Positions 1 to 64,000 of a stretch of 64,000 nucleotides of DNA are shown piece by piece. Both the position numbers and the translations under genes were made by a program. The DNA comes from Anaerolineae bacterium. Lineage in GTDB: Bacteria; Chloroflexota; Anaerolineae; UBA1429. Within the stretch, counting starts at the first letter, position 1. Each line of letters begins with the position of its first letter. Under the pieces are notes generated by a model. That model ran no database searches, was not told the origin of the DNA, and worked only from the letters and a program-made list of their open reading frames with translations. The stretch covers positions 290,641 through 354,640 of the forward strand of contig JAXGNH010000003.1 of the NCBI GenBank assembly GCA_040768165.1, read 5' to 3'.

Positions 1-503
1 TCGACCGTCAGTCCAAGATCATCAACGACCTGCTCTTTTTCTCTCGGAACAGGCCGCGCCAGCTGGGCGATGTGGACCTCAACGCCATCCTCGACGAGAC
101 GCTGATGCGCGTCATCATGCCCGAATCGGTGGAGGTGCGCCGCGAACTGGACCCTGCCCTCCCCTCCATACGGGCGGATGCCGACCAACTCCAGCAGGTG
201 TTCGTCAACCTGGTGACCAATGCCGCCCAGGCCATGTCCGACGGTGGGGTGCTCTCCGTCCACAGCCACCGCGACGGCGACGACGTCGTGGCGGAGGTGT
301 CCGACACGGGGACGGGCATCCCGGAGGAGAACATGGCGCGCCTCTTCCAGCCGTTCTTTACCACCAAGGAGAAGGGGATCGGCCTGGGGCTGGCGGTGAC
401 GCGGAGCCTGGTGGAGGGGCACCGCGGCGCCATCGACGCCACATCGCGCGAGGGCGTCGGCACCACCTTCACCGTGCGCTTGCCGGTCGAACTCGTCGGC
501 TAG
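1..503 (+). CDS. Sensor histidine kinase, C-terminal part (5' end outside window)
   Basis: Frame 3 reads through from position 3 (…DRQSKIINDLLFFSRN…), HisKA-end-like. HATPase_c motifs follow: N-box VFVNLVTNAAQA, G1 DTGTGIP, G2 GIGLGL. Stop at 501-503. Confidence 0.8.
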   Translation, partial: DRQSKIINDLLFFSRNRPRQLGDVDLNAILDETLMRVIMPESVEVRRELDPALPSIRADADQLQQVFVNLVTNAAQAMSDGGVLSVHSHRDGDDVVAEVSDTGTGIPEENMARLFQPFFTTKEKGIGLGLAVTRSLVEGHRGAIDATSREGVGTTFTVRLPVELVG

Positions 504-660
504 GGGCCACGGCGGACGTTCGCGACGGCATCGCGGGATCCCTGGCCCCCTGCCGGCCGCCTCATGCAGCGCCGGCGTCACAATCCACATTCGGTAGGCA
601 CGGGCCGACGGCCATCGTCGTAACGGCCTGCCCTGCCCCGCGCCACGGCGGTCACGCCGT

Positions 661-3600
661 GTGTCGCGGCTCGAGCATGACGCCATGATCGGACGGACTG
701 TAGCGAACCTCGAAATCCTCGAGCTGGTGGGCCTGGGGGGCGCCGGCGAGGTCTACCGCGCCTACGACCCGAGTCGTAAGCGCGAAGTAGCCCTCAAGAT
801 CCTCTCCGAGCGCGCCGAGCCCGACATGGTGCTGCGCTTCGCTCGCGAGGCCCAGGCGCTGGCGATGCTGCGCCACCCCCACATTGTCGAGGTGTACGGC
901 TCGGGGGTCGACCAGAGCCTGCGCTACATCGTCATGGAGCTGATGTCCGGCGTCTCGCTGCGGGAGCGGCTGCAGCAGACCGCGTTGCCCTGGCGTGAGG
1001 CGGTGAGCATCGCGCGGCAGGTGGCGTCGGCCCTGGCGCTCGCCCATGCTCGTGGTGTGGTACACCGCGACGTCAAGCCCGGCAACGTCATGTTCGATGC
1101 CGAGGGCAACGCCAAGCTCGCCGATTTCGGGCTGGCGCACCTCAGCGAGGCCTCGGCGATGACGCGCACCGGCACCGTCATGGGCACTGTGCTGTACCTC
1201 GCCCCCGAGCAGGCCGTGGGTAGGCCGGTGGACGCGCGCAGCGACCTCTATGCGCTGGGCGCCGTGCTTCACGAGATGGTTGCGGGCCAGCCGCCGTTCC
1301 CCGGCCCGACGGCCGTCAGCATCATCTACAAACACCTCAACGAGCAGCCGCCACGCCTGCGTGAGGTGGTCGCCTCGCTCCCACCGGCGCTGGACGCCAT
1401 CGTCGAGCGCCTGCTGCAAAAGGACCCTGCGCGGCGGTTCCAGAGCGCCGACGAACTCGTGGCGGCCCTCGATCGCCTGCTGAGCGGCGAGACCGACGCG
1501 AACCTGCCGGCCGGCGCGGCGCCTGATGCCCTTTTGAGCGGCCCCGGCATCGACCCCGGCTCCCTCCCATTGGCGGGGCGCGACGCGGAACTCGGCGCCC
1601 TCACCGACGCCCTCGATCAGGCGGTTACCGGGCTCGGACGCACCGTCCTTCTGGCGGGTGAGGCGGGCATGGGCAAGACGCGCCTCGTGCGTGAACTGGC
1701 CCACGCGGCCGCCGGCCGCAACGCCCTGGTGCTGGCCGGCGAGTGCCTCTATGGCGACGCACCCAACCCCTACGCCCCCTTTGTCGAGATGGTGCGCGCT
1801 TACGACGAGCGGCGCCCGGTCTGGTCCGAGGGGGATGCGGAGGTCGAGGCGGCCTTCCAGGACGTCCGCGAGATCTGCGACGCCAGTGCCGCCCGCGTCG
1901 GCGCGGGGGGGCAGCCGAGCGAGCGCGCCCGGTGGCTGCGGAACGCGTCGCCCCAGGACGCCCAGGGGCAGGCGTTCGAACTCATCAGCCGCTTCTTCTA
2001 CCAGGTCTCTCGGCGGCGCCCGCTGGTGCTGGTGCTGGACGACCTCCAGTGGGCCAGCCCCACCACGCTGCAGCTCTTTCACTACCTGGCGCGCGGCGTG
2101 CGCGGGACGCGCATCCTTCTGGTGGGCACCTATCGCCCGGAAGACATCCTCCCGGGCGCCTCCGGCGGGCGTCACCCGCTGCGCGAGGTGCTTCAGCGCA
2201 TGGGGCGCGAGCACCTACATGCCGAGATCGCTCTCGATGCCGTGAGCGCCGAGGCGGTGGGCGAGCTGGCCGCCGCCATGATGAACGTCCCGGCGCTGGA
2301 CGACGAGTTCTGCGCTCTGCTGCACCACGAATCGGCCGGCAACCCCTTCTACCTCCTGGAGACGCTGCAGCTGCTGCAGGCCGAGGGGATTCTCGAGCGC
2401 GTGGAGGACCACTGGGAGCTGGCGGCGGCGCTGGAAGATGTCGAGATACCGGGCAGCATCCTGGACGTCGTCATGCGGCGCGTGGAGCAGGCGGAGGACG
2501 ACGATCGCGAGACGCTCGACTGGGCTGCCATCGTCGGCTATGACACGGTGACACGGCGCGGCTACGGTGGCGGCGTCGATCTGCCACACCGACACATCGA
2601 CGCGCCACTGCTGGCGGCTGTGCTGGGGCGCTCGCGACTGGAGGTGATGCGGCGCCTGTTCGCCCTGGAACAGCGCCATGGCCTAGTCATCTCGGATGAG
2701 GCGGGGTTCAGCTTTGCCAACGCCAAGATCCGCGAGGTGCTCTACGATCAGATGCCCGAGGGGCTTCGGCGCGAGAGTCACCTCATGGCGGGCGAGGCGC
2801 TGGAAGAGCTGGTACGGGAGCAGGGCGTGGGGCACGAGGAGGGGCGCATCTATGACTTGGCGCACCACTTTGTGCGGGCGCGCCACGCGGAAAAGGGCTA
2901 TCGGTATGCCCTGCGCGCGGCGGAGCGCGCCGAGGCCCACTTTGCGCCGGCGGAGGCGCTCGCCTTCCTCGATGACGCGCTGTCCCTCGTGGAGCGGCTC
3001 CCTGAGACGCGCGAGCTGGCCATCGAGCGCTTGGCGCTCGACCATCGCCGGGGCCACCTCCTCTCCACCGTCGGGCGCCTGGACGAGTCGGTGGCGGCGC
3101 TCGAGTCCGCCCTGGCGGCCAGCCGCACCCTCGGAGAGCGACACAATGAGGCCGAGATCCTCCTCGACCTCGGCTCGGTGCACGGGCGCTCGGGCTCCTG
3201 GGAGCGCGCCGTCGCGCTCGCGGGCGAGAGCCTGCAGCTGGCGGAGGAGTTGGGTGACGGCGAGCGGCGCGCCAGCGCACTGCTGAGCATGGCCTTTTTC
3301 GACTTTGAGCGCGGCGACTGGGAGGCGGCGGTGCGGCGACTCCAGGCGGCGCTGGACGTGGCGCAGACCGACGGGCTGGAGCTGCTGCAGGCGCGCATCC
3401 TGGGCAACATGGCCATCATGTACAACGCCCGCGGAGACCGCGCCAGAGCGGTGGAGCTGTACCAGGGCAGCATCGACACCTTTGAGCGCCTGGGCCAACC
3501 GCTCGACGTGGGGCGCGGCCTGAGCAACATGGGGTTCTCTTACTTTGGACTGAACGCCTACGACGAGGCGGTGACGTGCTACCGCCGGGCGCTGGAGCTG

Positions 3601-4002
3601 TTCGAGAAGGTGGGCGACGTGCGCGAACAGGGGCTCGTCCACCTGCACCTGGCGGAGGTGGCCCTGGCGAATGAGGCGCTGGACGAGGCGCGCGACCACT
3701 GCACCCGCGCCATGCGGCGTTTCTCGCGCCTGGGATTCGAGTTGGGCATGGCCGACGTCGACCGCATCTATGCCGGCATCGCGCGGCGCGAGGGGCGCTG
3801 GGCCGTCGCCGAGCGCTATCTCCGCGAGGCGCTGGCGGTCTATGACGACTATGGCGACCAGCTGAACCTGGCCGAGACGCATGAGGAGCTGGCCGGGCTG
3901 CTCGAGGAGAGGGGCGACGCGCTCAAGGCCGCCGAGGAGCTGGAGCGCTCGCGCATCATCTTGCACGCCCTCACAGGGGCAGCGGGTTCGGCGGGGGCGT
4001 GA
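661..4002 (+). CDS. Ser/Thr protein kinase fused to AAA/STAND-type NTPase and TPR repeats (1113 aa)
   Basis: Hanks kinase motifs: GLGGAGEVY, VALK, HRDVKPGNVMF, DFGLA, APE. Walker A GEAGMGKTR at about aa 330. Long C-terminal TPR-like repeats. No C-terminal HTH seen. The start may be the ATG at 685 (MIGRTVANLEILELVG). Confidence 0.85.
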   Translation: MSRLEHDAMIGRTVANLEILELVGLGGAGEVYRAYDPSRKREVALKILSERAEPDMVLRFAREAQALAMLRHPHIVEVYGSGVDQSLRYIVMELMSGVSLRERLQQTALPWREAVSIARQVASALALAHARGVVHRDVKPGNVMFDAEGNAKLADFGLAHLSEASAMTRTGTVMGTVLYLAPEQAVGRPVDARSDLYALGAVLHEMVAGQPPFPGPTAVSIIYKHLNEQPPRLREVVASLPPALDAIVERLLQKDPARRFQSADELVAALDRLLSGETDANLPAGAAPDALLSGPGIDPGSLPLAGRDAELGALTDALDQAVTGLGRTVLLAGEAGMGKTRLVRELAHAAAGRNALVLAGECLYGDAPNPYAPFVEMVRAYDERRPVWSEGDAEVEAAFQDVREICDASAARVGAGGQPSERARWLRNASPQDAQGQAFELISRFFYQVSRRRPLVLVLDDLQWASPTTLQLFHYLARGVRGTRILLVGTYRPEDILPGASGGRHPLREVLQRMGREHLHAEIALDAVSAEAVGELAAAMMNVPALDDEFCALLHHESAGNPFYLLETLQLLQAEGILERVEDHWELAAALEDVEIPGSILDVVMRRVEQAEDDDRETLDWAAIVGYDTVTRRGYGGGVDLPHRHIDAPLLAAVLGRSRLEVMRRLFALEQRHGLVISDEAGFSFANAKIREVLYDQMPEGLRRESHLMAGEALEELVREQGVGHEEGRIYDLAHHFVRARHAEKGYRYALRAAERAEAHFAPAEALAFLDDALSLVERLPETRELAIERLALDHRRGHLLSTVGRLDESVAALESALAASRTLGERHNEAEILLDLGSVHGRSGSWERAVALAGESLQLAEELGDGERRASALLSMAFFDFERGDWEAAVRRLQAALDVAQTDGLELLQARILGNMAIMYNARGDRARAVELYQGSIDTFERLGQPLDVGRGLSNMGFSYFGLNAYDEAVTCYRRALELFEKVGDVREQGLVHLHLAEVALANEALDEARDHCTRAMRRFSRLGFELGMADVDRIYAGIARREGRWAVAERYLREALAVYDDYGDQLNLAETHEELAGLLEERGDALKAAEELERSRIILHALTGAAGSAGA

Positions 4003-4119
4003 GGGGCGTGCTTGTGTGAGTCCGATGGAACGCGGATTCCGCGGATCGTGCGTTGGGTAGAACGGGTGGGTCTCCGCGGATCATCTGGGCATGGGCCGTC
4101 CGTTGACGGTACCCGGCGC

Positions 4120-4260
4120 GCACCGGCGTGCGCGCCCTACACCGCCCCCTCGCCTTGCCCCGCGTTGGCGTGCGCGCCGCGCGCCGGGTGGATGGATGGA
4201 GGGGCGAACGCCTCGCCGGCCCGGCCCGTGTAGGGGCCGCACGCCGTGCGGCCCGCGGGC
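4120..4260. repeat. Diverged solo copy of the 96-99-bp hairpin repeat (see 6777-7063)
   Basis: Shares GGCGTGCGCGCCCTAC at 4126-4141 and GTAGGGG-stem-loop-CCCGCGGGCGCG with the array units. The stem arms are changed (ccgcacg/cgtgcgg versus tcgaacg/cgttcga) in a way that preserves pairing. Confidence 0.4.
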
Positions 4261-4268
4261 GCGTAGGG

Positions 4269-4772
4269 TCAGTCCGGCAGGCCCGGCGGGTAGGGGGCCA
4301 CGTCGGGGGTGGGGCCGAGGTCGGCCAGGTGCTCTCGGACGGTGCGGCCGGTGACGGGATGCACGCGATCGGGGGCAATGTCGGCCAGCGGCACGAGCAC
4401 CGTGGCGCGCTCCAGCATCCCCGGATGGGGGATGGAGAGTCGCTCGGTGTCGACGCGCACGTCGTCGTACATGAGGATATCGAGATCGATGGGCCGGGGG
4501 CCGTACGGCACGGTGCGCACCCGGCCCATGTCGCGCTCGATCGCCTGCAGGGCGTCGAGCAGGTCATGCGGCGGCAGGTCGGTCTCCACGGCGCAGGCGG
4601 CGTTGAGAAAGCGGGGCTGGTCGGTCACGCCCCACGGTTCCGTCTCGTAGAGGGGTGAGACGGCGACGAGCCGCATGCCGTGCGACGCCATGGCCTCCAG
4701 CGCCCCCTCGATCTGCGCGCGGCGATCCCCCAGGTTGGCCCCCAGGCCGATATAGGCGCGCGCCACGCTCAC
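4269..4772 (-). CDS. folK: 2-amino-4-hydroxy-6-hydroxymethyldihydropteridine pyrophosphokinase (HPPK)
   Basis: 167 aa with IGLGANLGDR, PLYETEPWG, IDLDIL motifs. The start overlaps the folP stop by 4 nt. Confidence 0.85.
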   Translation of the reverse strand: MSVARAYIGLGANLGDRRAQIEGALEAMASHGMRLVAVSPLYETEPWGVTDQPRFLNAACAVETDLPPHDLLDALQAIERDMGRVRTVPYGPRPIDLDILMYDDVRVDTERLSIPHPGMLERATVLVPLADIAPDRVHPVTGRTVREHLADLGPTPDVAPYPPGLPD

Positions 4773-6043
4773 CCCGCCCGCAGGATGGCGTCGGTCATGC
4801 GCGCCACCCGCGCCATGACACGCACGTCGTGTACCCGCACGATGTCGGCGCCGCGGGCGACGGCCATGGCCACCGCGGCCGCCGTGCCCTCCGTCCGCTC
4901 CTCCGGCGGGAGGTCGAGGGTGTAGCCGATGAACGACTTGCGCGACGGCCCGGCGAGGATGGGCAGCCCCAGCACGCGCAGCGCGTCCAGGTGGTTCAGC
5001 AGGCGGAGGTTCTGTTCCACCGTCTTGCCGAACCCGATCCCGGGGTCGACGATGATGCGCTCCCGTGCCACGCCCGCCTCCTCGGCGGCCTCGATCAGCG
5101 CGCCGAGTTCCCGGATCACGTCGCCGAGCAGGTCGGTGTACTTGACCCCCACGTAACGCCCACCGAGGCGCGCCTCCTGGGCCGCGTCGCGGGGCTTGCT
5201 GCGGTTGTGCATGAGCACCACCGGCACGCCGCGCCGGGCCGCCAGCGGCGCCAGCTCGGGATCCATGGCCATGCCCCAGACGTCGTTGATCATATCGGCG
5301 CCGGCATCCAGCGCCTGGCGCGCCACGGACGCCTTGTAGGTATCGATGGAGATGGGGGCGTCCGTCTCGCGCCGCAACGCCTCGATGACGGGCAGGACCC
5401 GGGAGGCCTCGGCCTGGGCGTCCACCGGCTGCCCGCCGGGGCGCGTCGATTCGCCCCCCACATCGAGGATATCCGCGCCCTCATCGAGCATACGGAGCGC
5501 CTGCTGTACGGCGGCATCCACCACCGCCTCACCACCGGCGCCCGCCTCTCCGGCGCCGCCTAGCAGGCCGTCCCCCGAGAACGAGTCGGGAGTGACGTTC
5601 ACGATCCCCATGATGTAGGCGCGCTCGCCCCACACGAACGCGCGCCGGCCGATGCGCAGGGCGACGCGCTCCGGGGCGAGGGCGTTGTCGAGCGCCCCCC
5701 GCGCCTCCTCGGCGAGGGCGCGCAACTCGGGCAGCGCCTCCTCACGGAGCGCGGCCAGCGTGCCGCGCACGGAGCGCTCGTTGCCCAGCAGGAGGAGGTC
5801 GGTGGTGGCCTCCATGCCCCGGTAGGCGCCCGCCGAGAGGGCGGCGTCGGCCTCCGAGGCGAGCATGTGCTCCTTGATGATGTGCGCCCCCGTGGCGCTC
5901 ACGCCGTCGAGGCGGAGGAGCAGGAGGCGTCCCTTGGGCAGCATCGCCGCGACCCCCTCGGGATCGGCGCCCACCGCCACCAGCGCCGAACGAAGCTCCT
6001 CGGGGGTGTCACACCGCAGCAGCCGCGGGTTGTGGCGGCTCAT
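4769..6043 (-). CDS. folP: Dihydropteroate synthase with an about 140-aa N-terminal extension
   Basis: Pterin-binding core IMGIVNVTPDSFSGDG, DILDVGGESTRPG, DTYKASVA, GADMINDV, ILAGPSRKSFIG. ATG at 6041-6043 (MSRHNPRLL). The upstream part of the 561-aa ORF is low-complexity read-through. Confidence 0.85.
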   Translation of the reverse strand: MSRHNPRLLRCDTPEELRSALVAVGADPEGVAAMLPKGRLLLLRLDGVSATGAHIIKEHMLASEADAALSAGAYRGMEATTDLLLLGNERSVRGTLAALREEALPELRALAEEARGALDNALAPERVALRIGRRAFVWGERAYIMGIVNVTPDSFSGDGLLGGAGEAGAGGEAVVDAAVQQALRMLDEGADILDVGGESTRPGGQPVDAQAEASRVLPVIEALRRETDAPISIDTYKASVARQALDAGADMINDVWGMAMDPELAPLAARRGVPVVLMHNRSKPRDAAQEARLGGRYVGVKYTDLLGDVIRELGALIEAAEEAGVARERIIVDPGIGFGKTVEQNLRLLNHLDALRVLGLPILAGPSRKSFIGYTLDLPPEERTEGTAAAVAMAVARGADIVRVHDVRVMARVARMTDAILRAG

Positions 6044-6678
6044 TGTTTGGGCTCCAGCAGGACGAGGCGCGTCTCCTCGGGCAGGCTGCTCGCGGTGACG
6101 GTGAGGGTCTCCATGCGTTCCGGGCTCTCCACGGCCATCTCCTTGAGGAAGCGGTTGGCCGTCTCGATCTGCGCCTTTAGCCCGGGCACCTTGTAGTGCA
6201 TGGGGATGACGATCTTGGGCTCCAGGAGCCCCACCACCTCTGCGGCGCGGGTGCCGGTGAGGGTGGATCGCCCCCCCACGGGCACGAACAGCACGTCGAT
6301 GTCGCCGAGTTGCTCGACCTGTTCCTGGCTCAGGACGTGCCCCAGGTCCCCCAGGTGGCAGAGGGTGAGGTCCTCGAACTCGATGAGATAGGCCGTGTTG
6401 CGGCCCAACTCGCGCCCTCCCTTGTCGTCGTGCCAGGTGGCGACGCCGATGCAAAAGATCCCCTCAACCTCGTACTCGCCGGGGCCGCGGATCACAAAGG
6501 GGGAGCCCCGGACCGCGTCGACGTTGTTGTGATCCTCGTGCTCGTGGCTGACGGTGACGACGGTCGACGTGAGGCGCGGCAGCTTGAGTCCCGTGGAGGG
6601 GCTGTACGGGTCGGTGACCACAGAAAGGCCGCGGCTCCGCAAACGAAAACAGCTCTGGCCGTACCACGTAATCTCCAT
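6040..6678 (-). CDS. Metal-dependent hydrolase, metallo-beta-lactamase fold (UPF0173-like)
   Basis: 212 aa with HEHEDHN, ICHLGDLGH, VPVGG. The stop overlaps the folP start (ATGA). Confidence 0.75.
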   Translation of the reverse strand: MEITWYGQSCFRLRSRGLSVVTDPYSPSTGLKLPRLTSTVVTVSHEHEDHNNVDAVRGSPFVIRGPGEYEVEGIFCIGVATWHDDKGGRELGRNTAYLIEFEDLTLCHLGDLGHVLSQEQVEQLGDIDVLFVPVGGRSTLTGTRAAEVVGLLEPKIVIPMHYKVPGLKAQIETANRFLKEMAVESPERMETLTVTASSLPEETRLVLLEPKQ

Positions 6679-6776
6679 CTATCTCTCCTAAGGGCCATCG
6701 CGCCGGCGCATCTGCGTACCCAACGCCAGGATGCGTGTGGAGGCCCGACGCCGTCCGACCCGCCGGCGCGCAACGG

Positions 6777-7063
6777 TGGGCGCACCCTACAGCGCGCGGA
6801 GCGGCCTGTCATGGTAGGGGTCGAACGCCGTTCGACCCGGGCGGCGCGCAGCGGCGTGCGCGCCCTACGATACGCCGAGCGGCCTGGTATGGTAGGGGTC
6901 GAACGCCGTTCGACCCGGGCGGCGCAGCGATCCAAACCCCGGATCGTCGGCGTGCGCGCCCTACGATACGCCGAGCGGCCTGTCATGGTAGGGGTCGAAC
7001 GCTGTTCGACCCGGGCGGCGCGCAGCGATCCAAACCCCGGATCGTCGGCGTGCGCGCCCTACA
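6777..7063. repeat. Tandem array of 96-99-bp repeats (about 3.2 units), each with a 10-bp palindrome GGGTCGAACG/CGTTCGACCC
   Basis: Units start at 6853 and 6949, a partial unit starts at 7048 (GGCGTGCGCGCCCTAC…), and a diverged unit lies at about 6777-6852. Units 2 and 3 are nearly identical. There are no unique spacers. Confidence 0.7.
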
Positions 7064-8099
7064 TGGCGCGTTGGATGGTGGCGCTGGCGCGCTGGGCGGC
7101 CAGCCAATCATCAAAGCCGCGCTGTTGCACCACGGGCCACAGCTCGTCGGGCACGGCCAACGTCGGGTCCACCTCGACGAGCTGGATGACGTGGTAGCCG
7201 AACTCGCTCTGCACGACGTCGCTCACCTCCCCCGGCTGAAGGGCGTAGGCCGCCTCCTCAAAGGCGGGCGGCATGACGCCCTTGGGAAGGAACCCCAAAT
7301 CCCCGCCGCTGTTGCGCGTGGTCTCGTCCTCCGACGTCTCTCGCGCCACGGTGATGAAATTCTCGCCGCCGCGGATGCGCGCCAGCGCCGCCTGCGCCGG
7401 CACCTCGTCCGAGACGAGGATATGGCGCACATGGTACTGCGCGACGTTGCGGGGAATCTGCGCGGTGACCAGATCGCGCACGGCGGCGGTCATCAGGTCG
7501 GCGCGCACCTGACCCCGCAACAGGTCCAGCGTCAGGCCGTTTGCGGTCAGCCAGGCATCAAAGCGGGCGGCGTCGCCCCCGCGCATCTGCGCGATCTGCG
7601 CCTCGATGTCCTCCGGCGTGACACGGATCCCGGCTTCGTGGGCGGCCTGTTCGATGAGCGCCTGATCGATCATCCAGTCCAGCACCTGCTCCTGGACCTG
7701 CCGCAGCGCTTCCTTCCCCGCCTCGGTGGTCAGGTCGGTGCCCGGCTGCTGCAGGAGGTACGCCTGGGCCTGGCCGACCTGTCGCTCCCATTCCTCGCGA
7801 GCGATGGGGGTGCCGTTCACCGTCGCTACCACCCCCGGCTCGAGTGCGGCGGACGCAGAGACCTCCTGGGGCGTTGCCTGCGAGACGGGCACCGGCGGCT
7901 CCGCGGGTGGGGTGTCGGTCCACAGTGGGACCGCCGTGGGCATCTCGGCGGGCGGAGCTACCGTGTCCTGGGGGGCGGCCGGCGCGGCGATAGTCGGCGC
8001 CTCGGCGACGCCGCCTGGCGGCTCCGGCGTGGTGATGGCGCAGCCGGCCAACAGCCAGGCACAGAACAACACGGTGACCACGGCGATCCGTCGTCTCAT
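7059..8099 (-). CDS. Parvulin-type peptidyl-prolyl isomerase lipoprotein (PrsA/SurA-like)
   Basis: MRRRIAVVTVLFCAWLLAGC signal with lipobox, then a SurA_N-like region. PPIC domain: HILV…GGDLGF…GYHVIQL. ATG at 8097-8099. Confidence 0.75.
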   Translation of the reverse strand: MRRRIAVVTVLFCAWLLAGCAITTPEPPGGVAEAPTIAAPAAPQDTVAPPAEMPTAVPLWTDTPPAEPPVPVSQATPQEVSASAALEPGVVATVNGTPIAREEWERQVGQAQAYLLQQPGTDLTTEAGKEALRQVQEQVLDWMIDQALIEQAAHEAGIRVTPEDIEAQIAQMRGGDAARFDAWLTANGLTLDLLRGQVRADLMTAAVRDLVTAQIPRNVAQYHVRHILVSDEVPAQAALARIRGGENFITVARETSEDETTRNSGGDLGFLPKGVMPPAFEEAAYALQPGEVSDVVQSEFGYHVIQLVEVDPTLAVPDELWPVVQQRGFDDWLAAQRASATIQRAM

Positions 8100-8408
8100 C
8101 AAAGAGCCTCCGCGGGCTGAATGTGTGCGGCGATCGACCATCGGTGTGACCGCCACGCCGGCCGGGGCACGGCCCAGGCCGTGGGGAGCGACGACCGAAG
8201 CGACGCGGCGCTCCGGCGCGGGCTCGGGGGACGAGGACACGGTTATCAAACAGGGTGTACTGCAATCCCCTGGACCGAAGTATAGAGGCGGGCGGGCGAA
8301 CTGTCAACGACGTCCGGTGTGTCGTTGACGGTGTCCGGCGGCGTGCCTATAATGCCAGTAACCTGGCGGTGCAAAGGTGTTCCGGTGGCATCCTACGGCA
8401 TAGCTCCC

Positions 8409-9776
8409 ATGCGACGTACCACGCTGAACCGACGCATCACGCTCCTCGGCGCCGAGGTGTGGCGCGCCGTGGCATCGCGTCGCCTGGCGATCGTCGTCCT
8501 CGCGGTGGCGTTGGCGGTATCCGTGGCGGGCGTCGTCGCCTCCTCTAGGTTGACCGAGGCGGCGCGCGTGCCCGGGTACTATGGGGTGGCGCCGCCCCTG
8601 GCGATGCCGTGGGGTGAGGGCACGTCGCCGGGCTCGCGGCTGGCTGGGGTGGGGCTGGGGGCCATAGCCGCCCTATCCCTCGTGCGCCTCTTGCAGTCCT
8701 GGGTAGTGGGCTGGGGCGCCACCGCCCCACGGGGGGCGCAGGTGCGTCTCCACGAGGTCCCTTGGGGGGACGAAGAGACCTGGCGAGAGGTCGGCGCCGC
8801 CCTCTCGGCGACCGGGTTACGCCTGGAGAGCACCGGCGCCCGTGGTGACGCCCGGCTGGGGCTGGCGCGTCGGTCGGGCTTGGCCGGCCGCCTGAGCGGG
8901 GCGTTCTACCTCGGCGTGCTGCTGCTCCTGGCGGCGAGCCTCGTGGCGCAAGGGTGGGGGTGGGCCGGAGAGCCGGTGGAACTGGCCCTGGGCGAGACGC
9001 GCGCCTTTGGCGAATACGGCGAGGTGACGGCGCGCCTGGAGCAGATCGAGATCACCCCGACGAGCGACGACGGCATCCCCAGCCTGGCGAGCACGCTTCG
9101 CCTTTCGCGCGAGGGCACTGTGGCCGGCGATGTGCGGGTGAACACGCTGCGGCGGGCGAGCGCCGCGGGACTCGCACTGTATCAGCTCGGGTTTGGGCCG
9201 GCGGCGCGGGTGGCCGCCCGCGGCACGGATGGGGCCGCCCTGCGATTGCAGTCGATGGCACAGGATCCCGAGCCGCGCACTGTGGCGAGGATCAGCTTTT
9301 CCGGCAGGCAGCAGGAGCACCTCCTGGCGCTGCCCGAGGCGAACATGGTGGTGCGCATGGTGCACTATCCCTCGTTGGAGGCGCGGGGGATAGCGGGGCC
9401 TGTGCTGCACGTGCGCGTCGAGCGCGGCATCGACGGCCTGTCGCTGGCGGACGAGTTCCTCACCGAGGGGCGGCAACTCCGCATCAACGGCATCACGCTG
9501 GACATCGATTTCGAGTACTATGTGGTCGTGCGCGCGGCGCGCGAGCCGCACCTCCCGATTGCCGCCCTCGGGGCGACGATGGTGTTGCTGGGCATGATCG
9601 GCTTTGTGGCCTGGCCCGACCGCCGTGTCTGGGTCGCCGTGCGGGCGCGAGAGGGTGCGGAGACGCTGTGCCAGTTCGCGGTGGAGCCGCGCGAGGCGTC
9701 CGCGGGCTGGCTGGCGGGGGTCGAGGCCGTTCTGGTCGAGAGGGCGTGTGGCCGGCGTGATGGCGGGGGGAACTGA
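8409..9776 (+). CDS. Putative cytochrome c biogenesis protein, ResB/Ccs1-like (system II)
   Basis: N-terminal TM, a large extracytoplasmic region, C-terminal TM, immediately upstream of ccsA. The assignment rests mainly on synteny and topology. Confidence 0.5.
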   Translation: MRRTTLNRRITLLGAEVWRAVASRRLAIVVLAVALAVSVAGVVASSRLTEAARVPGYYGVAPPLAMPWGEGTSPGSRLAGVGLGAIAALSLVRLLQSWVVGWGATAPRGAQVRLHEVPWGDEETWREVGAALSATGLRLESTGARGDARLGLARRSGLAGRLSGAFYLGVLLLLAASLVAQGWGWAGEPVELALGETRAFGEYGEVTARLEQIEITPTSDDGIPSLASTLRLSREGTVAGDVRVNTLRRASAAGLALYQLGFGPAARVAARGTDGAALRLQSMAQDPEPRTVARISFSGRQQEHLLALPEANMVVRMVHYPSLEARGIAGPVLHVRVERGIDGLSLADEFLTEGRQLRINGITLDIDFEYYVVVRAAREPHLPIAALGATMVLLGMIGFVAWPDRRVWVAVRAREGAETLCQFAVEPREASAGWLAGVEAVLVERACGRRDGGGN

Positions 9777-10515
9777 GTCGTTGGTGGTCGGGGTGGCTGC
9801 CGTCGCCATGGCGGTGGGCGCGCTGCAGATTGCGGCGCGTCGCCGGGCGGCGCAGGGCCGCTGGTTGCTCGCCGCGGGCGCGCTGGTGTGCCTGTTGGGC
9901 ATGGTCGCGGCCACGGTGCACTGGGGCGAGGACGCCTTCCTCAGCACGGTGACGGCCGCGGCGGGGATGCTCACCTTTGCCGCCTTTTGGAGCGTGGCGC
10001 TGGTGCCGCCGATGCCGCGGGCGCAGGCGGGCTATGGGCTGCTGGCGGCCGGCGCGGTGGCGGGCTACCTCATGGCGCCCCGCTACTTGACGGCGACGGC
10101 GGTGCTCCACGACGTGTCGTACGGCCTGTCCGCCTGGGCGTACGTGGCGGGCGCCGGCGTCCTGGTGGCGGGCCTGGCGCACACCCCCCTGAGTGACGGA
10201 TCCTCGGAAGACGGGGCGGCCAACCCCCACCTGTCGCTGGCGACGCTGTGTCTCACCGTGTCGCTGGCGGCGCAGGGCGCGGCCACCCAGTGGGCGTGGG
10301 GCAGCTACTGGGTGGGGGACCCGGCCGAGTATCTGCGGCTGTTGGGCTGGATCGGTGTCGCGCTGGGGTGGGTGGTTGCCGCCGAGTTCGGGCGGCACCG
10401 GCGCGCGGTGGCCTGGAGCCTGCGCGCGGCGGCGGGCGTCGTCATCGTGGTGTTGCTTGGGTCGATGGCTCTCATCCAGGCCCTCGGCCTTCCGAGTCTC
10501 TACCTGGCGGGCTGA
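9760..10515 (+). CDS. ccsA: Cytochrome c-type biogenesis protein CcsA/ResC (short form)
   Basis: WWD-type motif WGSYWVGDPAEYLRLLGWI. Polytopic membrane protein, with an ATG right after the upstream gene. Confidence 0.8.
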   Translation: MAGGTESLVVGVAAVAMAVGALQIAARRRAAQGRWLLAAGALVCLLGMVAATVHWGEDAFLSTVTAAAGMLTFAAFWSVALVPPMPRAQAGYGLLAAGAVAGYLMAPRYLTATAVLHDVSYGLSAWAYVAGAGVLVAGLAHTPLSDGSSEDGAANPHLSLATLCLTVSLAAQGAATQWAWGSYWVGDPAEYLRLLGWIGVALGWVVAAEFGRHRRAVAWSLRAAAGVVIVVLLGSMALIQALGLPSLYLAG

Positions 10516-10517
10516 CC

Positions 10518-11183
10518 ATGGTTCAGAGCCACGAACCGCATCGCCATCGGCCCCTGCTCATCGGCGTCGCGGGCGGCACCGGGGCCGGCAAGACGACCAT
10601 CTCGCGGGCGATTCTGGACCACGTGGGCGCCGACCGCATCGCCTACATCCAGCACGACTCCTACTATCGCGACCTGAGTCACCTGCCGTTGGAGGAGCGG
10701 CGCCGCAGCAACTTTGACCACCCCGACGCCCTGGAGGACAGCCTCCTCCTGGAGCACCTCAAGAGCCTCCTGGCGTGGAACCCCGTGGCCGTGCCGGTGT
10801 ACGATTTCACTCACTATGTGCGCCTGTCCGAGACGCGGCGCGTCGAGCCGCAACCCGTGATCCTGCTGGAGGGGATCCTCATCTTTGTGAACCCCGACCT
10901 GCGGCAAATGATGGACATCCGCATCTATGTCGATACCGACGCCGACATCCGCCTGATCCGCCGGCTGAACCGCGACATCGGCGAGCGGGGGCGCAGCCTG
11001 CGATCCGTCATCGACCAGTACCTGGCGACCGTGCGGCCGATGCACCTGGAGTTCGTCGAGCCCAGCAAGCGCTACGCCGACGTCATCGTGCCCACGGGCG
11101 GGGAGAACGTCGTGGCGCTGGAGATGATCTGCGCGCGCATCGAGCGCATGTTGGGCGACGCCGACGCAGCGGAGGGCCGCTAG
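10518..11183 (+). CDS. udk: Uridine kinase
   Basis: P-loop GVAGGTGAGKTT, QHDSYY, EGIL, RRLNRDIGERGR. 221 aa from ATG 10518. Confidence 0.85.
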   Translation: MVQSHEPHRHRPLLIGVAGGTGAGKTTISRAILDHVGADRIAYIQHDSYYRDLSHLPLEERRRSNFDHPDALEDSLLLEHLKSLLAWNPVAVPVYDFTHYVRLSETRRVEPQPVILLEGILIFVNPDLRQMMDIRIYVDTDADIRLIRRLNRDIGERGRSLRSVIDQYLATVRPMHLEFVEPSKRYADVIVPTGGENVVALEMICARIERMLGDADAAEGR

Positions 11184-11214
11184 TGGTCGGCCCATCGGCG
11201 AGGTACCGCCCACG

Positions 11215-12735
11215 ATGAGGGGTGATCCGTCGGTGGCGGTGGATGCGGCGGGGGCGGCCGCTCCGGAGGCGCCCCTCGCGTTTCGCGCCGTGCGCGGCGG
11301 GATGTGGGTGGCCCTCAGCTCCTGGTGGACGATCGTGGCCGGCTTTGCCGCCAACATCGTCCTCACGCGCCTGCTGGCGCCGGAGGCGTTCGGCGTGTTC
11401 GCCCTGGCCATGTTCTTTGCCCAGGCGCTGCGCGTGCAGCCCAGGCTGGGGCTGGGATACGCCTTTGGCCAGCACCCGCGCACCGACGGCGAGACGCTGG
11501 GTACCTTCCTGACCATGGACTTGAGCGCCGCCGCCGCCGGGCTGGCGCTCATCGTGGCGGCGATGCCTGTGCTGCTGGCGCTGGGCTATGGCGCCCTGAC
11601 GGTGCAGGTGGCCGCCTTGCTGGGGCTAGCGGCCACCGTCGAGAGCGTGACGAGCACGGGCACTACCCTCCTGGAGAAGGAGCTGCGCTTCGGGCATGTG
11701 AGCGTCATCCAGGCGGTGGTCTTTCCCCTGTCGTATGCACCGGCGCTGTGGCTGGCGGCCCGCGGCGAGGGGGTGTGGAGCCTGGTCGCCCAGAACGTCA
11801 CCTACAACGTCCTCTACCTGGTGGGCGTGGCGGCGCTCCTGGCGCGGGGTTGGGGTCGGCTGCGGGGCGTGGGCTGGAGCTTCAGCCGCGACCTGGCGCG
11901 GCGGTTCCTACGCTTCGGCGCCGGCGTGGGCCTAGGCCTGCTGGGCGTGACGCTGCTGATGCAGCTGGATAACCTCCTGGTGGGCAGCCTGGTGGGGGTA
12001 GCGGTCCTGGGCTATTATGACCGCGCCTACCGCACGGCGCAGTGGCCGGGAACGCTCCTCAACGCCCTCATCGCGCGCACCGGCTTTTATACCTACGCGC
12101 GTTTGCAGAACGATGCCGAGCGGCTGGGCCGTGCGCTGCGGATGATGGTGTGGCTCATCGCGGCACTGGCGCTGCCGGTGGCGCTGGCGGTGTTCGTCGC
12201 CGCGCCGGACCTGCTCGTCTTGCTGTACGGCGAGCGCTGGCTGCCCAGCGTGCCGTACCTGCGCGTCCTGGCGCTGGTGGCGGGAGCGCGGCCGCTGGTG
12301 GACAATGCCAACACGCTGTTCGCGGCGGTGGGCAAGCCCTGGCTGGCGGCGCGGCTCACCGGCGCGCAGGTAGCAGTCCTGGCGGCCGCCGGGTTGCCCC
12401 TCGTCTGGCGGTGGGGCGCCCTCGGCGCCTGCCTGGCGGTGGCGCTGGCCACCGGCGCGGGGCTGTTTCTCGTGCTGCGCCGGCTCGACGACGCCGTACC
12501 CGGCACGGCGCGGGAACTCGTGGCGCCGGCGCTGGCGGCGGTCGTGGCGTTGGCGGGCGGCCTGGCCATCGGCGGCCTCCCATTCGTGTCTGCGCTCGGG
12601 GTCGGGCTGCGGGTGGCGGTCAAGGCGGGGGGCGCCGCGACCCTCTTTGCTGTGGCCATTGTAGCGGTTCAGCCGCGCCAGGCGCGCGAGCGCGTTGCGT
12701 ACGTCATGCGGCTGGCCAGGGCGGAGCGGGAGTAG
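11215..12735 (+). CDS. Polysaccharide biosynthesis protein / Wzx-like flippase (MOP superfamily)
   Basis: 506 aa with about 12-14 predicted TM helices and a typical MOP flippase profile. It leads the GT4 cluster. Confidence 0.7.
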   Translation: MRGDPSVAVDAAGAAAPEAPLAFRAVRGGMWVALSSWWTIVAGFAANIVLTRLLAPEAFGVFALAMFFAQALRVQPRLGLGYAFGQHPRTDGETLGTFLTMDLSAAAAGLALIVAAMPVLLALGYGALTVQVAALLGLAATVESVTSTGTTLLEKELRFGHVSVIQAVVFPLSYAPALWLAARGEGVWSLVAQNVTYNVLYLVGVAALLARGWGRLRGVGWSFSRDLARRFLRFGAGVGLGLLGVTLLMQLDNLLVGSLVGVAVLGYYDRAYRTAQWPGTLLNALIARTGFYTYARLQNDAERLGRALRMMVWLIAALALPVALAVFVAAPDLLVLLYGERWLPSVPYLRVLALVAGARPLVDNANTLFAAVGKPWLAARLTGAQVAVLAAAGLPLVWRWGALGACLAVALATGAGLFLVLRRLDDAVPGTARELVAPALAAVVALAGGLAIGGLPFVSALGVGLRVAVKAGGAATLFAVAIVAVQPRQARERVAYVMRLARAERE

Positions 12736-12744
12736 ACGTCGCCG

Positions 12745-13878
12745 ATGCGCATCCTCTACATCGCCCGCTATCACACGGTGACCGCCGAGCGCAAGATCGC
12801 GCTGCTGGCCGCCGAGCAGGACATGGAGGTGTGGCTGGTGCGCCCACGGCGCTGGCGCGACGCCAATGGCGCGGTCAGCCTGCCCGTGCGCGCCGGCCTG
12901 GCGTACCGCACGGTGGCGGTGCCGATGGTCTTTCGGCCCGATGACCCGCATCGCTGCCTGTACGGCACCCTCTCGTTCGCCATGCTGGCCGCAAGACCCG
13001 ACATCATCCACGTCGAGGAGGAGCCGGACAGCCTGGCGGCGCTCCAGGCGGCCGCGGCGCGGCGCGTCCTGGCGCCTCGCGCCAAGCTAGTGCTCAACAC
13101 GTGGCAGAACGTGGATCGACCCAAACGGCGCGAGGTGTGGTGGGTGCTGCGGAAAACGCTGCGCCAGGCGGACGCCGTGTTGTGCGCCAATCGGCAGGCG
13201 GAGTTGCTGCTTGGGAGGTTCGGGTATCGCGGCGAGACACGCGTGCTGGCGCCGCAAGGGGTGGATCAGGAGGTCTTTTACCCGCGCCGCCGGGCCGCGC
13301 ACCTCGACGACGAGCCGTTCATCGTGGCGTACGTGGGACGCCTGGTGCCCGAAAAGGGCGTCGATCTGCTCATCGATGCCCTGGCTGCGATGGAGGCGCC
13401 CGCCAGGCTGGTGCTCATCGGCGGGGGACCATGCCGGCCGTCGCTGGAGGCGCAGGTGCGCCGGTGTGGCCTGGAGGATCGCGTGCAGTTCGCCGGCGCC
13501 ATGTCGCCCATGGAACTCGCCGAGTACCTGAGGCAGTCCCATGTCCTGACGCTGCCGTCGCGCTCCACGCCCGTGTGGCAGGAGCAGTTCGGCCGCGCCC
13601 TCGTGGAGGCGATGGCGTGCTCCCTGCCGGTGGTGGGGTCCGACTCGGGCGCCATCCCCGAGGTGGTGGGGGACGCCGGCCTGATCTTTCCCGAGGGGGA
13701 CGCCGCGGCCCTGGCGGCCTGCCTCGATCGGTTGGCGGCTTCGCCCGACCTGCGCACCGACCTGGGTGAGCGAGGGCGGCTGCGCGTAGGCCGCATGTAC
13801 AGCCAGGAGCGCGTGGCGGCGCGCACCGCCGCGTTCTATCGGCTGCTCGCCCAGCAGCGCGACCTGGAGGACTTGTAG
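12745..13878 (+). CDS. Glycosyltransferase family 4 (GT-B)
   Basis: C-terminal GT4 signature EQFGRALVEAMACSLPVVGSDSGAIPEVV and E-x7-E. Confidence 0.8.
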   Translation: MRILYIARYHTVTAERKIALLAAEQDMEVWLVRPRRWRDANGAVSLPVRAGLAYRTVAVPMVFRPDDPHRCLYGTLSFAMLAARPDIIHVEEEPDSLAALQAAAARRVLAPRAKLVLNTWQNVDRPKRREVWWVLRKTLRQADAVLCANRQAELLLGRFGYRGETRVLAPQGVDQEVFYPRRRAAHLDDEPFIVAYVGRLVPEKGVDLLIDALAAMEAPARLVLIGGGPCRPSLEAQVRRCGLEDRVQFAGAMSPMELAEYLRQSHVLTLPSRSTPVWQEQFGRALVEAMACSLPVVGSDSGAIPEVVGDAGLIFPEGDAAALAACLDRLAASPDLRTDLGERGRLRVGRMYSQERVAARTAAFYRLLAQQRDLEDL

Positions 13879-13920
13879 ACCGGTGGCGGGGCACGGCCAC
13901 GACCATCTGTGTGGTAAGGG

Positions 13921-15057
13921 GTGACGGTGCGCATCTGCATCGACATGAGCCCGGCGGTGCACCAGCGGGGCGGGATCGGCCGCTATGCGCGCGAGATCGC
14001 CGCAGCGCTGCAGCGCGCCGACCCCGACGGCGAGTACGTTGGCCTCTGCGACCGCGGGGCGTACGGGCGGGGCGAGGCGCTTTCGGGTGGGATGGCGCCG
14101 GCCACCCATGGCCTGGTGGATCGCGCTTGGCGCCTCTACTCCCTGGGGAGCCACATCCTGAGCCGGCCCGCCGACGGCCTGCTGCCGGCGGCCGATCTCT
14201 TCCACGCCACAGACAATGTGCTGCCGCGCGTGGCGGGGATGCGCACGGTGATGACGCTGCACGACCTCGCCTTTCACATCTATCCGCAGACCCACCGGCG
14301 GCTGAACCGCTGGTACCTGCGGGTCGCCATGCCGCGTATGCTGCGCTCGGCGGACGCCGTCATCGCCGTCTCACACGCCACCGCCCAAGACGCAGTGCGG
14401 CTGTACGGCGTAGAGGAGGAGCGGCTGCGCGTCATCCATGAGGGGGTGGAGGCGCGTTTCAGGCCGGTGGGCGCCGATGACGTGGCGCGGGTGCGGGCGG
14501 CGTATGGCCTGCCCGAGCGGTACCTGCTGCACGTGGGCACCATCGAGCCGCGCAAGAACCTGCTGGCCCTCCTGGAGGCCTACCGGATGCTGCGCTCGCA
14601 GGGCGTGGATTGCCCGCTCGTCCTGGTGGGCCGGCGAGGGTGGCTGTCTGAGTCGTTCTTTGCGGCGCGTCGGGAGGCGGGGCTGGAGCGCCACGTGCGG
14701 GTGCTGGGGGCCGTCGCGGATGGCGACCTCGTGGCCCTCTATTCCGGCGCCGCCGCCTTTGTCTTTCCGTCACTGTACGAGGGGTTTGGCCTGCCGGTCC
14801 TCGAGGCCATGGCGTGCGGCGCGCCGGTGGTGTGTGCGGACAACTCGAGTCTGCCCGAGGTGGCGGGCGACGCCGCGCTGTTGGCGCCCGCCACCGATGC
14901 GGCCGGCCTCGCCGCCGCCGTTCGCCGGGTCCTGGACGATGATGTCCTCCGCCAAGACCTTTGCGCCAAAGGGCAGCGGCGCGCGGCCGGGTTCACCTGG
15001 GAGCGCGCTGCATACGAGACACTCCGCCTCTATCGCGATCTGCTTGGGTTGGGCTGA
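13921..15057 (+). CDS. Glycosyltransferase family 4
   Basis: EGFGLPVLEAMACGAPVVCADNSSLPEVAG. GTG start. Confidence 0.8.
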   Translation: MTVRICIDMSPAVHQRGGIGRYAREIAAALQRADPDGEYVGLCDRGAYGRGEALSGGMAPATHGLVDRAWRLYSLGSHILSRPADGLLPAADLFHATDNVLPRVAGMRTVMTLHDLAFHIYPQTHRRLNRWYLRVAMPRMLRSADAVIAVSHATAQDAVRLYGVEEERLRVIHEGVEARFRPVGADDVARVRAAYGLPERYLLHVGTIEPRKNLLALLEAYRMLRSQGVDCPLVLVGRRGWLSESFFAARREAGLERHVRVLGAVADGDLVALYSGAAAFVFPSLYEGFGLPVLEAMACGAPVVCADNSSLPEVAGDAALLAPATDAAGLAAAVRRVLDDDVLRQDLCAKGQRRAAGFTWERAAYETLRLYRDLLGLG

Positions 15058-15070
15058 GGGAGGGCGCCGC

Positions 15071-16201
15071 ATGCGCATCGGAATCGACGGACGCTACATT
15101 CAGGATCACTTTCCCGGCATCGGGCGCTACACCTATCACCTTGCCCGGAACCTGGCGGCCATCGCGCCGGACGATACCTTCTTCCTGTTCGTCGACCCCA
15201 CGGCCGGCAACACGCGCTATGACCTGTCCCCCTTTGTCGAGGCGCCGAACGTCCGGCTGATCCCCGCGACGGTGGGGACCTTTACCTTTCGCCAGCAGAC
15301 GGTCCTCCCCGCCCTGGCGCGGCAGCATCGCCTGGATCTCTACCACAACCCCTACTACCTCGTGCCCTACGCCATGCCGTGCCCCGTGGTGGCCACGCTG
15401 CACGACATGATTCCCATGCTCTATCCGGAATCGGTGCCGGGGGCGGCCCTCCCCACGGTGTTCCTCATGACGGTGCGGCTGACGGTGCTGCGCGCGCGGC
15501 GCATCATCGTCGTGTCCCAATCGACGCGGCGCGACCTCCTGCGCGTGGTGCCCTCTGCCGACGGGAAGGTGGCTGCGGTGCACAATGCCGTGGACGAGGG
15601 GTTTGCGCCGCAGCCCGAGGGGCGCGTGGCGGAGGGGCGGCGGCGCTACGGCCTCGATGCCCCCTACCTGTTCTACCTGGGCGCCAACAAGCCCCACAAG
15701 AACCTGGTGCGCCTTATTGAGGCGTGGGCGACCCTGCCCGACGAGGTGCGCGCCGGCACGGAGCTGGTTCTCGCCGGGCATGAGGACGAGCGTTACCCGC
15801 AGGTGTACGAGACCGTGACGCGGCTGGGGATGCTCAGCGTGCGCCTCCTGGGGGCGGTCCCCGATGATGACCTCGCCCCGCTCTACAGCGGCGCCACCGG
15901 CTTTGTCTTCCCCTCGCTGTACGAGGGGTTCGGCCTGCCCGTGCTCGAGGCGATGGCGTGCGGCGCCCCCGTGGCATGCTCCCACACCTCCTCCCTCCCC
16001 GAGATCGTGGGGAACGCCGCCATCACCTTTGACCCGCACAACGAGGCGGACATGGCCGCCGCCATGCGCCTGCTGCTGGAGGACGCCGAGTTGCGGCAGG
16101 ATCTCGCCGAGGCGGGCCGGCAGCGCGCCGCCCTGTTTACCTGGCGGCGGTCCGCCGAGGAGACTCTGGCGGTGTACCGCGGCGCCGTGGCGGGGCGCTG
16201 A
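15071..16201 (+). CDS. Glycosyltransferase family 4
   Basis: MRIGIDGRYIQ…, EGFGLPVLEAMACGAPVACSHTSSLPEIVG. Confidence 0.8.
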   Translation: MRIGIDGRYIQDHFPGIGRYTYHLARNLAAIAPDDTFFLFVDPTAGNTRYDLSPFVEAPNVRLIPATVGTFTFRQQTVLPALARQHRLDLYHNPYYLVPYAMPCPVVATLHDMIPMLYPESVPGAALPTVFLMTVRLTVLRARRIIVVSQSTRRDLLRVVPSADGKVAAVHNAVDEGFAPQPEGRVAEGRRRYGLDAPYLFYLGANKPHKNLVRLIEAWATLPDEVRAGTELVLAGHEDERYPQVYETVTRLGMLSVRLLGAVPDDDLAPLYSGATGFVFPSLYEGFGLPVLEAMACGAPVACSHTSSLPEIVGNAAITFDPHNEADMAAAMRLLLEDAELRQDLAEAGRQRAALFTWRRSAEETLAVYRGAVAGR

Positions 16202-16208
16202 GGTGGCT

Positions 16209-17342
16209 ATGCGGATACTGCACGTCTACAAGGACTACTTTCCCGTGCTCGGGGGGATCGAGAATCACGTGCGCCTGCTGGCCGAGGCGCAGGCGGCGCT
16301 GGGGCACGACGTGACCGTGCTGGTCACGAATTCCGGCCCCCACACGTGGCGCGGCGAGATGAACGGCGTGCGCGTGGTCAAGGCGGCGCGGCTGGCCACG
16401 GTGGCGTCGACGCCCCTCAGCCTGGCGCTGCCGCGCGCTCTGGCGCGCCAGGGCGCCGACATCACCCACCTGCACTATCCCTATCCGGTGGGCGAGGTGG
16501 CCCACCTCCTGGCGGGCGGGGGCAGGCGCGCCGTGCTCAGCTACCACAGCGATGTGGTGCGCCAGCGGCGCATCATGCGGCTCTATGCGCCCCTCATGGA
16601 GCGCGTGTTGCGCACCATCGACCGCATCCTGGTGGCGACGCCCAACTATCTCGAGAGTTCGCCCGTGCTTCGGTCGTTTCGGGACAAGTGCTACATCATC
16701 CCCTACGGCATCGACCGCCGCCGCTTTGTCGAGGCGGACATGGGCGAGGCACAGGCGCTGCGGCGTCGGCTGGGCGGCGGGCCGTTGCTCCTGTTTGTGG
16801 GGGTGCTGCGCTACTACAAGGGGCTGCGCTACCTGCTGGAGGCCATGGCGCGCCTCGGCGCGCGTCCCGATGCGCGGCTCCTCCTTGTGGGAGAGGGCCC
16901 GGAGGGGGAGGCCCTCCGGCGCCAGGCCGCCGCGCTGGGGCTCGCCGACCGCGTCCAGTTCGTCGGGCGCGTCCCCGACGACGTGCTCCCCCTCTACTAT
17001 CGCGCGGCGGACCTGTTCGTGCTCCCCGCCAGTGAGCGCAGCGAGGCGTTCGGCCTGGTGCAGCTCGAGGCGATGAGTTCGGGGCTGCCCGTGATCTGCA
17101 CCGAGCTGGGGACGGGCACCAGCTATGTGAACCGCCACGGCGAGTCGGGCTGGGTGGTGCCACCGCGGGACGCCGCGGCGCTGGCGCACGCCATCGACGT
17201 GCTCCTGGCGGACGACGTCCTCCGCCAACGCCTGGCGGCCGGCGCCCTGGCCCGCTCCGAGCAGTTCTCCGCCGAGGGGATGGTGCGCGAGATATTGGGG
17301 GTGTATCGCGAACTCGTCCCGGGCGTGGACGGGCGCGGTTGA
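16209..17342 (+). CDS. Glycosyltransferase family 4
   Basis: MRILHVYKDYFPVLGGIE…, EAFGLVQLEAMSSGLPVICTELGTGTSYV. Confidence 0.8.
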   Translation: MRILHVYKDYFPVLGGIENHVRLLAEAQAALGHDVTVLVTNSGPHTWRGEMNGVRVVKAARLATVASTPLSLALPRALARQGADITHLHYPYPVGEVAHLLAGGGRRAVLSYHSDVVRQRRIMRLYAPLMERVLRTIDRILVATPNYLESSPVLRSFRDKCYIIPYGIDRRRFVEADMGEAQALRRRLGGGPLLLFVGVLRYYKGLRYLLEAMARLGARPDARLLLVGEGPEGEALRRQAAALGLADRVQFVGRVPDDVLPLYYRAADLFVLPASERSEAFGLVQLEAMSSGLPVICTELGTGTSYVNRHGESGWVVPPRDAAALAHAIDVLLADDVLRQRLAAGALARSEQFSAEGMVREILGVYRELVPGVDGRG

Positions 17343-17361
17343 ACGACAGCTGGCGATGCGC

Positions 17362-17442
17362 GGTTACAGGTGGCAGGTTGCAGGTTACAGACACTAGCGG
17401 GAACACCCGCTCAAGCCTGTAACCTGCCACCCTGTAACCTGG
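17362..17442 (+). repeat. Heptamer-hairpin repeat element, family A, copy 1
   Basis: GGTTACAGGTGGCAGGTTGCAGGTTACAG, then loop AGCGGGAACACCCGCTCAAGC, then CTGTAACCTGCCACCCTGTAACC. Confidence 0.7.
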
Positions 17443-17523
17443 AACGCATTTGGCGCGTTTGCCGCGGCGCGCGATGTGCGTTAGTATCGTTCTCTTGAGG
17501 CACGGCAGAGTTGAGGAGAGGGC

Positions 17524-19402
17524 ATGCGAACCCGAGCGGCGGTACTGTGTGATCAAGTCATCGAGGCGGGGTGGCTCGTTGCCCTGATCGTCGTGCCGCT
17601 CTTTTTCAACGTCTACTCCAGCCGCGTGTTCGAGCCGGACAAGCTGGCGCTGCTGCGCTCCATCGCTACGCTGATGGTCGTGGCATGGATCATCAAGGCG
17701 ATCGAGGAGGGGCTGCCGGAGGGCGCGCGCTGGCGCGGGGGCGGCTGGAGACAGGGGCTCGTCGCCGCGTTCAAGACGCCCCTGGTGGGTCCCACCCTGA
17801 TCCTGGCGGGGGTCTATCTCCTGGCCACCGCGTTCTCGGTGGTGCCTCGCGTCAGCCTGTGGGGATCGTACCAGCGCCTGCAGGGCACCTACAGCACCCT
17901 GAGCTACATGGTCATCGCCCTGCTGATGATGGCGACGATGCGGCGCGGCGAGCAGCTGCGCCGCCTGGTGACGGTGGTCATCCTCACGAGCCTCCCCATC
18001 GCCCTATACGGCGTGGCCCAGCACTATCGCCTGGACCCCCTCCCCTGGGGTGGGGACGTGACGTCGCGCGTCGCCGCCAACATGGGGAACGCCATCTTTA
18101 TCGCGGCGTACCTCATCATGGTGGTGCCCCTCACGCTGGCGCGCATCATCGAGCTGCAGGCGGCCATCCTCACCGGCCCGAGCGATGGCGAGGGACGGCG
18201 GCTTGGGCCTCACGCGGCGCATTGGCCTGGGCCTCCTCTTCTGGGTTGCGGTGGGGGTGCAGTTCCTCGCCTGGGCGGTGCTGGGGATGGAGCGTGGGCT
18301 GGCCGTGGGGCTGCTGATCATCGTGGGGTTGACCCTCGTGGCCGGCTACCTGCGTCGGCCGATGGCGCGGTTCGTGCTCCTGGGCGCCTACGCCCTCATC
18401 CTGTGCGCTCAGCTGGCCACCATCCTCTTCTCCCAGAGCCGTGGGCCGTGGCTGGGCCTGGTAGCGGGGCTGTTCTTCTTTGGTCTGGTCTACCTCTTTT
18501 CGCGGCGCTGGCGCGCTGCGGCGGTGGCGTTCGTCGGCCTGGCGGCCGCGCTGGTGGCCTTCTTGGTGGTCATCAACCTGCCAGGCACGCCCCTGTCCGC
18601 GGTGCGCGAGATGCCGTACGTGGGGCGCCTCGGGCAGGTGTTCGAGACCGAGACCGGCACGGGCAAGGTGCGCGTGCTCATCTGGGAGGGCGCCATCGAC
18701 ATGATCCGCGCCGACCCACTGCGCACCATCATCGGCTATGGCCCCGAGGCCATGTACGTGGCCTACAACCCCTTCTATCCCCCCGACCTGGCGCACTATG
18801 AGAGCCGCAGCGCCTCGCCGGACCGCTCGCACAACGAGACCTTTGACGCCCTGGTGATGACGGGGTTGGTGGGCTTTATCGCCTACATGCTGCTCTTTGG
18901 CAGCGTTTTCTACTATGGGTTGCGGTGGCTCGGCCTCATCCATGGGCGGGCGCAGTCGCGTCTCTTCCTGGCCCTGGGGGCGGCCGGGGCGGTGCTCGGC
19001 GTGGTGGTGCCCCTGGCGGTGGAGGGCACGCTGCGCTTTGCCGGCGCCGGGCTGCCGCTGGGGTTCGTGGCCGGCGTCGCGCTCTATATGGCGACCTCGG
19101 CCATCATGGCGATGATGGCCAGGCGCGGCGCGGCGCTCGGGCGCGAGGTCCCACCGGAGGAGCCCGAGTCGACGACGCGTCGCGAGCCGCGCCTCTCCGG
19201 CCCCGACCTCCTCCTCATGGTGGCGCTGCTGGCGGCGGTGGTGGCGCACTTTGTCGAGATCCACTTTGGCATCGCCATCGCGGCGACGCGTCTTTACTTT
19301 TGGTGCTACATCGCGCTCATGGCGCTGGTGGGTCGGCGCCGGCTGACGGTCGATGCGGCCACGGAAGAGGCGATGGGCGTCGAGCGTGTGATGGCTAGGT
19401 GA
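17524..19402 (+). pseudogene. O-antigen ligase/polymerase (Wzy_C) family membrane protein, apparently split by a frameshift near 18170-18200
   Basis: A frame-1 ORF from 17524 encodes TM helices, then turns to R/G/P low-complexity after …ILTGPSDGE. The frame-2 ORF 18185-19402 continues with hydrophobic helices and Wzy_C motifs ([10 protein letters not shown]; SHNETFDALVMTGLVGF). Confidence 0.5.
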
Positions 19403-19594
19403 CCGCCCCGAAGCGCGCCGCGGCGGACGCCGGCGCGACCGGCGGCGCCGCGGTGAGCGCTCCGCGGCCACGTCGAGGCCCTGAGGAGGACTGCCGCGCG
19501 GGTTGCTCGTCATGGGTCTGGCGGTCGGCCTCATCCTGGCGACGGTGGCCTGGGACTATACGACGAACCCCTCGGCCAGGGCAACCCCCTGGCG

Positions 19595-20881
19595 GTGCTC
19601 GTCACGGCGCTCACGACCATGGCTGCCAAGGGGCTGCCGAATCAGTGGAGCCTGGGCATCCTGTGGCTCGGCCTCGGCACGGCGTTGGTGGCGACGCTGG
19701 TGGCGGTTGCCGAGGCGGTGCGCGACGACGAGGCGGAGCGCGACGCCGCCTGGTGGGCGCGTTCGCTGGGCGCCTTTGCCGGCATCGCGCTGGGGAGCAG
19801 CGGGCTCTATGCCCTGATCCACGCCGCCCGGCTGGCGCCGGGGGTCAACACCGAGACGCTCATCTACGAGTACGCCATCGTGATGCTTGCCTTTTGGGGT
19901 GCCCTGGCGCTGGCGATGTACCGCGGGGAGGCCAGGCCGCAACAAGCCTCGCGCGGCGCCTGGGCCTCTGCCTACCCGATCCTCATCGTGGCGGCGCTCC
20001 TCTTTGCCAACGCTGCCAACCTGCGCATCGTCCGCGCCGATGTGCTGTACAAGCACGGGCTCAAGTTTGACGAGCAGGGCGACTGGGACAGCGCCATCCA
20101 CTACTATCGGCGCGCCATCGATCTCACCCCTCGCGAGGACTTTTACTACCTCTTTCACGGGCGGGCGCTGCTCGAGCGCGGCAAGGGCGAGGCGGATCCG
20201 GCGCGCCGCCAGGCCCTCTTTGAGGAGTCGCTGGCCTCCCTGAACGCCGCCCGCGCGCTCAACCCGCTCAACACCGATCACACCGCCAACCTGGCGCGCC
20301 TGCACCGCACCTGGGCCGAGTTCTCTGCGGACGCGGCCGCGCGCCAGGAGCACCTGCGTCAGGCGCTCGCCTTCTACCAGGCCGCCACCGAGCTGAGCCC
20401 CCACAACGCGCAGCTCTACAACGAGTGGGGCCTGGTGCACTTTTTGCTGGGCGATCTCGATGCCGCCCTCGCCACCTATGACCGCTCCCTGGGACTCGAT
20501 CGCGAGTTCCCGCAGACCTACATCCTGCGAAGCGACGTCCACATCGCCCGGGAGCACTGGCCGGCGGTGATCGACGAGTGCCGTCGGGCGGTCGAGGCGG
20601 AGCCGGACCTGGTGCAGGGGTGGAGCGCCATGGGGTATGCCTACTCCAAGATGGATGACTGGGAGAACGCCATCGCCGCGAACCTCAAGGTGCACGCGCT
20701 GGCGCCGGCCGACTATAACACGCTCAAGAACCTCGCCATCCTCTACGACCGCGCCGCGCAGCCGACCCAGGCGGTCGCCTATGCCGAGATGGCGATCGAG
20801 GCGGCGCCCGAGGGGGAGCGCTCGACCATGGAGGCGTTCCTGCAGGATCTGCGGGAGCGGAACGGGGAGGTCGAGTCCTAG
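19595..20881 (+). CDS. TPR-repeat membrane protein, possibly the C-terminal module of the O-antigen ligase
   Basis: N-terminal TM helices, then at least 6 TPR-like repeats (AIHYYRRAIDL…, YNEWGLVHF…, WSAMGYAYSKM…). An overlapping frame-0 ORF from 19503 begins with a TM segment, which suggests another frame shift at about 19570-19590. Confidence 0.55.
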   Translation: MLVTALTTMAAKGLPNQWSLGILWLGLGTALVATLVAVAEAVRDDEAERDAAWWARSLGAFAGIALGSSGLYALIHAARLAPGVNTETLIYEYAIVMLAFWGALALAMYRGEARPQQASRGAWASAYPILIVAALLFANAANLRIVRADVLYKHGLKFDEQGDWDSAIHYYRRAIDLTPREDFYYLFHGRALLERGKGEADPARRQALFEESLASLNAARALNPLNTDHTANLARLHRTWAEFSADAAARQEHLRQALAFYQAATELSPHNAQLYNEWGLVHFLLGDLDAALATYDRSLGLDREFPQTYILRSDVHIAREHWPAVIDECRRAVEAEPDLVQGWSAMGYAYSKMDDWENAIAANLKVHALAPADYNTLKNLAILYDRAAQPTQAVAYAEMAIEAAPEGERSTMEAFLQDLRERNGEVES

Positions 20882-21952
20882 ATGGCGCGCTATCTGCTGA
20901 TCCTCGCCAGCGCCTTTGCCCTCGCGACGATTGCGACGCCGCCGATGCGTCGGCTGGCGGTGCGGCTGGGCATCGTCGACCAGCCCAGTGCCCGCAAGAT
21001 CCACGCGCGCCCTATGCCGCTGATGGGGGGCGTGGTCATCTACCTGGCGTTCATCGCGGCGCTGATCATCTGGGGCGACCGCTTTTACGTGCGCCAGGTG
21101 GTCGGCATCGTGTTGGGCGCCAGCCTCTGCTCGATGCTGGGGCTATGGGACGACCGCCGGAGCATCGGCGCCGGCCTCAAGTTGCTAGGCCAAATCGCGG
21201 CGGCCGTTATTCTCATCATCAGCGGCGTCCAGGTGCAGGTGCTGCCTTACCCGGCGATCAACGTAGCGCTGACGCTCCTCTGGGTGGTGGGTATCACCAA
21301 CGCCATGAACCTGCTGGACAACATGGACGGCCTCTGCGGCGGGGTGGGCGCCATTGCGGCAGCCTTTTTCCTGCTGATGGCCGCCATGAGCGGCCAGTAT
21401 CTGGTGGGCGCGCTGGCGGCGGCGCTGCTGGGGGCGTGTATCGGGTTCTTGGTGTACAATGTCAACCCGGCGTCGATCTTTATGGGGGACGCCGGCAGCC
21501 TCTTTCTGGGGTTCACCCTGGCCGCCGCAGGCATCAAGCTGCGCTTTCCCGACAACGTGGCCTTTGTCACCTGGATGGCGCCGGTGCTGGTGCTGGGGCT
21601 GCCCATCTTTGATACCACGCTGGTGATCATATCGCGGCTGCGGCGCGGGCTGAACCCGCTGACGCATCCTGGCAAGGATCACGTCTCGCACCGCCTGGAG
21701 CGTGGTGGACTGACCCGCCGCGAGGCGGTGCTCACCCTCTATCTCGTGTGCTGCGCGCTGGGCGTGCTGGCGATGTACGTGACGCAGGCGTCCATGGTCG
21801 AGAGCTATCTGGTCGGCGGGGCGGTGTTCGCCGTCGGGGTCTGGCAGCTCTGGCGCCTGGAGGCGGCCTACCGGGCGGGGCGCCCGGACGTTGCCACGCT
21901 CGAGGCGGTGGGGGCGCCGAGCGCCGATGGCGGCGGGCGGTCACGCGACTAA
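20882..21952 (+). CDS. wecA: Undecaprenyl-phosphate N-acetylhexosamine-1-phosphate transferase (WecA/TagO, MraY-like)
   Basis: [36 protein letters not shown]. 10-11 TM helices. Confidence 0.85.
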
Positions 21953-21976
21953 TCTAGCAACCACTTGGGGGCGAAA

Positions 21977-22741
21977 ATGGCCAAGAAGAGAGAAAAGATC
22001 AGGCGTCGACGCGAGGTAACCCGCGCACGACAGGGCGCTGAGCGCCCCGAGCGCAAGCCCTCTCGCCCGCCGGTGGCCCGGCAAGAGGAAAAGACGACCA
22101 TGAAGGATGTCTGGATCGCCCTGGGCATCGTGGGCGGGATCGTCGTGCTGTTCGTCCTCCTCTACCAGTTCGCCGTGCGGCAGCCGCCATCGCGGGCAGA
22201 GCCCGAGCCGACGCCGGCGACTCCCGAGACCATGTCGTGGGAGCAGCCGCCAGCCATGGCGCTGGACACGGCCAAGTCGTACGAGGCCGTCCTTCACACC
22301 GAAAAGGGCGACGTGCGCCTGGAGCTGCACGATGACCTCGCGCCGATGACTGTGAACAATTTCGTCTTCCTGGCGCGGGAAGGGTTCTATGACGGCGTCA
22401 CCTTCCATCGGGTGATCCCCGGGTTCATGGCGCAGACGGGCGATCCCACCGGCACGGGGAGCGGTGGCCCGGGGTACCGCTTTGACGACGAGTTCGACCC
22501 CTCGCTGCGGCATGACGCCGCCGGCGTCGTCTCCATGGCCAATGGGGGACCGAACACCAACGGCAGCCAGTTCTTTGTCACCTACGGGCCGGCGTCACAC
22601 CTGGACGACGAGCACACTATCTTTGGACGGGTGATTGAGGGGATGGACGTGGTCGAGTCGCTGACGCCGCGCAACCCGCTAGAGGACCCCGACGCGCCGC
22701 CGGGCGATCGCATCCTCAGCGTCGACATCGTCGAGAGCTAG
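21977..22741 (+). CDS. ppiB: Cyclophilin-type peptidyl-prolyl isomerase with N-terminal membrane anchor
   Basis: [44 protein letters not shown] segment [17 protein letters not shown]. Confidence 0.85.
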
Positions 22742-22744
22742 CCC

Positions 22745-23320
22745 ATGGCCACCGGCGAGGGAGCGTGCGCCTTCTCACGCGTCTGGCAGCGCTATCGGAG
22801 CCATCTCGTCGCGCTGTTCGTCTCCTTGACGATCACGGCGCTCATTGTCATCTTTCGTCGCGAGTTGGCCGACCTCGCCGGCTATGGCTATGTGGGGGTG
22901 TTTCTCATCAGCCTGCTGGGGAACGCCACGGTGATCCTGCCGGTGCCGAGCCTGGCGGTAGTGTTCGCCGGCGGTAGCGTGCTGAACCCACTGCTGGTGG
23001 GCGTGGTGGCGGGCCTGGGCGAGCCGCTAGGCGAGCTGACGGGGTATATGGCGGGGTATGGCGGCAGCGCCGTGGTCGAGCAGCGCGAGCGCTTTCAGCG
23101 GGTGCAGGAGTGGATGGAGCAGCGCGGATTCCTCACCATCCTCGTACTGTCGGCCATCCCGAACCCGCTCTTTGACCTGGCCGGCATCTCGGCGGGGATG
23201 CTGCACTACCCCGTGACAAAGTTCTTGGTCGCCTGCTGGATCGGCAAGACGGCCAAGGCCATCGCCATCGCCTACCTTGGCTCTGGCCTCTTTGGCGCCG
23301 TCGCGCCTTGGTTTGGGTAA
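22745..23320 (+). CDS. DedA/VTT-domain (SNARE-associated) membrane protein
   Basis: 191 aa, about 4 TM helices, GYGYVGVFLISLLGNATVILPVPS motif. Confidence 0.7.
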   Translation: MATGEGACAFSRVWQRYRSHLVALFVSLTITALIVIFRRELADLAGYGYVGVFLISLLGNATVILPVPSLAVVFAGGSVLNPLLVGVVAGLGEPLGELTGYMAGYGGSAVVEQRERFQRVQEWMEQRGFLTILVLSAIPNPLFDLAGISAGMLHYPVTKFLVACWIGKTAKAIAIAYLGSGLFGAVAPWFG

Positions 23321-23328
23321 CCGGAGCC

Positions 23329-23697
23329 CTACTCCCTGGCCCGATGGTGAAACGGGGCGCCGCGCTGCGCGAGGGTGCGCTCGAGTTCCGCGGTGGCGGC
23401 GGCGCCGTCGCGGTATTGGTACGGCCACATGCTCTTCAAGTGGAAAAAGGCCACCCGGTCGCCATCCCTCAGGGGCAACGCCAGGTCCGGTTGCAGGCCG
23501 GGGAGGGCGCTGAGGCAGCCGTTCACAAAGGTAATGCCCCGCTCTTCCGTGGGCAGGCCCAGACGCGCCAGGACGTCGCCGAGGGTGCTGCCCTCCTCGA
23601 TCTCTAGCGCGACGTTGGCATGGGTCGGCCCGGCGTCGGGGCCGCCATAGCGCGCCAGGGGGCCGTAGAGCCATACATCCACCGCCATGCTCGCCAC
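23329..23697 (-). CDS. MoaD/ThiS-fold protein with C-terminal extension (no terminal Gly-Gly)
   Basis: Ubiquitin-like core …RDGDRVAFF, followed by about 35 aa rather than a GG terminus. Confidence 0.45.
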   Translation of the reverse strand: MASMAVDVWLYGPLARYGGPDAGPTHANVALEIEEGSTLGDVLARLGLPTEERGITFVNGCLSALPGLQPDLALPLRDGDRVAFFHLKSMWPYQYRDGAAATAELERTLAQRGAPFHHRARE

Positions 23698-23964
23698 TCA
23701 GCCTCCTCCGATGGCCGGAAAGACGCCCACCTCGTCGTCTGGGGCCAGGGCGTGGTCCACGTCTCGGCTGATGCCGTTCACGAATGTGAGCCGCGCGCTC
23801 CCCTCGGGCAGCCCGAGGTGGGCCATCAGGTCGCCGACGGTGCTCCCCGCCGGAAGCCAGACCTCCAACGGGGAGGTGCCGGCCCGCGCGGCGGGCGCCG
23901 AGGCGAGGATCGCCTCGGACACCTTCTGCCGCAGGCCGGCGTACAGCCGGACGCATACCCTCAT
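23698..23964 (-). CDS. MoaD/ThiS-family sulfur-carrier-like protein (GG terminus)
   Basis: MRVCVRLYAGL…DDEVGVFPAIGGG. ATG at 23962-23964. Confidence 0.6.
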   Translation of the reverse strand: MRVCVRLYAGLRQKVSEAILASAPAARAGTSPLEVWLPAGSTVGDLMAHLGLPEGSARLTFVNGISRDVDHALAPDDEVGVFPAIGGG

Positions 23965-23975
23965 CGTCGCCTCGG

Positions 23976-25812
23976 CTACAGCCGCCCAAAGACCGCGTCC
24001 AGAGCCTCGTTCGGCACGTCCCACACCACGTTGTGGGGCGGGAGCGGCTCGTAGGTCATGAACTCGGGTATGCGGTCGTGCCGGGCGGTAAAGCCGGCCG
24101 CCTCATTGAAGGCTCGCTCCTTGCGCAGGACCTCGCTCCCCAACGAGACCACATCGTCGACGGTGTACTGCGTGCCCAGGACGGCGTTCACCTCGTCGAC
24201 GACGCCCTCAAAGCCGGAGGCGATATCCAGGATGGCAAAGGCGATGAATAGGCAGTGGCCCGTCGAGTCGATAAAGGCGGTCGTGGCCTGGAAGGCGCGG
24301 CTCAGGTCCGCCTTGCCCTCGGGCGACAACGGGTCTACGGCGCCGCCCACCTTGAGGATCTCGGGGGCGATGGTATAGCCGGCGGTGTGGTCGGCGCCCA
24401 TGGTGGTGGTGGCGTAGGTGATGCCGATCCCCTTGACGGCGCGCGGCTCGTAGGCCGGCATGCTCTGCCCCTTGACCACCGGCGCGCGGCGCACGCCGAG
24501 GACGCGGGCGGCGGTCTCTGTGCCGCTCCCCAAGATGCGGCCCAGGGGGGTGCCCCTGCCCATCTCGTGGATCATCTCAATGGCCCGCTTGCCGTCGCCA
24601 AAGGGGGCTACGCCACCCTCCATGGCCACCGCCAGGGTGGTGCCCGTCTCGATGGTGTCCAGGCCGTAGGCGTTGCAGAGCCGCACCATTTCGGCGATGT
24701 CATCGAGGTCGTCGATCTCGCAGTTGGCGCCCAGGGCCCAGTCCGACTCGTACTCGACGCACGAGGCAACCTCGGTCCCGTCCTCTGCGAACCAGGTGTT
24801 GGAACACTGGATGATGCAGCCCGGGCTGCAGGCGTGGTTGTACAGCTCGTGCTGTTGCCGCACCTTGACCGCCTCAAAGATCGCCTCGCCGGCGATCTTG
24901 GCCGCGCCATCAAAGCGTCCCCGAGAAAAGTTGCGCGTGGGCAGGCCGCCGGCCTCGTTCATGATGTTGATGAGCACGGCCGTGCCGTAGGAATTCAGGC
25001 TGCCCTTGGGCTTGGTGACGTCATGGCTCCGTATGGCAGCAGCCAGTTTGCGCTGCCCCTGTCTGAACAGCTCCGGATGGGCTACCGCGACCTCCGGGGC
25101 GCCGGTCGGGTCGAGCACCAGGAACTTGAGCCCCTTGCTGCCCATCACGGCGCCCAGGCCGCCGCGGCCCGAGTAGCGGTTCGGCCGGCCGTGGAGATCG
25201 GCGAACGCCACCCCCGAGTTGCCGTAGGCCAACTCGCCCGCCACGCCGATGCCGGCGATGTGGGCGCCGGCGCCGAACCGCTGCTGCACGAGGGGATAGA
25301 CCTCAAAGAGGTCCTTGCCCACGTACTCATCCGCCGGGTAAAAGGCCGCCGTGGGTCGGCCCTGGCCCGCGTCCCAGGAGATGTGCGCCAGCCAGTAGCC
25401 GCCGGCGCCCTCCGGCTGCCCCTCCACGACGAGCGCCTGGATCCCCAGCTCCTGCGATCGCCTGCGCCCAGGCGCTGCCGGCGTTCGCTTTTGATGCCGC
25501 CGGTGAGCGGCGACTTGGCGCCCACCGACAGCCGTGCCGAACTGGGGCGTCGGTTCCCGTGAGGATGCCGGGTGCAAAGACGAGCTTGTTGTTGGGTCCG
25601 AGGGGATGGCACTGGGCGGGGACCTCGTCGTGGATGATGGTGGATGTAAGCCCGCGGCCCCCGAGCCGGGTGTATGCCTGGGGCACGTCCTCTAGCCGGT
25701 AATCGCGCGTGCGCATGTCGATACGTAGGATCCACATGGCTGTTCCACCTCCATTGGCGGAAATGGGTCGAGTGGACCCGACCGCGGCACAAAAGCACAG
25801 GAGGCAACGCAT
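23976..25812 (-). pseudogene. Aldehyde:ferredoxin oxidoreductase (tungsten/MoCo AOR family) disrupted by three frame shifts between about 25470 and 25560
   Basis: The N-terminus is MWILRIDMRTRDYRLE…LGGRGL…PNNKLVFAPGILTGT. The AOR sequence then continues in a second frame (PSSARLSVGAKSPLTGGIKS) and in a third frame (ANAGSAW). It finishes in the frame of the 533-aa ORF (ELGIQALVVEGQPEG… to end), which carries the conserved AOR C-terminal domains. Confidence 0.7.
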
Positions 25813-26083
25813 CCCTCAGTAGGGGTGCGTTGCCTCCTGTCGACACCCGATTCGCATCATGCGTCCTCGCGCGTCCAGACTGCCGGATGCGATGATGCAC
25901 GATGGCGAGACCCGTAGGCTAGCGGCCCGACGGCACAGAACGAGCGGGGGACGTCGATCTCGGCCGAGGCGACCTCGCTGTCAAGGGAGCCGGCGGCCAG
26001 CGCGACATCTCTCCCTGCATCAGTATCTTACCATAACCCCAGAGCGGCGTCAATGCACTGTGTGGGTGGGGCGCCAGGCTTGG

Positions 26084-27433
26084 CTACAGCCCCAGCACCA
26101 CCTGGGCGATGGAAAAGTAGATCAGCAGGCCGGTGGCGTCCACCAGCGTGCTCATCAGCGGGCCCGACACGAGGGCCGGGTCCACCTTGAAGCGGGCGGC
26201 CAGGAGCGGCAGGAGCGACCCCACGCCGTTCGCCCACAGCACGATGGCAAAGATGCTGCCCGAGACCACCGCCGCGACCAGGGGCGAGTCTACCCAGGTG
26301 ACGGCGCGGATGAACGCCACGAGCGACAGGAGCGCGCCCAGGATCAGCGCGGTGCGGAACTCGTGCCACAGCACGGGGAGCGTGTCACGCAGGGTGATGT
26401 CGCCCACCCCCAGGGCGCGGATGATGGTGGTGGTCGTCTGCGTGCCGGCGTTACCGCCCGTGCCGATGAGCAGCGGGATGAACAGCGACAGGGCAACCAC
26501 CCGATTGAGGTCATCCTGGAACAAGCTGATGACCGAGCCGGTGAGGGTGCCGGTGATAAAGAGCAGCAGCAGCCAGCCGATGCGCTTCCACGCCGTGGCG
26601 CGCACGCTCGAGTCGAGGTAGGGGCGGTCCAGCGGCTCGGCGCCGCCGATGCGCTGGATATCCTCGGTGGCCTCGTCCTCCAGCACCTCGATGAGGTCGT
26701 CCACGGTGATGACGCCCACCAGGCGCTCGTCGTCATCCACCACCGGCACGACCGGCAGGTCGTAGCGCGACATCAAGCGTGCGGCCGTCTCCTGATCGTC
26801 GCTCGCGTGGACGCGGAGCACGTCGGGCTCCATCAGTTCGCGCAGGCGCTGGGCCGGCTCGGCGCGGACCAGGCGCATCAGCCCTACCTGGCCAACCAGA
26901 CGGCGGCCGCCGTTCACGACGAAAATGCGCGGCGTCTCGGGGCCCCTGGGCTCCCACTCGCGGATGGCGGCCATGGCCTGGCTGACCCGCATCGCCTGGG
27001 GGAAGGCCAGGTACTCGGACGTCATCAGCCCGCCCGCGGTCTGGTCCTGGTGCAGCAGCAGCGGGCGGACGTCGTCCGCCTCCTCCAGTTGGGCCAGCAT
27101 CGCAGTGCTGAGGGTGGGGTCCAGGTCGCCCAACAGGTCGGCAACCTCATCGGGCTCCATCTCGGCGACGATCTGCGCGAGCGAGCCGCCGTCGAGCCTG
27201 GAGGCGAGGTCGGCGGCGTCGGCGTCGTCGAGTTCCTCCAGGATGTCGGCCGCGTCCTCGGCAGCGAGTTGGGGGAGCAGGATTTCCTGATGCTCCGGCT
27301 CTAGCTCCTCGAACACGTCGGCCTGGTCGGCCGGCAGCAGCGCCTCGATGATGCGAATCGCCTCGGGCACGTCGTTATGCTCCAGCGACTCGCGGACGTG
27401 CAGCAGGATGGTATCGACGGTCACGGTGTCCAT
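26084..27433 (-). CDS. mgtE: Magnesium transporter MgtE
   Basis: N-terminal domain, tandem CBS, TM domain with PLLIGTGGNAGTQ. RBS GGAGGTG 5 nt upstream of the ATG. Confidence 0.9.
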   Translation of the reverse strand: MDTVTVDTILLHVRESLEHNDVPEAIRIIEALLPADQADVFEELEPEHQEILLPQLAAEDAADILEELDDADAADLASRLDGGSLAQIVAEMEPDEVADLLGDLDPTLSTAMLAQLEEADDVRPLLLHQDQTAGGLMTSEYLAFPQAMRVSQAMAAIREWEPRGPETPRIFVVNGGRRLVGQVGLMRLVRAEPAQRLRELMEPDVLRVHASDDQETAARLMSRYDLPVVPVVDDDERLVGVITVDDLIEVLEDEATEDIQRIGGAEPLDRPYLDSSVRATAWKRIGWLLLLFITGTLTGSVISLFQDDLNRVVALSLFIPLLIGTGGNAGTQTTTTIIRALGVGDITLRDTLPVLWHEFRTALILGALLSLVAFIRAVTWVDSPLVAAVVSGSIFAIVLWANGVGSLLPLLAARFKVDPALVSGPLMSTLVDATGLLIYFSIAQVVLGL

Positions 27434-27694
27434 GGGGCACCTCCATATACACGGCTGTAGCGCGTCGGTAGGCCCTCGACCTCCTGGGCCTACCCGCCCA
27501 CAGCCCGCGTCGGAGGCGGGGTCAGCGGGGTGTCGGGGGGCTCGATCCAGGGGGCCGGGGCATCATACGTTTTTGCGGCCGACGGGCGCCGAACGGACAG
27601 CGTTCAGCGGGGTCGGCGTTCGCTTGCGATGCGTCTTCCATCTCGAACCGAATACTCCTCGTGTGGTTTTCGCCTCGAGCGGCGAGGTCCGGGC

Positions 27695-27735
27695 ACAAAA
27701 AACGGGAGGGTCGGGAACCGATCCCGACCCTCCCG
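27695..27735 (-). terminator. Rho-independent terminator (13-bp GC stem then U-tract on minus strand)
   Basis: CGGGAGGGTCGGG-aaccgat-CCCGACCCTCCCG, preceded on the + strand by CACAAAAAA. Downstream of dus and upstream of mgtE. Confidence 0.6.
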
Positions 27736-27899
27736 TGCATGCCACAAGGCATGACCGGTTGGCAACGGTCAATCGCTTCTCGTCCCAGGCACAGCCCTAT
27801 TCCGATGTGATCCCGAGCTGGTACTCAAAGGATCGGTACTGATCATGGCGCGGCACTCACCTTTCATCGCCAGAATTGTACGCCCCAACCGTGGCGGTG

Positions 27900-28886
27900 T
27901 CAAGCATCACCATGGCCCCGCGCGCAGGGCTGTGACGCTACTCCCGGGGCGGGACGCATGGTGGCCGCCTCATCGATAGCGTTCAGCATCTCCGCCTCGG
28001 TCTCGGGCGTGACGAGGCGACGCCGCAGGGCGGCGGCCTCGTCCAGCGCCTGGACATAGCGCACGGCGTGCTTGCGGAACAGGGTGACGCCGATCTGCTC
28101 CCCATAGAAGGCCACCATCGCCGCCAGGTGTTGGCGCATCACCGCGGCGCGCTCCTCCGGCGGCACCGTCTCGACGTCTCGCCGCCGAAAGATCCACGGG
28201 TTCCCGACGCCGCCGCGGCCGATCATCACCGCCTGGCATCCGGTGGCGGCCTTGATGGCGTCGATGTCGGCTACCGTGCGCACGTCGCCGTTGGCGATCA
28301 CGGGGATGCCGACCGACGCCCTGACCTCGGCGATGGCGGCCCAGTCGGCGCACCCACTGAAGCCCTGCTCGCGGGTACGTCCGTGCACGGCGATAGCGGC
28401 CACGCCGCTCTCCTCCAAGACGCGCGCCACCTCGAGATAGTTCCGCGAGGCGTCGTCCCAGCCGAGGCGGATCTTGACCGTTACAGGCACCGGCAACGCC
28501 TGCACCAGCGCCGCCGCCAGCCGACCGAGGCGTTCCGGCTCGAGGAGCAGGGCGGCGCCGCGCCCCTTACCCGCTACCTTGCGCACCGGGCAGCCGGCGT
28601 TGAGGTCGATGATGTCGGGCCGCTGCGCCATCAGCTTGTGCGCCGCGGCCAGCAGGCGCGGCTCTTCCTTGGCCAGCAACTGCATCGCCACCGGACGCTC
28701 ATCATCCGAGAAGGCGGCGTTCCGCGCCGCGTGGCGCGGCGCATACACCACCGCGTCGTCAGGCAGCAGGGGGGTGTAGCTCAACGCCGAGCCGAAGGCG
28801 CGGCACAGCGAGCGGAACGGCACGTCCGAGTAGCCCGCCATGGGCGCCAGGATGAGGTCTCCGTGGACTGGGACGGAGCCGATCAT
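27900..28886 (-). CDS. tRNA-dihydrouridine synthase
   Basis: LAPMAGYSDVPFR, DLNAGCPV, TVKIRLGWD, AVHGRTREQ. The ORF extends to 28967, but the ATG at 28884-28886 is the likeliest start. Confidence 0.8.
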   Translation of the reverse strand: MIGSVPVHGDLILAPMAGYSDVPFRSLCRAFGSALSYTPLLPDDAVVYAPRHAARNAAFSDDERPVAMQLLAKEEPRLLAAAHKLMAQRPDIIDLNAGCPVRKVAGKGRGAALLLEPERLGRLAAALVQALPVPVTVKIRLGWDDASRNYLEVARVLEESGVAAIAVHGRTREQGFSGCADWAAIAEVRASVGIPVIANGDVRTVADIDAIKAATGCQAVMIGRGGVGNPWIFRRRDVETVPPEERAAVMRQHLAAMVAFYGEQIGVTLFRKHAVRYVQALDEAAALRRRLVTPETEAEMLNAIDEAATMRPAPGVASQPCARGHGDA

Positions 28887-28977
28887 CAACGTGGGAGGCG
28901 GTGGGTTCACAATGGATACGCTTTCCAGTTGCCAGTTCGGTGTTATGCGTTGTGCGTTCGGCATCACCGGCCGGCTA

Positions 28978-29053
28978 GAGGTAACAGATGGCAGGTCACA
29001 GGCTCAAGCACCACCGAACGCTCGAGCCTGTGACCTGCCACCTGAAACCTGAC
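28978..29053 (+). repeat. Heptamer-hairpin repeat element, family A, copy 2
   Basis: GGTAACAGATGGCAGGTCACAGGCTC, then loop …CGCTCGAGC, then CTGTGACCTGCCACCTGAAACC. Confidence 0.65.
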
Positions 29054-29089
29054 ACGCGATGGGCCAGCAACGCACAACGCGCGAAGCGC

Positions 29090-30241
29090 CTAGCGGACGG
29101 TGCGGCGGCCGCCGCCCTCGACGTACGTCTTGAGCAGCGCCTGAACCTCGTCCTTGGTGACGATGGGCAGGTCGAACATGAGCGTCTGCTTCAGGCAGGT
29201 AAAGGCGTCGCCCACCAGCACGCCCTTGCGCAGCCCCTCGCCGGTGTTTTCGGCGGATAGCAGGCCATAGTAAAAGCCGGCGTTCCAGGTGTCGCCGCCA
29301 CCCAGTCGGTCCCACAGCACGATGGACCGCACAGCGGGCGACCGGAAAAAGTTGCCGTCGACGTCCATGGCGGCCGATTCCCAGCGGTGCTGCTCAAAGC
29401 TGTCGGGGTAACGGATCGTCACCGCGACGACCTTGGTGTCGAACCGCTTGTGGATGTCGCCCATGAACGCCTTCAGGTCGTCGTCCTCGATGTGGCCGAA
29501 ATCGCCCTTGACGATCTGGTCGGCGCTGTACTGCCCCGCGCCCATGCCGTACAGCTGGGCCATATCCTCGATGGTGGTGATGAGATAGTCCACGTGATCG
29601 TGGAGGATGGGCGTCATCGCCTCCACGGCCTGCGCCTGGGACCAGAGGGTGGAGCGGTAGTTAAAATCGAGGCCGACCATGCAGCCCTCGGGCTTGGCCG
29701 CCATCGCCTCGTAGAAGGCCTCCAGACAATAGTTCTTGTCGTAGCCGCTGTGGTTGAACAGGCCAAAGGTGATGCCGGAGGTGTGGAACAGGCGGGCGTC
29801 CTTCAGGGCGGCGGCCCAATCCACCATGCCCGTGCCCAGCTTGCTGGCGGCCGAGTACATGCGCTGGTACCACCCCGTGGTGGGGCGCGGCGTGCGGCCG
29901 AGTTCGTACAGGTAGCGGCCGATCGGCTCCGTCTTGGGCGCCCACACGATGTGGTCGGTGTTGATCCCCTGCTCGCGGGCGATGTCGCGCACCGCCCAGC
30001 CGTAGGGGTTGTTGGGCACACGGGTGATGAACGATGACGGGATGCCGAGGCGGCTCAGCCCCATGGCGAGGGTATACTCGCTCCCCGCCATAGAAAGACG
30101 AACGAGGCGCGTGCGCTCGATGCGCTCGTCGTCGGCGGGCGTGTCGCGCACCATCACTTCGCCAAAGGTCACAAAGGCGGGGCCCTTGCCTTCGAACGAC
30201 GACAGATCGTCCGTTACGATGTTCAAAGGTGTACTTGCCAT
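29090..30241 (-). CDS. PfkB-family carbohydrate kinase (ribokinase superfamily)
   Basis: LGGGDTWNAGFYYGLL (DTxGAxD-type motif) and an N-terminal GG-containing nucleoside-binding region. 383 aa. Confidence 0.75.
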   Translation of the reverse strand: MASTPLNIVTDDLSSFEGKGPAFVTFGEVMVRDTPADDERIERTRLVRLSMAGSEYTLAMGLSRLGIPSSFITRVPNNPYGWAVRDIAREQGINTDHIVWAPKTEPIGRYLYELGRTPRPTTGWYQRMYSAASKLGTGMVDWAAALKDARLFHTSGITFGLFNHSGYDKNYCLEAFYEAMAAKPEGCMVGLDFNYRSTLWSQAQAVEAMTPILHDHVDYLITTIEDMAQLYGMGAGQYSADQIVKGDFGHIEDDDLKAFMGDIHKRFDTKVVAVTIRYPDSFEQHRWESAAMDVDGNFFRSPAVRSIVLWDRLGGGDTWNAGFYYGLLSAENTGEGLRKGVLVGDAFTCLKQTLMFDLPIVTKDEVQALLKTYVEGGGRRTVR

Positions 30242-30359
30242 GGAACTCGTCCTCCTGCACAGGGTAAACGCTCATTCGCCAGTGTAGCCCGAGGACCCGG
30301 CGCGGTCAAGCGCGGTATTGCCGCCCATCATGTCACTCGAATGACGACTACTCACAGAA

Positions 30360-30394
30360 CAAGCCCGCTGATTTCCAGCGGGCTTGTCTTTTCC
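30360..30394. terminator. Bidirectional intrinsic-terminator-like hairpin in a low-GC spacer
   Basis: CAAGCCCGCTG-atttc-CAGCGGGCTTG followed by TCTTTTCC on + and TTCTGTG on -. Lies 3' of the GNAT gene. Confidence 0.45.
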
Positions 30395-30503
30395 AATCAC
30401 AGACTAAGCGATTACCACATCAGCACTCACGCACAGCGACGGGTATGCTACTGGTGTGCGCCTTTGGGAATCTAGGCGAGCACGCATAATGCGTGATAGT
30501 TGC

Positions 30504-31094
30504 TCATCCTAGTGACTTTCGCATCACATACTTGTCTTCTGTCTCGTGACACACGACGAAACCGCTCTCTAGGTACAATGCAGCAGGGCCCATAAAGTCC
30601 TCGGCCGGATTCACGAATGCCTTGTTTGGGTAGGCTTCCACAAAATCAAAGCCGTCTTGCGCCGCATCTTGGCAGACGCGTTCCAGAAGCTGCTTGGCAA
30701 CACCCTTTCTTCGCATCTGGGGTGCAATCGCAAAGCAGAATACGGACTTGACCTTTATGTCTGGAGTGGTCTGTTCTGTAGGGATCGAACTCATGAACCG
30801 GCGCCAGGAGTAGCAGTGCAAGCAGTCCGATTTCGTGTTGGCGTTACACCACCCCACAACCTCATCGTCACAGTAGGCAAGATACCCTTGTATGTTGTTG
30901 CCCTTGACATACTTGAGCGCGTAATCTCGCCTTTTTTGTGCTGATGAATAGTCCTTGCCCTCCGAATCATCATTGCACCAGCACACACAGTAGCATTTGT
31001 GATCATCTACGTTGTCAGAGTGTGGTGTCCTGTCAAAGAACCGAACATAGTCTTCCGCAAGGTCTGGCACCAGTCGGCGGATCTCGATGTGCAT
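30504..31094 (-). CDS. GNAT-family N-acetyltransferase, Cys-rich, inside a low-GC island
   Basis: GNAT motif A RRKGVAKQLL. Unusual Cys cluster HKCYCVCWCNDD. ATG at 31092-31094. Local GC is clearly below the surroundings. Confidence 0.75.
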   Translation of the reverse strand: MHIEIRRLVPDLAEDYVRFFDRTPHSDNVDDHKCYCVCWCNDDSEGKDYSSAQKRRDYALKYVKGNNIQGYLAYCDDEVVGWCNANTKSDCLHCYSWRRFMSSIPTEQTTPDIKVKSVFCFAIAPQMRRKGVAKQLLERVCQDAAQDGFDFVEAYPNKAFVNPAEDFMGPAALYLESGFVVCHETEDKYVMRKSLG

Positions 31095-31280
31095 GGTTGT
31101 CACCCCCGTATGCCGGTTCGCCCTTCCCAGGGGCACAGAAACCACCGCTTGGGCGTCAGCTCCCCCTCCTGCCTTCTCCCCGCGGGGTACCGGGGAGAGG
31201 GCCGCGCGGCGCGGCGTGCCTGCTCTCTCTCCCGGTACTCCGAGGCCTCAGTACACTGAGGCAATGGTTCGAGGAAGGGG

Positions 31281-32720
31281 CTAGTCCTCTGGATCCGGAC
31301 CACTCTCCGGCTGCGGCTCCGCCTGTCCGTTCGACACCTTGCCCAGGTACTCGGGCAACTCGAGTCCGGCGATCTTGGCCAGTTCGTGCATGGGCGGGAT
31401 GATGCCCACAAAGCGCCGGCCCAGGTCGGCCAGGCCGCCGTTGCCGCTGCCGCCGTCCCAGACGATCACCTTCTCCAGCGGCAGCTTTTGGATGGCCTGC
31501 GCCTGCACGTTGGCCATCTCGACGAGCCGCTCGATCATCAGGAAGGAGGCCGCCTCGCTGGCGCTGTTGCACGCCTTGACGAGGTCCTGGTAGCCCCGCG
31601 CCTTGGCTTCGAGGATAGCGTGGGTGCCCTCCGCCTCGGCCTGCATCCGCGCCAGGATGGCCTGCGCCTCACCTTGAGCGATGCGCACCCGGCGCTCGCG
31701 CTCGGCGTCGGCGTCGATGAGGACCTGCTCCTTGGCGGCGCCGGCGGGCACCACCACCTCGGCCTGGAGTCGCGCCTGCTCGCGCTCGGCGCGGGCCAGT
31801 TCGGCGTCACGCTGGGCGCGCTCCTCGGCCACCCGGATGGCGCCGTCGGCTGTGCGGGCCGCCTCTTGCGCCTTCTGGCGGGCGTTCTCCTGGGCGACCT
31901 GCATGCTCGCCCGGTAGGCGGCCATCTTGGCCTCGTTCTCCGCCTCAGCCTCCACAGCTTGGGCATTGAGCTGCGAAACCATGCGGCGCTGGTCGCGGTC
32001 CGCCTCTTTCTCGCCGATGGTGGCGGCCGCCTCGGCCGCGGCCACGGACCGCCGTCGATCGCGCTCGCGCTCGGCGACGCCCGTCTTGCCGATGCGTTCC
32101 TGCTCGGCCACGTCTACCAGGGCCTGGTTCACCGCCTCGGCGGCCGCCTTCTTGCCGAGGGCCGCGATGTAGCCGCTCTCGTCCTCGATGTCGCGGATGT
32201 TCACGTTGATGGCTGTGAGGCCGACCTTTTCCAGCTCGGTGGAGACGGCCTCGTTCACCTTGCCCATGAACATCTGCCGGTCTCGGTTGATGTCCTCAAT
32301 GGCCAGGGTGGCGATGACGGCGCGCATCTGGCCCAAGATGATGTCCTGCGCCTGACTCTTGATCTGCTCCGGAGACAGCCCCAGCAGGCGGATGGCGGCG
32401 TTCTGCATCAGGCCTGGTTCCGTCGAGATCGCCGCCGTGACGGTGGTGGGCACCGAGACGCGGATGTTCTCCTGGGAGAGGGCATTGCCCAGGTCGATGG
32501 GCACCACGAACGGCTCCAGGTCCAGGTAGTCATAGTCCTGCACCAGCGGCCACACGAAGGCGGCGCCGCCGTGGATCGTCTTGGCCGCCCCGGCGCCCGT
32601 CTTGCCATAGATCACCAGGATCTTGTTGGAGGGGCAGCGCTTGTAGCGGCCGACCAGCGTCATGAACAGGCCGATGACGATCAGCGCCAGGATGAAGGAA
32701 AGGACCAGTGTTGGGGGCAT
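31281..32720 (-). CDS. Flotillin / SPFH (band 7) domain protein
   Basis: N-terminal TM, SPFH domain, long Ala/Glu-rich coiled coil (EAEAENEAKMAAYRA…). ATG at 32718-32720. Confidence 0.85.
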   Translation of the reverse strand: MPPTLVLSFILALIVIGLFMTLVGRYKRCPSNKILVIYGKTGAGAAKTIHGGAAFVWPLVQDYDYLDLEPFVVPIDLGNALSQENIRVSVPTTVTAAISTEPGLMQNAAIRLLGLSPEQIKSQAQDIILGQMRAVIATLAIEDINRDRQMFMGKVNEAVSTELEKVGLTAINVNIRDIEDESGYIAALGKKAAAEAVNQALVDVAEQERIGKTGVAERERDRRRSVAAAEAAATIGEKEADRDQRRMVSQLNAQAVEAEAENEAKMAAYRASMQVAQENARQKAQEAARTADGAIRVAEERAQRDAELARAEREQARLQAEVVVPAGAAKEQVLIDADAERERRVRIAQGEAQAILARMQAEAEGTHAILEAKARGYQDLVKACNSASEAASFLMIERLVEMANVQAQAIQKLPLEKVIVWDGGSGNGGLADLGRRFVGIIPPMHELAKIAGLELPEYLGKVSNGQAEPQPESGPDPED

Positions 32721-32736
32721 AGCGGGTTCTCCTCGT

Positions 32737-33387
32737 TCAGGCCTCGACCGGCTCGACCTCGATGGTGGAGCCGTCCAGCCTGCCAATGACGCGCACCCCC
32801 GTTCCGGCCGGCAGATAGCGGCCGTCGCGCGAGCGCGCCCGAACGAAACTCACGGTGCCACTCACGAGCACCTTCACCTGGCCGGCGCCGCCCTCCGCGA
32901 TATCCAGGTAGACGGTGCCGACCTGGCCGACGGCGGTGTCGAGGTTGGCGGTGCCCTCCTCGGTAAGGCGCGGCAGGAGCCAGAAAAAGAGCGCCACCGT
33001 CACCATCCCCGCCAGGCCCCAGAGGAGGGCGCGAAGGAGGGCCAACCCGGGAAAGAGGGAGCGCTGCAGATAGAGCGCCCCCGCCCAGCTAAAGAGCGTG
33101 CCAAAGGCCAAGATGGAGCGGATCGACAGCAACCGGAACGTGGCGACGCTCTCCGAGTCCTGGTCAAAGTCGTCGCCGTCCACGTCGTCCACCCCGGCGT
33201 CGCCCTCCACCGCGTCCGGCGCGTCGACGTCGTCCACCGAGGCGTCGACATCGTCGATACCTGCCTCGGTCTCGCCCAGGGCGCTGAAGGAGGAGACCAA
33301 CTGCCAGGCAAAGAGGGCGCTAAAGAACACCGCCAACGCATAGAACGTCTGGTTCAGCGACGACAAGCTCGCCCACCAGGCTGCCAT
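32737..33387 (-). CDS. NfeD-family membrane protein (flotillin partner)
   Basis: Acidic Asp/Val repeats, TM helices, C-terminal OB-fold-like segment. It is the upstream gene of the flotillin pair. Confidence 0.65.
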   Translation of the reverse strand: MAAWWASLSSLNQTFYALAVFFSALFAWQLVSSFSALGETEAGIDDVDASVDDVDAPDAVEGDAGVDDVDGDDFDQDSESVATFRLLSIRSILAFGTLFSWAGALYLQRSLFPGLALLRALLWGLAGMVTVALFFWLLPRLTEEGTANLDTAVGQVGTVYLDIAEGGAGQVKVLVSGTVSFVRARSRDGRYLPAGTGVRVIGRLDGSTIEVEPVEA

Positions 33388-33496
33388 GATGCTCCTCCTC
33401 TCAAGGTGCGGGCCGGGTCGCTACCATTGTAGCACGTCCCCGGCCCCATCGACGCACAACCGGATGACAGAACGCCAACGGATCGCTGACGCTCTC

Positions 33497-34798
33497 CTAA
33501 CAGTACCGCGGCAGATAGTCGCCGTGCGCTTCGATGAGTTCGTCGCACAGCGATACGATCTGGTCGATGGTCAGTTCGGCGGCGGTGTGCGGGTCGAGCA
33601 GCGCCGCCTGGTAGATATGGTCCTTCTTGTGCGTGAGGGCCGCCTCGATGGTCAGTTCGTGCACGTTGACGTTGGTGCGGGTGAGCGCGGCGCACTGGGG
33701 CGGCAGATCGCCCACGTAGGTGGGGGTGACGCCGTTGCGATCGGCGATGCACATCACTTCGACACAGCAATCCGTCGGCAGGTTGGTGATGAGCCCCTTG
33801 TTGAGCACGTTGCCGCCAAAGGTGTAGGGCGTGCCGGTCAGTACCGCCTCAAAGATGTACGAGGCGTACTCGCGCCCGCGGGCGTGGTGCAGGGGCTTGT
33901 CCGCCAGCAGATCGGTCTTCATGGCGTTCCATCCGTCTATTTGACGGATGCAGCGGCGCGGATATTCGTCCAGCGGGATGTGAAAGCGCTCGATCAGCTC
34001 GGGGGCCGACGCCTTGATGAACCATGGGACGTACTCGGCGCTGTGCTCGCTCGACTCGGTGACATAATATCCGAACCGCTTCATCAGCTCGAACCGCACG
34101 GCGTCCTTGGCCTTGTACTCGGGTAGCTCTGCCCGGCGCTTGATCTCGGGGTAGAGGTCCTCGCCGTGTCGCGAGATCTCGAGCAGCCAGCCCTGATGGT
34201 TGATGCCGGCGATGCGCCACTGCAGGTCATCGTCGGGGAGGTCGAGTTCGCGGCACAGGTGGGTGGCGCACCCCTGCACGCTGTGGCACAGCCCCACGGT
34301 GCGGACGTCGGTCGCCTTGAGGATGGCGCCGGTCAGCATCGCCATGGGATTGCTGTAGTTGAGCAGCAGGGCCCCGGGTGCTACCTCCTCGAGGATGCGG
34401 CAGTAATCGAGCATCACCGGGATGGTGCGTAGGGCGCGAAAGATGCCGCCGATGCCTAGGGTGTCGGCGATGGTCTGGCGCAGGCCGTACTTTTTGGGCA
34501 CCTCAAAGTCGATGACGGTGCTCGGCTCGTAGCCGCCCACCTGGATGGCGTTGACGACGAAATCGGCGTCCGCCAAGGCCGTGGCGGCGTCGTCCGCCAG
34601 GTAGGCGTCGATGCGGGCGTCGGCGCCGAGGGTGCGGTTGATGTTCTCCAGCATGACCTTGGAGACGTGCAGCCGCTCGGGGTCGATGTCGATGAGGCGG
34701 ATGTGGGCGTCGCGCAGGCAGGGAACGTGGAGGCAGTCGCCCAGGACGTTTCGAGCAAAGATGGTGCTGCCGGCGCCGAGGAAGGCGATGTTGGCCAT
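33497..34798 (-). CDS. Glycoside hydrolase family 4 (NAD+/Mn2+-dependent alpha-glucosidase/galactosidase type)
   Basis: MANIAFLGAGSTIF Rossmann start, NYSNPMAM, GLCHSVQG. Confidence 0.85.
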   Translation of the reverse strand: MANIAFLGAGSTIFARNVLGDCLHVPCLRDAHIRLIDIDPERLHVSKVMLENINRTLGADARIDAYLADDAATALADADFVVNAIQVGGYEPSTVIDFEVPKKYGLRQTIADTLGIGGIFRALRTIPVMLDYCRILEEVAPGALLLNYSNPMAMLTGAILKATDVRTVGLCHSVQGCATHLCRELDLPDDDLQWRIAGINHQGWLLEISRHGEDLYPEIKRRAELPEYKAKDAVRFELMKRFGYYVTESSEHSAEYVPWFIKASAPELIERFHIPLDEYPRRCIRQIDGWNAMKTDLLADKPLHHARGREYASYIFEAVLTGTPYTFGGNVLNKGLITNLPTDCCVEVMCIADRNGVTPTYVGDLPPQCAALTRTNVNVHELTIEAALTHKKDHIYQAALLDPHTAAELTIDQIVSLCDELIEAHGDYLPRYC

Positions 34799-34994
34799 GG
34801 CAACCTCACAGTTGACTGGTGGGTGTAGACGGTAGTCGGCTCTCGGCCGTCGGCGGTCAGCCGTCGGCCGATGGCGTCGAGGCCATTCTAGCGGCGGGGG
34901 GAGCGGGCGTCAAAACCGAGTTGCGCCGTCTATCGAACGTTCCACGATGTACACGCTCCTAGGCTATCTCGATGCCATGGGGCGACGGCCGCGC

Positions 34995-36395
34995 TCAGGG
35001 GACTCGGTCGGCGGCCGCGGTAGCGAGTTCTCCGGACAGTGTGGCGGTCCGCTGCTGCCACGCCGCGGGGCGGAAGCGCCACCCGAGCAGGATACAGCGT
35101 ACGAGCCAGTCGAGCATCATCGACGCCTGCACGCCGGCCAGCCCGAGGTCAAAGACGGTCACCGCCAGCACCGCCAGGGGCACGCGCACGCACCAGGAGC
35201 CGATGCCGGTGATGGTCATGGGCGAACGGGTGTCGCCGGCGCCGCGCAGCCCGCCCGACAAGCTGAACGCGATGGCCATGAGGGGCTGGGCAAAGGCCAC
35301 CACCCTCAGCGGCGCGATCCCCTGCGCGATGACGTCGGGCTCCTGGGTAAAGCGCTCCAGCAGAAACCGCGGCATGGTGAATGAGAGGGTGGCGCAGACG
35401 GCGGCGAGGCAGAGGGCGAGTTGTAGGGAGGCGAACACGCTGCGCCGCGCCCGGGCAGGATCGCCGGCACCGATCGCCTGCCCGCTGAGAGTGGTCGAGG
35501 CGATGGCGAACCCCATGGCCGGCATCGAGTTGAGCGACTCGATGCGCTGCGCGATGATGTAGGCGGCATAGGCCACCGTGCCCAGGCTCGAGATGGAGCG
35601 CTGGTACGCCAGAAAGGCGCCGTGCATGAGTAAGCTCTCGCCGCCGGCAGGCAGCCCGATGCGGAGCAGGCTTGTCAGTACCTGGCGATCGGGGCGGTTG
35701 ACCAGGCGGCTCAGCCGCAGGCCCGCTCTGCCGCTCAGCAACGCCGCCAGCACCACCATACCGCCGGCAGCGGTTGATGTCGCCGCAGCGACGCCTGCGC
35801 CCGTGACGCCGAGTTCCGGGAGGGGGCCCACCCCACGGATCAGGCCGTACGATAGCAACAGGTTCAGGAGGTTCACACCCGACATCACGATCATGGGGGA
35901 GCGCGTGTCGCCCGAGCCGCGCAGGGCGGCATTGCCAACGAACATGAGCACCGAGAAGGGGAGGCTCGCGGCGATGCAGCGCAGGTAGGTGGCGCCCATG
36001 CCGACGGTCGCGCCCTCGGCGCCCATCAGCACGAGGGCGCCCCGCGCCAGGGGAAACAGGATGATCGCCACGAGCAGGCCGAGGCCGAGCGCCACCATGA
36101 CGGCCTGCTCCAAGAAGCGCTCCGCCAGTGGACGGTTGCCGGCGCCCACCGCCTGCGCCACCATTGCCGTGGTGCCGGTGCCCACTGCCGAGATAAAGAT
36201 GTGCGCCATGCCCGCGATGGTGCTCGACAGCCCCACCGCCGTCAGCGCCTCAGCGCCCAGGTGCCCGACGAGCATGGTGTTTACGATGCCGACCATGAGG
36301 GTCAGCAGTTGCTCTCCTACAGCGGGGAGCGCCAGGCGCACGACCTGTCGCCGCAGCGTCCCCGCCGCCGATTCGCCAACCATAGAAGGTGGCAC
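34995..36395 (-). CDS. MATE-family efflux transporter
   Basis: 12 TM helices, duplicated halves, RGSGDTRSPM / RGAGDTRSPM motifs. Confidence 0.85.
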   Translation of the reverse strand: MPPSMVGESAAGTLRRQVVRLALPAVGEQLLTLMVGIVNTMLVGHLGAEALTAVGLSSTIAGMAHIFISAVGTGTTAMVAQAVGAGNRPLAERFLEQAVMVALGLGLLVAIILFPLARGALVLMGAEGATVGMGATYLRCIAASLPFSVLMFVGNAALRGSGDTRSPMIVMSGVNLLNLLLSYGLIRGVGPLPELGVTGAGVAAATSTAAGGMVVLAALLSGRAGLRLSRLVNRPDRQVLTSLLRIGLPAGGESLLMHGAFLAYQRSISSLGTVAYAAYIIAQRIESLNSMPAMGFAIASTTLSGQAIGAGDPARARRSVFASLQLALCLAAVCATLSFTMPRFLLERFTQEPDVIAQGIAPLRVVAFAQPLMAIAFSLSGGLRGAGDTRSPMTITGIGSWCVRVPLAVLAVTVFDLGLAGVQASMMLDWLVRCILLGWRFRPAAWQQRTATLSGELATAAADRVP

Positions 36396-36413
36396 GCGCC
36401 GATACCTCCGGAC

Positions 36414-37376
36414 TCAGACTGGAAACGCCGCCGTGACGCCGCGTTGCACGGCCTCGGCGATCTCGAGGGAGCGCAGCGACGCCGCCAGGTCGGGGGCGGT
36501 TTTTTCGCCGCGCTGTAGACGGTGCACGAAATGGGCGCTCTCGCCATAGAACCCGCCGAGCACCTCGCGAGGCTCGTCGACGTCGTTCTGGAGGTACAGC
36601 GCCTCGCGACCGGCATCGTAGCAGCGCAGGAACCCCGGGTAGCGGGTGAGCCACCCGATGACGCCGTCCACCATCACCGTGCGTTCGCCGGCATGGGCGG
36701 TGTAGCGCTCCGACTGCATCCCCACCTGGGGCAGCATCTCCATGACGGCCCGGGCGCCGTTGGTATACGTCAGCGTGACGAGGGCGCCGCCGGCGGGGCA
36801 GGGGCGCGTCTCCACGGCGCAGACCTCGCCGCTCCCGAGGAAGCGCAGGGCGTCGAGGCCGTGCAGGCCGGTGCCGTAGCCAAAGTCGGGCTCGCCGCGA
36901 TGGTGGCGGTAGAACTGGCACGACAGGGCGGACGTCTCTCCCGCCTCGCGTAGCAGCGCCCTCATTCGCGCCAGGAGCGGCGCGTAGCGCCGGTTGAACG
37001 CCACCTGGTGCGGCGTGCCATGGGCTTGCGCGACCTCCAGCAGCGCGCGGGCTTGCGCGACGCTCGCCGCGGGAGGCTTTTCGATCATCGTTGGGACGCC
37101 CTGCGCCAGCAAGTAGGTCGCCGCCTCGGCGATGATCGCGGTGGGCAGGAGCAGCCACACGGCGTCGGGCGCCTCGCGGTCGAGCATCTCGCGATAGTCG
37201 GCGTAGCAGCGGCGGATGCCGTACTGCGCAGCCAAAGCCCCTGCCCGTCCCTCGTCGCAGTCGACGGCGGCCGCCAGCTCCACCGCCCCCTCGCGTTCCA
37301 GGCGCGCCAGGCTGGGCAGGTGGTACTCCCGGGCGATGAAACCCATCCCCACGACGGCGATGCGCAGCTTGTTCAT
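36414..37376 (-). CDS. Gfo/Idh/MocA-family oxidoreductase
   Basis: MNKLRIAVVGMGFIAREYH Rossmann motif, EKPPA. ATG at 37374-37376. Confidence 0.8.
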   Translation of the reverse strand: MNKLRIAVVGMGFIAREYHLPSLARLEREGAVELAAAVDCDEGRAGALAAQYGIRRCYADYREMLDREAPDAVWLLLPTAIIAEAATYLLAQGVPTMIEKPPAASVAQARALLEVAQAHGTPHQVAFNRRYAPLLARMRALLREAGETSALSCQFYRHHRGEPDFGYGTGLHGLDALRFLGSGEVCAVETRPCPAGGALVTLTYTNGARAVMEMLPQVGMQSERYTAHAGERTVMVDGVIGWLTRYPGFLRCYDAGREALYLQNDVDEPREVLGGFYGESAHFVHRLQRGEKTAPDLAASLRSLEIAEAVQRGVTAAFPV

Positions 37377-37596
37377 GCTCCCCCTCTCGTGCGACGGCGT
37401 CATGCGCCGGCGCGGCGCAAACAGAGAGCATTCTAGCACCGGCGAGCCATTCGCGCCAACGGGAGCAGAGGGGCCACGAACGCCGCGCAACGAGATCCGG
37501 GACACATCCTATCCGATTCCCCCACAAGCTTGCGCCGAGCCGCGGCGGTGACTATGATAGGTGGCGTTCCGTAGCAATAGACAGGAGTGAGAGACG

Positions 37597-38832
37597 ATGA
37601 TGGCCACGCAATCACAGGACGCGTCCTATCGTGTGCGCGCCGTGCACTGCGATCACCGATCCGGCGACGAGGAGGTCTATGAGGCGCTCAAGCGGGTCAC
37701 CGCGCCCCTCGACCGCGCCTGGGAGAGGCTGCGCCGGGCGAACACCATCACGGTCAAGTTCAATCAGGCGTTCGTGCCGAGCCGGCTGGTGACCATCGGC
37801 GGCCAGCTGCAGGAGCTGGTCGACTACAAGGTCGCTCGCGCGCTGCTGCGCCTGCTCCGCGAGAATACCTCCGCCGAGATCCGCTGCGTCGAGATCAGCA
37901 CCATGGCGCACCACAACGAGGCGCTGACGCCGGAGGAGACGATGACGCTCCTCCCCGTGCTGCGCGAGTTCGACGTCCCTTGTATCGACGGCGACCTGCC
38001 ACCCCACAAGGTGTACGAGGTACCGGGCGGCGGCCTCATGTTCCGCCAGTACTGCCTTCCCGAGTCGGTGGGCGACACCGACGCCTTTATCTCGGTGCAA
38101 AAGATCAAGAACCACGCCTTCATGGGGGTGACCCTCTGCCTGAAGAACCTCTTTGGCCTGCCCCCCATGGAGCCCCACGGCCGGGCGCGGCAGTACTTTC
38201 ACCACCTGGTGCGCCTCCCCTACGTGTTGGTCGACCTGGGGCGCATCATCCAGCCGACGCTCAACATCATCGACGCCCTGGTGGGGCAGTCGGGGCGCGA
38301 GTGGGGCGGTGAGGGGCGCATCTGCGACGCGCTCGTTGCCGGCGACCACGTGATCGCCACTGACGCTGTGGGCGCCCACCTCATGGGCCACGACCCGCTG
38401 GGCGACTGGCCCGATCCGCCCTTCCGCCGCGACCGCAACGCCATCGCCATCGCCCACGAGGACGGCTTTGGCACCGCGCGGCTGGACGCCATCGACTACC
38501 AGTCCGAGGTACAGGCGCCCCTGGCCTCCTTCGACTCGGTGCAGACCGACCCGCCCGAGCTGGTGGCCGCCTGGCGGCGCTCCACCTGCGAGCAGGCGCT
38601 CTACTACCGCGACCACCGCAAGCAGTTCGTCGATCGCTACGCCGGCGAATACATCTTGCTACAGGACAACGAGGTGGTGTGGCACGACACGCAGAGCGAG
38701 CTGCGTCGCAGCCGCCGCGAGCTGGCCGGCGCCCGCCAAGAGTCCGCCATGTGGCTCAAACTCGTCGACCCCGACGAGGCCGAGGGCGAGCACTATGAGG
38801 TGTACGAGAAGACGTTGGCGCGCTTGACGTAG
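37597..38832 (+). CDS. DUF362-domain protein with C-terminal extension
   Basis: DUF362-like core (ITVKFNQAF…, ISVQKIKNH…). The extra C-terminal domain of about 130 aa is of unknown type. Confidence 0.55.
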   Translation: MMATQSQDASYRVRAVHCDHRSGDEEVYEALKRVTAPLDRAWERLRRANTITVKFNQAFVPSRLVTIGGQLQELVDYKVARALLRLLRENTSAEIRCVEISTMAHHNEALTPEETMTLLPVLREFDVPCIDGDLPPHKVYEVPGGGLMFRQYCLPESVGDTDAFISVQKIKNHAFMGVTLCLKNLFGLPPMEPHGRARQYFHHLVRLPYVLVDLGRIIQPTLNIIDALVGQSGREWGGEGRICDALVAGDHVIATDAVGAHLMGHDPLGDWPDPPFRRDRNAIAIAHEDGFGTARLDAIDYQSEVQAPLASFDSVQTDPPELVAAWRRSTCEQALYYRDHRKQFVDRYAGEYILLQDNEVVWHDTQSELRRSRRELAGARQESAMWLKLVDPDEAEGEHYEVYEKTLARLT

Positions 38833-38876
38833 CGATCGCCGATAGCCGATAGCTCATCCACAGAGGAGCATCCACC

Positions 38877-39737
38877 ATGCGCCGCATCCCTCGCTCCCAG
38901 ACCGTCCCCGTCGACAAGCGCTACCGCGTCTTTGAGCCGGTGGCGGAGGTCGATCTGGGTGAATCGGTCATCGTCGAGACGATCACCTTTCGCACGCCGA
39001 TCATCTGCACGCCGGAGGACGCCAACCCGACGACTTTCCGTGAGCGCGAGGAGACGGGGCCGATCTACGTCCGAGGTGTAGCGCCTGGCGACGTGCTGGC
39101 GATCCACATCGAGGCCATCGAGCCGGTGGGGCACGCCAGCGGCGGGTGGTGGCGCGATCCGTCAGAGAACGCCTTCCTGGAGGTCGCGGGCGACCGAGTG
39201 CTCTTCCCCGGTGGGCTGTGGGCGCCGCTGCGCCCCATGATCGGCGACATCTATGTGACGCCCGAGGGCCACTGCCCGGCCAACCCCTGAGACAACGGCG
39301 GCAGCATGGATTTCAAGGACGTGGCGCCGGGGAACACGCTGTACCTGCGGGCGGAGCGTGAGGGCGGCTTGCTGGTGTTGGGCGACGTCCACGCCTGCCA
39401 GGGGGACGGCGAGATCCTCGGCCTGGGCGCCGAGTGCGCCGCCGACGTGACGATCCGCGTCACCAAGGACGACACCTACCTGCCGATGCGCCCGATGGTG
39501 CTCACAGAGGGCGGGTTCGTGTGCATCGCCAGCCGCCCCACGTACGCCGAGGCGCGAGACCTGGCCGCCAACGATGCCGCCGACATCCTGGCCCGCGTAG
39601 CCGGCGTCACACGCCAAGAGGCCTACCTGTATGTCACCACCGTAGGTGACCTGCGCAACGGCGCCGTATGGGTCCTCGGCCGCAACGATATCCCACCCAC
39701 GGTGGGGCTGGAAGTGCCGCTGTATGCGCTCACGTAA
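38877..39737 (+). pseudogene. Acetamidase/formamidase (FmdA_AmdA) family gene interrupted by in-frame TGA at 39288-39290
   Basis: ORFs 38877-39290 and 39306-39737 are in the same frame: …EGHCPANP*DNGGSMDFKD… The family motif GDVHACQGDGEI lies in the downstream half. Confidence 0.6.
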
Positions 39738-39756
39738 CGCGAAGAGACTCTGACCA

Positions 39757-39826
39757 CGGGCTATTGGCCATTGACTCTTGGCTGTTGGCTGCTAGCCCCG
39801 GCCAAGAGCTAACAGCCAACAGCCCG
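39757..39826. repeat. Heptamer-based inverted-repeat element, family B (GGCTGTT units), upstream of sulfatase
   Basis: CGGGCTATTGGCCATTGACTCTTGGCTGTTGGCTGCTAGC…GCTAACAGCCAACAGCCCG. Confidence 0.6.
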
Positions 39827-39858
39827 TTGAGCGCCCATCACGATAGGAGAGACGAACC

Positions 39859-41325
39859 GTGCCCAACGACCGCCGCCCCAACATCCTCATCGTCATGACC
39901 GACCAGGAGCAGGGGGGAGTGCTCGATCCGGGGCATCCCTGCCGCACGCCCAACGCCGACCGGCTGGCGGCGGAGGGGCTGCGCTTCGACCGCACCTACA
40001 CTACCACGGCCCACTGCTGCCCCTCGCGCGCCACGTTCATGACGGGGCTGTACCCCAGCCACCACGGCATCCATAACAACGTGCTGAACGATGCCGCGCA
40101 GCATGTGTCGCTCAAGCCGGGCGTGACTACCTTTAGCGAGGTGCTGCGCGATGCCGGCTATGCGCTGGGGTTCTCGGGCAAGTGGCACGTCTCGGCTACG
40201 GAGCAGCCCAAGGATCGGGGCTGGGAGCAGTACCATGCCACAGCGATCCAGGGAGAGTGGCACGGGATGCGCTGGGAGCGTTTCCGCGAACTCGCCCGTG
40301 AGTCCGAGTGCGACGCGCCGCGGGGGCGGGGCGAGCTGCTGCGCCCCGGCTGGGGCCGCTACCGCCTGTATGGCACGTCGGAGCCCAACCCCGAGGCGGA
40401 CCCCTTTGTGCCGGGCGACCTCCACACGGTGCAGACGGGGATTCGCGCGCTGGGCGACCTGGCGCGCCAGGACAAGCCCTGGTGTCTCTTCGTGGGGACG
40501 GTGGGGCCGCACGACCCCTATATCATCCCCGAGCACTATGCCACCATGTACGACCCGGCCGACGTAGATCTGCCGCCGAGCTACCACGACACGCTGCTGG
40601 ACAAGCCGCGCATCTACCAGCGGCAGCGGCGCTTTTGGTCGCAGCTGACTGAGGACGAGTATCGCGAGGCGATCGCCCACTATTGGGGCTACTGTACCAT
40701 GCAGGACGATCTGCTGGGGAAGGTGCTCGAGGCGCTGGAGGCTAGCGGCCAGGCCGATGACACGCTGGTGATCTTTTGCTCGGACCACGGCGACTATGCC
40801 GGGGCGCACGGGCTGTTCATGAAGGGTGTGGCGGCATTCGACGAGTGCTACCGCGTCCCGTTCGTGGCGCGCTGGCCGCGCGGCATCGCCCGGCCGGGGC
40901 GGGTGGTGGAAGAGTTCGTCAGCCTGGCGGATTTCGCGCCCACCTTTGCCGATCTGGCGGGCGTCGAGATGCCGGCCACCAGCGGGGGGAGCCTGGTACC
41001 GTTCCTGCGCGACGAGCGCCCCGCCGACTGGCCCGACGCCATGTACAGCCAGTTCAACGGCGTTGAGTTGTACTACAGCCAGCGCTTTGTCCAGACGAAG
41101 GAATGGAAGTACGTCTACAACGGCTTTGACTTTGACGAGCTGTACCACCTGAGCGAGGATCCCCACTGCCTGCGCAACCTGGCGGAGGATCCTCGCTTTC
41201 GGCCCGTCGTCGAGGCGATGTGCCGTCGCATGTGGCGCCGTGGCTACGCGGAGCGCGACATCGACTGCAACCCCTACCCCACGGTGAGTATGGCGCCGTT
41301 CGGGCCGGCGGTGGGGTTGGAATAG
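39859..41325 (+). CDS. Sulfatase (formylglycine-dependent arylsulfatase family)
   Basis: CCPSRATFMTG (C-x-P-x-R FGly motif). N-terminal ILIVMTDQ. 488 aa with a GTG start. Confidence 0.85.
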   Translation: MPNDRRPNILIVMTDQEQGGVLDPGHPCRTPNADRLAAEGLRFDRTYTTTAHCCPSRATFMTGLYPSHHGIHNNVLNDAAQHVSLKPGVTTFSEVLRDAGYALGFSGKWHVSATEQPKDRGWEQYHATAIQGEWHGMRWERFRELARESECDAPRGRGELLRPGWGRYRLYGTSEPNPEADPFVPGDLHTVQTGIRALGDLARQDKPWCLFVGTVGPHDPYIIPEHYATMYDPADVDLPPSYHDTLLDKPRIYQRQRRFWSQLTEDEYREAIAHYWGYCTMQDDLLGKVLEALEASGQADDTLVIFCSDHGDYAGAHGLFMKGVAAFDECYRVPFVARWPRGIARPGRVVEEFVSLADFAPTFADLAGVEMPATSGGSLVPFLRDERPADWPDAMYSQFNGVELYYSQRFVQTKEWKYVYNGFDFDELYHLSEDPHCLRNLAEDPRFRPVVEAMCRRMWRRGYAERDIDCNPYPTVSMAPFGPAVGLE

Positions 41326-41507
41326 CTGTCGGCGGTCGGCGGTCAGCTGTCAGCTGACGGGCTGTTGGCTGTGAGCATTTGGCTCGACCTGCCTTCCTCG
41401 AGGAGTCCAACGGCCAAGAGCCAAGCGCCAACCGCTAATAGCCAACACCCCGCCAACTGACGACTGATCACTGACAACTGACAGCCGACAGCCGACAGCT
41501 GACCGCC
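41324..41507. repeat. Composite family-B inverted repeat (GTCGGCG/GTCAGCT heptamers outside, GGCTGTT/GCCAAGAG units inside), downstream of sulfatase
   Basis: AGCTGTCGGCGGTCGGCGGTCAGCTGTCAGCTGAC … GGCTGTTGGCTG … GCCAAGAGCCAAGCGCCAACCGCTAATAGCCAACAC … CTGACAACTGACAGCCGACAGCCGACAGCTGACCGCC. Confidence 0.6.
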
Positions 41508-41511
41508 TTGA

Positions 41512-42555
41512 TTACCACGGCAGCCGCCGCGCGTTGATGAACAGCCCGTCGTGGGGCAGCTCGCGCAGGAGATACTGCTCTTCCTCTTCCGAGAGCGGCC
41601 CGTACAGGATGAGCGCCTTCTTGCTCAGGATCTTTTGGAAGGCGGGCACCATCTGTTGCAGGGTCGGCGACCCGGCGCTCGTCTCCATGGTGATCTCGAA
41701 CGCGTGCAGTGCGTCCATCTCGAGCAAGACGTCGATGGTGTGCAGCGACGTGGAGTGCAGGTGCATCAGGGCAACGTCCACGGAGCGGCAGATGCGCTCG
41801 TCGTAAGGCATGAACCACTCGGCGTACTGCCTCGGCGACAGGATCGCCGAGGCGTCGCACTGCGTGCGCACAACCGTGCCCGGCGCCCACACGCCATAGG
41901 CGCTGACATAGCCGCCCTCGACCTGAGGGATGCGCGCCAGCTGGGCGTGGAGCGCCTCGATAAAGACCTCCGTCACCTCCTCCAGGAAGGCGCGCAGGCG
42001 GTCGGGGTGGTCGTACATCGACAGGCACATGAGTTCCGGCCCCAGCACCGCCTCCGCCAGGTCCGTCGGGCCGCGCATCGTCGGCTGCACGATGGCATAG
42101 CGCCCTCCGCTGCGGGCCGCCATCGTCTCCACCAGGTGTACCAGCAGGTCGAACCACGCGGCGCTGCGGTGCACGGGCCGCTGTTCCCACTCCTCCCAGT
42201 TCTTGACCGAGGATTGGGAGCGCATGCTGCCCCCCTGGATCGTGGCGCGGATGGGGCAGCCCAGGATCGCCTCCACCCAGGGGACGCGGCCGTAGGGGGC
42301 GCGCACGCTCAAGCGGTCGCCGCGCACCTCCAGCGGCCCCGGATCGAGGGGCTCCCCCACCAGGCGCTCCACGTCCAGGATATCGGGCGTCACCGTCACG
42401 TCGCTCGTGGCGAGCGTGCCGTCGGCCAGGGGCAACCACAGATCGCCCAGCCGCTGCCCCGGCCCCGCCATGTGTAGCATCCCCTGTCGGCGCCACCAAT
42501 CCTCGTGGCGTCGCTTGAGGTCGCGTCCGGCGTCATCGAGGTGTACCGCGACCAT
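41512..42555 (-). CDS. Hypothetical protein (possibly URO-D/MtaA-like fold)
   Basis: 347-aa ORF with good coding periodicity, flanked by real genes. No motif could be assigned confidently. Confidence 0.4.
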   Translation of the reverse strand: MVAVHLDDAGRDLKRRHEDWWRRQGMLHMAGPGQRLGDLWLPLADGTLATSDVTVTPDILDVERLVGEPLDPGPLEVRGDRLSVRAPYGRVPWVEAILGCPIRATIQGGSMRSQSSVKNWEEWEQRPVHRSAAWFDLLVHLVETMAARSGGRYAIVQPTMRGPTDLAEAVLGPELMCLSMYDHPDRLRAFLEEVTEVFIEALHAQLARIPQVEGGYVSAYGVWAPGTVVRTQCDASAILSPRQYAEWFMPYDERICRSVDVALMHLHSTSLHTIDVLLEMDALHAFEITMETSAGSPTLQQMVPAFQKILSKKALILYGPLSEEEEQYLLRELPHDGLFINARRLPW

Positions 42556-42558
42556 GAT

Positions 42559-43788
42559 CTACTCGTCCCCCCACCAGGGCTCGCCCTCAGCCATGTGGGC
42601 CCTCATGTACTCCATGTCGAAATCGATCCCGAGCCCGGGCAGCATCGAGACCCTTTGCTTGCCATCCTTGATGATCGGCGTGTTGCTGGCCGCCTCGGCT
42701 ACCTGGTCGGCCTCGCGCAGGCACTCGATCATGGGGCAGTTGAATATGGCGGCGGCGAACTGCTGCGACGCCTGGCCCAGCGCCCAGCTGCTGACGTTGT
42801 GCAGCGTGATGGGCGTGCGATAGGCCTCGGCCACGTCCACCATCTTTTTGCAGCCGGTGATGCCGCCGGCGTTCACCAGGTCGGGCTGCAGCACGTCCAC
42901 CGCTTGATTGGTGAGGAAGGGCAGCACCTGCTCGGGGCCATAGAGGTTCTCACCCGTCATGATCGCCAGGCGCGTGGCGCGGCGCAGGGCCAGCCAGTTG
43001 TCCGAGTAGGGGATGTCCAGCGGGTCCTCATAGTATAGCGGGTCGATCGGCTCCACGGCGCGGGCCACGCGCACGGCGCTGGGCAGGTCCAGCTCGTCGT
43101 GGCAGTGGACGATGATGTCGATATCGTCGCCGAACGACTCGCGCGCCAGGGCGTACATGCGGGCTACGTTGCGCTCCTCGCGGGGGCCCAGGCTCGTCAC
43201 CACCTGGCCGATGATGGCGCCAAAGGCGTGGTGGCTGTCCACCTTGAAGGCGCGGTAGCCGCGCGGGTCCTCCAGCAGCATCTGCGCCGTCTCGCGCCAC
43301 CAGCCCGCGTCGAGGTAGCGCTCGGGCGGGGCGTCGGGGCAGTGGGAGTAGAGGGGGATCCACTCGCGGAAGGTGCCGCCCAGGAGCTTGCACACCGGCT
43401 GCCCCAGCAGCTTGCCGGCCAGGTCCCACAGGGCGATGTCGACGCCGCTGAGGATGCGCACCTGGTTGCCGCGCTGCGGGACCTCGCGGAACATGTTCTG
43501 ATAGTGCAGCTCGATGGCCAGCGGATCCTTGCCGATGAGGCTGAGGTTCATGTGGCGGCCCCAGCCGGTATGCAGCCCGGCGATGACGTCGCGGGCCATG
43601 CGCCCCGAGCCCCCGCAGGGGCCATACCCCGAGACGCCGAGGTTGGTCTCGACCTTGATGAACGTGCGACGCGTGACGTTGCGCCCCTGCTTCTGGCCCA
43701 CGGGATAGACCGTATCGAGGTGGGCGATCTCCATCGCCTTGATCGCCGTGATCTTGGCGTCGCTGACCTGTTCTGGCGAGAGCGTCAT
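42559..43788 (-). CDS. Enolase-superfamily enzyme, mandelate racemase/muconate lactonizing (sugar-acid dehydratase-like)
   Basis: DIALWDLAGK, metal-ligand region IVHCHDELD…YEDP…, 409 aa. Confidence 0.75.
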   Translation of the reverse strand: MTLSPEQVSDAKITAIKAMEIAHLDTVYPVGQKQGRNVTRRTFIKVETNLGVSGYGPCGGSGRMARDVIAGLHTGWGRHMNLSLIGKDPLAIELHYQNMFREVPQRGNQVRILSGVDIALWDLAGKLLGQPVCKLLGGTFREWIPLYSHCPDAPPERYLDAGWWRETAQMLLEDPRGYRAFKVDSHHAFGAIIGQVVTSLGPREERNVARMYALARESFGDDIDIIVHCHDELDLPSAVRVARAVEPIDPLYYEDPLDIPYSDNWLALRRATRLAIMTGENLYGPEQVLPFLTNQAVDVLQPDLVNAGGITGCKKMVDVAEAYRTPITLHNVSSWALGQASQQFAAAIFNCPMIECLREADQVAEAASNTPIIKDGKQRVSMLPGLGIDFDMEYMRAHMAEGEPWWGDE

Positions 43789-43995
43789 GACATCTCCTCA
43801 GTGCGTGAAATGAAAGCCAGAGGGATCATAGTCGGGCACCGGACAACCGTCAAAGCGGAGCAGGTGCCGCCGGTGGTCGCCACTGCCGTTGACGTCGCTG
43901 CTGCTGCCGCCTACAATGGACATAAGAGGCGGCGCGTGCGGAGTCGGGTCGGCCGGCGCCGGCGCCGCCGCCACCCACCGAATCGGAGCACGCCG

Positions 43996-44712
43996 ATGAC
44001 GCGCCGCGCCGCGTGGCTCAAGGTTCTCGGCTTTGGCGCCGGCCTGGCGGCGAGCTACGGCCTCTATCGCGCCGCGCGCCGCCTGCGCGCCGAGTGTCCG
44101 CCGGTGGCGCGCCCCATGTACGGTGACGCTCGCGCGATGGTGGCGGACCTGCGCCCCTACTGGCAGCGCCCCGCAGAGATGGCCGACCTCTATCGCAGCA
44201 GCTTGCTCGCCCATCCCTTTGCCGCCAAGGTCGCCCTCGCGGCGTTGGGAGACGGGGAGTGCCGTGTAAGCGTTCGCCTGGCATACCTGTATGGCGTGGT
44301 GCGGGGGCTGGGCATCACCGAGGTGCGCTCGCTCCTGGACGGCGAGACGCTACACGCCACGGCCGGCGAGATGCCGGCCCTCCTCTTTGCGCGCCACTAT
44401 AGCCACACCGAGGGGATGCCCGATCCCCAGATGACCGTGGGCCTGATCGAGGCGTATGGCGAGCAGGGCGCCAACGACCTCCTCGGTTACCTGCGCGTGC
44501 TGCTGATCGTGCAGCGCATCGCCCGGTCGCTGGACGCCTTGATCAGCCGGTTGGTGGGCCGGCCCCGTCTCGATTCCACGCTCCGCGGCGAACTCGGGGT
44601 GGTGCTCGTGACGCTCCTGGGCGTCGCACCCCTCCTTCCCATCGTGCGCTGGCGCGCCCTCCGCACCGCCGCCGCGCGTCCGTCTCGCCCCCTGGAAACG
44701 CCCATCGAGTAG
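43996..44712 (+). CDS. Hypothetical membrane-associated protein
   Basis: 238 aa starting MTRRAAWLKVLGFGAGLAASYGLY, with hydrophobic N and C termini. No recognised motif. Confidence 0.4.
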   Translation: MTRRAAWLKVLGFGAGLAASYGLYRAARRLRAECPPVARPMYGDARAMVADLRPYWQRPAEMADLYRSSLLAHPFAAKVALAALGDGECRVSVRLAYLYGVVRGLGITEVRSLLDGETLHATAGEMPALLFARHYSHTEGMPDPQMTVGLIEAYGEQGANDLLGYLRVLLIVQRIARSLDALISRLVGRPRLDSTLRGELGVVLVTLLGVAPLLPIVRWRALRTAAARPSRPLETPIE

Positions 44713-44949
44713 CGGCCAAAACATCCCGCCCGGGCGCGCGTCGACCGCCGGCGCTAATCCCCCGGCGTCCCACCCTCGTTCGCCCCTTGGTACTCCCACG
44801 CTGAGCCACCGCCGCGCCCCAGCATTGCTGTCACTCAGGAGGATGATCTATAGTATTCCTATTGACTTACTTGTTTATTCGACATACACTGGGGTATGGA
44901 CATAGCGCATCCGAGCACCTATGTCATGAGATCACAAGGGGGCGTATCG

Positions 44950-45852
44950 ATGGATACCGTAACCTCGAGAGATGGCACGACCATCGCGTTCGATCGCGCC
45001 GGCCAGGGTCCGACGCTCATCATCGTCGATGGGGCGCTGGGCCATCGCGCGGCGCCTTTCGAGACGGCGCGGCTGGCGGCGCTACCGCTCCTTCAGGAGC
45101 ACTTGACCGTGATCTACTATGATCGGCGTGGACGAGGCGATAGCACCGACACCAAGCCGTACGCGATAGAGCGCGAGATCGAAGACATCGAAGCTCTGAT
45201 TGATAGCGCGGGTGGTTCCGCGTTCCTGTTCGGTATCTCTTCCGGGGCGGCGTTGGCCCTCGAGGCGGCGCTGGCCCTGGGGGACAAGGTGAAGGGCTTG
45301 GCGCTCTACGAGGCGCCCTACGACGACGACGAGGAGGCGCGCCGCGCGTGGCGAGAGTACCGCAGCCGGCTAGACGCCTTGCTCGCCGCCGACCGCCGCG
45401 GCGAGGCGGTGGCGCTCTTTATGCTGCTGGTCGGGATGCCGGCTGAGGCACTGGACGGCGTGCGTCAGCACCCCATGTGGCCCATGTTCGAGGCGGTCGC
45501 GCCGACCCTCGCCTACGACGCCGCCGTCATGGGGGAGGAGGCCTCCGTGCCGGTGGAACGAGCGGCCGCCCTGCGCGTCCCGACGTTGGTGATGGACGGC
45601 GGGGCGACCGAGTGGCCGTTCATGCGCATAACGGCGGACGCGCTCGCGGCGGCCATCCCCAGTGCGCGCCGCCGCACCCTCGAAGGACAGACGCACGAGG
45701 TCGCCGCCGAGGCCATCGCACCGGCCCTGATCGCGTTCTTTCGGCCCGAGGTGACTGTGAAGGGAGACGGGCGTGAGGAGCATGGAGAGACAGAGGGAGA
45801 CGACGATACACGTCGACGGGCTGAGGTTCCCGGAGAGCCCCAGGTGGCATGA
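44950..45852 (+). CDS. Alpha/beta hydrolase
   Basis: Nucleophile elbow GISSGA. HRAAP…YYDRRGRGDS N-terminal region. Confidence 0.7.
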   Translation: MDTVTSRDGTTIAFDRAGQGPTLIIVDGALGHRAAPFETARLAALPLLQEHLTVIYYDRRGRGDSTDTKPYAIEREIEDIEALIDSAGGSAFLFGISSGAALALEAALALGDKVKGLALYEAPYDDDEEARRAWREYRSRLDALLAADRRGEAVALFMLLVGMPAEALDGVRQHPMWPMFEAVAPTLAYDAAVMGEEASVPVERAAALRVPTLVMDGGATEWPFMRITADALAAAIPSARRRTLEGQTHEVAAEAIAPALIAFFRPEVTVKGDGREEHGETEGDDDTRRRAEVPGEPQVA

Positions 45853-46654
45853 CGGCTCTCTGTGGTTCACCGATCTCTATACGCAGCGCGTGCTGCAGGC
45901 CGACCCGAACGGCAACGTGCGGACCGTGGCCGAGCTACCGGACGTCCCATCGGGCATTGGCTGGACGCCCGACGGACGCCTGCTGATCGTTCAGGCTACG
46001 TCGCGCCAGTTGCTCAGGTTGGATGATGACGCGCCGGTCGTCGTCGCCGACCTGAGCGCGCACGTGATGTATCCGTGCAACGACATGGTCGTCGACGGGC
46101 TGGGCAGAGCGTACATCGGCAACATGGGATTCGACTTTGGCAACCCGGAGGCCGTTCCTGGGCCGGGGCCGATTCTGTTGGTCACGCCGGAGGGGAGCGC
46201 GCGGATCGCGGCCGAGGGGCTGGCCTTCCCCAACGGCATGGCGATCACGCCCGACGGGCGGACGCTGATCGTGGCGGAAAGCTATGCCGCCCGCCTGACC
46301 GCCTTCGAGATCGCGCCCGATGGTTCGCTCTCGGGCGGGCGAGTCTGGGCGTCGCTCGAATCCGCCGGCGCCCCCGGCGGCGAGCAGGTCACCCCCGACG
46401 GGATCTCGCTGGACGCCGAAGGGGCGCTGTGGGTCGCCTCCCCCGGCACGCGCGATGTCCTGCGGGTGCGCGAGGGCGGAGAGATCACCGAGCGCATCCC
46501 GCTTGGCGCCATCCCGGTGGCCTGTATGCTGGGAGGGCCGAGACGCCGCACGCTGTTCATCGCCACCGCCGAGAGTCTGGATCCCGGCGACACGGGGGCC
46601 GTGGGCCGCATCGAGGCGATCGAGGTGGACGTACCGGGCGTCGGCTTGCCCTAG
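45782..46654 (+). CDS. SMP-30/gluconolactonase/LRE-family protein
   Basis: ESPRWHDGSLWFTD, NDMVVDGLGRAYIG, beta-propeller repeats. Overlaps the preceding gene. Confidence 0.75.
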   Translation: MERQRETTIHVDGLRFPESPRWHDGSLWFTDLYTQRVLQADPNGNVRTVAELPDVPSGIGWTPDGRLLIVQATSRQLLRLDDDAPVVVADLSAHVMYPCNDMVVDGLGRAYIGNMGFDFGNPEAVPGPGPILLVTPEGSARIAAEGLAFPNGMAITPDGRTLIVAESYAARLTAFEIAPDGSLSGGRVWASLESAGAPGGEQVTPDGISLDAEGALWVASPGTRDVLRVREGGEITERIPLGAIPVACMLGGPRRRTLFIATAESLDPGDTGAVGRIEAIEVDVPGVGLP

Positions 46655-46907
46655 CGGGCGCGGACGACACACTGGCCACGGCACTGCGGCCCGACGCGGG
46701 GGCCGCGGGAGCGGCGTCGCCCGTCCAGTCATGAGACGCGATTGACGACGCGGCCTCGTGACCCTATACTCGCCGCTGCTTCAGGGCGGCCTGAAAGGCC
46801 CGCCGTAACGCGTAGACTCTTCGCGGAGATTGGATCGACTAGCAGTGGGAATGCATCAACCCCCAGGAGGACGCTGACGCCGCGCCCGGCGTAGCTGGGC
46901 ACGGCGC

Positions 46908-46968
46908 CTCGAACAGGGTGCTTCAGGCCATTGACGTCGCGTCAACGGCCTGAAGCACCCTGTTCGAG
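46908..46968. repeat. 28-bp near-perfect inverted repeat (1 mismatch) in a 660-bp intergenic region
   Basis: CTCGAACAGGGTGCTTCAGGCCATTGAC-gtcgc-GTCAACGGCCTGAAGCACCCTGTTCGAG. Confidence 0.6.
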
Positions 46969-47316
46969 ACCCCGCTGGACCGGGGCCGGGTACAACGGCC
47001 CGTCCCGGCACGACCACGCCCGTACGGGGTGCGGGGACTGCGACGTTGAGCCCTCGTACCCGAATGCCCGCACCCGTCGGTACCTGCGCTTTCGGGGCAT
47101 CCGCGTGATGATCCCCGGCGCAAGCCGCCCCACCGAAGGCGCTTCGGCCAGGCCACCTGATTGGGTGCCTCGTCGGCCGGCTGAGGCGGCCCAATCGTGT
47201 TGCTGCGCCCGACGTAGAGCGCGGCGCGAGCCAACCGAACGCGTGGGTGGCGGGCGTCGGCTACTCGCCTGGTTGATCATACTTTGGAGAGACTCTCCAC
47301 CACAGGCTGCGTGCAT

Positions 47317-48609
47317 ATGAAAACCTTCCACAAGCTACTCGCCAACTCGATCATCGCCAACATCACCAACCTGACCGTCTGGTACGCGATGGTGTTCTTT
47401 GTATACCTCGAGACGCGATCCGTCATCGCGACGTCGATAACCTCAGGACTGTACTTTGTGGTGAGTTCACTATCCGGCTTCTGGTTCGGAAGCCTACTCG
47501 ACCGGCACCCGAAAAAGGGCGTCATGCTCGCCTCCGGGCTGGCGTCCCTGGTCCTCTACATCGTCGGGTTCGCCCTGTACCTGATGGCGCCCGCCGACGC
47601 CTTCCGTGACGCCGGCAGCCTCGTCCTGTGGGTTTTCGTGCCGCTGTTGCTGCTAGGCGTCATCGCCGGCAACACGCGCTACATCGCATTGCCGGCCATC
47701 ATCACCGTCCTCATGCCGGCGGACCGCAGGGACAGGGCCAACGGCCTCTCCGGCACGGCGACGGGGCTCGCCGCCCTCATCGTCTCGGCCATCAGCGGGT
47801 TGCTGGTGGGGCTGGCGGGGATGTACTGGGTGTTCATCCTGGTCATCGTGCTGACCGTCATCACGAGCGCACACCTCTACACCCTGTCCATCCCGGAGCC
47901 AGAGGCCGCTCCCACCGACGACCCTGCGCCCAGGCTCGATATCCGCGGCACGATGATGCACATCATGGCGGTGCCGGGCCTGATCGCCCTGATCCTGTTT
48001 ACCACCCTGAACAACTTTTTGGGGGGCGTGTTCGCGGGGCTCCTCGACGCCTACGGGCTCTCGCTCGTCTCGGTGGAGGCGTGGGGGGTGCTGTGGATGA
48101 TCCTCAGCTCCGGGTTCATCATCGGCGGGCTCGCCATCGCACGCTGGGGCCTGGGCCCGAATCCCTTGCGCGCCCTGTTTCTCGCCAACATCACCGGGTG
48201 GACGATCAGCAGCCTCTTTATGATCCGCCCGTCCATCCTGCTCCTGGCATCGGGCATGCTCCTCTACATGTGCATCGCGCCGTTCATCGAGGCGGCCGAG
48301 CAGACGATCATCCAAAGGGTGGTGCCGCCGGAGCGCCAGGGAAGGGTGTTCGGGTTTGCCCAGAGCGTCGAGACGGCCGCCACGCCGGTAACCACGTTCG
48401 CCATCGGGCCCATCGCCGAGCTGGTGTTCATCCCGTTCATGACCACCGGCGCCGGCGTCGACCTCATCGGCGGCTGGTTCGGCGTCGGCCCCGACCGAGG
48501 GATCGCCCTCCTCTTTACGCTCACCGGCATCATCGGCCTCATCGTGACCCTGATCGCCATGCGCACCAAGTACTACCGGCTGCTGTCCGAGAGGTATCAG
48601 GAGGGGTAG
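47317..48609 (+). CDS. MFS transporter
   Basis: 12-14 TM helices with a typical MFS loop pattern. The 5' part is lower in GC than its surroundings. Confidence 0.75.
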   Translation: MKTFHKLLANSIIANITNLTVWYAMVFFVYLETRSVIATSITSGLYFVVSSLSGFWFGSLLDRHPKKGVMLASGLASLVLYIVGFALYLMAPADAFRDAGSLVLWVFVPLLLLGVIAGNTRYIALPAIITVLMPADRRDRANGLSGTATGLAALIVSAISGLLVGLAGMYWVFILVIVLTVITSAHLYTLSIPEPEAAPTDDPAPRLDIRGTMMHIMAVPGLIALILFTTLNNFLGGVFAGLLDAYGLSLVSVEAWGVLWMILSSGFIIGGLAIARWGLGPNPLRALFLANITGWTISSLFMIRPSILLLASGMLLYMCIAPFIEAAEQTIIQRVVPPERQGRVFGFAQSVETAATPVTTFAIGPIAELVFIPFMTTGAGVDLIGGWFGVGPDRGIALLFTLTGIIGLIVTLIAMRTKYYRLLSERYQEG

Positions 48610-48657
48610 GGCCGGCGGCAGCGAGCATGTGGACGGCCGGAGGGGATGTAGAGCAGC

Positions 48658-48742
48658 GGTATCAGGTTGCAGGTTCCAGGTTACAGGCCCCGGTGACGCC
48701 ACACGCTCAAGCCTGTAACCCGCAACCTGCAACCTGCAACTC
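48658..48742 (+). repeat. Heptamer-hairpin repeat element, family A, copy 3
   Basis: CAGGTTGCAGGTTCCAGGTTACAGGCC, then loop …CACGCTCAAGC, then CTGTAACCCGCAACCTGCAACCTGCAAC. Confidence 0.65.
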
Positions 48743-48821
48743 CATAGCCGCTTGGATGTTGACAATGCACCCCTGCGGCGCTATAATTGAGTGAGCGCTC
48801 AAGTATACGAGGTGGGGTCTC

Positions 48822-49217
48822 ATGGTTGCGAAGAACGGGAGTGGAGGGCGGCCGCCGGCGGCTCAACACGGCATCCTGTCGCAGGACGTCGCGGACGAGT
48901 TGGCCGGCGTGTTTCGTGCCCTGGCCGATGCCACGCGCGTGCGCATCGTGTCCGCGCTGGCGGAGGGAGAACTCCCCGTGAGCGAGTTGGCCGAGGCGTT
49001 GGGGATGACCCTTTCGGCCGTGTCGCACCAACTGAGCCTGCTGCGCGACCTGCGCGTGGTGCGGGCGCGCCGCGAGGGGCGGCGCGTGTTCTACTGCCTC
49101 GATGACGAGCACGTCTACTCATTGTATCGCCGGGCCCTGGAGCACGTCTCCCATGGCCAAGCCCGAGCCGGTTCGGCTCATAGCATCAACGGGTGTCGCG
49201 ATGGAAACGAACGATAA
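48822..49217 (+). CDS. ArsR/SmtB-family metalloregulator
   Basis: wHTH signature LADATRVRIVSAL…PVSELAEALGMTLSAVSHQLSLLRD. Overlaps the downstream P-type ATPase start by 17 nt. Confidence 0.8.
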   Translation: MVAKNGSGGRPPAAQHGILSQDVADELAGVFRALADATRVRIVSALAEGELPVSELAEALGMTLSAVSHQLSLLRDLRVVRARREGRRVFYCLDDEHVYSLYRRALEHVSHGQARAGSAHSINGCRDGNER

Positions 49218-51426
49218 CAAACAAACAACCATACGTCTCGCCGTGCAGGGGCTGGACTGCCCCGATTGCGCCGCCAGCCTCGAGCGGGCGGTGCAGGGGC
49301 TTCCCGGAGTGCTCTCCGCGCAGCTCGTGTTCACCACCTCCCGCCTGTCGCTGACGGCCGAGTCGGAGGAGGTGCTCCCCGAGGTGGTGGAGCTGGCAGG
49401 GGCCATGGGGTACGAGGTGGCGCCGGAGGGGATGCCGCCGGTGCCGGCCCACCAGGGGTGGTGGGCATGGGTGGTGCGGCGGCGGCGCGAGCTTGCCACC
49501 TGGGTGGGCGGCGGCCTGCTGCTGCTCGCCTTTGCCCTCAGCCTGCTGGGCCTGCCGGAGGTGGTGTCGAACGCGCTCTATGCCGCTTCGATCGTCATAG
49601 GCGGCGTCTATGTGGCGCGCGCCGGGTGGGTGGGCATTCGCACCACCCACGCGCCCGATATGAACGCCCTCATGGCGGTGGCGGCGGTGGGCGCCATGAT
49701 CGTCGGCGAGTTCGCCGAGGGCGCGCTGACCGTGTTCCTCTTTTCCCTGGGTGAGCTGCTGGAGAGCTATTCCATGGATCGGGCGCGGAACGCCATCCGC
49801 ACGCTGATGAACCTCACCCCCGAGGAGGCGACGCTGCTCTCGGACGGCGAGGAGAGACGCGTGCACGTCACGGCCCTGGCGCCGGGCGATCGCGTCGTGG
49901 TGCGGCCGGGCGAGCGCATCCCCATGGACGGCGGCGTCCTGGAGGGCAGTTCCGCCGTGAACCAGGCGCCCATTACCGGCGAATCGATGCCGGTGGAAAA
50001 GGGCGTCGGCGACGAGGTCTTTGCCGGCACCATCAATGGCAACGGCGTGCTCGTCATGGAGGTGACGCGCCGTGCCGATGACACCACGTTGGCGCGCATC
50101 CTGCGCCTCGTGGAGGAGGCCCAGTCGCAGCGGGCGCCTGCCCAGCGCTTTGTCGACCGCTTTGCGCGAGTGTACACGCCCGCCGTCATCGGCCTGGCGG
50201 CGCTCATTGCCGTCGTGCCGCCCCTGCTCGGTTTTGGCGCCCTGAGCACCTGGTTCTACCGCGCGCTGGTGCTGCTGGTCATCGCCTGTCCCTGTGCGCT
50301 GGTCATCTCGACGCCGGTAACCATCGTCAGCGCGTTGGCCCGCGCCGCCCGTTCGGGGGTGCTCATCAAGGGCGGGCGCTACCTCGAGGCGATGGCGTCG
50401 TTGCGCGCCGTGGCGTTCGACAAGACGGGCACGCTGACGGTGGGCGAGCCTCACGTGGTGAACGCGGGGTGCGAGTTGCTGCCCGAGGGGGGGCGCTGCG
50501 AGAACTGCGGCGACCTCCTGGCCAAGGCCGCCGCCATCGAGGGGCGCTCGGAGCATGCCCTGGCGCGCGCCGTCACGCGCTACGCCGAGAGCGAGGGGGT
50601 CAGCGAGCGTTACGCCGCCGCCGAGGGCGTGCAAGCCCTGACGGGTCTGGGTATCGAGGGGCTCGTCTCGGGGCACATGGTCTCGGTGGGTAGCGTGGCG
50701 CTGTGTCGCCGCAACAACGGCCACAACGGTGGCCACAACGGTGATGGCGACGGTGAGGACGACTTGTGCCGCATCGCCACCGAGGAGGAGCGTAAGGGGT
50801 ACACGGTGCTGGTGATCGAGGACGCCTGCTGCGGGTCGCGCTGCTTCCTGTCCGTCTCGGACGCCCTGCGCGACGGCGTGGCTGACGTCATCCACGGCAT
50901 GCGCCGTGATGGAATCGAGCATACGGTGATGCTCACCGGCGACAACCCCCACATCGCGCGCACCATCGCGGCGGAGGCGGGCGTCGACGACGCCAAGGCG
51001 GGGTTGCTGCCCGACGACAAGGTGACGGCCGTGCGCGACCTGATGGCGCGCTACGGGCAGGTCGCCATGGTGGGCGACGGCGTGAACGACGCGCCGGCGC
51101 TGGCCACCGCCACCGTGGGGATCGCCATGGGCGCCGCCGGCACCGACACGGCGCTGGAGACGGCGGACGTGGCCCTCATGTCGGACGACCTGGCCAAGCT
51201 GCCGTTCGCCATCCGCCTCAGCCGGCGCGCGCTGAACACGGTGCGGGCGAACATCGCCTTTGCCCTCATCTTCAAGGCGGCGTTCCTGGCGCTGGCCGTG
51301 GCGGGGGTGGCGAACCTCTGGATGGCCGTCCTCGCCGACACCGGCGCCTCCCTCCTGGTAGCCCTCAACGGCCTCCGCCTCCTCCGCATGCGGGAGAGTC
51401 AACCACGGAGGCACGGAGGGCACTAG
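49201..51426 (+). CDS. Heavy-metal-translocating P1B-type ATPase (Cd/Zn/Pb type)
   Basis: N-terminal HMA with a CPDC variant. TM CPC (IACPCALV), DKTGTLT, HP dipeptide region, GDGVNDAPAL. A His/Asp-rich insert NGHNGGHNGDGDGEDD. Confidence 0.9.
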   Translation: METNDNKQTTIRLAVQGLDCPDCAASLERAVQGLPGVLSAQLVFTTSRLSLTAESEEVLPEVVELAGAMGYEVAPEGMPPVPAHQGWWAWVVRRRRELATWVGGGLLLLAFALSLLGLPEVVSNALYAASIVIGGVYVARAGWVGIRTTHAPDMNALMAVAAVGAMIVGEFAEGALTVFLFSLGELLESYSMDRARNAIRTLMNLTPEEATLLSDGEERRVHVTALAPGDRVVVRPGERIPMDGGVLEGSSAVNQAPITGESMPVEKGVGDEVFAGTINGNGVLVMEVTRRADDTTLARILRLVEEAQSQRAPAQRFVDRFARVYTPAVIGLAALIAVVPPLLGFGALSTWFYRALVLLVIACPCALVISTPVTIVSALARAARSGVLIKGGRYLEAMASLRAVAFDKTGTLTVGEPHVVNAGCELLPEGGRCENCGDLLAKAAAIEGRSEHALARAVTRYAESEGVSERYAAAEGVQALTGLGIEGLVSGHMVSVGSVALCRRNNGHNGGHNGDGDGEDDLCRIATEEERKGYTVLVIEDACCGSRCFLSVSDALRDGVADVIHGMRRDGIEHTVMLTGDNPHIARTIAAEAGVDDAKAGLLPDDKVTAVRDLMARYGQVAMVGDGVNDAPALATATVGIAMGAAGTDTALETADVALMSDDLAKLPFAIRLSRRALNTVRANIAFALIFKAAFLALAVAGVANLWMAVLADTGASLLVALNGLRLLRMRESQPRRHGGH

Positions 51427-51456
51427 GGGAGACCTTCACAGAAACCGGGTGGCTAC

Positions 51457-51544
51457 TGGTTACAGGTGACAGGTGGCAGGTTACAGGCTCAAGTGTGCTC
51501 ACTCGCTCAAGCCTGTAACCTGCCACCTGGAACCTGCTACAGCC
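51457..51544 (+). repeat. Heptamer-hairpin repeat element, family A, copy 4
   Basis: CTGGTTACAGGTGACAGGTGGCAGGTTACAGGCTC, then loop …CTCGCTCAAGC, then CTGTAACCTGCCACCTGGAACCTGCTACAG. Confidence 0.65.
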
Positions 51545-51585
51545 CCTCGATTCGGCTCGTAACCCGTAACTCGGAACCCGCCCAG

Positions 51586-52200
51586 CTACGTCCGCACATC
51601 CATCCCAAAGTATGTATAGGCCGACGTCACGACGGTGCCGAGCCATACCCAGGCGGCGTTGGACACCAGTTCGGGGACCACGGGGCGGGTGACGGCCAGG
51701 AGAAAGGCGCCTACGCCCACGACAAAGTAGACGCCGAAATACAACATCCCCACCCACAGCGCATAGCCCGGCGTCTGCGCCGGCGGCGGGTCGGCCGGCG
51801 CCGGCACATCGGAGAGGATCGTAGCGCCCACCCGCACGCGGACGCCGGTCATGGCGGCCACGCCCAGGAACTTGCTGCGGAAGCGGCTGGGCGGCTTGAG
51901 ACTGTACCAGCCCGTGGGGGCGGCGCTCCCGCCGATGGGGTGCTGGGCGATGATGGGCGCCGCGGAGGGGCGGCGGCCGCGCGCGAACCCCGCCGCCACC
52001 ACCGAGCCCACCAGCCCGCTGAGGATGCTGGCCATGCGTAGCGTCGCCTCGGAGAAGGCGGGGTCCCCCTCGATGGCCGTGCGGACGATGGCGCTCCCCA
52101 GCACCACGGCATAGAGGATGGCCGCCAGCACCGTCACGATGGCGCCCGAGATCCGCTGCAGCCACTCGGGGAGCGCGCCGCTGGGTATGTTGTCGTCCAT
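51586..52200 (-). CDS. Hypothetical membrane protein
   Basis: 204 aa, 4-5 hydrophobic helices, no recognised motif. Confidence 0.4.
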   Translation of the reverse strand: MDDNIPSGALPEWLQRISGAIVTVLAAILYAVVLGSAIVRTAIEGDPAFSEATLRMASILSGLVGSVVAAGFARGRRPSAAPIIAQHPIGGSAAPTGWYSLKPPSRFRSKFLGVAAMTGVRVRVGATILSDVPAPADPPPAQTPGYALWVGMLYFGVYFVVGVGAFLLAVTRPVVPELVSNAAWVWLGTVVTSAYTYFGMDVRT

Positions 52201-52444
52201 GTTGGCCCCTCTTGCTGCGAACGGACGTCAGTCGTCCACAAGGTCACGCGTGCACAAGCGAAACCGATGGAACGCAGATTCCGCTGGTGGAGCGCTGATT
52301 TCCGCAGGCTGGACGCGGACGGTTGGCACACGCGTGATGCCGTCTTGATCTCGGCGGAATGCGATGGCCAACCATCTGCTGTCTGCGGAAACCAGCGGCC
52401 CATCCGCGTAAATCAGCGTACTATTGTCAGCCGCGGTGGGAGAG

Positions 52445-53671
52445 TCACTCCGCTACCACCACCCGATGGTAGCGCTTTTTGCCTGCTCGAAGGACGAGGG
52501 CGCCGTCCTGGAGGGCGTCGGCGGTGACCACGGCGTCGGGCGAATCCACCGGCTCGCCGTTGAGATACGCCCCGCCCTGCTGGATCAGCCGGCGCGCCTC
52601 GCTGCGCGAGTTCGCCAGCCCGACCTCGGCGAACAGCTCCGCGGCGGGTATGCCCGCCTGGAGACGCGACGCCTCAACCTCGGAGGTGGGCATCACCTCG
52701 CTGGCCTCCCCGGCGCCAAAGAGGCTGCGGCTGGCCTCGCGGGCCTTGTCCGCCTCCTCCGCGCCGTGGGTCAGGCGCGTCACCTCGTAGGCCAGCACCT
52801 CCTTGGCCTGCCGGATCTCGGCGCCCTGCAGCCGCCCCAGGCGCTCGATCTCTTCGAGGGGGAGGAAGGTGTATATCCTCAAGAATCGCTCGACGTCGGC
52901 GTCCTCGGTGTTGATCCAGAACTGGTAAAAGTCGTACGGCGAGAGCATCTCGGCGTCCAGCCACACGGCGCCCTGGGCGCTCTTGCCCATCTTGGCGCCG
53001 GAGGAGGTGGTGAGTAGGGGGAAGGTGAGGGCGAACGCCTCGCCGCCCTCCACGCGCCGGATCAACTCTACCCCCGCCAGGATGTTACCCCACTGGTCGT
53101 TGCCACCCATCTGCAGGACGCAGCCATGCTCGCGGTACAAGTGCAGAAAATCGTAGGCTTGCAAGAGCTGGTAGTTGAACTCGATAAAGCTGAGGCCCGC
53201 CTCGAGGCGCGTGCGGTACGCCTCTGCGGCGAGCATGCGGTTCACGGAAAAGTGTCGCCCGATGTCGCGCAGGAAGGCGATATAGTTCAACTCGAGGAGC
53301 CAGTCGGCGTTGTTGACCATCAAGCCGCGCCCCTCGCTGAGGTCGACGTAACGGCCGATCTGCCCCCGCAACGCCTGGAGGTTGCGCTGGATCTGCTCGG
53401 GCGCCAGCAACTGGCGCATCTCGGTCTTGCCGGAAGGGTCCCCGATCATCCCCGTGCCGCCGCCCATCAGGGCGATGGGGCGATGGCCACAGCGCTGCAT
53501 GTGAGCCATGGCCATGATGGTGAGGAGGTTCCCCACGTGAAAGCTCGTCGCGGTCGGGTCATAGCCGATGTAAAAGGTGGTCGGGCGCGACAACGTGGCG
53601 CGTAGGCCCTCTTCGTCCGAGACCTGCTCCACGAAACCCCGCGCCTTGAGAATATCGTAGGCGTTATCCAT
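52445..53671 (-). CDS. tyrS: Tyrosyl-tRNA synthetase
   Basis: HIGH-type motif (…TATSFHVGN…), KMSKS-type KMGKS, C-terminal S4 domain. ATG at 53669-53671. The upstream part of the ORF is read-through. Confidence 0.9.
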   Translation of the reverse strand: MDNAYDILKARGFVEQVSDEEGLRATLSRPTTFYIGYDPTATSFHVGNLLTIMAMAHMQRCGHRPIALMGGGTGMIGDPSGKTEMRQLLAPEQIQRNLQALRGQIGRYVDLSEGRGLMVNNADWLLELNYIAFLRDIGRHFSVNRMLAAEAYRTRLEAGLSFIEFNYQLLQAYDFLHLYREHGCVLQMGGNDQWGNILAGVELIRRVEGGEAFALTFPLLTTSSGAKMGKSAQGAVWLDAEMLSPYDFYQFWINTEDADVERFLRIYTFLPLEEIERLGRLQGAEIRQAKEVLAYEVTRLTHGAEEADKAREASRSLFGAGEASEVMPTSEVEASRLQAGIPAAELFAEVGLANSRSEARRLIQQGGAYLNGEPVDSPDAVVTADALQDGALVLRAGKKRYHRVVVAE

Positions 53672-53752
53672 ACAACCCCTCAACGGTGCTGTCCGCCCGA
53701 GAGGCTGACTTGACGCTGCCCCGGGCTCTGCATAGGATGGCTGAAGCAACTC

Positions 53753-53781
53753 ATGGTATCTGGCGGCCCGGCCGCTGTCAA
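53753..53781 (-). promoter_or_regulatory. Candidate sigma70 promoter for tyrS (TTGACA-17-TACCAT on minus strand)
   Basis: On the minus strand, TTGACAgcggccgggccgccagaTACCAT lies about 75 nt upstream of the tyrS ATG. Confidence 0.35.
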
Positions 53782-53823
53782 GTCGGCGGGGGGTGCCGCC
53801 GCGGCTCGAAAGAGGCCTCAAAG

Positions 53824-53910
53824 AGGTCACAGGTTCCGGGTGACAAGTTACAGGCTTTAGCGGGTGAACACCCTGAAGATTGCGGCTTGTCCCCTGGAAC
53901 CTGTAACGCG
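53824..53910 (+). repeat. Heptamer-hairpin repeat element, family A, copy 5 (diverged)
   Basis: AGGTCACAGGTTCCGGGTGACAAGTTACAGGC, then loop …AGCGGGTGAACACCCTGAAG…, then CTGGAACCTGTAACG. Confidence 0.55.
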
Positions 53911-53937
53911 TCCCCTTTGGCGTGAAAGGCGTGCGTT

Positions 53938-54673
53938 AGTGCCCGATCCCCTCGATACGAGTATCGCCCTGATGGCCGCCATCTCGGCGGCGGCCGGCCT
54001 GGTGGCCGGCATCACCGGCTTTGGCTCCGGCCTGGTCCTCATGGGCGTGCTGGTAGCCATCATCCCCGTGCAAGACGCCGCCGTCATCGCGGCCATCACC
54101 GCGCTGGTGTGCTCCCTCCTGAACCTCTGGACGGTGCGCGTCAGCATGCCCTGGCGCGAGACCTGGCCGATGTTCGCCATCTCGATCCCCGCCGTGGCAG
54201 CGGGCATCTATCTGTTGGCCAACCTCAGCCCTGACGCCTTGCGCGTCCTGGTGGCGGTGATGATCCTCTCGGGGTGCGCCGTGACCCTCTGGACGCCGCC
54301 GCAGGGGCTCATCGGCGCCGGGTTGGGGTGGTCGCTGGCGGCTGGTGCGCTGGGCGGACTGACGGGCGGCGCCACCAGCACGGGCGGCCCGCCTGTGGTG
54401 CTCTATACCCTGCTGCGCGGCTGGGACAAGGCGGTCGCCAAGGCGGTGATGTCGGCGTTCTTTGTTGTCATGGGGTTCTGGCGGCTCGCGCTGCTCATCG
54501 CGTCGGGCCTCGCCACGCCCAATAGCCTGCGACTGGGGGTGGTCCTGTTGGCGCCCACCCTCATCGCCCTCTATGCGGGGATGTGGATCTTTCGGCGGTT
54601 GAGCACCCAGGTATTTCGCTATGCGGCGATGGCGCTGCTCGGCATCATGGCGGCCAACCTTCTCATCAACTGA
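53938..54673 (+). CDS. TauE/SafE-family sulfite/anion exporter
   Basis: Duplicated 4-TM halves with glycine-rich helices (GITGFGSG, GLTGGATSTGG). Start at GTG 53938 or ATG 53972. Confidence 0.65.
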
Positions 54674-54792
54674 GCAGCCGTTTCGCGCGGCCCGGGCCAC
54701 GAGACCGAGGGGGGCTGGTGGCCCGCTTCTATGTCCGGCGCCCGGCAGGTCGGCGCGAACCAGATTCCAGCCATCGATTGCGGAGGCTTTAC

Positions 54793-55701
54793 GTGACGAC
54801 GTTCGCTACCATCTTTATGAACAACATCCTGCCCGCGTTCCTCGTGATGGCGGCGGGTGTCATCCTCGATAGGTGCCTGCACGTCGACAAGCGCACCCTC
54901 TCGCGGACGGCGATCTATGTGCTCACCCCGTGCCTCGTGTTCTCCTCCATCGTCCAGTCCACCGTCGACCCCGGGCAGTTCGGGAGCATGATCGTGTTCG
55001 TGCTGGTGCTCACCGGGCTCCTGGTCGTGTTGGCGTTGGGCGTCGCCAAGGTGCTGGGATGGTCGCGGACCATGAGCGATGCCCTGGTCCTGAGCACGGC
55101 GTTCCTCAACGCGGGCAACTATGGGCTGCCGATCATCCTCTTCTCGTTCGGCGAGGAGGGGCTGGCGCTGGCCACGGTGCTGTTCGTCGGCTCGAACTTT
55201 TCGTGCAACTCGCTGGCGGCCTTTTTCGCGGCGCGGAGCAACGGCGGCGGACGCAAGGCGCTGCTGAGCGTGCTACGTCTGCCCGCGCCGTACGCCTTTG
55301 CCCTGGCCATGGGGCTGCGCCTGCTTCAGCTGCAGGTGCCGGGCCCGATCCTACAGCCGGTAGCGCTCATCGGACGCGCCACGGTGCCCGTCCTGCTGAT
55401 GATGCTGGGACTGCAGCTCTCGCAGACGCGGGTCACCCGCCGCGTCGGCCAGGTGGCGGTGGGGGTCGTACTTCGCCTCGTGGTGGGGGCGGTGGTGGGA
55501 GTTGGGCTGGCGCTCGCTATGGGGCTGGAGGGACTGGCGCGCAATGTGGCCATCACCGAGGCCGCCACGCCCACGGCGGTGAGTTCCGCGCTCATGGCCA
55601 TCGAGTTCGAGTCAGACGCCGACTATGTCACGAGCGTGATCTTTTGCTCGACGCTGTTCAGCGCGGTGACGCTGACCATCCTGCTGTCGTTCCTTGCCTG
55701 A
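54793..55701 (+). CDS. AEC (auxin efflux carrier) family transporter
   Basis: About 10 TM helices. NAGNYGLPI motif is typical of the AEC/MadM family. Confidence 0.65.
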   Translation: MTTFATIFMNNILPAFLVMAAGVILDRCLHVDKRTLSRTAIYVLTPCLVFSSIVQSTVDPGQFGSMIVFVLVLTGLLVVLALGVAKVLGWSRTMSDALVLSTAFLNAGNYGLPIILFSFGEEGLALATVLFVGSNFSCNSLAAFFAARSNGGGRKALLSVLRLPAPYAFALAMGLRLLQLQVPGPILQPVALIGRATVPVLLMMLGLQLSQTRVTRRVGQVAVGVVLRLVVGAVVGVGLALAMGLEGLARNVAITEAATPTAVSSALMAIEFESDADYVTSVIFCSTLFSAVTLTILLSFLA

Positions 55702-55739
55702 TCCACTGCCTTGCCCCCGCGGGTGCGCTGCATCGGGAC

Positions 55740-55829
55740 GGTTACAGGCTGCAGGTGCGAGGTTACAGGCACCTGCGAGGGCGTCGCTCGAGCCTGTAAC
55801 CTGCAACCTGCAACCTGCAACTTGTCACC
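55740..55829 (+). repeat. Heptamer-hairpin repeat element, family A, copy 6
   Basis: CGGTTACAGGCTGCAGGTGCGAGGTTACAGGC, then loop …CGCTCGAGC, then CTGTAACCTGCAACCTGCAACCTGCAAC. Confidence 0.65.
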
Positions 55830-55845
55830 CCTGAATGGCGTCGCC

Positions 55846-56841
55846 TCAGTCCGGCTGGAACGTCTTGCCGAGGCCTGCCGGCGGAGTGCCCCGCAGCAGG
55901 CCGGTGATGGTGCGCCGGAGGCGCACAGGGAGGAGCGCCGGCAGGCGCTGCCGCGCCGCGCCCTCGGTGGCCTCCCCGCTCACCAGCACCAACGCCACGA
56001 TCATCAGGGCAAAGGGCGCCGCCTGGAACACCTGCGTCGGCACGTGGGGCATAGTCGGCTGCAGGATGCTGCCCAACGACTTGAGTGCGCCAAAGAGGTA
56101 GGCGCCGAGGGCCACGCGCAGCGGGCTCCAGCCGCCAAAGATGACGATGGCCAGGGCGATCCAGCCCATCCCCGACGTGTGGCCGTGGCTCCAGCCGATC
56201 TTGACGCTCAGGGAATAGGCGGCGCCCGCCAGTCCCACGAACGCCCCGCCGACGGCGGTGTAGACGTAGCGCAGGCGGTTGGCGTCGATCCCGCGGGCGT
56301 AGGCCGCCTCGGGCCGTTCGCCTACGGCGCGCAGCTGTAGCCCCGGCCGGGAGTGGGCCAGAAACCACCACGTCGCCACGACCACCACATAGCTGAGATA
56401 GACCATGGCGTTGTGGTTGAACAAGATGCGCCCGATGACGGGGATGTCAACCAACCCCGGGATGGGCCAGTGCGGCACGGTGGGGCCGGGAATGCGCACG
56501 AACGGCATGCCGAGGAAGGAGCTGAGGTCGGCGCACAACAGGGTGAGCACAAAGCCCACCGCCACCTGGTTCTGCCCCAGCGCGATGCTGCCGTAGGCCA
56601 CGATGAGGGCCACCAGCGCCCCGACGGCCATGGCCGCCGCGACCCCCGCTAGGAGGCTCCCCGAGACGAACGCCACGGCAAAGCCCGCCATGGCCGCCAG
56701 CAGGATGGAGCCGTCGAGGGACAGGTTCACCACTCCGACGCGCTCGGTGAGCACCTCGCCGATGCCGGCGAACACCAGCGGCGACGAGGCCGCCACGAGC
56801 GATCCGATGGTGTCGATAACCAGGGGGCTGAGCACGGTCAT
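55846..56841 (-). CDS. ABC transporter permease (BMP/nucleoside-type, second permease)
   Basis: 331 aa from the ATG at 56839-56841, with 8-10 TM helices. The 5' part of the 597-aa ORF is read-through. Confidence 0.75.
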   Translation of the reverse strand: MTVLSPLVIDTIGSLVAASSPLVFAGIGEVLTERVGVVNLSLDGSILLAAMAGFAVAFVSGSLLAGVAAAMAVGALVALIVAYGSIALGQNQVAVGFVLTLLCADLSSFLGMPFVRIPGPTVPHWPIPGLVDIPVIGRILFNHNAMVYLSYVVVVATWWFLAHSRPGLQLRAVGERPEAAYARGIDANRLRYVYTAVGGAFVGLAGAAYSLSVKIGWSHGHTSGMGWIALAIVIFGGWSPLRVALGAYLFGALKSLGSILQPTMPHVPTQVFQAAPFALMIVALVLVSGEATEGAARQRLPALLPVRLRRTITGLLRGTPPAGLGKTFQPD

Positions 56842-57872
56842 TCCCTCCTGCGCTCGAGGCGGCGGCCGAGCCCGTTCACCAGCAGGAAGAACAGCACCAG
56901 GCTCGCCTGCAGCACACCGCCCAACGACGAGTCGACCTGCATGCGCAGCTCGAGCCGGGGGCTTCCCACCTGCACGACAGAGAAAAAGAAGACCACCAGC
57001 GGCACCCAGGCGGCCCGCAGCCCCGACAGGAGCACCACCAGCTGCGAAAGGTAGCCATAGCCGCCCGAGATCCCCGGGATGAGGCGGTGGTAGACGGCCG
57101 TCGCCTGCACGGCGCCCGCCAGCCCCGCGAGACCCCCACAGACGGCAAAGGCCACCAGCACGTGCAGTCGGTCGTTGATGCCCATGCGGCGGGCGGCCTG
57201 CCCGTTCAGCCCGATCGCCTTGAGCGTCAGGCCCCAGCGCGTGTCGCGCAGCATGACGTACACCGCTGCGATGGCGACGACGGCCAGGAGGAGGGGGATG
57301 GCGCTGGCGCGGGTTCCGGTGATGACGGGCATCCAGGCGGCCTCGGGGAAGGGGTCCGTCCCGCTCATGGTGGCGCCGTCGGGCGGCTTCCAGGGGCCAA
57401 AGATCAAATAGTTCGTCAGCGCCATGGAGACGAAATTCAGTCCCAGCCCGGCAAAGATCTCGTGCACGTGACCGTACGTCTTCAGGACGCCGGCCAACAG
57501 GCCCCACAGCGCTCCGCCGGCGAGGCCCGCCACGATGGTGAGCGGGATCATGACGCCGGCGGGGGCGGGCACGGCCAGGGCGGCCCAGGTGGCCGCCACC
57601 GCGCCGGCCACCATCTGCCCCTCCACCCCGATGTTCCATAGGCCTGCGGCAAAGGTCACCAGCATGCCGGCGGAACAGAGGAGCAGGGGGACGGCGGCCA
57701 CGGCCACGTCGCCGAGCTTGCGCGGGCTCTCAAAGGCGCCGGTCAGCAGGTGGCCGAACGCCTCCAGCGGGTTGGCGCCCGCCAGAAGCAGGATGATGGT
57801 GGACGAGACGAACGTCAGTGCGATGGCGACCAGGGCGAGGAGCGCCCGACGGCCGGCAAGGTGTGCCTTCAT
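56838..57872 (-). CDS. ABC transporter permease (first permease)
   Basis: MKAHLAGRRALLALVAIALTF start at 57870-57872. Overlaps the next gene by 4 nt. Confidence 0.75.
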   Translation of the reverse strand: MKAHLAGRRALLALVAIALTFVSSTIILLLAGANPLEAFGHLLTGAFESPRKLGDVAVAAVPLLLCSAGMLVTFAAGLWNIGVEGQMVAGAVAATWAALAVPAPAGVMIPLTIVAGLAGGALWGLLAGVLKTYGHVHEIFAGLGLNFVSMALTNYLIFGPWKPPDGATMSGTDPFPEAAWMPVITGTRASAIPLLLAVVAIAAVYVMLRDTRWGLTLKAIGLNGQAARRMGINDRLHVLVAFAVCGGLAGLAGAVQATAVYHRLIPGISGGYGYLSQLVVLLSGLRAAWVPLVVFFFSVVQVGSPRLELRMQVDSSLGGVLQASLVLFFLLVNGLGRRLERRRE

Positions 57873-59332
57873 GGGCGGCGCCCCCCGATGAGGTGGCCGA
57901 GTTCCTCGCAGGTGATGTCGCAGGCGTTCACCGGCTGCGACATGGCGCCGCCCGAAAAGACCACGATGCGGTCGCTGTTCTCCACGAGTTCGTCCAGGTC
58001 GGTGGAGGTAAAGATGATCGCCGTGCCCTGTTCGCGGCGCTGCAGCAGCCGCGACCAGACCCAGTCCGCCGACTCGATGTCCAGTCCGCGGGTGGGGTGT
58101 TCCATGAGGAGCAGGTTCAGGCGTTCGGGCAGCAGCGCCAGCAGCGCCCGCTGCTGGTTTCCTCCAGAGAGTTCGTGCACCGCCGTGTGGGGCGTGCCCA
58201 CGATGTTGTAGGTGCGAATCATGTCGGCCGCCAGGGCGTCGGCGTGGGGCCACCGGATAAAGGGGCCGCCGCCGTCACCCAGCAGCGCCACGTGTTCGCG
58301 GACGGTGAGGCCCGACACCAGCCCCTCCTCGAGGCGCGCGGCAGGCACAAAGGCCACACCGGCCTCCAGGTAGCGGCGATAGGGTTGCCTAGTCATCTCA
58401 CGGCCGGCCACCGTGATGGCGCCCGAGGCGATGGGCAGAATGCCGGCGCAGGCCTGTAGGAAGAGGCTCTGGCCGCTCCCCTCCAGCCCCGCCAGGCCAA
58501 GCACCTCCCCGGCACACACCGAGATCGACACGTCGTGCAGCGCGATGCGGTAGGTGCAGATCGACGCGTCGCGCAGCTCGACCGCCGGCGCGCCGAGGCA
58601 GGCGGGCTCCCGCGGCGAGCGCTCGAGGCACTGGTCGAACATGAGGGTGACGAGTTCGTCGGCGGTAAAGGGGGCGCGCACCTCGCCCGCCACCCGCCCC
58701 CGCCGCAGCACCGTGGCGCGCGAACACAACTGCCCGACCTCGTCGAGCTTGTGCGACACGAACACCACCGTGAGCCCCTCGCCGGCGAGGCGCTGCAGCG
58801 TCTCAAAGAGGAGCGCCTTCTGCGGCGCCGAGATCCCCGTGGTGGGCTCGTCGAGGATGATGGCCCGGATGCCCAGCGACAGGAGGCGCGCCAGCTCGAG
58901 CTGCTGGCGTTCACCCACGGTCAGCGCCCCGACGATGGCGTCGGGGTCGAGTGCAAAGCCAAAGCGCGCGCACAGCTCGCGCAGCGTCGCCCGCGCGGCC
59001 TCGCGTTGCAGGCGCCACCCGCCCTCGCGGCCCAACATAAAGTTGTCCAGCACCGAGAGCTGCGGGATGTCCAGCGGATCCTGGTGCAGCATGCCGATTC
59101 CGGCGGTGATCGCCTCGGCGGGGGAGCGCAGGCGCACGGCGCGCCCGTCCAGGAAGATGCTGCCGGCGTCGCACGACTGGTACCCCGACAGGATCTTCAT
59201 CAGCGTCGTCTTGCCGGCGCCGTTCTCACCCAGCAAGCCATGGATGGTGCCGCCCTCGATGGTGACCGAGATGCCGTCATTGGCGACGACGGGGCCGAAT
59301 CGCTTGGTGATGTCTCGCAGTTCGATCTTCAT
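57869..59332 (-). CDS. ABC transporter ATP-binding protein with two fused ATPase domains
   Basis: Walker A GENGAGKTT and GLEGSGQS, signature LSGGNQQR, and a second signature-like motif. ATG at 59330-59332. Confidence 0.85.
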   Translation of the reverse strand: MKIELRDITKRFGPVVANDGISVTIEGGTIHGLLGENGAGKTTLMKILSGYQSCDAGSIFLDGRAVRLRSPAEAITAGIGMLHQDPLDIPQLSVLDNFMLGREGGWRLQREAARATLRELCARFGFALDPDAIVGALTVGERQQLELARLLSLGIRAIILDEPTTGISAPQKALLFETLQRLAGEGLTVVFVSHKLDEVGQLCSRATVLRRGRVAGEVRAPFTADELVTLMFDQCLERSPREPACLGAPAVELRDASICTYRIALHDVSISVCAGEVLGLAGLEGSGQSLFLQACAGILPIASGAITVAGREMTRQPYRRYLEAGVAFVPAARLEEGLVSGLTVREHVALLGDGGGPFIRWPHADALAADMIRTYNIVGTPHTAVHELSGGNQQRALLALLPERLNLLLMEHPTRGLDIESADWVWSRLLQRREQGTAIIFTSTDLDELVENSDRIVVFSGGAMSQPVNACDITCEELGHLIGGRRP

Positions 59333-59490
59333 GTGTGACGGTGATCCCGTTCCCGCGGCACGCGACGGGCTGGATGGCGCACTCGGTTGGGCTTCCCACT
59401 GCCCAACCGAGTGCGGATTGTCCTGCTGAAGGAGCGCGACCCCGGCTCTCAAGACCAGGGCCCTCACTCCGGTGTACGCCGCGTTGGGCG

Positions 59491-60702
59491 TCAGGAGCTG
59501 GCGCCCTCCATCCCCTCGAGGAGTTGCGGCAGATTCCAGATGGCCATGTCGTCCGCCTGCTCGCCCTCGGCGAGGAACGGGGTGCCGTCCTGCAGGTTCA
59601 GCGGGCCGACGAACAGCTTGCCCTTGCCGTCGGCGAGCACCTTGACATAGTCCTCGACGTTCTTTGTGGCGTCCGCGCTCAGGGCCGGGCCGTAGGAAAA
59701 GCCCACCGGGCTGCTCTCGTGGTCGTTGATGCTCTTCCAGTTCGGGTCTTCCCACTCCCACCCCTGCTCGTGCTTGCCATCGCGCGCGGCGGTGATATAG
59801 CGCACATAGCCGGGGCCCCAGTTAAAGTACGGGGTGCCGAGGCAGACTTCCGACTTGATCTCGCAGGCGTTCTCAAAGTCGTAGGGGATCGCCCATACCT
59901 GCTCGCCCTTGTCGAAACGCTGGCCGGCCACGGCGATCGCCTCGGTGGTGTCGATGCCCGAGATGAGCACATCGACGCCCTGGTTGAACATGTCGTTGGC
60001 GACCTCGGTGGGATCGAGGGTGACGCCGGGAATGTTGAACCAGAAACCGATCCAGTTGACGACAAAGCGCAGGTCGTCGGGGTTGCCGCCCCGGTAGCGC
60101 TCGTAGCAGTCGCGCGCCCCGAGGTAGGCGGAGGCGGCCAGGCGGCGCGTCTCGCTATTGATCAGGGGACCGAGGTAGCCGATCTGGTTCGTCTCGGTGG
60201 TGAGGGCAGCGGCGCAGCCCGCCACGGCCTTCATATACTCCATGCGCCCCATATAGTTCGCCACGTTCTTGGGGGCCTTGCCCGTGAGGGCGTGGTCGCC
60301 CGAGATCATCAGGAACGGGATGTCGGGGTACTTGGCCGCGACGACGTCAGTGTCCGCGGCAAAGTCGTCGGACGTGGTGAGGATCATGTCGGCGCCCTGG
60401 GAGACCATGTCCTCTACGACCTGCTCCAGGGTGGTCCCCTGGCGGTCGGCCTGGTTCAGCTTGTCGAGGTAGATCATCTTGGTGCCCGGGAGCTTTTCCT
60501 CGACGTACTTGCCGGCCTGATAGTGGGCCTCGCTCCAGCCGTGGTCGTTATAGGGGCCGACCAGGACCACACCAAAGGTGAACTCGCCCTTCTTGGCGGA
60601 CCCGGCGCACGACGTGAGCAGCATCGATGCCAGGACCAGGATGGCCATGGCCGTCCAGAGCGTTCGCCTCTTCAGCATCTCCTTCTGTTCCTCCTGACTC
60701 AT
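59491..60702 (-). CDS. BMP-family (PnrA-like) ABC substrate-binding lipoprotein
   Basis: MLKRRTLWTAMAILVLASMLLTSC lipoprotein signal, then a BMP fold (FGVVLVGPYNDHGWSE…). The start is ambiguous between 60678 and 60702. Confidence 0.75.
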   Translation of the reverse strand: MSQEEQKEMLKRRTLWTAMAILVLASMLLTSCAGSAKKGEFTFGVVLVGPYNDHGWSEAHYQAGKYVEEKLPGTKMIYLDKLNQADRQGTTLEQVVEDMVSQGADMILTTSDDFAADTDVVAAKYPDIPFLMISGDHALTGKAPKNVANYMGRMEYMKAVAGCAAALTTETNQIGYLGPLINSETRRLAASAYLGARDCYERYRGGNPDDLRFVVNWIGFWFNIPGVTLDPTEVANDMFNQGVDVLISGIDTTEAIAVAGQRFDKGEQVWAIPYDFENACEIKSEVCLGTPYFNWGPGYVRYITAARDGKHEQGWEWEDPNWKSINDHESSPVGFSYGPALSADATKNVEDYVKVLADGKGKLFVGPLNLQDGTPFLAEGEQADDMAIWNLPQLLEGMEGASS

Positions 60703-61044
60703 GTGGGCTTGTGCCACGGCGAAAGTGTTGCGGCGATCGGCGATGTCGAGACAGGATCGCGCCAGTCACCTCCTTCCCTGGAGGATGACAAGCCGGCGGC
60801 GCGCCACCATCGGGCGCGCCGTTGCACACACAAGGAGACGACGACCCGCACCAGATGGGGGAGGTCGCCGTCGAACCACCGGCATTCTAGCACAGGACGG
60901 GGAAAAGTGGAAACAGGCGCGAGGGCCAACGACCAGCAGCTGCCCCCTCCCGACGGTGCCTTCGCGGCGAATCTGGTCGGCCCGAGGGTTGCTGCTGAGC
61001 ACCCTCGGGCGGGGGGCGACGCCGGTATGCGCTCTTCGGATCAC

Positions 61045-61073
61045 TTGACGCTGTCTCCAAGCGGTCCTATCCT
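61045..61073 (+). promoter_or_regulatory. Candidate promoter TTGACG-17-TATCCT upstream of the Gfo/Idh/MocA gene
   Basis: The spacing is exact, the -10 element is weak, and it lies 45 nt upstream of the RBS GAAGGAG. Confidence 0.3.
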
Positions 61074-61117
61074 ACACCGGCATCTCGGAACACCATGAAC
61101 GAGAAGGAGAGCCCACG

Positions 61118-62197
61118 ATGAGCGGAACACTGCGCGCAGGTATCATCGGCGCCGGCTTTATCACGGTTCGCGGGCACGTTCCCGGTTACCGGGCCACCGG
61201 GTGCGTGGATGTCGCGGCACTGTGCGACGTGAACGAGCAGCGCGCGCGGACGGTGGCTCAGGAACTCGGCATCCCGCGTGTCTACACCAACTATCGCGCC
61301 ATGCTGTCCGGGGAGGATCTGGACATCGTCAGCGTGTGCAGCCCCAACTGCTTCCACGCCCAGATGACCATCGACGCCCTGACGGCGGGCGCGCACGTTC
61401 TATGTGAGAAGCCCATGGCGCTCGCGTATGCCGATGCCTGCAGCATGATCGAGACGGCGCGAACGACGGGCCGCTCCCTGACGGTGGGCTTTCACAACCG
61501 CTTCCGGCCCGACATGGCCGCCGCCAAGGCGATCATCGACGAGGGCGTACTCGGCGATATCTACTATGTGCGCGCCAGCATGCTGCGGCGCAAGGGGATC
61601 CCGGGGTACGGGAGCTGGTTCACGAACAAGGACCTGGCCGGCGGCGGGGCGCTAATGGATATCGGCTGCCACATCACCGACCTGGCGCTGTGGTTCATGG
61701 GGCATCCCCAGCCCAAGACGGTGGTTGGCGCCATCTATGCCAATTTCGGGCCGCGCGGCAAGGGCCTGGGGACGTGGGGCTCCGATCACTATCCCGTGGG
61801 CGCGCGCTTTGACGTGGACGACCTCGCCACGGCGATGGTGCGGTTCGAGAGCGGCGCGACGTTGGCCGTGGAGGCCAGCTGGGCGGGGCATGGTACCGAT
61901 GGCCAGCGTATCCAGGTGTTCGGCACCGAGGGGGGCGTCGAGTACAACGACAGGCTGTTCGGCTCCGAGAGCCCGGTGCGCTACTTTTCCGAGAACGGCG
62001 GCGAGCTGCGAGAGGAGCCCGTCGACGTGCTCAAGGTGAGCCGGACGGCGTACGAGAGTGAGGTGGTGGATTGGGTGCAGCGGCTCAAGGACGGGCGGCC
62101 CCCGTACACGACCCCGGAGCAGGCGGCCGTGGCCGTGCAGATCATCGAGGCGGTGTACAAATCGGCGGCGACGGGCCGAGAAGTGGTCCTTTCTTGA
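61118..62197 (+). CDS. Gfo/Idh/MocA-family oxidoreductase
   Basis: LRAGIIGAGFI Rossmann motif, EKPMA. RBS GAAGGAG 7 nt upstream. Confidence 0.8.
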   Translation: MSGTLRAGIIGAGFITVRGHVPGYRATGCVDVAALCDVNEQRARTVAQELGIPRVYTNYRAMLSGEDLDIVSVCSPNCFHAQMTIDALTAGAHVLCEKPMALAYADACSMIETARTTGRSLTVGFHNRFRPDMAAAKAIIDEGVLGDIYYVRASMLRRKGIPGYGSWFTNKDLAGGGALMDIGCHITDLALWFMGHPQPKTVVGAIYANFGPRGKGLGTWGSDHYPVGARFDVDDLATAMVRFESGATLAVEASWAGHGTDGQRIQVFGTEGGVEYNDRLFGSESPVRYFSENGGELREEPVDVLKVSRTAYESEVVDWVQRLKDGRPPYTTPEQAAVAVQIIEAVYKSAATGREVVLS

Positions 62198-62252
62198 TCT
62201 CTGCGGTGCGCCGGGGACGATCGCCCGGGCACCCACAGCTCTAGTGACGCGG

Positions 62253-62290
62253 ACAGGGGAGCCATGCCGGCTCCCCTGTTGCTTTTCGGG
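62253..62290 (+). terminator. Rho-independent terminator
   Basis: ACAGGGGAGCC-atgcc-GGCTCCCCTGT followed by TGCTTTTCGGG. Confidence 0.6.
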
Positions 62291-62595
62291 CGCTGTCGAG
62301 GTGGAAGCGGGCCTGCCGCGGCGCCCGGTCGCCGATGGCCCCCGTGAGTGGGTTGGCGACGCACCCTGCTCCCTCCCTCTCGGCCGCCGACTGGTCCTGT
62401 TGCTGCTGTTATTCGGCGCCGCGGCGGAAATCTGCCTGTCTGATGGCTTTTGTGGGGCTCTAGGCCGTTCAGCAGCAGCACCCCGGTTACTTTCATTACG
62501 ACTGTAGGTAGCCCTTCACTTTGTGTCCATAGTCACAACGAGGGCCATGGTCTGCCCCTCTTTCTTATACCCTACTCTATGTCCGGCTTTAATCG

Positions 62596-62624
62596 TTGAC
62601 TTGTTTCAGGTTTTACTGTATAAT
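62596..62624 (+). promoter_or_regulatory. Near-consensus sigma70 promoter TTGACT-17-TATAAT
   Basis: TTGACT at 62596-62601, a 17-nt spacer, TATAAT at 62619-62624. It drives an about 180-nt leader and then the HTH gene. Confidence 0.5.
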
Positions 62625-62812
62625 GCTATCGGGGTAGTTGGTACGGCCAGGGTTCACTTGAGGCAAAGCATCGTCGTGGCCGTGTGTTGTGCCATCTTGG
62701 CGGCCATGCGCGTGATGCCGGACTCGAGTGGGCAGCGACGACAGCAGCGCCTTTTTTGTGATTCCCGGCTCGGGTCGGGCCAACGAACGCACTACTAGTG
62801 GGGGGGAGTTCG

Positions 62813-63022
62813 ATGAGTTCAGAGACGCTTCTCAACGTCAAGCAGGTGGCGCAGTACTTGCAGCTGAAGGAATCCACCATCTACTCGTGGGCCCAGGATG
62901 GCAAGATCCCGGCCATCAAAATCGGGCGCACCTGGCGATTTCGTCGCTCGGATCTCGACTCGTGGTTGGAGCGACACCTGAAGGGCGAGGAAGACCTGAT
63001 CGAGGAATCGGAGCAGGCCTAG
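62813..63022 (+). CDS. Small helix-turn-helix DNA-binding protein, excisionase/MerR-like (HTH_17) family
   Basis: 69 aa: LLNVKQVAQYLQLKESTIYSWAQDGKIPAIKIGRTWRFRRSDLDSWL. RBS GGGGGAG. Confidence 0.6.
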   Translation: MSSETLLNVKQVAQYLQLKESTIYSWAQDGKIPAIKIGRTWRFRRSDLDSWLERHLKGEEDLIEESEQA

Positions 63023-63207
63023 TCCGCACCGGCGGGTTGGGTAGACAGGGAAGGGGGGTGGCGGGCCGCCGCGCTGGCGCGTCCCCTCCTTTCTTTCCTA
63101 TCTGGCATCCGGGCCGATTCCCACGGGTCTTCCCGAGGCGAGTCCGACGGGACGGCGTGCTTCCGCGCGGAGGCCTGTGAGAGGGGCCGCCGGCGTCCAC
63201 ACCTGCG

Positions 63208-63236
63208 TTGACGGCCGCTTTCACCGGCGCTACAAT
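63208..63236 (+). promoter_or_regulatory. Candidate promoter TTGACG-17-TACAAT for glycerate kinase
   Basis: The spacing is exact and the -10 element is good. It lies about 55 nt upstream of ATG 63293. Confidence 0.4.
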
Positions 63237-63292
63237 CCACATCGGCTCGGCCTTGCGCGCCCCGCGCTATCCCCACGAGAGGTGGCTCCGGC

Positions 63293-64000
63293 ATGGTGAG
63301 TTTCGCTCCGGCGGTCTATGACCGCGCCGGCCGCGATGGTGAGCGCCGGCTGCAGATCGTCCAGGTGCTCCAGGCGGCGCTCGATGCCGTCGATCCGGCC
63401 GCGGCGGTGAGGCGCCACGTGCAGCGCTGCGACGCGCAGCTACGGGTCGGCGGGATGGTCTATGACCTGGACGCCTACCGGCGCGTGCTGGTGGTTGGCG
63501 CCGGCAAGGCGGGCGCCCCCATGGCGCAGGCCGTGGAGGAGATCCTGGGCGACCGCATCGCCGCCGGGCAGGTCAACGTCAAGTACGGCCACGTCGCCCC
63601 GACGCGAACGGTGATCCTCACCGAGGCGGGGCACCCGATCCCCGACGAGGCCGGCGTGGCGGGCGCTCGGGCCATCGCGGCGCTCCTCGAGGAGGCGCGC
63701 GAGGATGACCTGGTGGTGTGCCTCATCTCGGGCGGCGGATCGGCGCTCATGACGTTGCCCGTGGACGGGGTGTCGCTGACGGACATGAAGGCGCTCACCG
63801 ATGCCCTGCTACGGCGCGCCGCCACCATCAATGAGATCAACGCCATCCGCAAGCACCTCGACCAGTTGAAGGGCGGCAACCTCGCTCGTCTGGCCCACCC
63901 GGCGCGCGTGGTGTCGCTGCTGCTCTCGGATGTGGTGGGCAATCCCCTGGATGTCATCGCCTCCGGGCCCACGGTCCCCGACACCAGCACCTTTGCCGAC
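63293..64000 (+). CDS. Glycerate 2-kinase (MOFRL family), 5' part; 3' end outside window
   Basis: VVGAGKAG, CLISGGGSAL, NEINAIRKHLDQLKGG. No stop before the window end. Confidence 0.8.
   Translation, partial: MVSFAPAVYDRAGRDGERRLQIVQVLQAALDAVDPAAAVRRHVQRCDAQLRVGGMVYDLDAYRRVLVVGAGKAGAPMAQAVEEILGDRIAAGQVNVKYGHVAPTRTVILTEAGHPIPDEAGVAGARAIAALLEEAREDDLVVCLISGGGSALMTLPVDGVSLTDMKALTDALLRRAATINEINAIRKHLDQLKGGNLARLAHPARVVSLLLSDVVGNPLDVIASGPTVPDTSTFAD

Follow-up and report, generated by a model that had tools for sequence, protein, structure and literature searches.

The tandem hairpin array at positions 6737-7062 of the window (the whole 64-kb stretch of DNA analyzed here) is very probably a BIME-like cluster of GTAG-type REPs, part of a dispersed family with a cognate REP-associated tyrosine transposase (RAYT). 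The features shared with GTAG REPs and BIMEs are a GTAG at the hairpin foot, a short stem-loop, dispersal, a location after genes and alternating sub-types. Those shared with REP-RAYT systems (REPtrons) are a RAYT gene that has these REPs on either side and a product with the HUH and Tyr motifs of a Y1 HUH enzyme. The hairpin itself is what is conserved, and its arms co-vary. By analogy with characterized enzymes of this class, the conserved structure is best read as a single-stranded DNA hairpin plus GTAG that the RAYT would recognize.

The array is ordinary and leaves existing knowledge of REPs as it is. It adds a tidy example from outside the Proteobacteria, in which two module types form a heterodimer, several stem alleles are compensated, and the single-copy RAYT is syntenic. 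Annotation of such arrays should use the label REP/BIME repeats, in place of candidate riboswitch, sRNA, or CRISPR-like array.

Two hairpin modules at two sites in the window

The window contains two sites of the family, with 10 modules in 64 kb. The array consists of four tandem doublets, each with two GTAG-headed hairpin modules, Y and Z, in opposite orientation. Both modules follow a common 25-nt design, a 5′ GTAG and then directly a GC-rich stem-loop of 8-10 bp. Module Y lies on the plus strand and reads GTAG + GGGTCGAACG-C-CGTTCGACCC, with intact copies at 6814, 6892, and 6988; Y modules have a 10-bp stem and a loop of 1-3 nt. Module Z lies on the minus strand, reads GTAG + GGCGCGCA-CGCCGC-TGCGCGCC, and has its heads at 6868, 6964, and 7062; Z modules have an 8-9-bp stem and a 3-6-nt loop and amount to the Y design with two further flipped base pairs. 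The GTAG tetranucleotide stands at the hairpin foot in all intact modules, both in the window and in related contigs. Within the array doublets Y and Z are placed tail-to-tail with 3-4 nt between them, so that each doublet is bounded by GTAGGG...CCCTAC; the heterodimer between these edges measures about 50-75 nt.

The leftmost doublet contains a decayed Y (GTGGAGGCCCGACGCCGTCCGACCC; 6737-6761, plus strand), found by repeat search, where other strains have the intact GTAGGGGCCGGACGCCGTCCGGCCC, and a variant Z (GTAGGGTGCGCCCACCGTTGCGCGCC on the minus strand; 6765-6790), found by reading both strands. It is followed by a Y with a perfect 10-bp palindrome (6814-6838, plus strand; repeat search and both-strand reading) and, after 4 nt, the tail-to-tail Z (6843-6868, minus strand; sequence reading and DNA fold). 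The third doublet combines another perfectly palindromic Y (6892-6916, plus strand; repeat search) with a long Z (6920-6964, minus strand; sequence reading and DNA fold) whose loop carries the nested hairpin GATCCGGGGTTTGGATC. The last has a Y with one G-T pair, in which GCTG replaces GCCG (6988-7012, plus strand; repeat search), and a second long Z (7017-7062, minus strand). The TAG of that GTAG head (7059-7061, minus strand) is the stop codon of the neighboring PPIase gene, according to the ORF and sequence reading.

A 19-20-nt nested hairpin (GATCCAAACCCCGGATC) thus sits in the loop of two Z modules, and it accounts for the two unit lengths of 77/78 and 96/98 nt. The repeat search gave start-to-start spacings of 77, 78, 96, and 98 nt. 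Tandem Repeats Finder (TRF) called a period of 96 with 2.2 copies (95% match, score 387; 6852-7062) and a second one of 78 with 2.3 copies (score 258; 6748-6925). A 23-nt head-to-head spacer (6791-6813, repeated at 6869-6891 and 6965-6987; sequence reading) is near-identical between the units and occurs in this array alone, and this suggests that the array grew by duplicating locally in tandem.

The original prediction had placed a tandem hairpin array at 6777-7063. TRF and the repeat search both recover the array, which ends at 7062 but begins at 6737. Its estimate of about 3.2 units of 96-99 bp was right that the units are tandem but not about their lengths, and there are four doublets when the decayed one is included. 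A perfect palindrome was said to occur in every unit; GGGTCGAACG/CGTTCGACCC is perfect in two Y copies, but in the third (6988) the G-T pair lies next to the loop, and each unit holds two different hairpins.

Predicted DNA folds of the modules reach -12 to -14 kcal/mol (z = -3.2 to -3.8), and single-strand DNA folds of the doublets give z = -3.3 to -4.8. A doublet is predicted to fold as two side-by-side hairpins, with GTAG/CTAC left unpaired. The leftmost doublet (6737-6790) has decayed without compensation and folds no better than shuffles (z = +1.2). We rejected a strict REPIN: the stems of Y and Z are not alike, their arms lack complementarity to each other, and each module of a doublet is predicted to form its own hairpin.

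The second site has a Z (GTAGGGCGCGCACGCCGGTGCGCGCCGGG; 4112-4140, minus strand; sequence reading and DNA fold) and a Y sub-family variant (4230-4254, plus strand; pattern search and fold) of the form GTAG + GGGCCGCACG-C-CGTGCGGCCC, the 25-mer GTAGGGGCCGCACGCCGTGCGGCCC. The two are head-to-head with 89 nt between them, a layout that differs from that of the array. A distant copy with a compensated stem had been described at about 4120-4260, and this is borne out: relative to the array Y, the variant at 4230-4254 is altered at two stem positions on both arms and is perfectly paired.

This second site lies between convergent genes, a Ser/Thr kinase gene (661-4002, plus strand) and folK (4269-4772, minus strand). 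The array is flanked by two genes of the same strand. Upstream in the direction of transcription is a gene for a SurA-like/PpiC-type PPIase (7059-8249, minus strand; PF13624, PF00639), and downstream is a metallo-beta-lactamase (MBL)-fold gene (6040-6678, minus strand), the first of an MBL-folP-folK group that continues with folP (4769-6454, minus strand).

Dispersal and covariation of the hairpins

A wider search for the hairpin, as the original prediction had suggested, used the pattern GTAGGGGNCGNACGCCGTNCGNCCC, in which two variable stem pairs were left free. On metagenome contigs it matched 87 stretches, mostly from bioreactor assemblies with about 4x coverage. Several of the matched contigs overlap the window at 97-99% identity, so they sample the same species-level population, which is probably Chloroflexota. 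A relaxed census (at most 5 mismatches to the Y consensus and at most 2 to the Z consensus) of the window and all fetched loci, 828 kb in total, gave 513 raw matches, compared with 3 in shuffled copies of the same sequences. Contigs of this population contain at least 58 distinct Y/Z sites with about 200 modules, 1-14 per site, a count made on contigs and not on a complete genome, after arrays were clustered by their flanks and redundant flanks removed.

Among neighboring module pairs, 108 of 143 are Y and Z in opposite orientation. A compact 50-56-nt tail-to-tail Y-Z dimer, for example GTAGGGGCCGCACGCCGTGCGGCCC-GC-GGCGCGCACAGCGTGCGCGCCCTAC, recurs at many unrelated sites, and single modules and head-to-head dimers are common too. 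The head-to-head spacers are site-specific and constant within each array, as is the module spacing; this would be expected of a doublet that is first seeded and later amplified locally with its flank.

Rough gene calls place 9 arrays between convergent genes, 10 between genes of the same direction, and 2 between divergent genes; these counts come from a crude GC3-based caller, which did not call folK and gave no genes for many flanks. At five other sites (L077, L031, L033, L072, and L091) the adjoining ORF has the TAG of a GTAG head as its stop codon. Modules are apparently inside long high-GC3 ORFs at four sites (L092:3050-3578, L021:5268-5432, L057:687-711, and L068:3010-3034), two of which, L092 and L057, appear to look intragenic through over-extension of the ORF at its 5′ end or into the contig end.

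The number of units appears to differ between strains, in short-read assemblies that are prone to mis-assemble tandem repeats. At the array site we counted 4 doublets in the window, 5 in L043, and 7 in L077, and at the second site one Y copy in the window, two in L003, and three in L001 and L002. Four metagenome contigs encode the MBL protein, and all of them start or end inside the array. Other contigs also start or end inside Y/Z arrays (L001-L004, L015, L018, L026, L037, and L076 among them). The repeats appear to break short-read assemblies, so REP arrays offer an explanation for the assembly breaks of this organism. Such breakage is probably also the reason that only one pattern match was seen in the related MAG of the genome collection.

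That MAG came from a scan of the genome collection with GTAGGGGNCGNACGCCGTNCGNCCC, which gave nine single matches in MAGs of seven phyla or classes, eight of them perfectly palindromic. The Chloroflexota match (L011) has the same Z-spacer-Y layout and shares 99.6-99.7% identity with metagenome contigs of the population. A separate observation concerns L005, L006, L009, and L013: the exact 25-mer GTAGGGGCCGCACGCCGTGCGGCCC occurs once each in MAG contigs labeled Verrucomicrobia, Acidobacteriota, and Fimbriiglobus, and other perfectly paired variants were seen in MAGs of Bacillota and Actinomycetes. These occurrences may reflect shared ancestry, the transfer of a RAYT system, or convergence.

The stems change in a paired manner. 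The large majority of the 154 pattern hits are Watson-Crick at both free positions, and ten different fully paired stems occur. The dominant stem, GGGCCGGACG/CGTCCGGCCC, makes up 61 of the 154, and the GGGTCGAACG stem of the window only 10. Many random, uncompensated stem changes had been named in advance as evidence against selection on a structure; instead, a perfect 10-bp stem is present in 51 of 82 site-unique Y copies (each sequence counted once per site), and these stems include several different sequences. At pair 11:19 these 82 copies have G:C in 36, C:G in 21, A:T in 16, and a non-Watson-Crick combination in 9.

Co-varying arms had been read as selection on structure, and this reading gains quantitative support. 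Pairing holds in 95% of cells over 32 distinct Y sequences, double-sided changes occur at three pairs and cover 21 cells, and none of 500 shuffles reached the observed covariation. When the 3′ partners were slid by 1-3 columns as a control, pairing was 29-53%. Mismatches to the consensus of 0, 1, 2, 3, and 4 were found in 61, 12, 60, 36, and 59 copies; the peaks at even numbers are a signature of paired changes. Uncompensated and chimeric copies occur too. Together with the decaying leftmost doublet of the array, they indicate that individual copies are not all under local constraint.

These results bear on the alternative that a locus-specific structured RNA between the PPIase gene and MBL-folP-folK (a terminator, attenuator, processing site, or sRNA) conserves the hairpins, which we consider very unlikely. 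The array would be transcribed, as it is inside a series of same-strand genes, its transcript-sense RNA is predicted to fold more strongly than shuffles (z = -3.9), and the PPIase stop codon is within a REP head. REPs of E. coli near stop codons have reported effects on translation and mRNA decay. However, the same modules are present at no fewer than 58 unrelated sites, the unit number appears to differ between close strains, one doublet has decayed, and a cognate transposase accounts for the conservation without a local function. A scan of both strands of 6737-7062 found no terminator-like (T-run) and no promoter-like site, and a search of Rfam with a permissive threshold over 3800-7400 found no family that matches the repeats, with a sub-threshold CRISPR-DR match outside the repeats only. 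The idea of a local terminator, attenuator, or sRNA with one diverged copy therefore fails.

An intrinsic terminator was rejected, as neither strand of the array has a site that combines a GC hairpin with a T-run. A CRISPR array, which the original prediction had already dismissed, was rejected as well: the spacers within the array are near-identical copies, and the array has no Rfam CRISPR match.

A RAYT gene framed by Z and Y modules

We found a RAYT gene at L064:12495-13088 (minus strand), on a contig that we infer to belong to the genome of the window because both come from the same metagenome, the coverage is similar (4.7x compared with 4.0-4.9x), and the REP modules are identical. Its product is the sole match of E. 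coli RayT (NC_000913) among all ORFs of the fetched loci (phmmer, 5.7e-5), and it exceeds the cut-off of the NCBIfam equivalog NF047646, REP-associated tyrosine transposase (85.8 bits, cut-off 80). The Pfam search, which included the Y1_Tnp model, gave no match to this protein. Its only PDB match is TnpA-REP (4ER8). In this alignment LMPDHLHFVV of the predicted protein pairs with VLPEHMHCIW (the HUH motif, with DHLH at H59-H61), and HYVLNNP with DYIYINP (catalytic Tyr115 and Asn119); the residue names are those given for TnpA-REP (PMC3479197). Database relatives bear the JGI name 'REP element-mobilizing transposase RayT'. A single-sequence search with E. coli RayT found no RAYT in the 64-kb window or in the first loci.

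The gene lies between an outward-pointing Y head (12430) and Z head (13105), and further Y and Z copies occur on both sides. A 70%-identical orthologue (P0002, on the NCBI contig L102) has the same Z-RAYT-Y frame. In both lineages a gene for a RecQ-like helicase with TPR repeats (1080 aa) is upstream of the RAYT gene (L064:8950-13088, L102:1-3537). The conserved frame and the RecQ-like neighbor suggest that a single-copy RAYT has been inherited vertically along with its REPs. One copy of the gene was found in 828 kb of REP-bearing contigs.

This gene also weighs on a second alternative, in which the doublets are miniature inverted-repeat elements (MITEs) moved not by a RAYT but by a DDE-type transposase that reads terminal inverted repeats. 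The doublets are 50-75 nt long and have 6-nt inverted termini, as such elements could. Those termini are, however, just GTAGGG, and the conserved parts are two internal hairpins that are REP-like. The only transposase-like gene beside the modules is the Y1 HUH RAYT, in the same Z...Y frame in two lineages, and no target-site duplications were noticed in the sequences that were read, a remark that does not come from a systematic search. Single modules and head-to-head dimers, which are common, also argue against a MITE, and we regard this explanation as highly improbable.

With the RAYT as the cognate enzyme, the heterodimeric BIME-type doublets might be gene-less miniatures of the two ends of the transposase element, because the RAYT gene is inside the same Z...Y frame that, without a gene, forms the 50-56-nt unit. 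Stem position 7 has three co-existing compensated alleles (G:C, C:G, and A:T), position 4 has alleles too, and these could mark sites that the enzyme reads by shape and not by sequence. We offer this miniature reading tentatively, as a rather doubtful one.

Proposed mechanism and comparison with known REP systems

By analogy with E. coli TnpA-REP and IS200/IS605, we propose that the single-copy RAYT, a predicted Y1 HUH enzyme, binds single-stranded DNA at a GTAG together with its Y or Z hairpin. It would cut and rejoin the strand, and so seed gene-less Y-Z doublets in extragenic DNA, mostly just after genes. Recognition would be limited to copies that still fold and keep the GTAG; for this reason stem changes would spread mainly as compensated pairs and give rise to co-existing sub-families. 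Slippage or unequal recombination may then multiply or remove a seeded doublet with its local spacer in tandem, which would produce the 77/78- and 96/98-nt units and the apparent differences in unit number between strains.

Any effect on the transcript of the PPIase gene or of MBL-folP-folK would be a by-product and not the reason that the sequence exists. Possible by-products are a barrier to decay from the 3′ end and, as the PPIase stop codon is in a REP head, disturbed translation termination. As a side reading, REP heads that overlap TAG stops may have been recruited to adjust how translation terminates or how mRNA decays.

Plain local tandem duplication with drift, in which the hairpins are neither recognized nor selected, is barely credible: the array-specific spacers show that tandem duplication occurs and the leftmost doublet has decayed, but it leaves unexplained the dispersed sites, about ten perfectly paired stems, and covariation above every shuffle.

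According to Di Nocera et al. (2013, PMC3733652), GTAG-tagged REPs are known in Proteobacteria, Cyanobacteria, Chloroflexi, and the PVC group, and a Chloroflexi example is family GTAG-23 of Thermomicrobium roseum, which is clustered in blocks. The same authors describe sub-families in which complementary stem residues alternate, heterodimers, REPs reiterated in tandem along with the DNA that flanks them, and RAYT genes flanked by GTAG repeats. They also place the REPs after genes, with GTAG termini that supply TAG stop codons. As far as those descriptions go, Y/Z has in common with this super-family, GTAG-23 included, the GTAG tag on a short stem-loop, the complementary-stem sub-families, blocks reiterated with their flanks, the TAG stops, and a RAYT flanked by the repeats. 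In T. roseum the elements are said to cluster at a small number of loci, whereas Y/Z is dispersed over at least 58 sites; this comparison was made by description and not by consensus sequence.

BIMEs are defined, in the part of Nunvar et al. (2010, PMC2817692) that concerns them, as regularly spaced REPs of alternating orientation. The closest counterparts in E. coli are the BIMEs (y/z mosaics, BIME-2) with RayT/TnpA-REP (YafM; 4ER8), which share with Y/Z the GTAG at the hairpin foot. To the extent covered by passages of PMC2817692 and by PMC3479197, they also share two alternating REP sub-types, in tandem in extragenic DNA after genes, and a single Y1 HUH transposase gene flanked by REPs. E. 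coli TnpA-REP binds and cleaves single-stranded DNA only where the GTAG and the hairpin are both present (PMC3479197). There are differences: the Y/Z stems are perfect, GC-rich, and 8-10 bp long and lack the bulge required by E. coli TnpA-REP, the RAYT found here is about 33% identical to that enzyme, and only over the C-terminal 49 residues, and the host of Y/Z is probably a Chloroflexota bacterium.

REP doublets of Pseudomonas commonly have compensatory changes and form ordered clusters (Bertels and Rainey 2011, PMC3116915). Inverted REP doublets are the recurring unit in those REPINs, as in Y/Z, which likewise has compensatory changes and ordered tandem clusters. The RAYT gene here resembles those of Pseudomonas in its conserved chromosomal position, consistent with vertical inheritance. 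Unlike a REPIN, in which two REPs pair into one long hairpin, Y and Z differ and are predicted to fold separately. The Z-RAYT-Y frame is also like IS200/IS605 elements, in which a Y1 HUH gene is bracketed by two hairpins with 5′ tetranucleotides (PMC3479197). In contrast to those elements, it is the gene-less hairpin pair that multiplies here, with one RAYT gene copy in 828 kb.

The window also contains a second repeat family, unrelated to Y/Z and built from heptamers, at 17362-17445, 29020-29055, 39759-39824, 41324-41503, 48663-48740, 51458-51580, and 55785-55821. Where checked, these repeats are mostly between long ORFs. They are inverted repeats, hairpin-like, with arms built from runs of tandem heptamers, such as (GGTTACA/GGTGGCA)x4 ... 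GCTCAAG ... (CCTGTAA/CCTGCAA)x4, and other flavors, CAACAGC and CAACTGA/AGCTGTC, occur at 39.8 and 41.4 kb. We take them to resemble the STRR heptamer repeats of cyanobacteria.

Follow-up and report, generated by a model that had tools for sequence, protein, structure and literature searches.

Between the genes of the window, the whole 64,000-nucleotide stretch of DNA analysed here, lie six long hairpins whose arms are built of tandem 7-bp units. They are a lineage-specific subfamily of a Chloroflexota (Anaerolineae-like) bacterium, within a multi-phylum class of CAGGTNN hairpins, and the closest described kind of element is that of the 7-bp STRR hairpins of filamentous cyanobacteria (PMC2670836). 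Comparison of strains and species showed that the elements stay at fixed intergenic sites and change fast, by gain and loss of whole units, replacement of units, and turnover of the loop. With moderate confidence, we regard them as STRR-type hairpin repeats, driven by slippage and lodged in 3' intergenic space, where they probably act as 3'-end hairpins.

Anatomy and gene context of the hairpins

A preliminary description of this DNA, made from its letters, had proposed a dispersed family of imperfect hairpins with an unusual heptamer periodicity, present in six copies. Each of the copies was found where it had been placed, and the family and its periodicity were upheld. All six loci have arms of tandem heptamers (GGTNNCA / TGNNACC) that form long stable hairpins, and Tandem Repeats Finder reported period-7 arrays on both arms. 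The heptamer unit consists of a constant pentamer, CAGGT, followed by a variable dinucleotide. Autocorrelation at lag 7 picked out 9 regions with at least 17 of 21 matches, against 0-2 at any other lag from 4 to 12, and no other short period is enriched in the window. The six copies fold at -48 to -63 kcal/mol (z -5.3 to -8.7; 0 of 200 shuffles as good), and a covariance model built from them and run on the window recovered exactly these six at 61-85 bits, with the next match at 28 bits. They are listed below, with other heptamer arrays of the window; no strand is assigned to any of these features.

17362..17442, copy 1, CAGGTNN hairpin (-57.7 kcal/mol, z -8.4; 68 bits)
28978..29053, copy 2, CAGGTNN hairpin (-50.2 kcal/mol, z -8.2; 71 bits)
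28935..29096, outer hairpin around copy 2 (-91.6 kcal/mol, z -5.9)
39756..39827, GGCTNTT / AANAGCC hairpin, architecture as in the CAGGTNN copies (-44 kcal/mol, z -5.6)
41323..41507, nested double hairpin (-94.7 kcal/mol, z -7.3)
48658..48742, copy 3, CAGGTNN hairpin (-48 kcal/mol, z -6.5)
51457..51544, copy 4, CAGGTNN hairpin (-63.1 kcal/mol, z -8.7; 84.5 bits)
51558..51580, additional CGYAACC array, unpaired, immediately 3' of copy 4
53824..53910, copy 5, degenerate CAGGTNN hairpin (-48 kcal/mol, z -5.3; 61 bits)
55740..55829, copy 6, CAGGTNN hairpin (-56.3 kcal/mol, z -6.3; 64 bits)

All copies lie between called genes, and five of the six follow at least one gene end. Copy 1 begins 20 nt past the stop codon of a GT4 glycosyltransferase gene on the + strand, and lies ~80 nt ahead of the next + strand gene; copy 2 separates the stop of a PfkB-family gene from the start of a Dus gene, both on the - strand. 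Copy 3 begins 49 nt past the stop of an MFS transporter gene, just upstream of the perfect TTGACA-17-TATAAT promoter of an arsR/P-type ATPase operon. Copies 4 and 6 occupy convergent gaps, the former between the stops of a P-type ATPase gene and a 204-aa gene, the latter between those of a Mem_trans gene and an ABC permease gene. Copy 5 alone follows no gene end: it lies where tyrS (-) and a TauE-family gene (+) diverge, with a promoter-like site upstream of it at 53710-53738. No canonical terminator was found at the hairpin-bearing gene ends of the window, nor was any copy flagged by the terminator scan.

Other heptamer families form hairpins as well. The outer hairpin at 28935-29096 has arms of a second family, GTTRTGC / GCRYAAC, and copy 2 is nested within it as its inner part. 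The hairpin at 39756-39827 is flanked by two + strand genes and begins ~19 nt past the upstream stop. The nested structure at 41323-41507 fills the convergent gap between the stops of a sulfatase gene and a URO-D-like gene; its outer arms consist of GCKGTCR / YGACMGC units, including CAACTGA, and its inner arms of GGCTGTT units. In the sister species (locus L030), the inner hairpin is kept and the expanded outer arrays are missing.

The six copies have in common one conserved inner unit and the apex CAGGTTACAGGC...CGCTCRAGCCTGTAACCTGC. The motif GCTCRAGCCTGTRACC has 5 exact occurrences on the + strand of the window; with up to 2 mismatches, 8 matches were found against 0.22 expected, a number reached in 0 of 100 shuffles. 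Copies 1 and 2 carry the apex motif on the + strand as GCTCAAGCC and GCTCGAGCC, and copy 5 lacks it on that strand. That the motif always lies on the same (+) strand was borne out in 5 of 5 copies, but the bias is statistically weak (p ~0.06, from a single 40-kb stretch). The segment GCTCRAGCC, earlier taken for a loop motif, is in fact paired, as the 3' half of a stem extension at the apex (GGCTCNAG...CTNGAGCC), beyond which the terminal loops proper are short. The 3' side of this stem is more conserved than the 5' side. In three copies the motif can be read on the - strand too, with 1-2 mismatches, owing to the near-palindromic stem. The tetranucleotides TTAC and TCAA occur in the hairpin core.

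The preliminary description had further held that structure is conserved rather than sequence, a view that found little support: when the family was aligned, the inner stem (CAGGTTACAGG / CCTGTAACCTG) showed almost no differences in sequence. In this alignment, 85% of cells are paired over 24 bp, and covariation is modest, with 5 pairs changed on both sides and a score reached by 4 of 500 shuffles. The arms are complementary mainly through the constant CAGGT/ACCTG pentamer and the single inner unit that is conserved, rather than through clear covariation.

The wider CAGGTNN class and its variation between strains

A pattern scan detected CAGGTNN hairpins in at least 120 metagenome stretches, and among the matches listed, 80 loci span a GC content of 37-72%. 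One such locus belongs to a member of the Blastocatellia (Acidobacteriota) and another to Niastella (Bacteroidota), the cultured Niastella koreensis GR20-10, whose genome is complete, carrying a copy. The covariance model of the window copies matches wider-class hairpins at 25-56 bits. Other lineages have common apices of their own (e.g., loci L091/L103/L109 and L031/L099). A scan of a genome collection with the window apex motif, GCTCRAGCCTGTRACCTGC, returned 23 single matches in unrelated taxa; none has heptamer arms, and all are therefore taken to be chance matches. A literature search with the literal unit GGTTACA, which is also the telomere unit of S. pombe, gave fission-yeast telomere papers only, a coincidence.

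For 38 hairpins between same-direction genes, the median distance from stop codon to hairpin is 10.5 nt, as opposed to 55 nt from hairpin to the earliest possible next start, and 28 of the 38 are nearer the stop. The context classes as such are only mildly off background, with 10% of hairpins in divergent gaps versus a background of 19%. T-runs are infrequent in the wider class and are not oriented with the upstream gene, and no U-tract consistently adjoins the stem; the exception is the N. koreensis copy, which is followed by UUUUCUUAU. A first pass had suggested that flanking A/T runs are enriched 3-4-fold in contigs of mid GC content, but the effect was gone under an orientation test.

Across 85 wider-class hairpins, the unit order of one arm fits that of the other no better than shuffled orders do, and in the wider class the mean MFE of the real sequences (-41.6 kcal/mol) is matched by that of permuted unit orders (-41.3 kcal/mol, p=0.87). 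No RNA-strand signature was detected in G-U versus A-C mismatches; RNA of the sense strand folds no better than that of the antisense strand (21 vs 21 hairpins), and G-U pairs numbered 60 in the sense and 78 in the antisense direction. A polarity rule, by which the CAGGT arm would always lie 5' of the ACCTG arm, held 71 to 0 in the window and selected loci, and was dropped after an unbiased scan of viral contigs gave 1 vs 2 for the opposite arrangement.

Contigs of the same species, with 98-99% nucleotide identity to the window, revealed how the elements vary. Inside elements, these contigs differ by one indel of 7 bp and one of 14 bp, by swapped units and by the replacement of a loop, and in five of six strain contigs the differences inside elements amount to 4-13%, compared with 0.7-1.2% in coding sequence. 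At copy 4, all four combinations of GGTGACA/GGTTCCA with TGGAACC/TGTCACC occur across strains, along with an alternative loop, and the neighbouring CGYAACC array at 51558-51580 varies in length by 14 bp (two units). The 3' arm of copy 6 is one 7-bp unit longer in the window strain than in four other strains.

At the species level, a comparison with related genomes, as the preliminary description had advised, found three of the four sites checked to be kept in the sister species at ~86% nucleotide identity. Copy 5 is more canonical there, with a compensatory C-G to T-A change, and compensatory changes that preserve pairing were found at the 51457 and 53824 sites. At the site of copy 3, the sister species L030 has remnants only; this one site (48658) is too diverged for an insertion boundary or a target duplication to be defined. 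In these strain and species comparisons, both arms of a hairpin keep using the same unit types. In Niastella, the hairpin after metE likewise differs in unit order and loop between two relatives whose NrdA is 98% identical; in N. koreensis GR20-10 it is located at about CP003178.1:6833793-6833854.

Comparison with known repeats

STRRs were described in cyanobacteria around 1990, the classic units being CCCCAGT, TTGGTCA and CAACAGT, and their strain-level hypervariability has been used for STRR-PCR fingerprinting. Like these repeats, the window elements consist of tandem 7-bp units in intergenic regions, form long hairpins from inverted arrays, come in several unit families per genome, and are hypervariable between strains in copy number and sequence. 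Unlike those of STRR1-3, the window units are CAGGTNN, a constant pentamer with a variable dinucleotide, and surround a lineage-specific conserved apex. Moreover, the hosts of STRRs are heterocystous cyanobacteria, whereas the window host is a Chloroflexota bacterium of ~68% GC, as placed by TyrRS homologues, and the CAGGT unit core recurs in Acidobacteriota and Bacteroidota. As units and host differ from the named STRR families, we consider the elements STRR-like in working, and not members of those families. In filamentous cyanobacteria, STRR 7-bp repeats form intergenic hairpins, for instance between hupS and hupL, for which roles in transcript stabilisation, translational coupling, and pausing or termination have been proposed (PMC2670836).

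The REP/BIME/REPIN elements of Proteobacteria are also abundant extragenic imperfect palindromes, mostly located past gene ends and often at most ~15 nt from the stop codon. They are tolerated or used as 3'-end stabilisers of mRNA, and have a short tag that is conserved across taxa (PMC3733652, PMC3116915). They are, however, single palindromes of 20-40 bp with a terminal GTAG/CGTC tag and without tandem 7-bp periodicity, and they are linked to RAYT transposases, while the window hairpins measure 80-90 bp, have no GTAG/CGTC terminal tag, and are accompanied by no RAYT among the window ORFs scanned.

Two further kinds of heptamer array resemble the window elements in part. Direct repeats of TAACTGA are intergenic and patchily distributed across phyla, occurring in Beggiatoaceae, cyanobacteria and some Bacteroidetes (PMC4679880), and the CAACTGA units of the window array at 41454-41503 are one base away from them. 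Nearly all TAACTGA arrays are direct and just upstream of start codons, with one inverted set reported (PMC4679880), whereas the window arrays are inverted pairs after stop codons. In Geobacter metallireducens, multicopy sites of four to five tandem 7-8-nt units, mostly paired, were depicted in the original study as two strands folding back on each other (PMC2700814); their consensus differs (MTYCTGA, GGACCGG, GTTGCTYN), and they were read as protein-binding sites, some of them inside genes.

Intrinsic terminators are similar in being stable hairpins just past a stop codon, but the window stems are far longer (25-35 bp), and the U-tract is absent from the window copies and most of the wider class. 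Integron attC sites (R''/R' RYYYAAC ... GTTRRRY) were likewise considered; the units GTTACAG and CTGTAAC deviate from the core consensus, and the flanks are housekeeping genes in both orientations, with no integrase among the window ORFs scanned. Both attC sites and ends of the IS200/IS605 type were rejected because the core sites misfit, the motif varies (TCGA, TAGA, TGAA), and the gene context is absent.

Possible origins and roles

On the reading we favour, replication slippage in 7-nt steps would add and remove units, and copying or recombination may take place between arms and between alleles. The hairpin would be retained throughout because the constant pentamers always pair. Judging from position, transcription of the upstream gene would give its mRNA a 3'-terminal hairpin of 25-35 bp, which could block 3' exonucleases and/or terminate transcription without a U-tract; REP/BIME elements in enterobacteria and the proposal for cyanobacterial STRR hairpins offer parallels for such a 3'-end role. 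The location of copy 5 (53824) in a divergent promoter region speaks against this reading. The lack of U-tracts, of a strand signature and of tuned unit order, together with the modest covariation, leaves no positive sign of selection on RNA. Additionally, the apex and inner unit common to the six loci require dispersal or concerted evolution, for which slippage alone is insufficient.

The elements might instead be non-autonomous mobile hairpins of the kind of REPINs, MITEs or cyanobacterial small dispersed repeats, which we judge unlikely. In that case an enzyme encoded elsewhere, reading either the CAGGT-phased arms or the apex, would place copies of a small seed hairpin, consisting of apex and inner unit, at further intergenic positions; arrays would expand locally afterwards, and any effect on the host would be incidental. 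Consistent with this, the ~20-nt one-sided motif CGCTCRAGCCTGTAACCTGC is common to six separate loci, and as complementarity to the 5' partner is often missing, conservation concerns its sequence and not its pairing. Five clear copies all carry it on one DNA strand, whatever the direction of the genes, although this arrangement (5/5, p ~0.06) comes from one 40-kb stretch. The apices that other lineages have in common, the nesting of hairpin within hairpin, and a fold without RNA-strand signature fit as well, and a short tag kept across phyla recalls the GTAG tag of REPs that is read by RAYT transposases (PMC3733652, PMC3116915). The 48658 hairpin, present in the window and reduced to remnants in the sister species, points the same way, but neither a clean edge of an insertion nor a target duplication could be made out there. 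The orthology of three of the four sites between species with 86% identity allows a low mobility at most, and a single sequence-specific enzyme leaves the several unrelated heptamer families of one genome unexplained. A Pfam scan of ~46 window ORFs detected neither transposase, integrase nor RAYT, no IS was found in the window, and no terminal repeats were seen beyond the arms. With three of four sites retained, too, there is no evidence for the MITE half of an earlier "REP/MITE-like" label, of which the likeness to REPs holds for location.

Alternatively, the arrays might be neutral by-products of replication slippage and inverted duplication that persist where they are harmless, at the 3' ends of genes. 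We find this improbable. Their hypervariability and the want of U-tract, strand signature or unit-order compensation would be expected of such by-products, tolerance alone would give the 3' bias, and the gene contexts are near background (10% vs 19% divergent). Against it, both the sites and their long hairpins have been kept between species of 86% identity, three phyla have an identical CAGGT core, and paralogous copies keep the apex. At the 51457 site, two fully paired alleles and two mixed forms suggest that pairing was restored.

That the CAGGT core is identical between three phyla suggests that some factor recognises it, and the slippage-driven reading we prefer includes no such factor. 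In its boldest form, the CAGGT-phased hairpin would be the footprint of a putative cross-phylum machine that writes, copies or moves 7-nt units, or of a protein that reads a 7-nt register, a proposal that we likewise hold to be improbable. If true, such a machine would be active in Chloroflexota, Acidobacteriota and Bacteroidota, and by extension might also account for the STRR and TAACTGA arrays known from cyanobacteria and Beggiatoaceae. It would then recognise a particular DNA strand of the window by the apex motif, which is one-sided and same-strand.

A very doubtful option is that the arrays serve as double-stranded binding sites for a regulator or nucleoid-associated protein, the hairpin being irrelevant. 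Each 7-bp unit would be one site, of five read bases and a two-base spacer, and inverted arrays would suit a multimer. The design of the unit (five constant bases and two variable ones), the unmatched unit order of the arms and the missing RNA-strand bias are all in keeping with this. In Geobacter metallireducens, inverted pairs of heptanucleotide arrays carry an annotation as putative sites of a global regulator (PMC2700814), and heptamer repeats affect promoter use in Nostoc (bioRxiv 10.1101/2022.06.06.494920). The hairpins are, however, mostly just past stop codons or in convergent gaps and not at promoters, several different unit families occur in one genome, and unit number and identity vary within one species, which would be odd for a tuned regulatory site. 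The compensatory changes that keep pairing at 51457 and 53824 also argue against an irrelevant hairpin.

Finally, independent small-RNA genes or cis-regulatory RNA leaders are extremely improbable, and no evidence was found for the small-RNA genes suggested earlier: the structure is stable, and copy 53824, between a promoter-like site and the TauE-family gene, could lie within a 5' UTR, but the copies are not bracketed by promoter/terminator pairs, their sequence is nearly strand-symmetric, stop codons precede most of them, and their variability between strains is extreme for a functional RNA. The preliminary description had recognised no described family, and Rfam gave no match at gathering thresholds, either in the window or on the hairpins in 17 related loci; below threshold, the only matches over the elements were spurious ones to the hairpin model of a miRNA precursor, mir-587.

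These elements bear on why bacterial genomes gather 7-bp tandem repeats and on what such repeats do. One unit design (CAGGT+NN) in hairpin form occurs in at least three phyla beyond the classic hosts, with whole units turning over between strains and yet the same gene ends kept. In metagenome-assembled genomes, strain variation clusters at the elements and assembly breaks probably do so too, and in high-GC genomes the elements give rise to spurious ORFs. The copy in Niastella koreensis GR20-10 provides a handle on termination, mRNA stability, protein binding, and the rates of slippage.

Anatomy and neighborhood of the hairpins

Each of the six loci reads as three to four tandem GGTNNCA units (5′ arm), a central segment, and complementary TGNNACC units (3′ arm). 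The copies, named here by their start coordinates, occupy the following gaps:

Hairpin copies and their flanking genes
17362–17442, same direction (+,+): from the stop of a GT4 glycosyltransferase gene to the next + gene
28978–29053, same direction (−,−): from the stop of a PfkB-family gene to the Dus start
48658–48742, same direction (+,+): from the stop of an MFS transporter gene to a promoter at 48759–48787
51457–51544, convergent: between the stops of a P-type ATPase gene and a 204-aa gene
53824–53910, divergent: between tyrS and a TauE-family gene
55740–55829, convergent: between the stops of a Mem_trans gene and an ABC permease gene

Both arms were reported as period-7 arrays by Tandem Repeats Finder, and an autocorrelation scan of the window found nine regions with at least 17/21 matches at lag 7, against 0 to 2 at each other lag from 4 to 12. 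All six copies fold into long hairpins (−48 to −63 kcal/mol, z −5.3 to −8.7) that no shuffled sequence equaled. A covariance model, R1, made from the family alignment A5, recovered the six at 61–85 bits. Together with the motif counts given below, these results confirm the heptamer-armed hairpins of the preliminary description. The sole further R1 match in the window was weak (28 bits, 46911–46970) and fell in a near-perfect hairpin without heptamer periodicity. This hairpin (46902–46974, about 29–35 bp, −61 kcal/mol, z −9.3) lies between SMP-30/gluconolactonase-like and MFS transporter genes and is also present in a strain contig, L025. Tandem repeats of a different family (6748–7062; periods 78 and 96 bp, 86–95% matches), with 3 copies of the palindrome GGGTCGAACGCCGTTCGACCC, fill part of the 600-bp gap preceding a SurA/PPIase-like gene.

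The copies are spread over divergent (1), convergent (2), and same-direction (3) gaps, and in 5 of the 6 cases a gene ends just before the copy. At the gene ends adjoining the copies, a search for canonical terminators (hairpin plus U-tract) found none. About 46 ORFs of the window (GC ~68%) were scanned against Pfam; they represent housekeeping or envelope genes, with no transposase, RAYT, or integrase among them. The nearest named relatives of the tyrosyl-tRNA synthetase belong to Anaerolineae/Chloroflexota (~70–75% identity). The promoter at 48759–48787, upstream of an arsR-like gene and P-type ATPase operon, is a perfect sigma-70 consensus (TTGACA, 17 nt, TATAAT) and is kept in the sister species.

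Two earlier claims stand in part. The motif taken for a conserved loop (GCTCRAGCCTGTRACC) does occur 5 times exactly in the window, always on the + strand (8 matches at up to 2 mismatches, 0.22 expected), but it makes up the 3′ half of a stem extension at the apex, GGCTCNAG ... CTNGAGCC, which in strain L025 is a perfect 10-bp stem (GGCTCTAGCG/CGCTAGAGCC). Because the apical part is near-palindromic, 3 copies carry a − strand match to the motif as well (1 or 2 mismatches). The 5′ side is clearly less conserved than the 3′ side, CGCTCRAGCC, which lies on the + strand in all 5 clear copies, including the one between − strand genes; copy 53824 is degenerate. The asymmetry is real, yet five copies within one 40-kb stretch are insufficient for a rule. 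The second claim, that structure rather than sequence is conserved, holds insofar as the arms do pair: the family alignment gives a 24-bp helix with 85% of cells paired, and its covariation score exceeds all but 4 of 500 shuffles. The inner ten pairs, though, are nearly invariant in sequence and only 5 pairs are altered on both sides; the pairing is carried mainly by sequence conservation.

Other heptamers form arrays and hairpins elsewhere in the window:

Further period-7 features
28935–29096: outer hairpin around copy 28978, with outer arms of a different unit, GTTRTGC
34835–34870: period-7 array
38833–38853: short array of CGATAGC heptamers, directly 3′ of a stop codon
39756–39827: hairpin of the same build, with GGCTNTT units
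41323–41507: nested double hairpin, outer units GCKGTCR, inner units GGCTGTT
51558–51580: period-7 array

A single genome thus holds several heptamer unit families, and their hairpins can be nested. The CGATAGC array is preceded by GCGATCGC, the octamer of the cyanobacterial HIP1 palindrome. In the nested hairpin, the outer arm on the 3′ side (41454–41503) contains CAACTGA, CGACTGA, and TCACTGA units, one base off the TAACTGA heptamer of PMC4679880.

Turnover within the species and persistence in a sister species

Six same-species contigs (98–99% nucleotide identity) and a sister-species contig, L030 (~86%), covering 40.4–63.9 kb of the window, were compared. No sequence varies more within the species than the heptamer elements: differences inside them amount to 4–13% in 5 of the 6 strain contigs, against 0.7–1.2% in coding and 0.5–4% in other intergenic sequence. 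Changes are unit-wise: the 3′ arm of copy 55740 can be longer by one 7-bp unit, the CGYAACC array adjoining copy 51457 differs by 14 bp, and the loop of copy 51457 can be replaced wholesale. At 51457, all four combinations of GGTGACA or GGTTCCA (5′ arm) with TGGAACC or TGTCACC (3′ arm) occur, 2 fully paired and 2 mixed, a pattern that would be expected from recombination of two compensated alleles or from arm-to-arm copying.

At the orthologous sites, L030 retains the hairpins at 51457, 53824, and 55740 with altered outer units, including a compensatory C-G to T-A change at 53824. Only remnants are left at 48658, and the double hairpin at 41323 keeps its inner part and lacks the expanded outer arrays. 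This persistence, together with the unit-wise changes among strains, indicates that the elements are old residents of their sites with fast turnover in place.

Beside the 55740 orthologue, L030 carries an inserted hairpin of another family (~7870–7940, ~64 nt, CTCCCACCTCCCGAAGGCCCCCC...GGGGGGCCTTCGGGAGGTG), which is absent from the window species. Separately, window positions 61006–63801 are only ~87% identical to strain contigs L024 (1–2758) and L026 (1–2641), both ~98.5% identical elsewhere, suggesting a recombined or imported tract around HTH_17/MOFRL genes.

A wider class of CAGGTNN hairpins

At least 120 metagenome stretches fitted a pattern that demanded no more than two canonical units to either side of an 8–38-nt gap. 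The 80 loci among the matches listed range from 37% to 72% GC and span soil, sediment, peat, bioreactor, and aquatic samples. By flanking proteins, one belongs to Blastocatellia (Acidobacteriota; 89% identical to named MAG proteins) and one to Niastella (Bacteroidota; 98–100%). Niastella koreensis GR20-10, a cultured organism with a complete genome, carries a hairpin 3′ of metE, and UUUUCUUAU follows it. Other period-7 arrays occur in the surrounding 22 kb (CP003178.1, stretch L151; CGTGAAA at 1488–1521, GTAGTGA at 15641–15680, GCTTGCG at 15801–15828, AACCTTA at 21627–21659), so that several heptamer families coexist there too. Wider-class hairpins score 25–56 bits with R1; their commonest units are GGTGTCA and GGTTTCA, and shared apices differ by lineage.

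Three low-GC loci (41–45%; L037, L041, L056) have conserved flanks in common, TTTTTGAGCGAAAGC ... AAAAAGTCTTGGATAGCAATTAA, and represent either a larger repeated element or one locus in related strains. In locus L105, two hairpins (8856–8922, 9093–9166) map to the C-terminal third of a 1262-aa open ORF, which encodes an Eco57I-like methylase domain and is probably pglX since it adjoins BREX brxC. Either coding sequence can accommodate CAGGTNN hairpins, or this reading frame is artefactual or a variable region.

Most tests on this class rest on rough longest-ORF gene calls at the metagenome loci, in which stop-codon positions are exact. In same-direction gaps, hairpins start a median 10.5 nt after the upstream stop and leave 55 nt or more to the first position at which the next gene could start, the stop being nearer in 28 of 38. 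Context classes are only mildly off background (divergent gaps 10% vs 19%). Arms of one hairpin agree in their variable dinucleotides at 66.6% of positions, arms of different hairpins at 46.9%. Unit order between arms is no better than shuffled, in paired positions (261 vs 256) or folding (mean MFE −41.6 vs −41.3 kcal/mol, p = 0.87). T-runs are infrequent and independent of upstream gene direction; an apparent first-pass U-tract enrichment failed to hold up in this direction test and was dropped. Stability does not favor the sense RNA over the antisense (21 vs 21 hairpins; G-U pairs 60 vs 78). CAGGT-arm-first polarity was rejected as a rule, since in viral contigs it was seen in one hairpin and the reverse in two.

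Proposed origin and role, and comparable known systems

The elements are intergenic hairpins with period-7 arms, retained at their sites and subject to turnover of whole units; members of the class occur in at least three phyla, preferentially just after stop codons. Units would alter by replication slippage in 7-nt steps, and arms and alleles may swap sequence. Position and precedent suggest that the hairpin, once transcribed, may protect the mRNA of the upstream gene at its 3′ end or define that end; none of three direct tests revealed an RNA-level signature.

Slippage alone does not explain the apex common to six loci or the CAGGT core common to phyla, which keeps two other readings alive. 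Both features would fit a mobile element, which we consider unlikely; REP/BIME/REPIN elements (PMC3733652, PMC3116915) are alike in position, but those described here lack the tag, the REP size, and a RAYT among the scanned window ORFs. The same two features would also fit an uncharacterized factor, a specific machine behind the CAGGT phasing, which we regard as more doubtful still. It is less likely that the hairpins serve as arrays of double-stranded DNA binding sites, arose as neutral by-products, or are small-RNA genes (Rfam has no family matching them).

The closest described kind is the cyanobacterial STRR, 7-bp repeats forming hairpins in intergenic DNA, as between hupS and hupL (PMC2670836). 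The elements work like STRRs and fall outside the named STRR families, as units and host differ. The TAACTGA direct repeats of Beggiatoaceae, cyanobacteria, and some Bacteroidetes (PMC4679880) and the paired heptanucleotide arrays of Geobacter (PMC2700814) are related heptamer phenomena, unlike these elements in arrangement and position. A literal search of the available papers for the unit sequences returned no bacterial description, which is weak evidence of novelty because main texts rarely print sequences. It gave only Schizosaccharomyces pombe telomere papers, since GGTTACA is also the fission yeast telomere unit; we treat this as coincidence.

The CAGGT heptamer hairpins are therefore a real family, a new variant of a kind already known and poorly understood. 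They would be of greater interest if the cross-phylum CAGGT phasing does reflect a specific machine.
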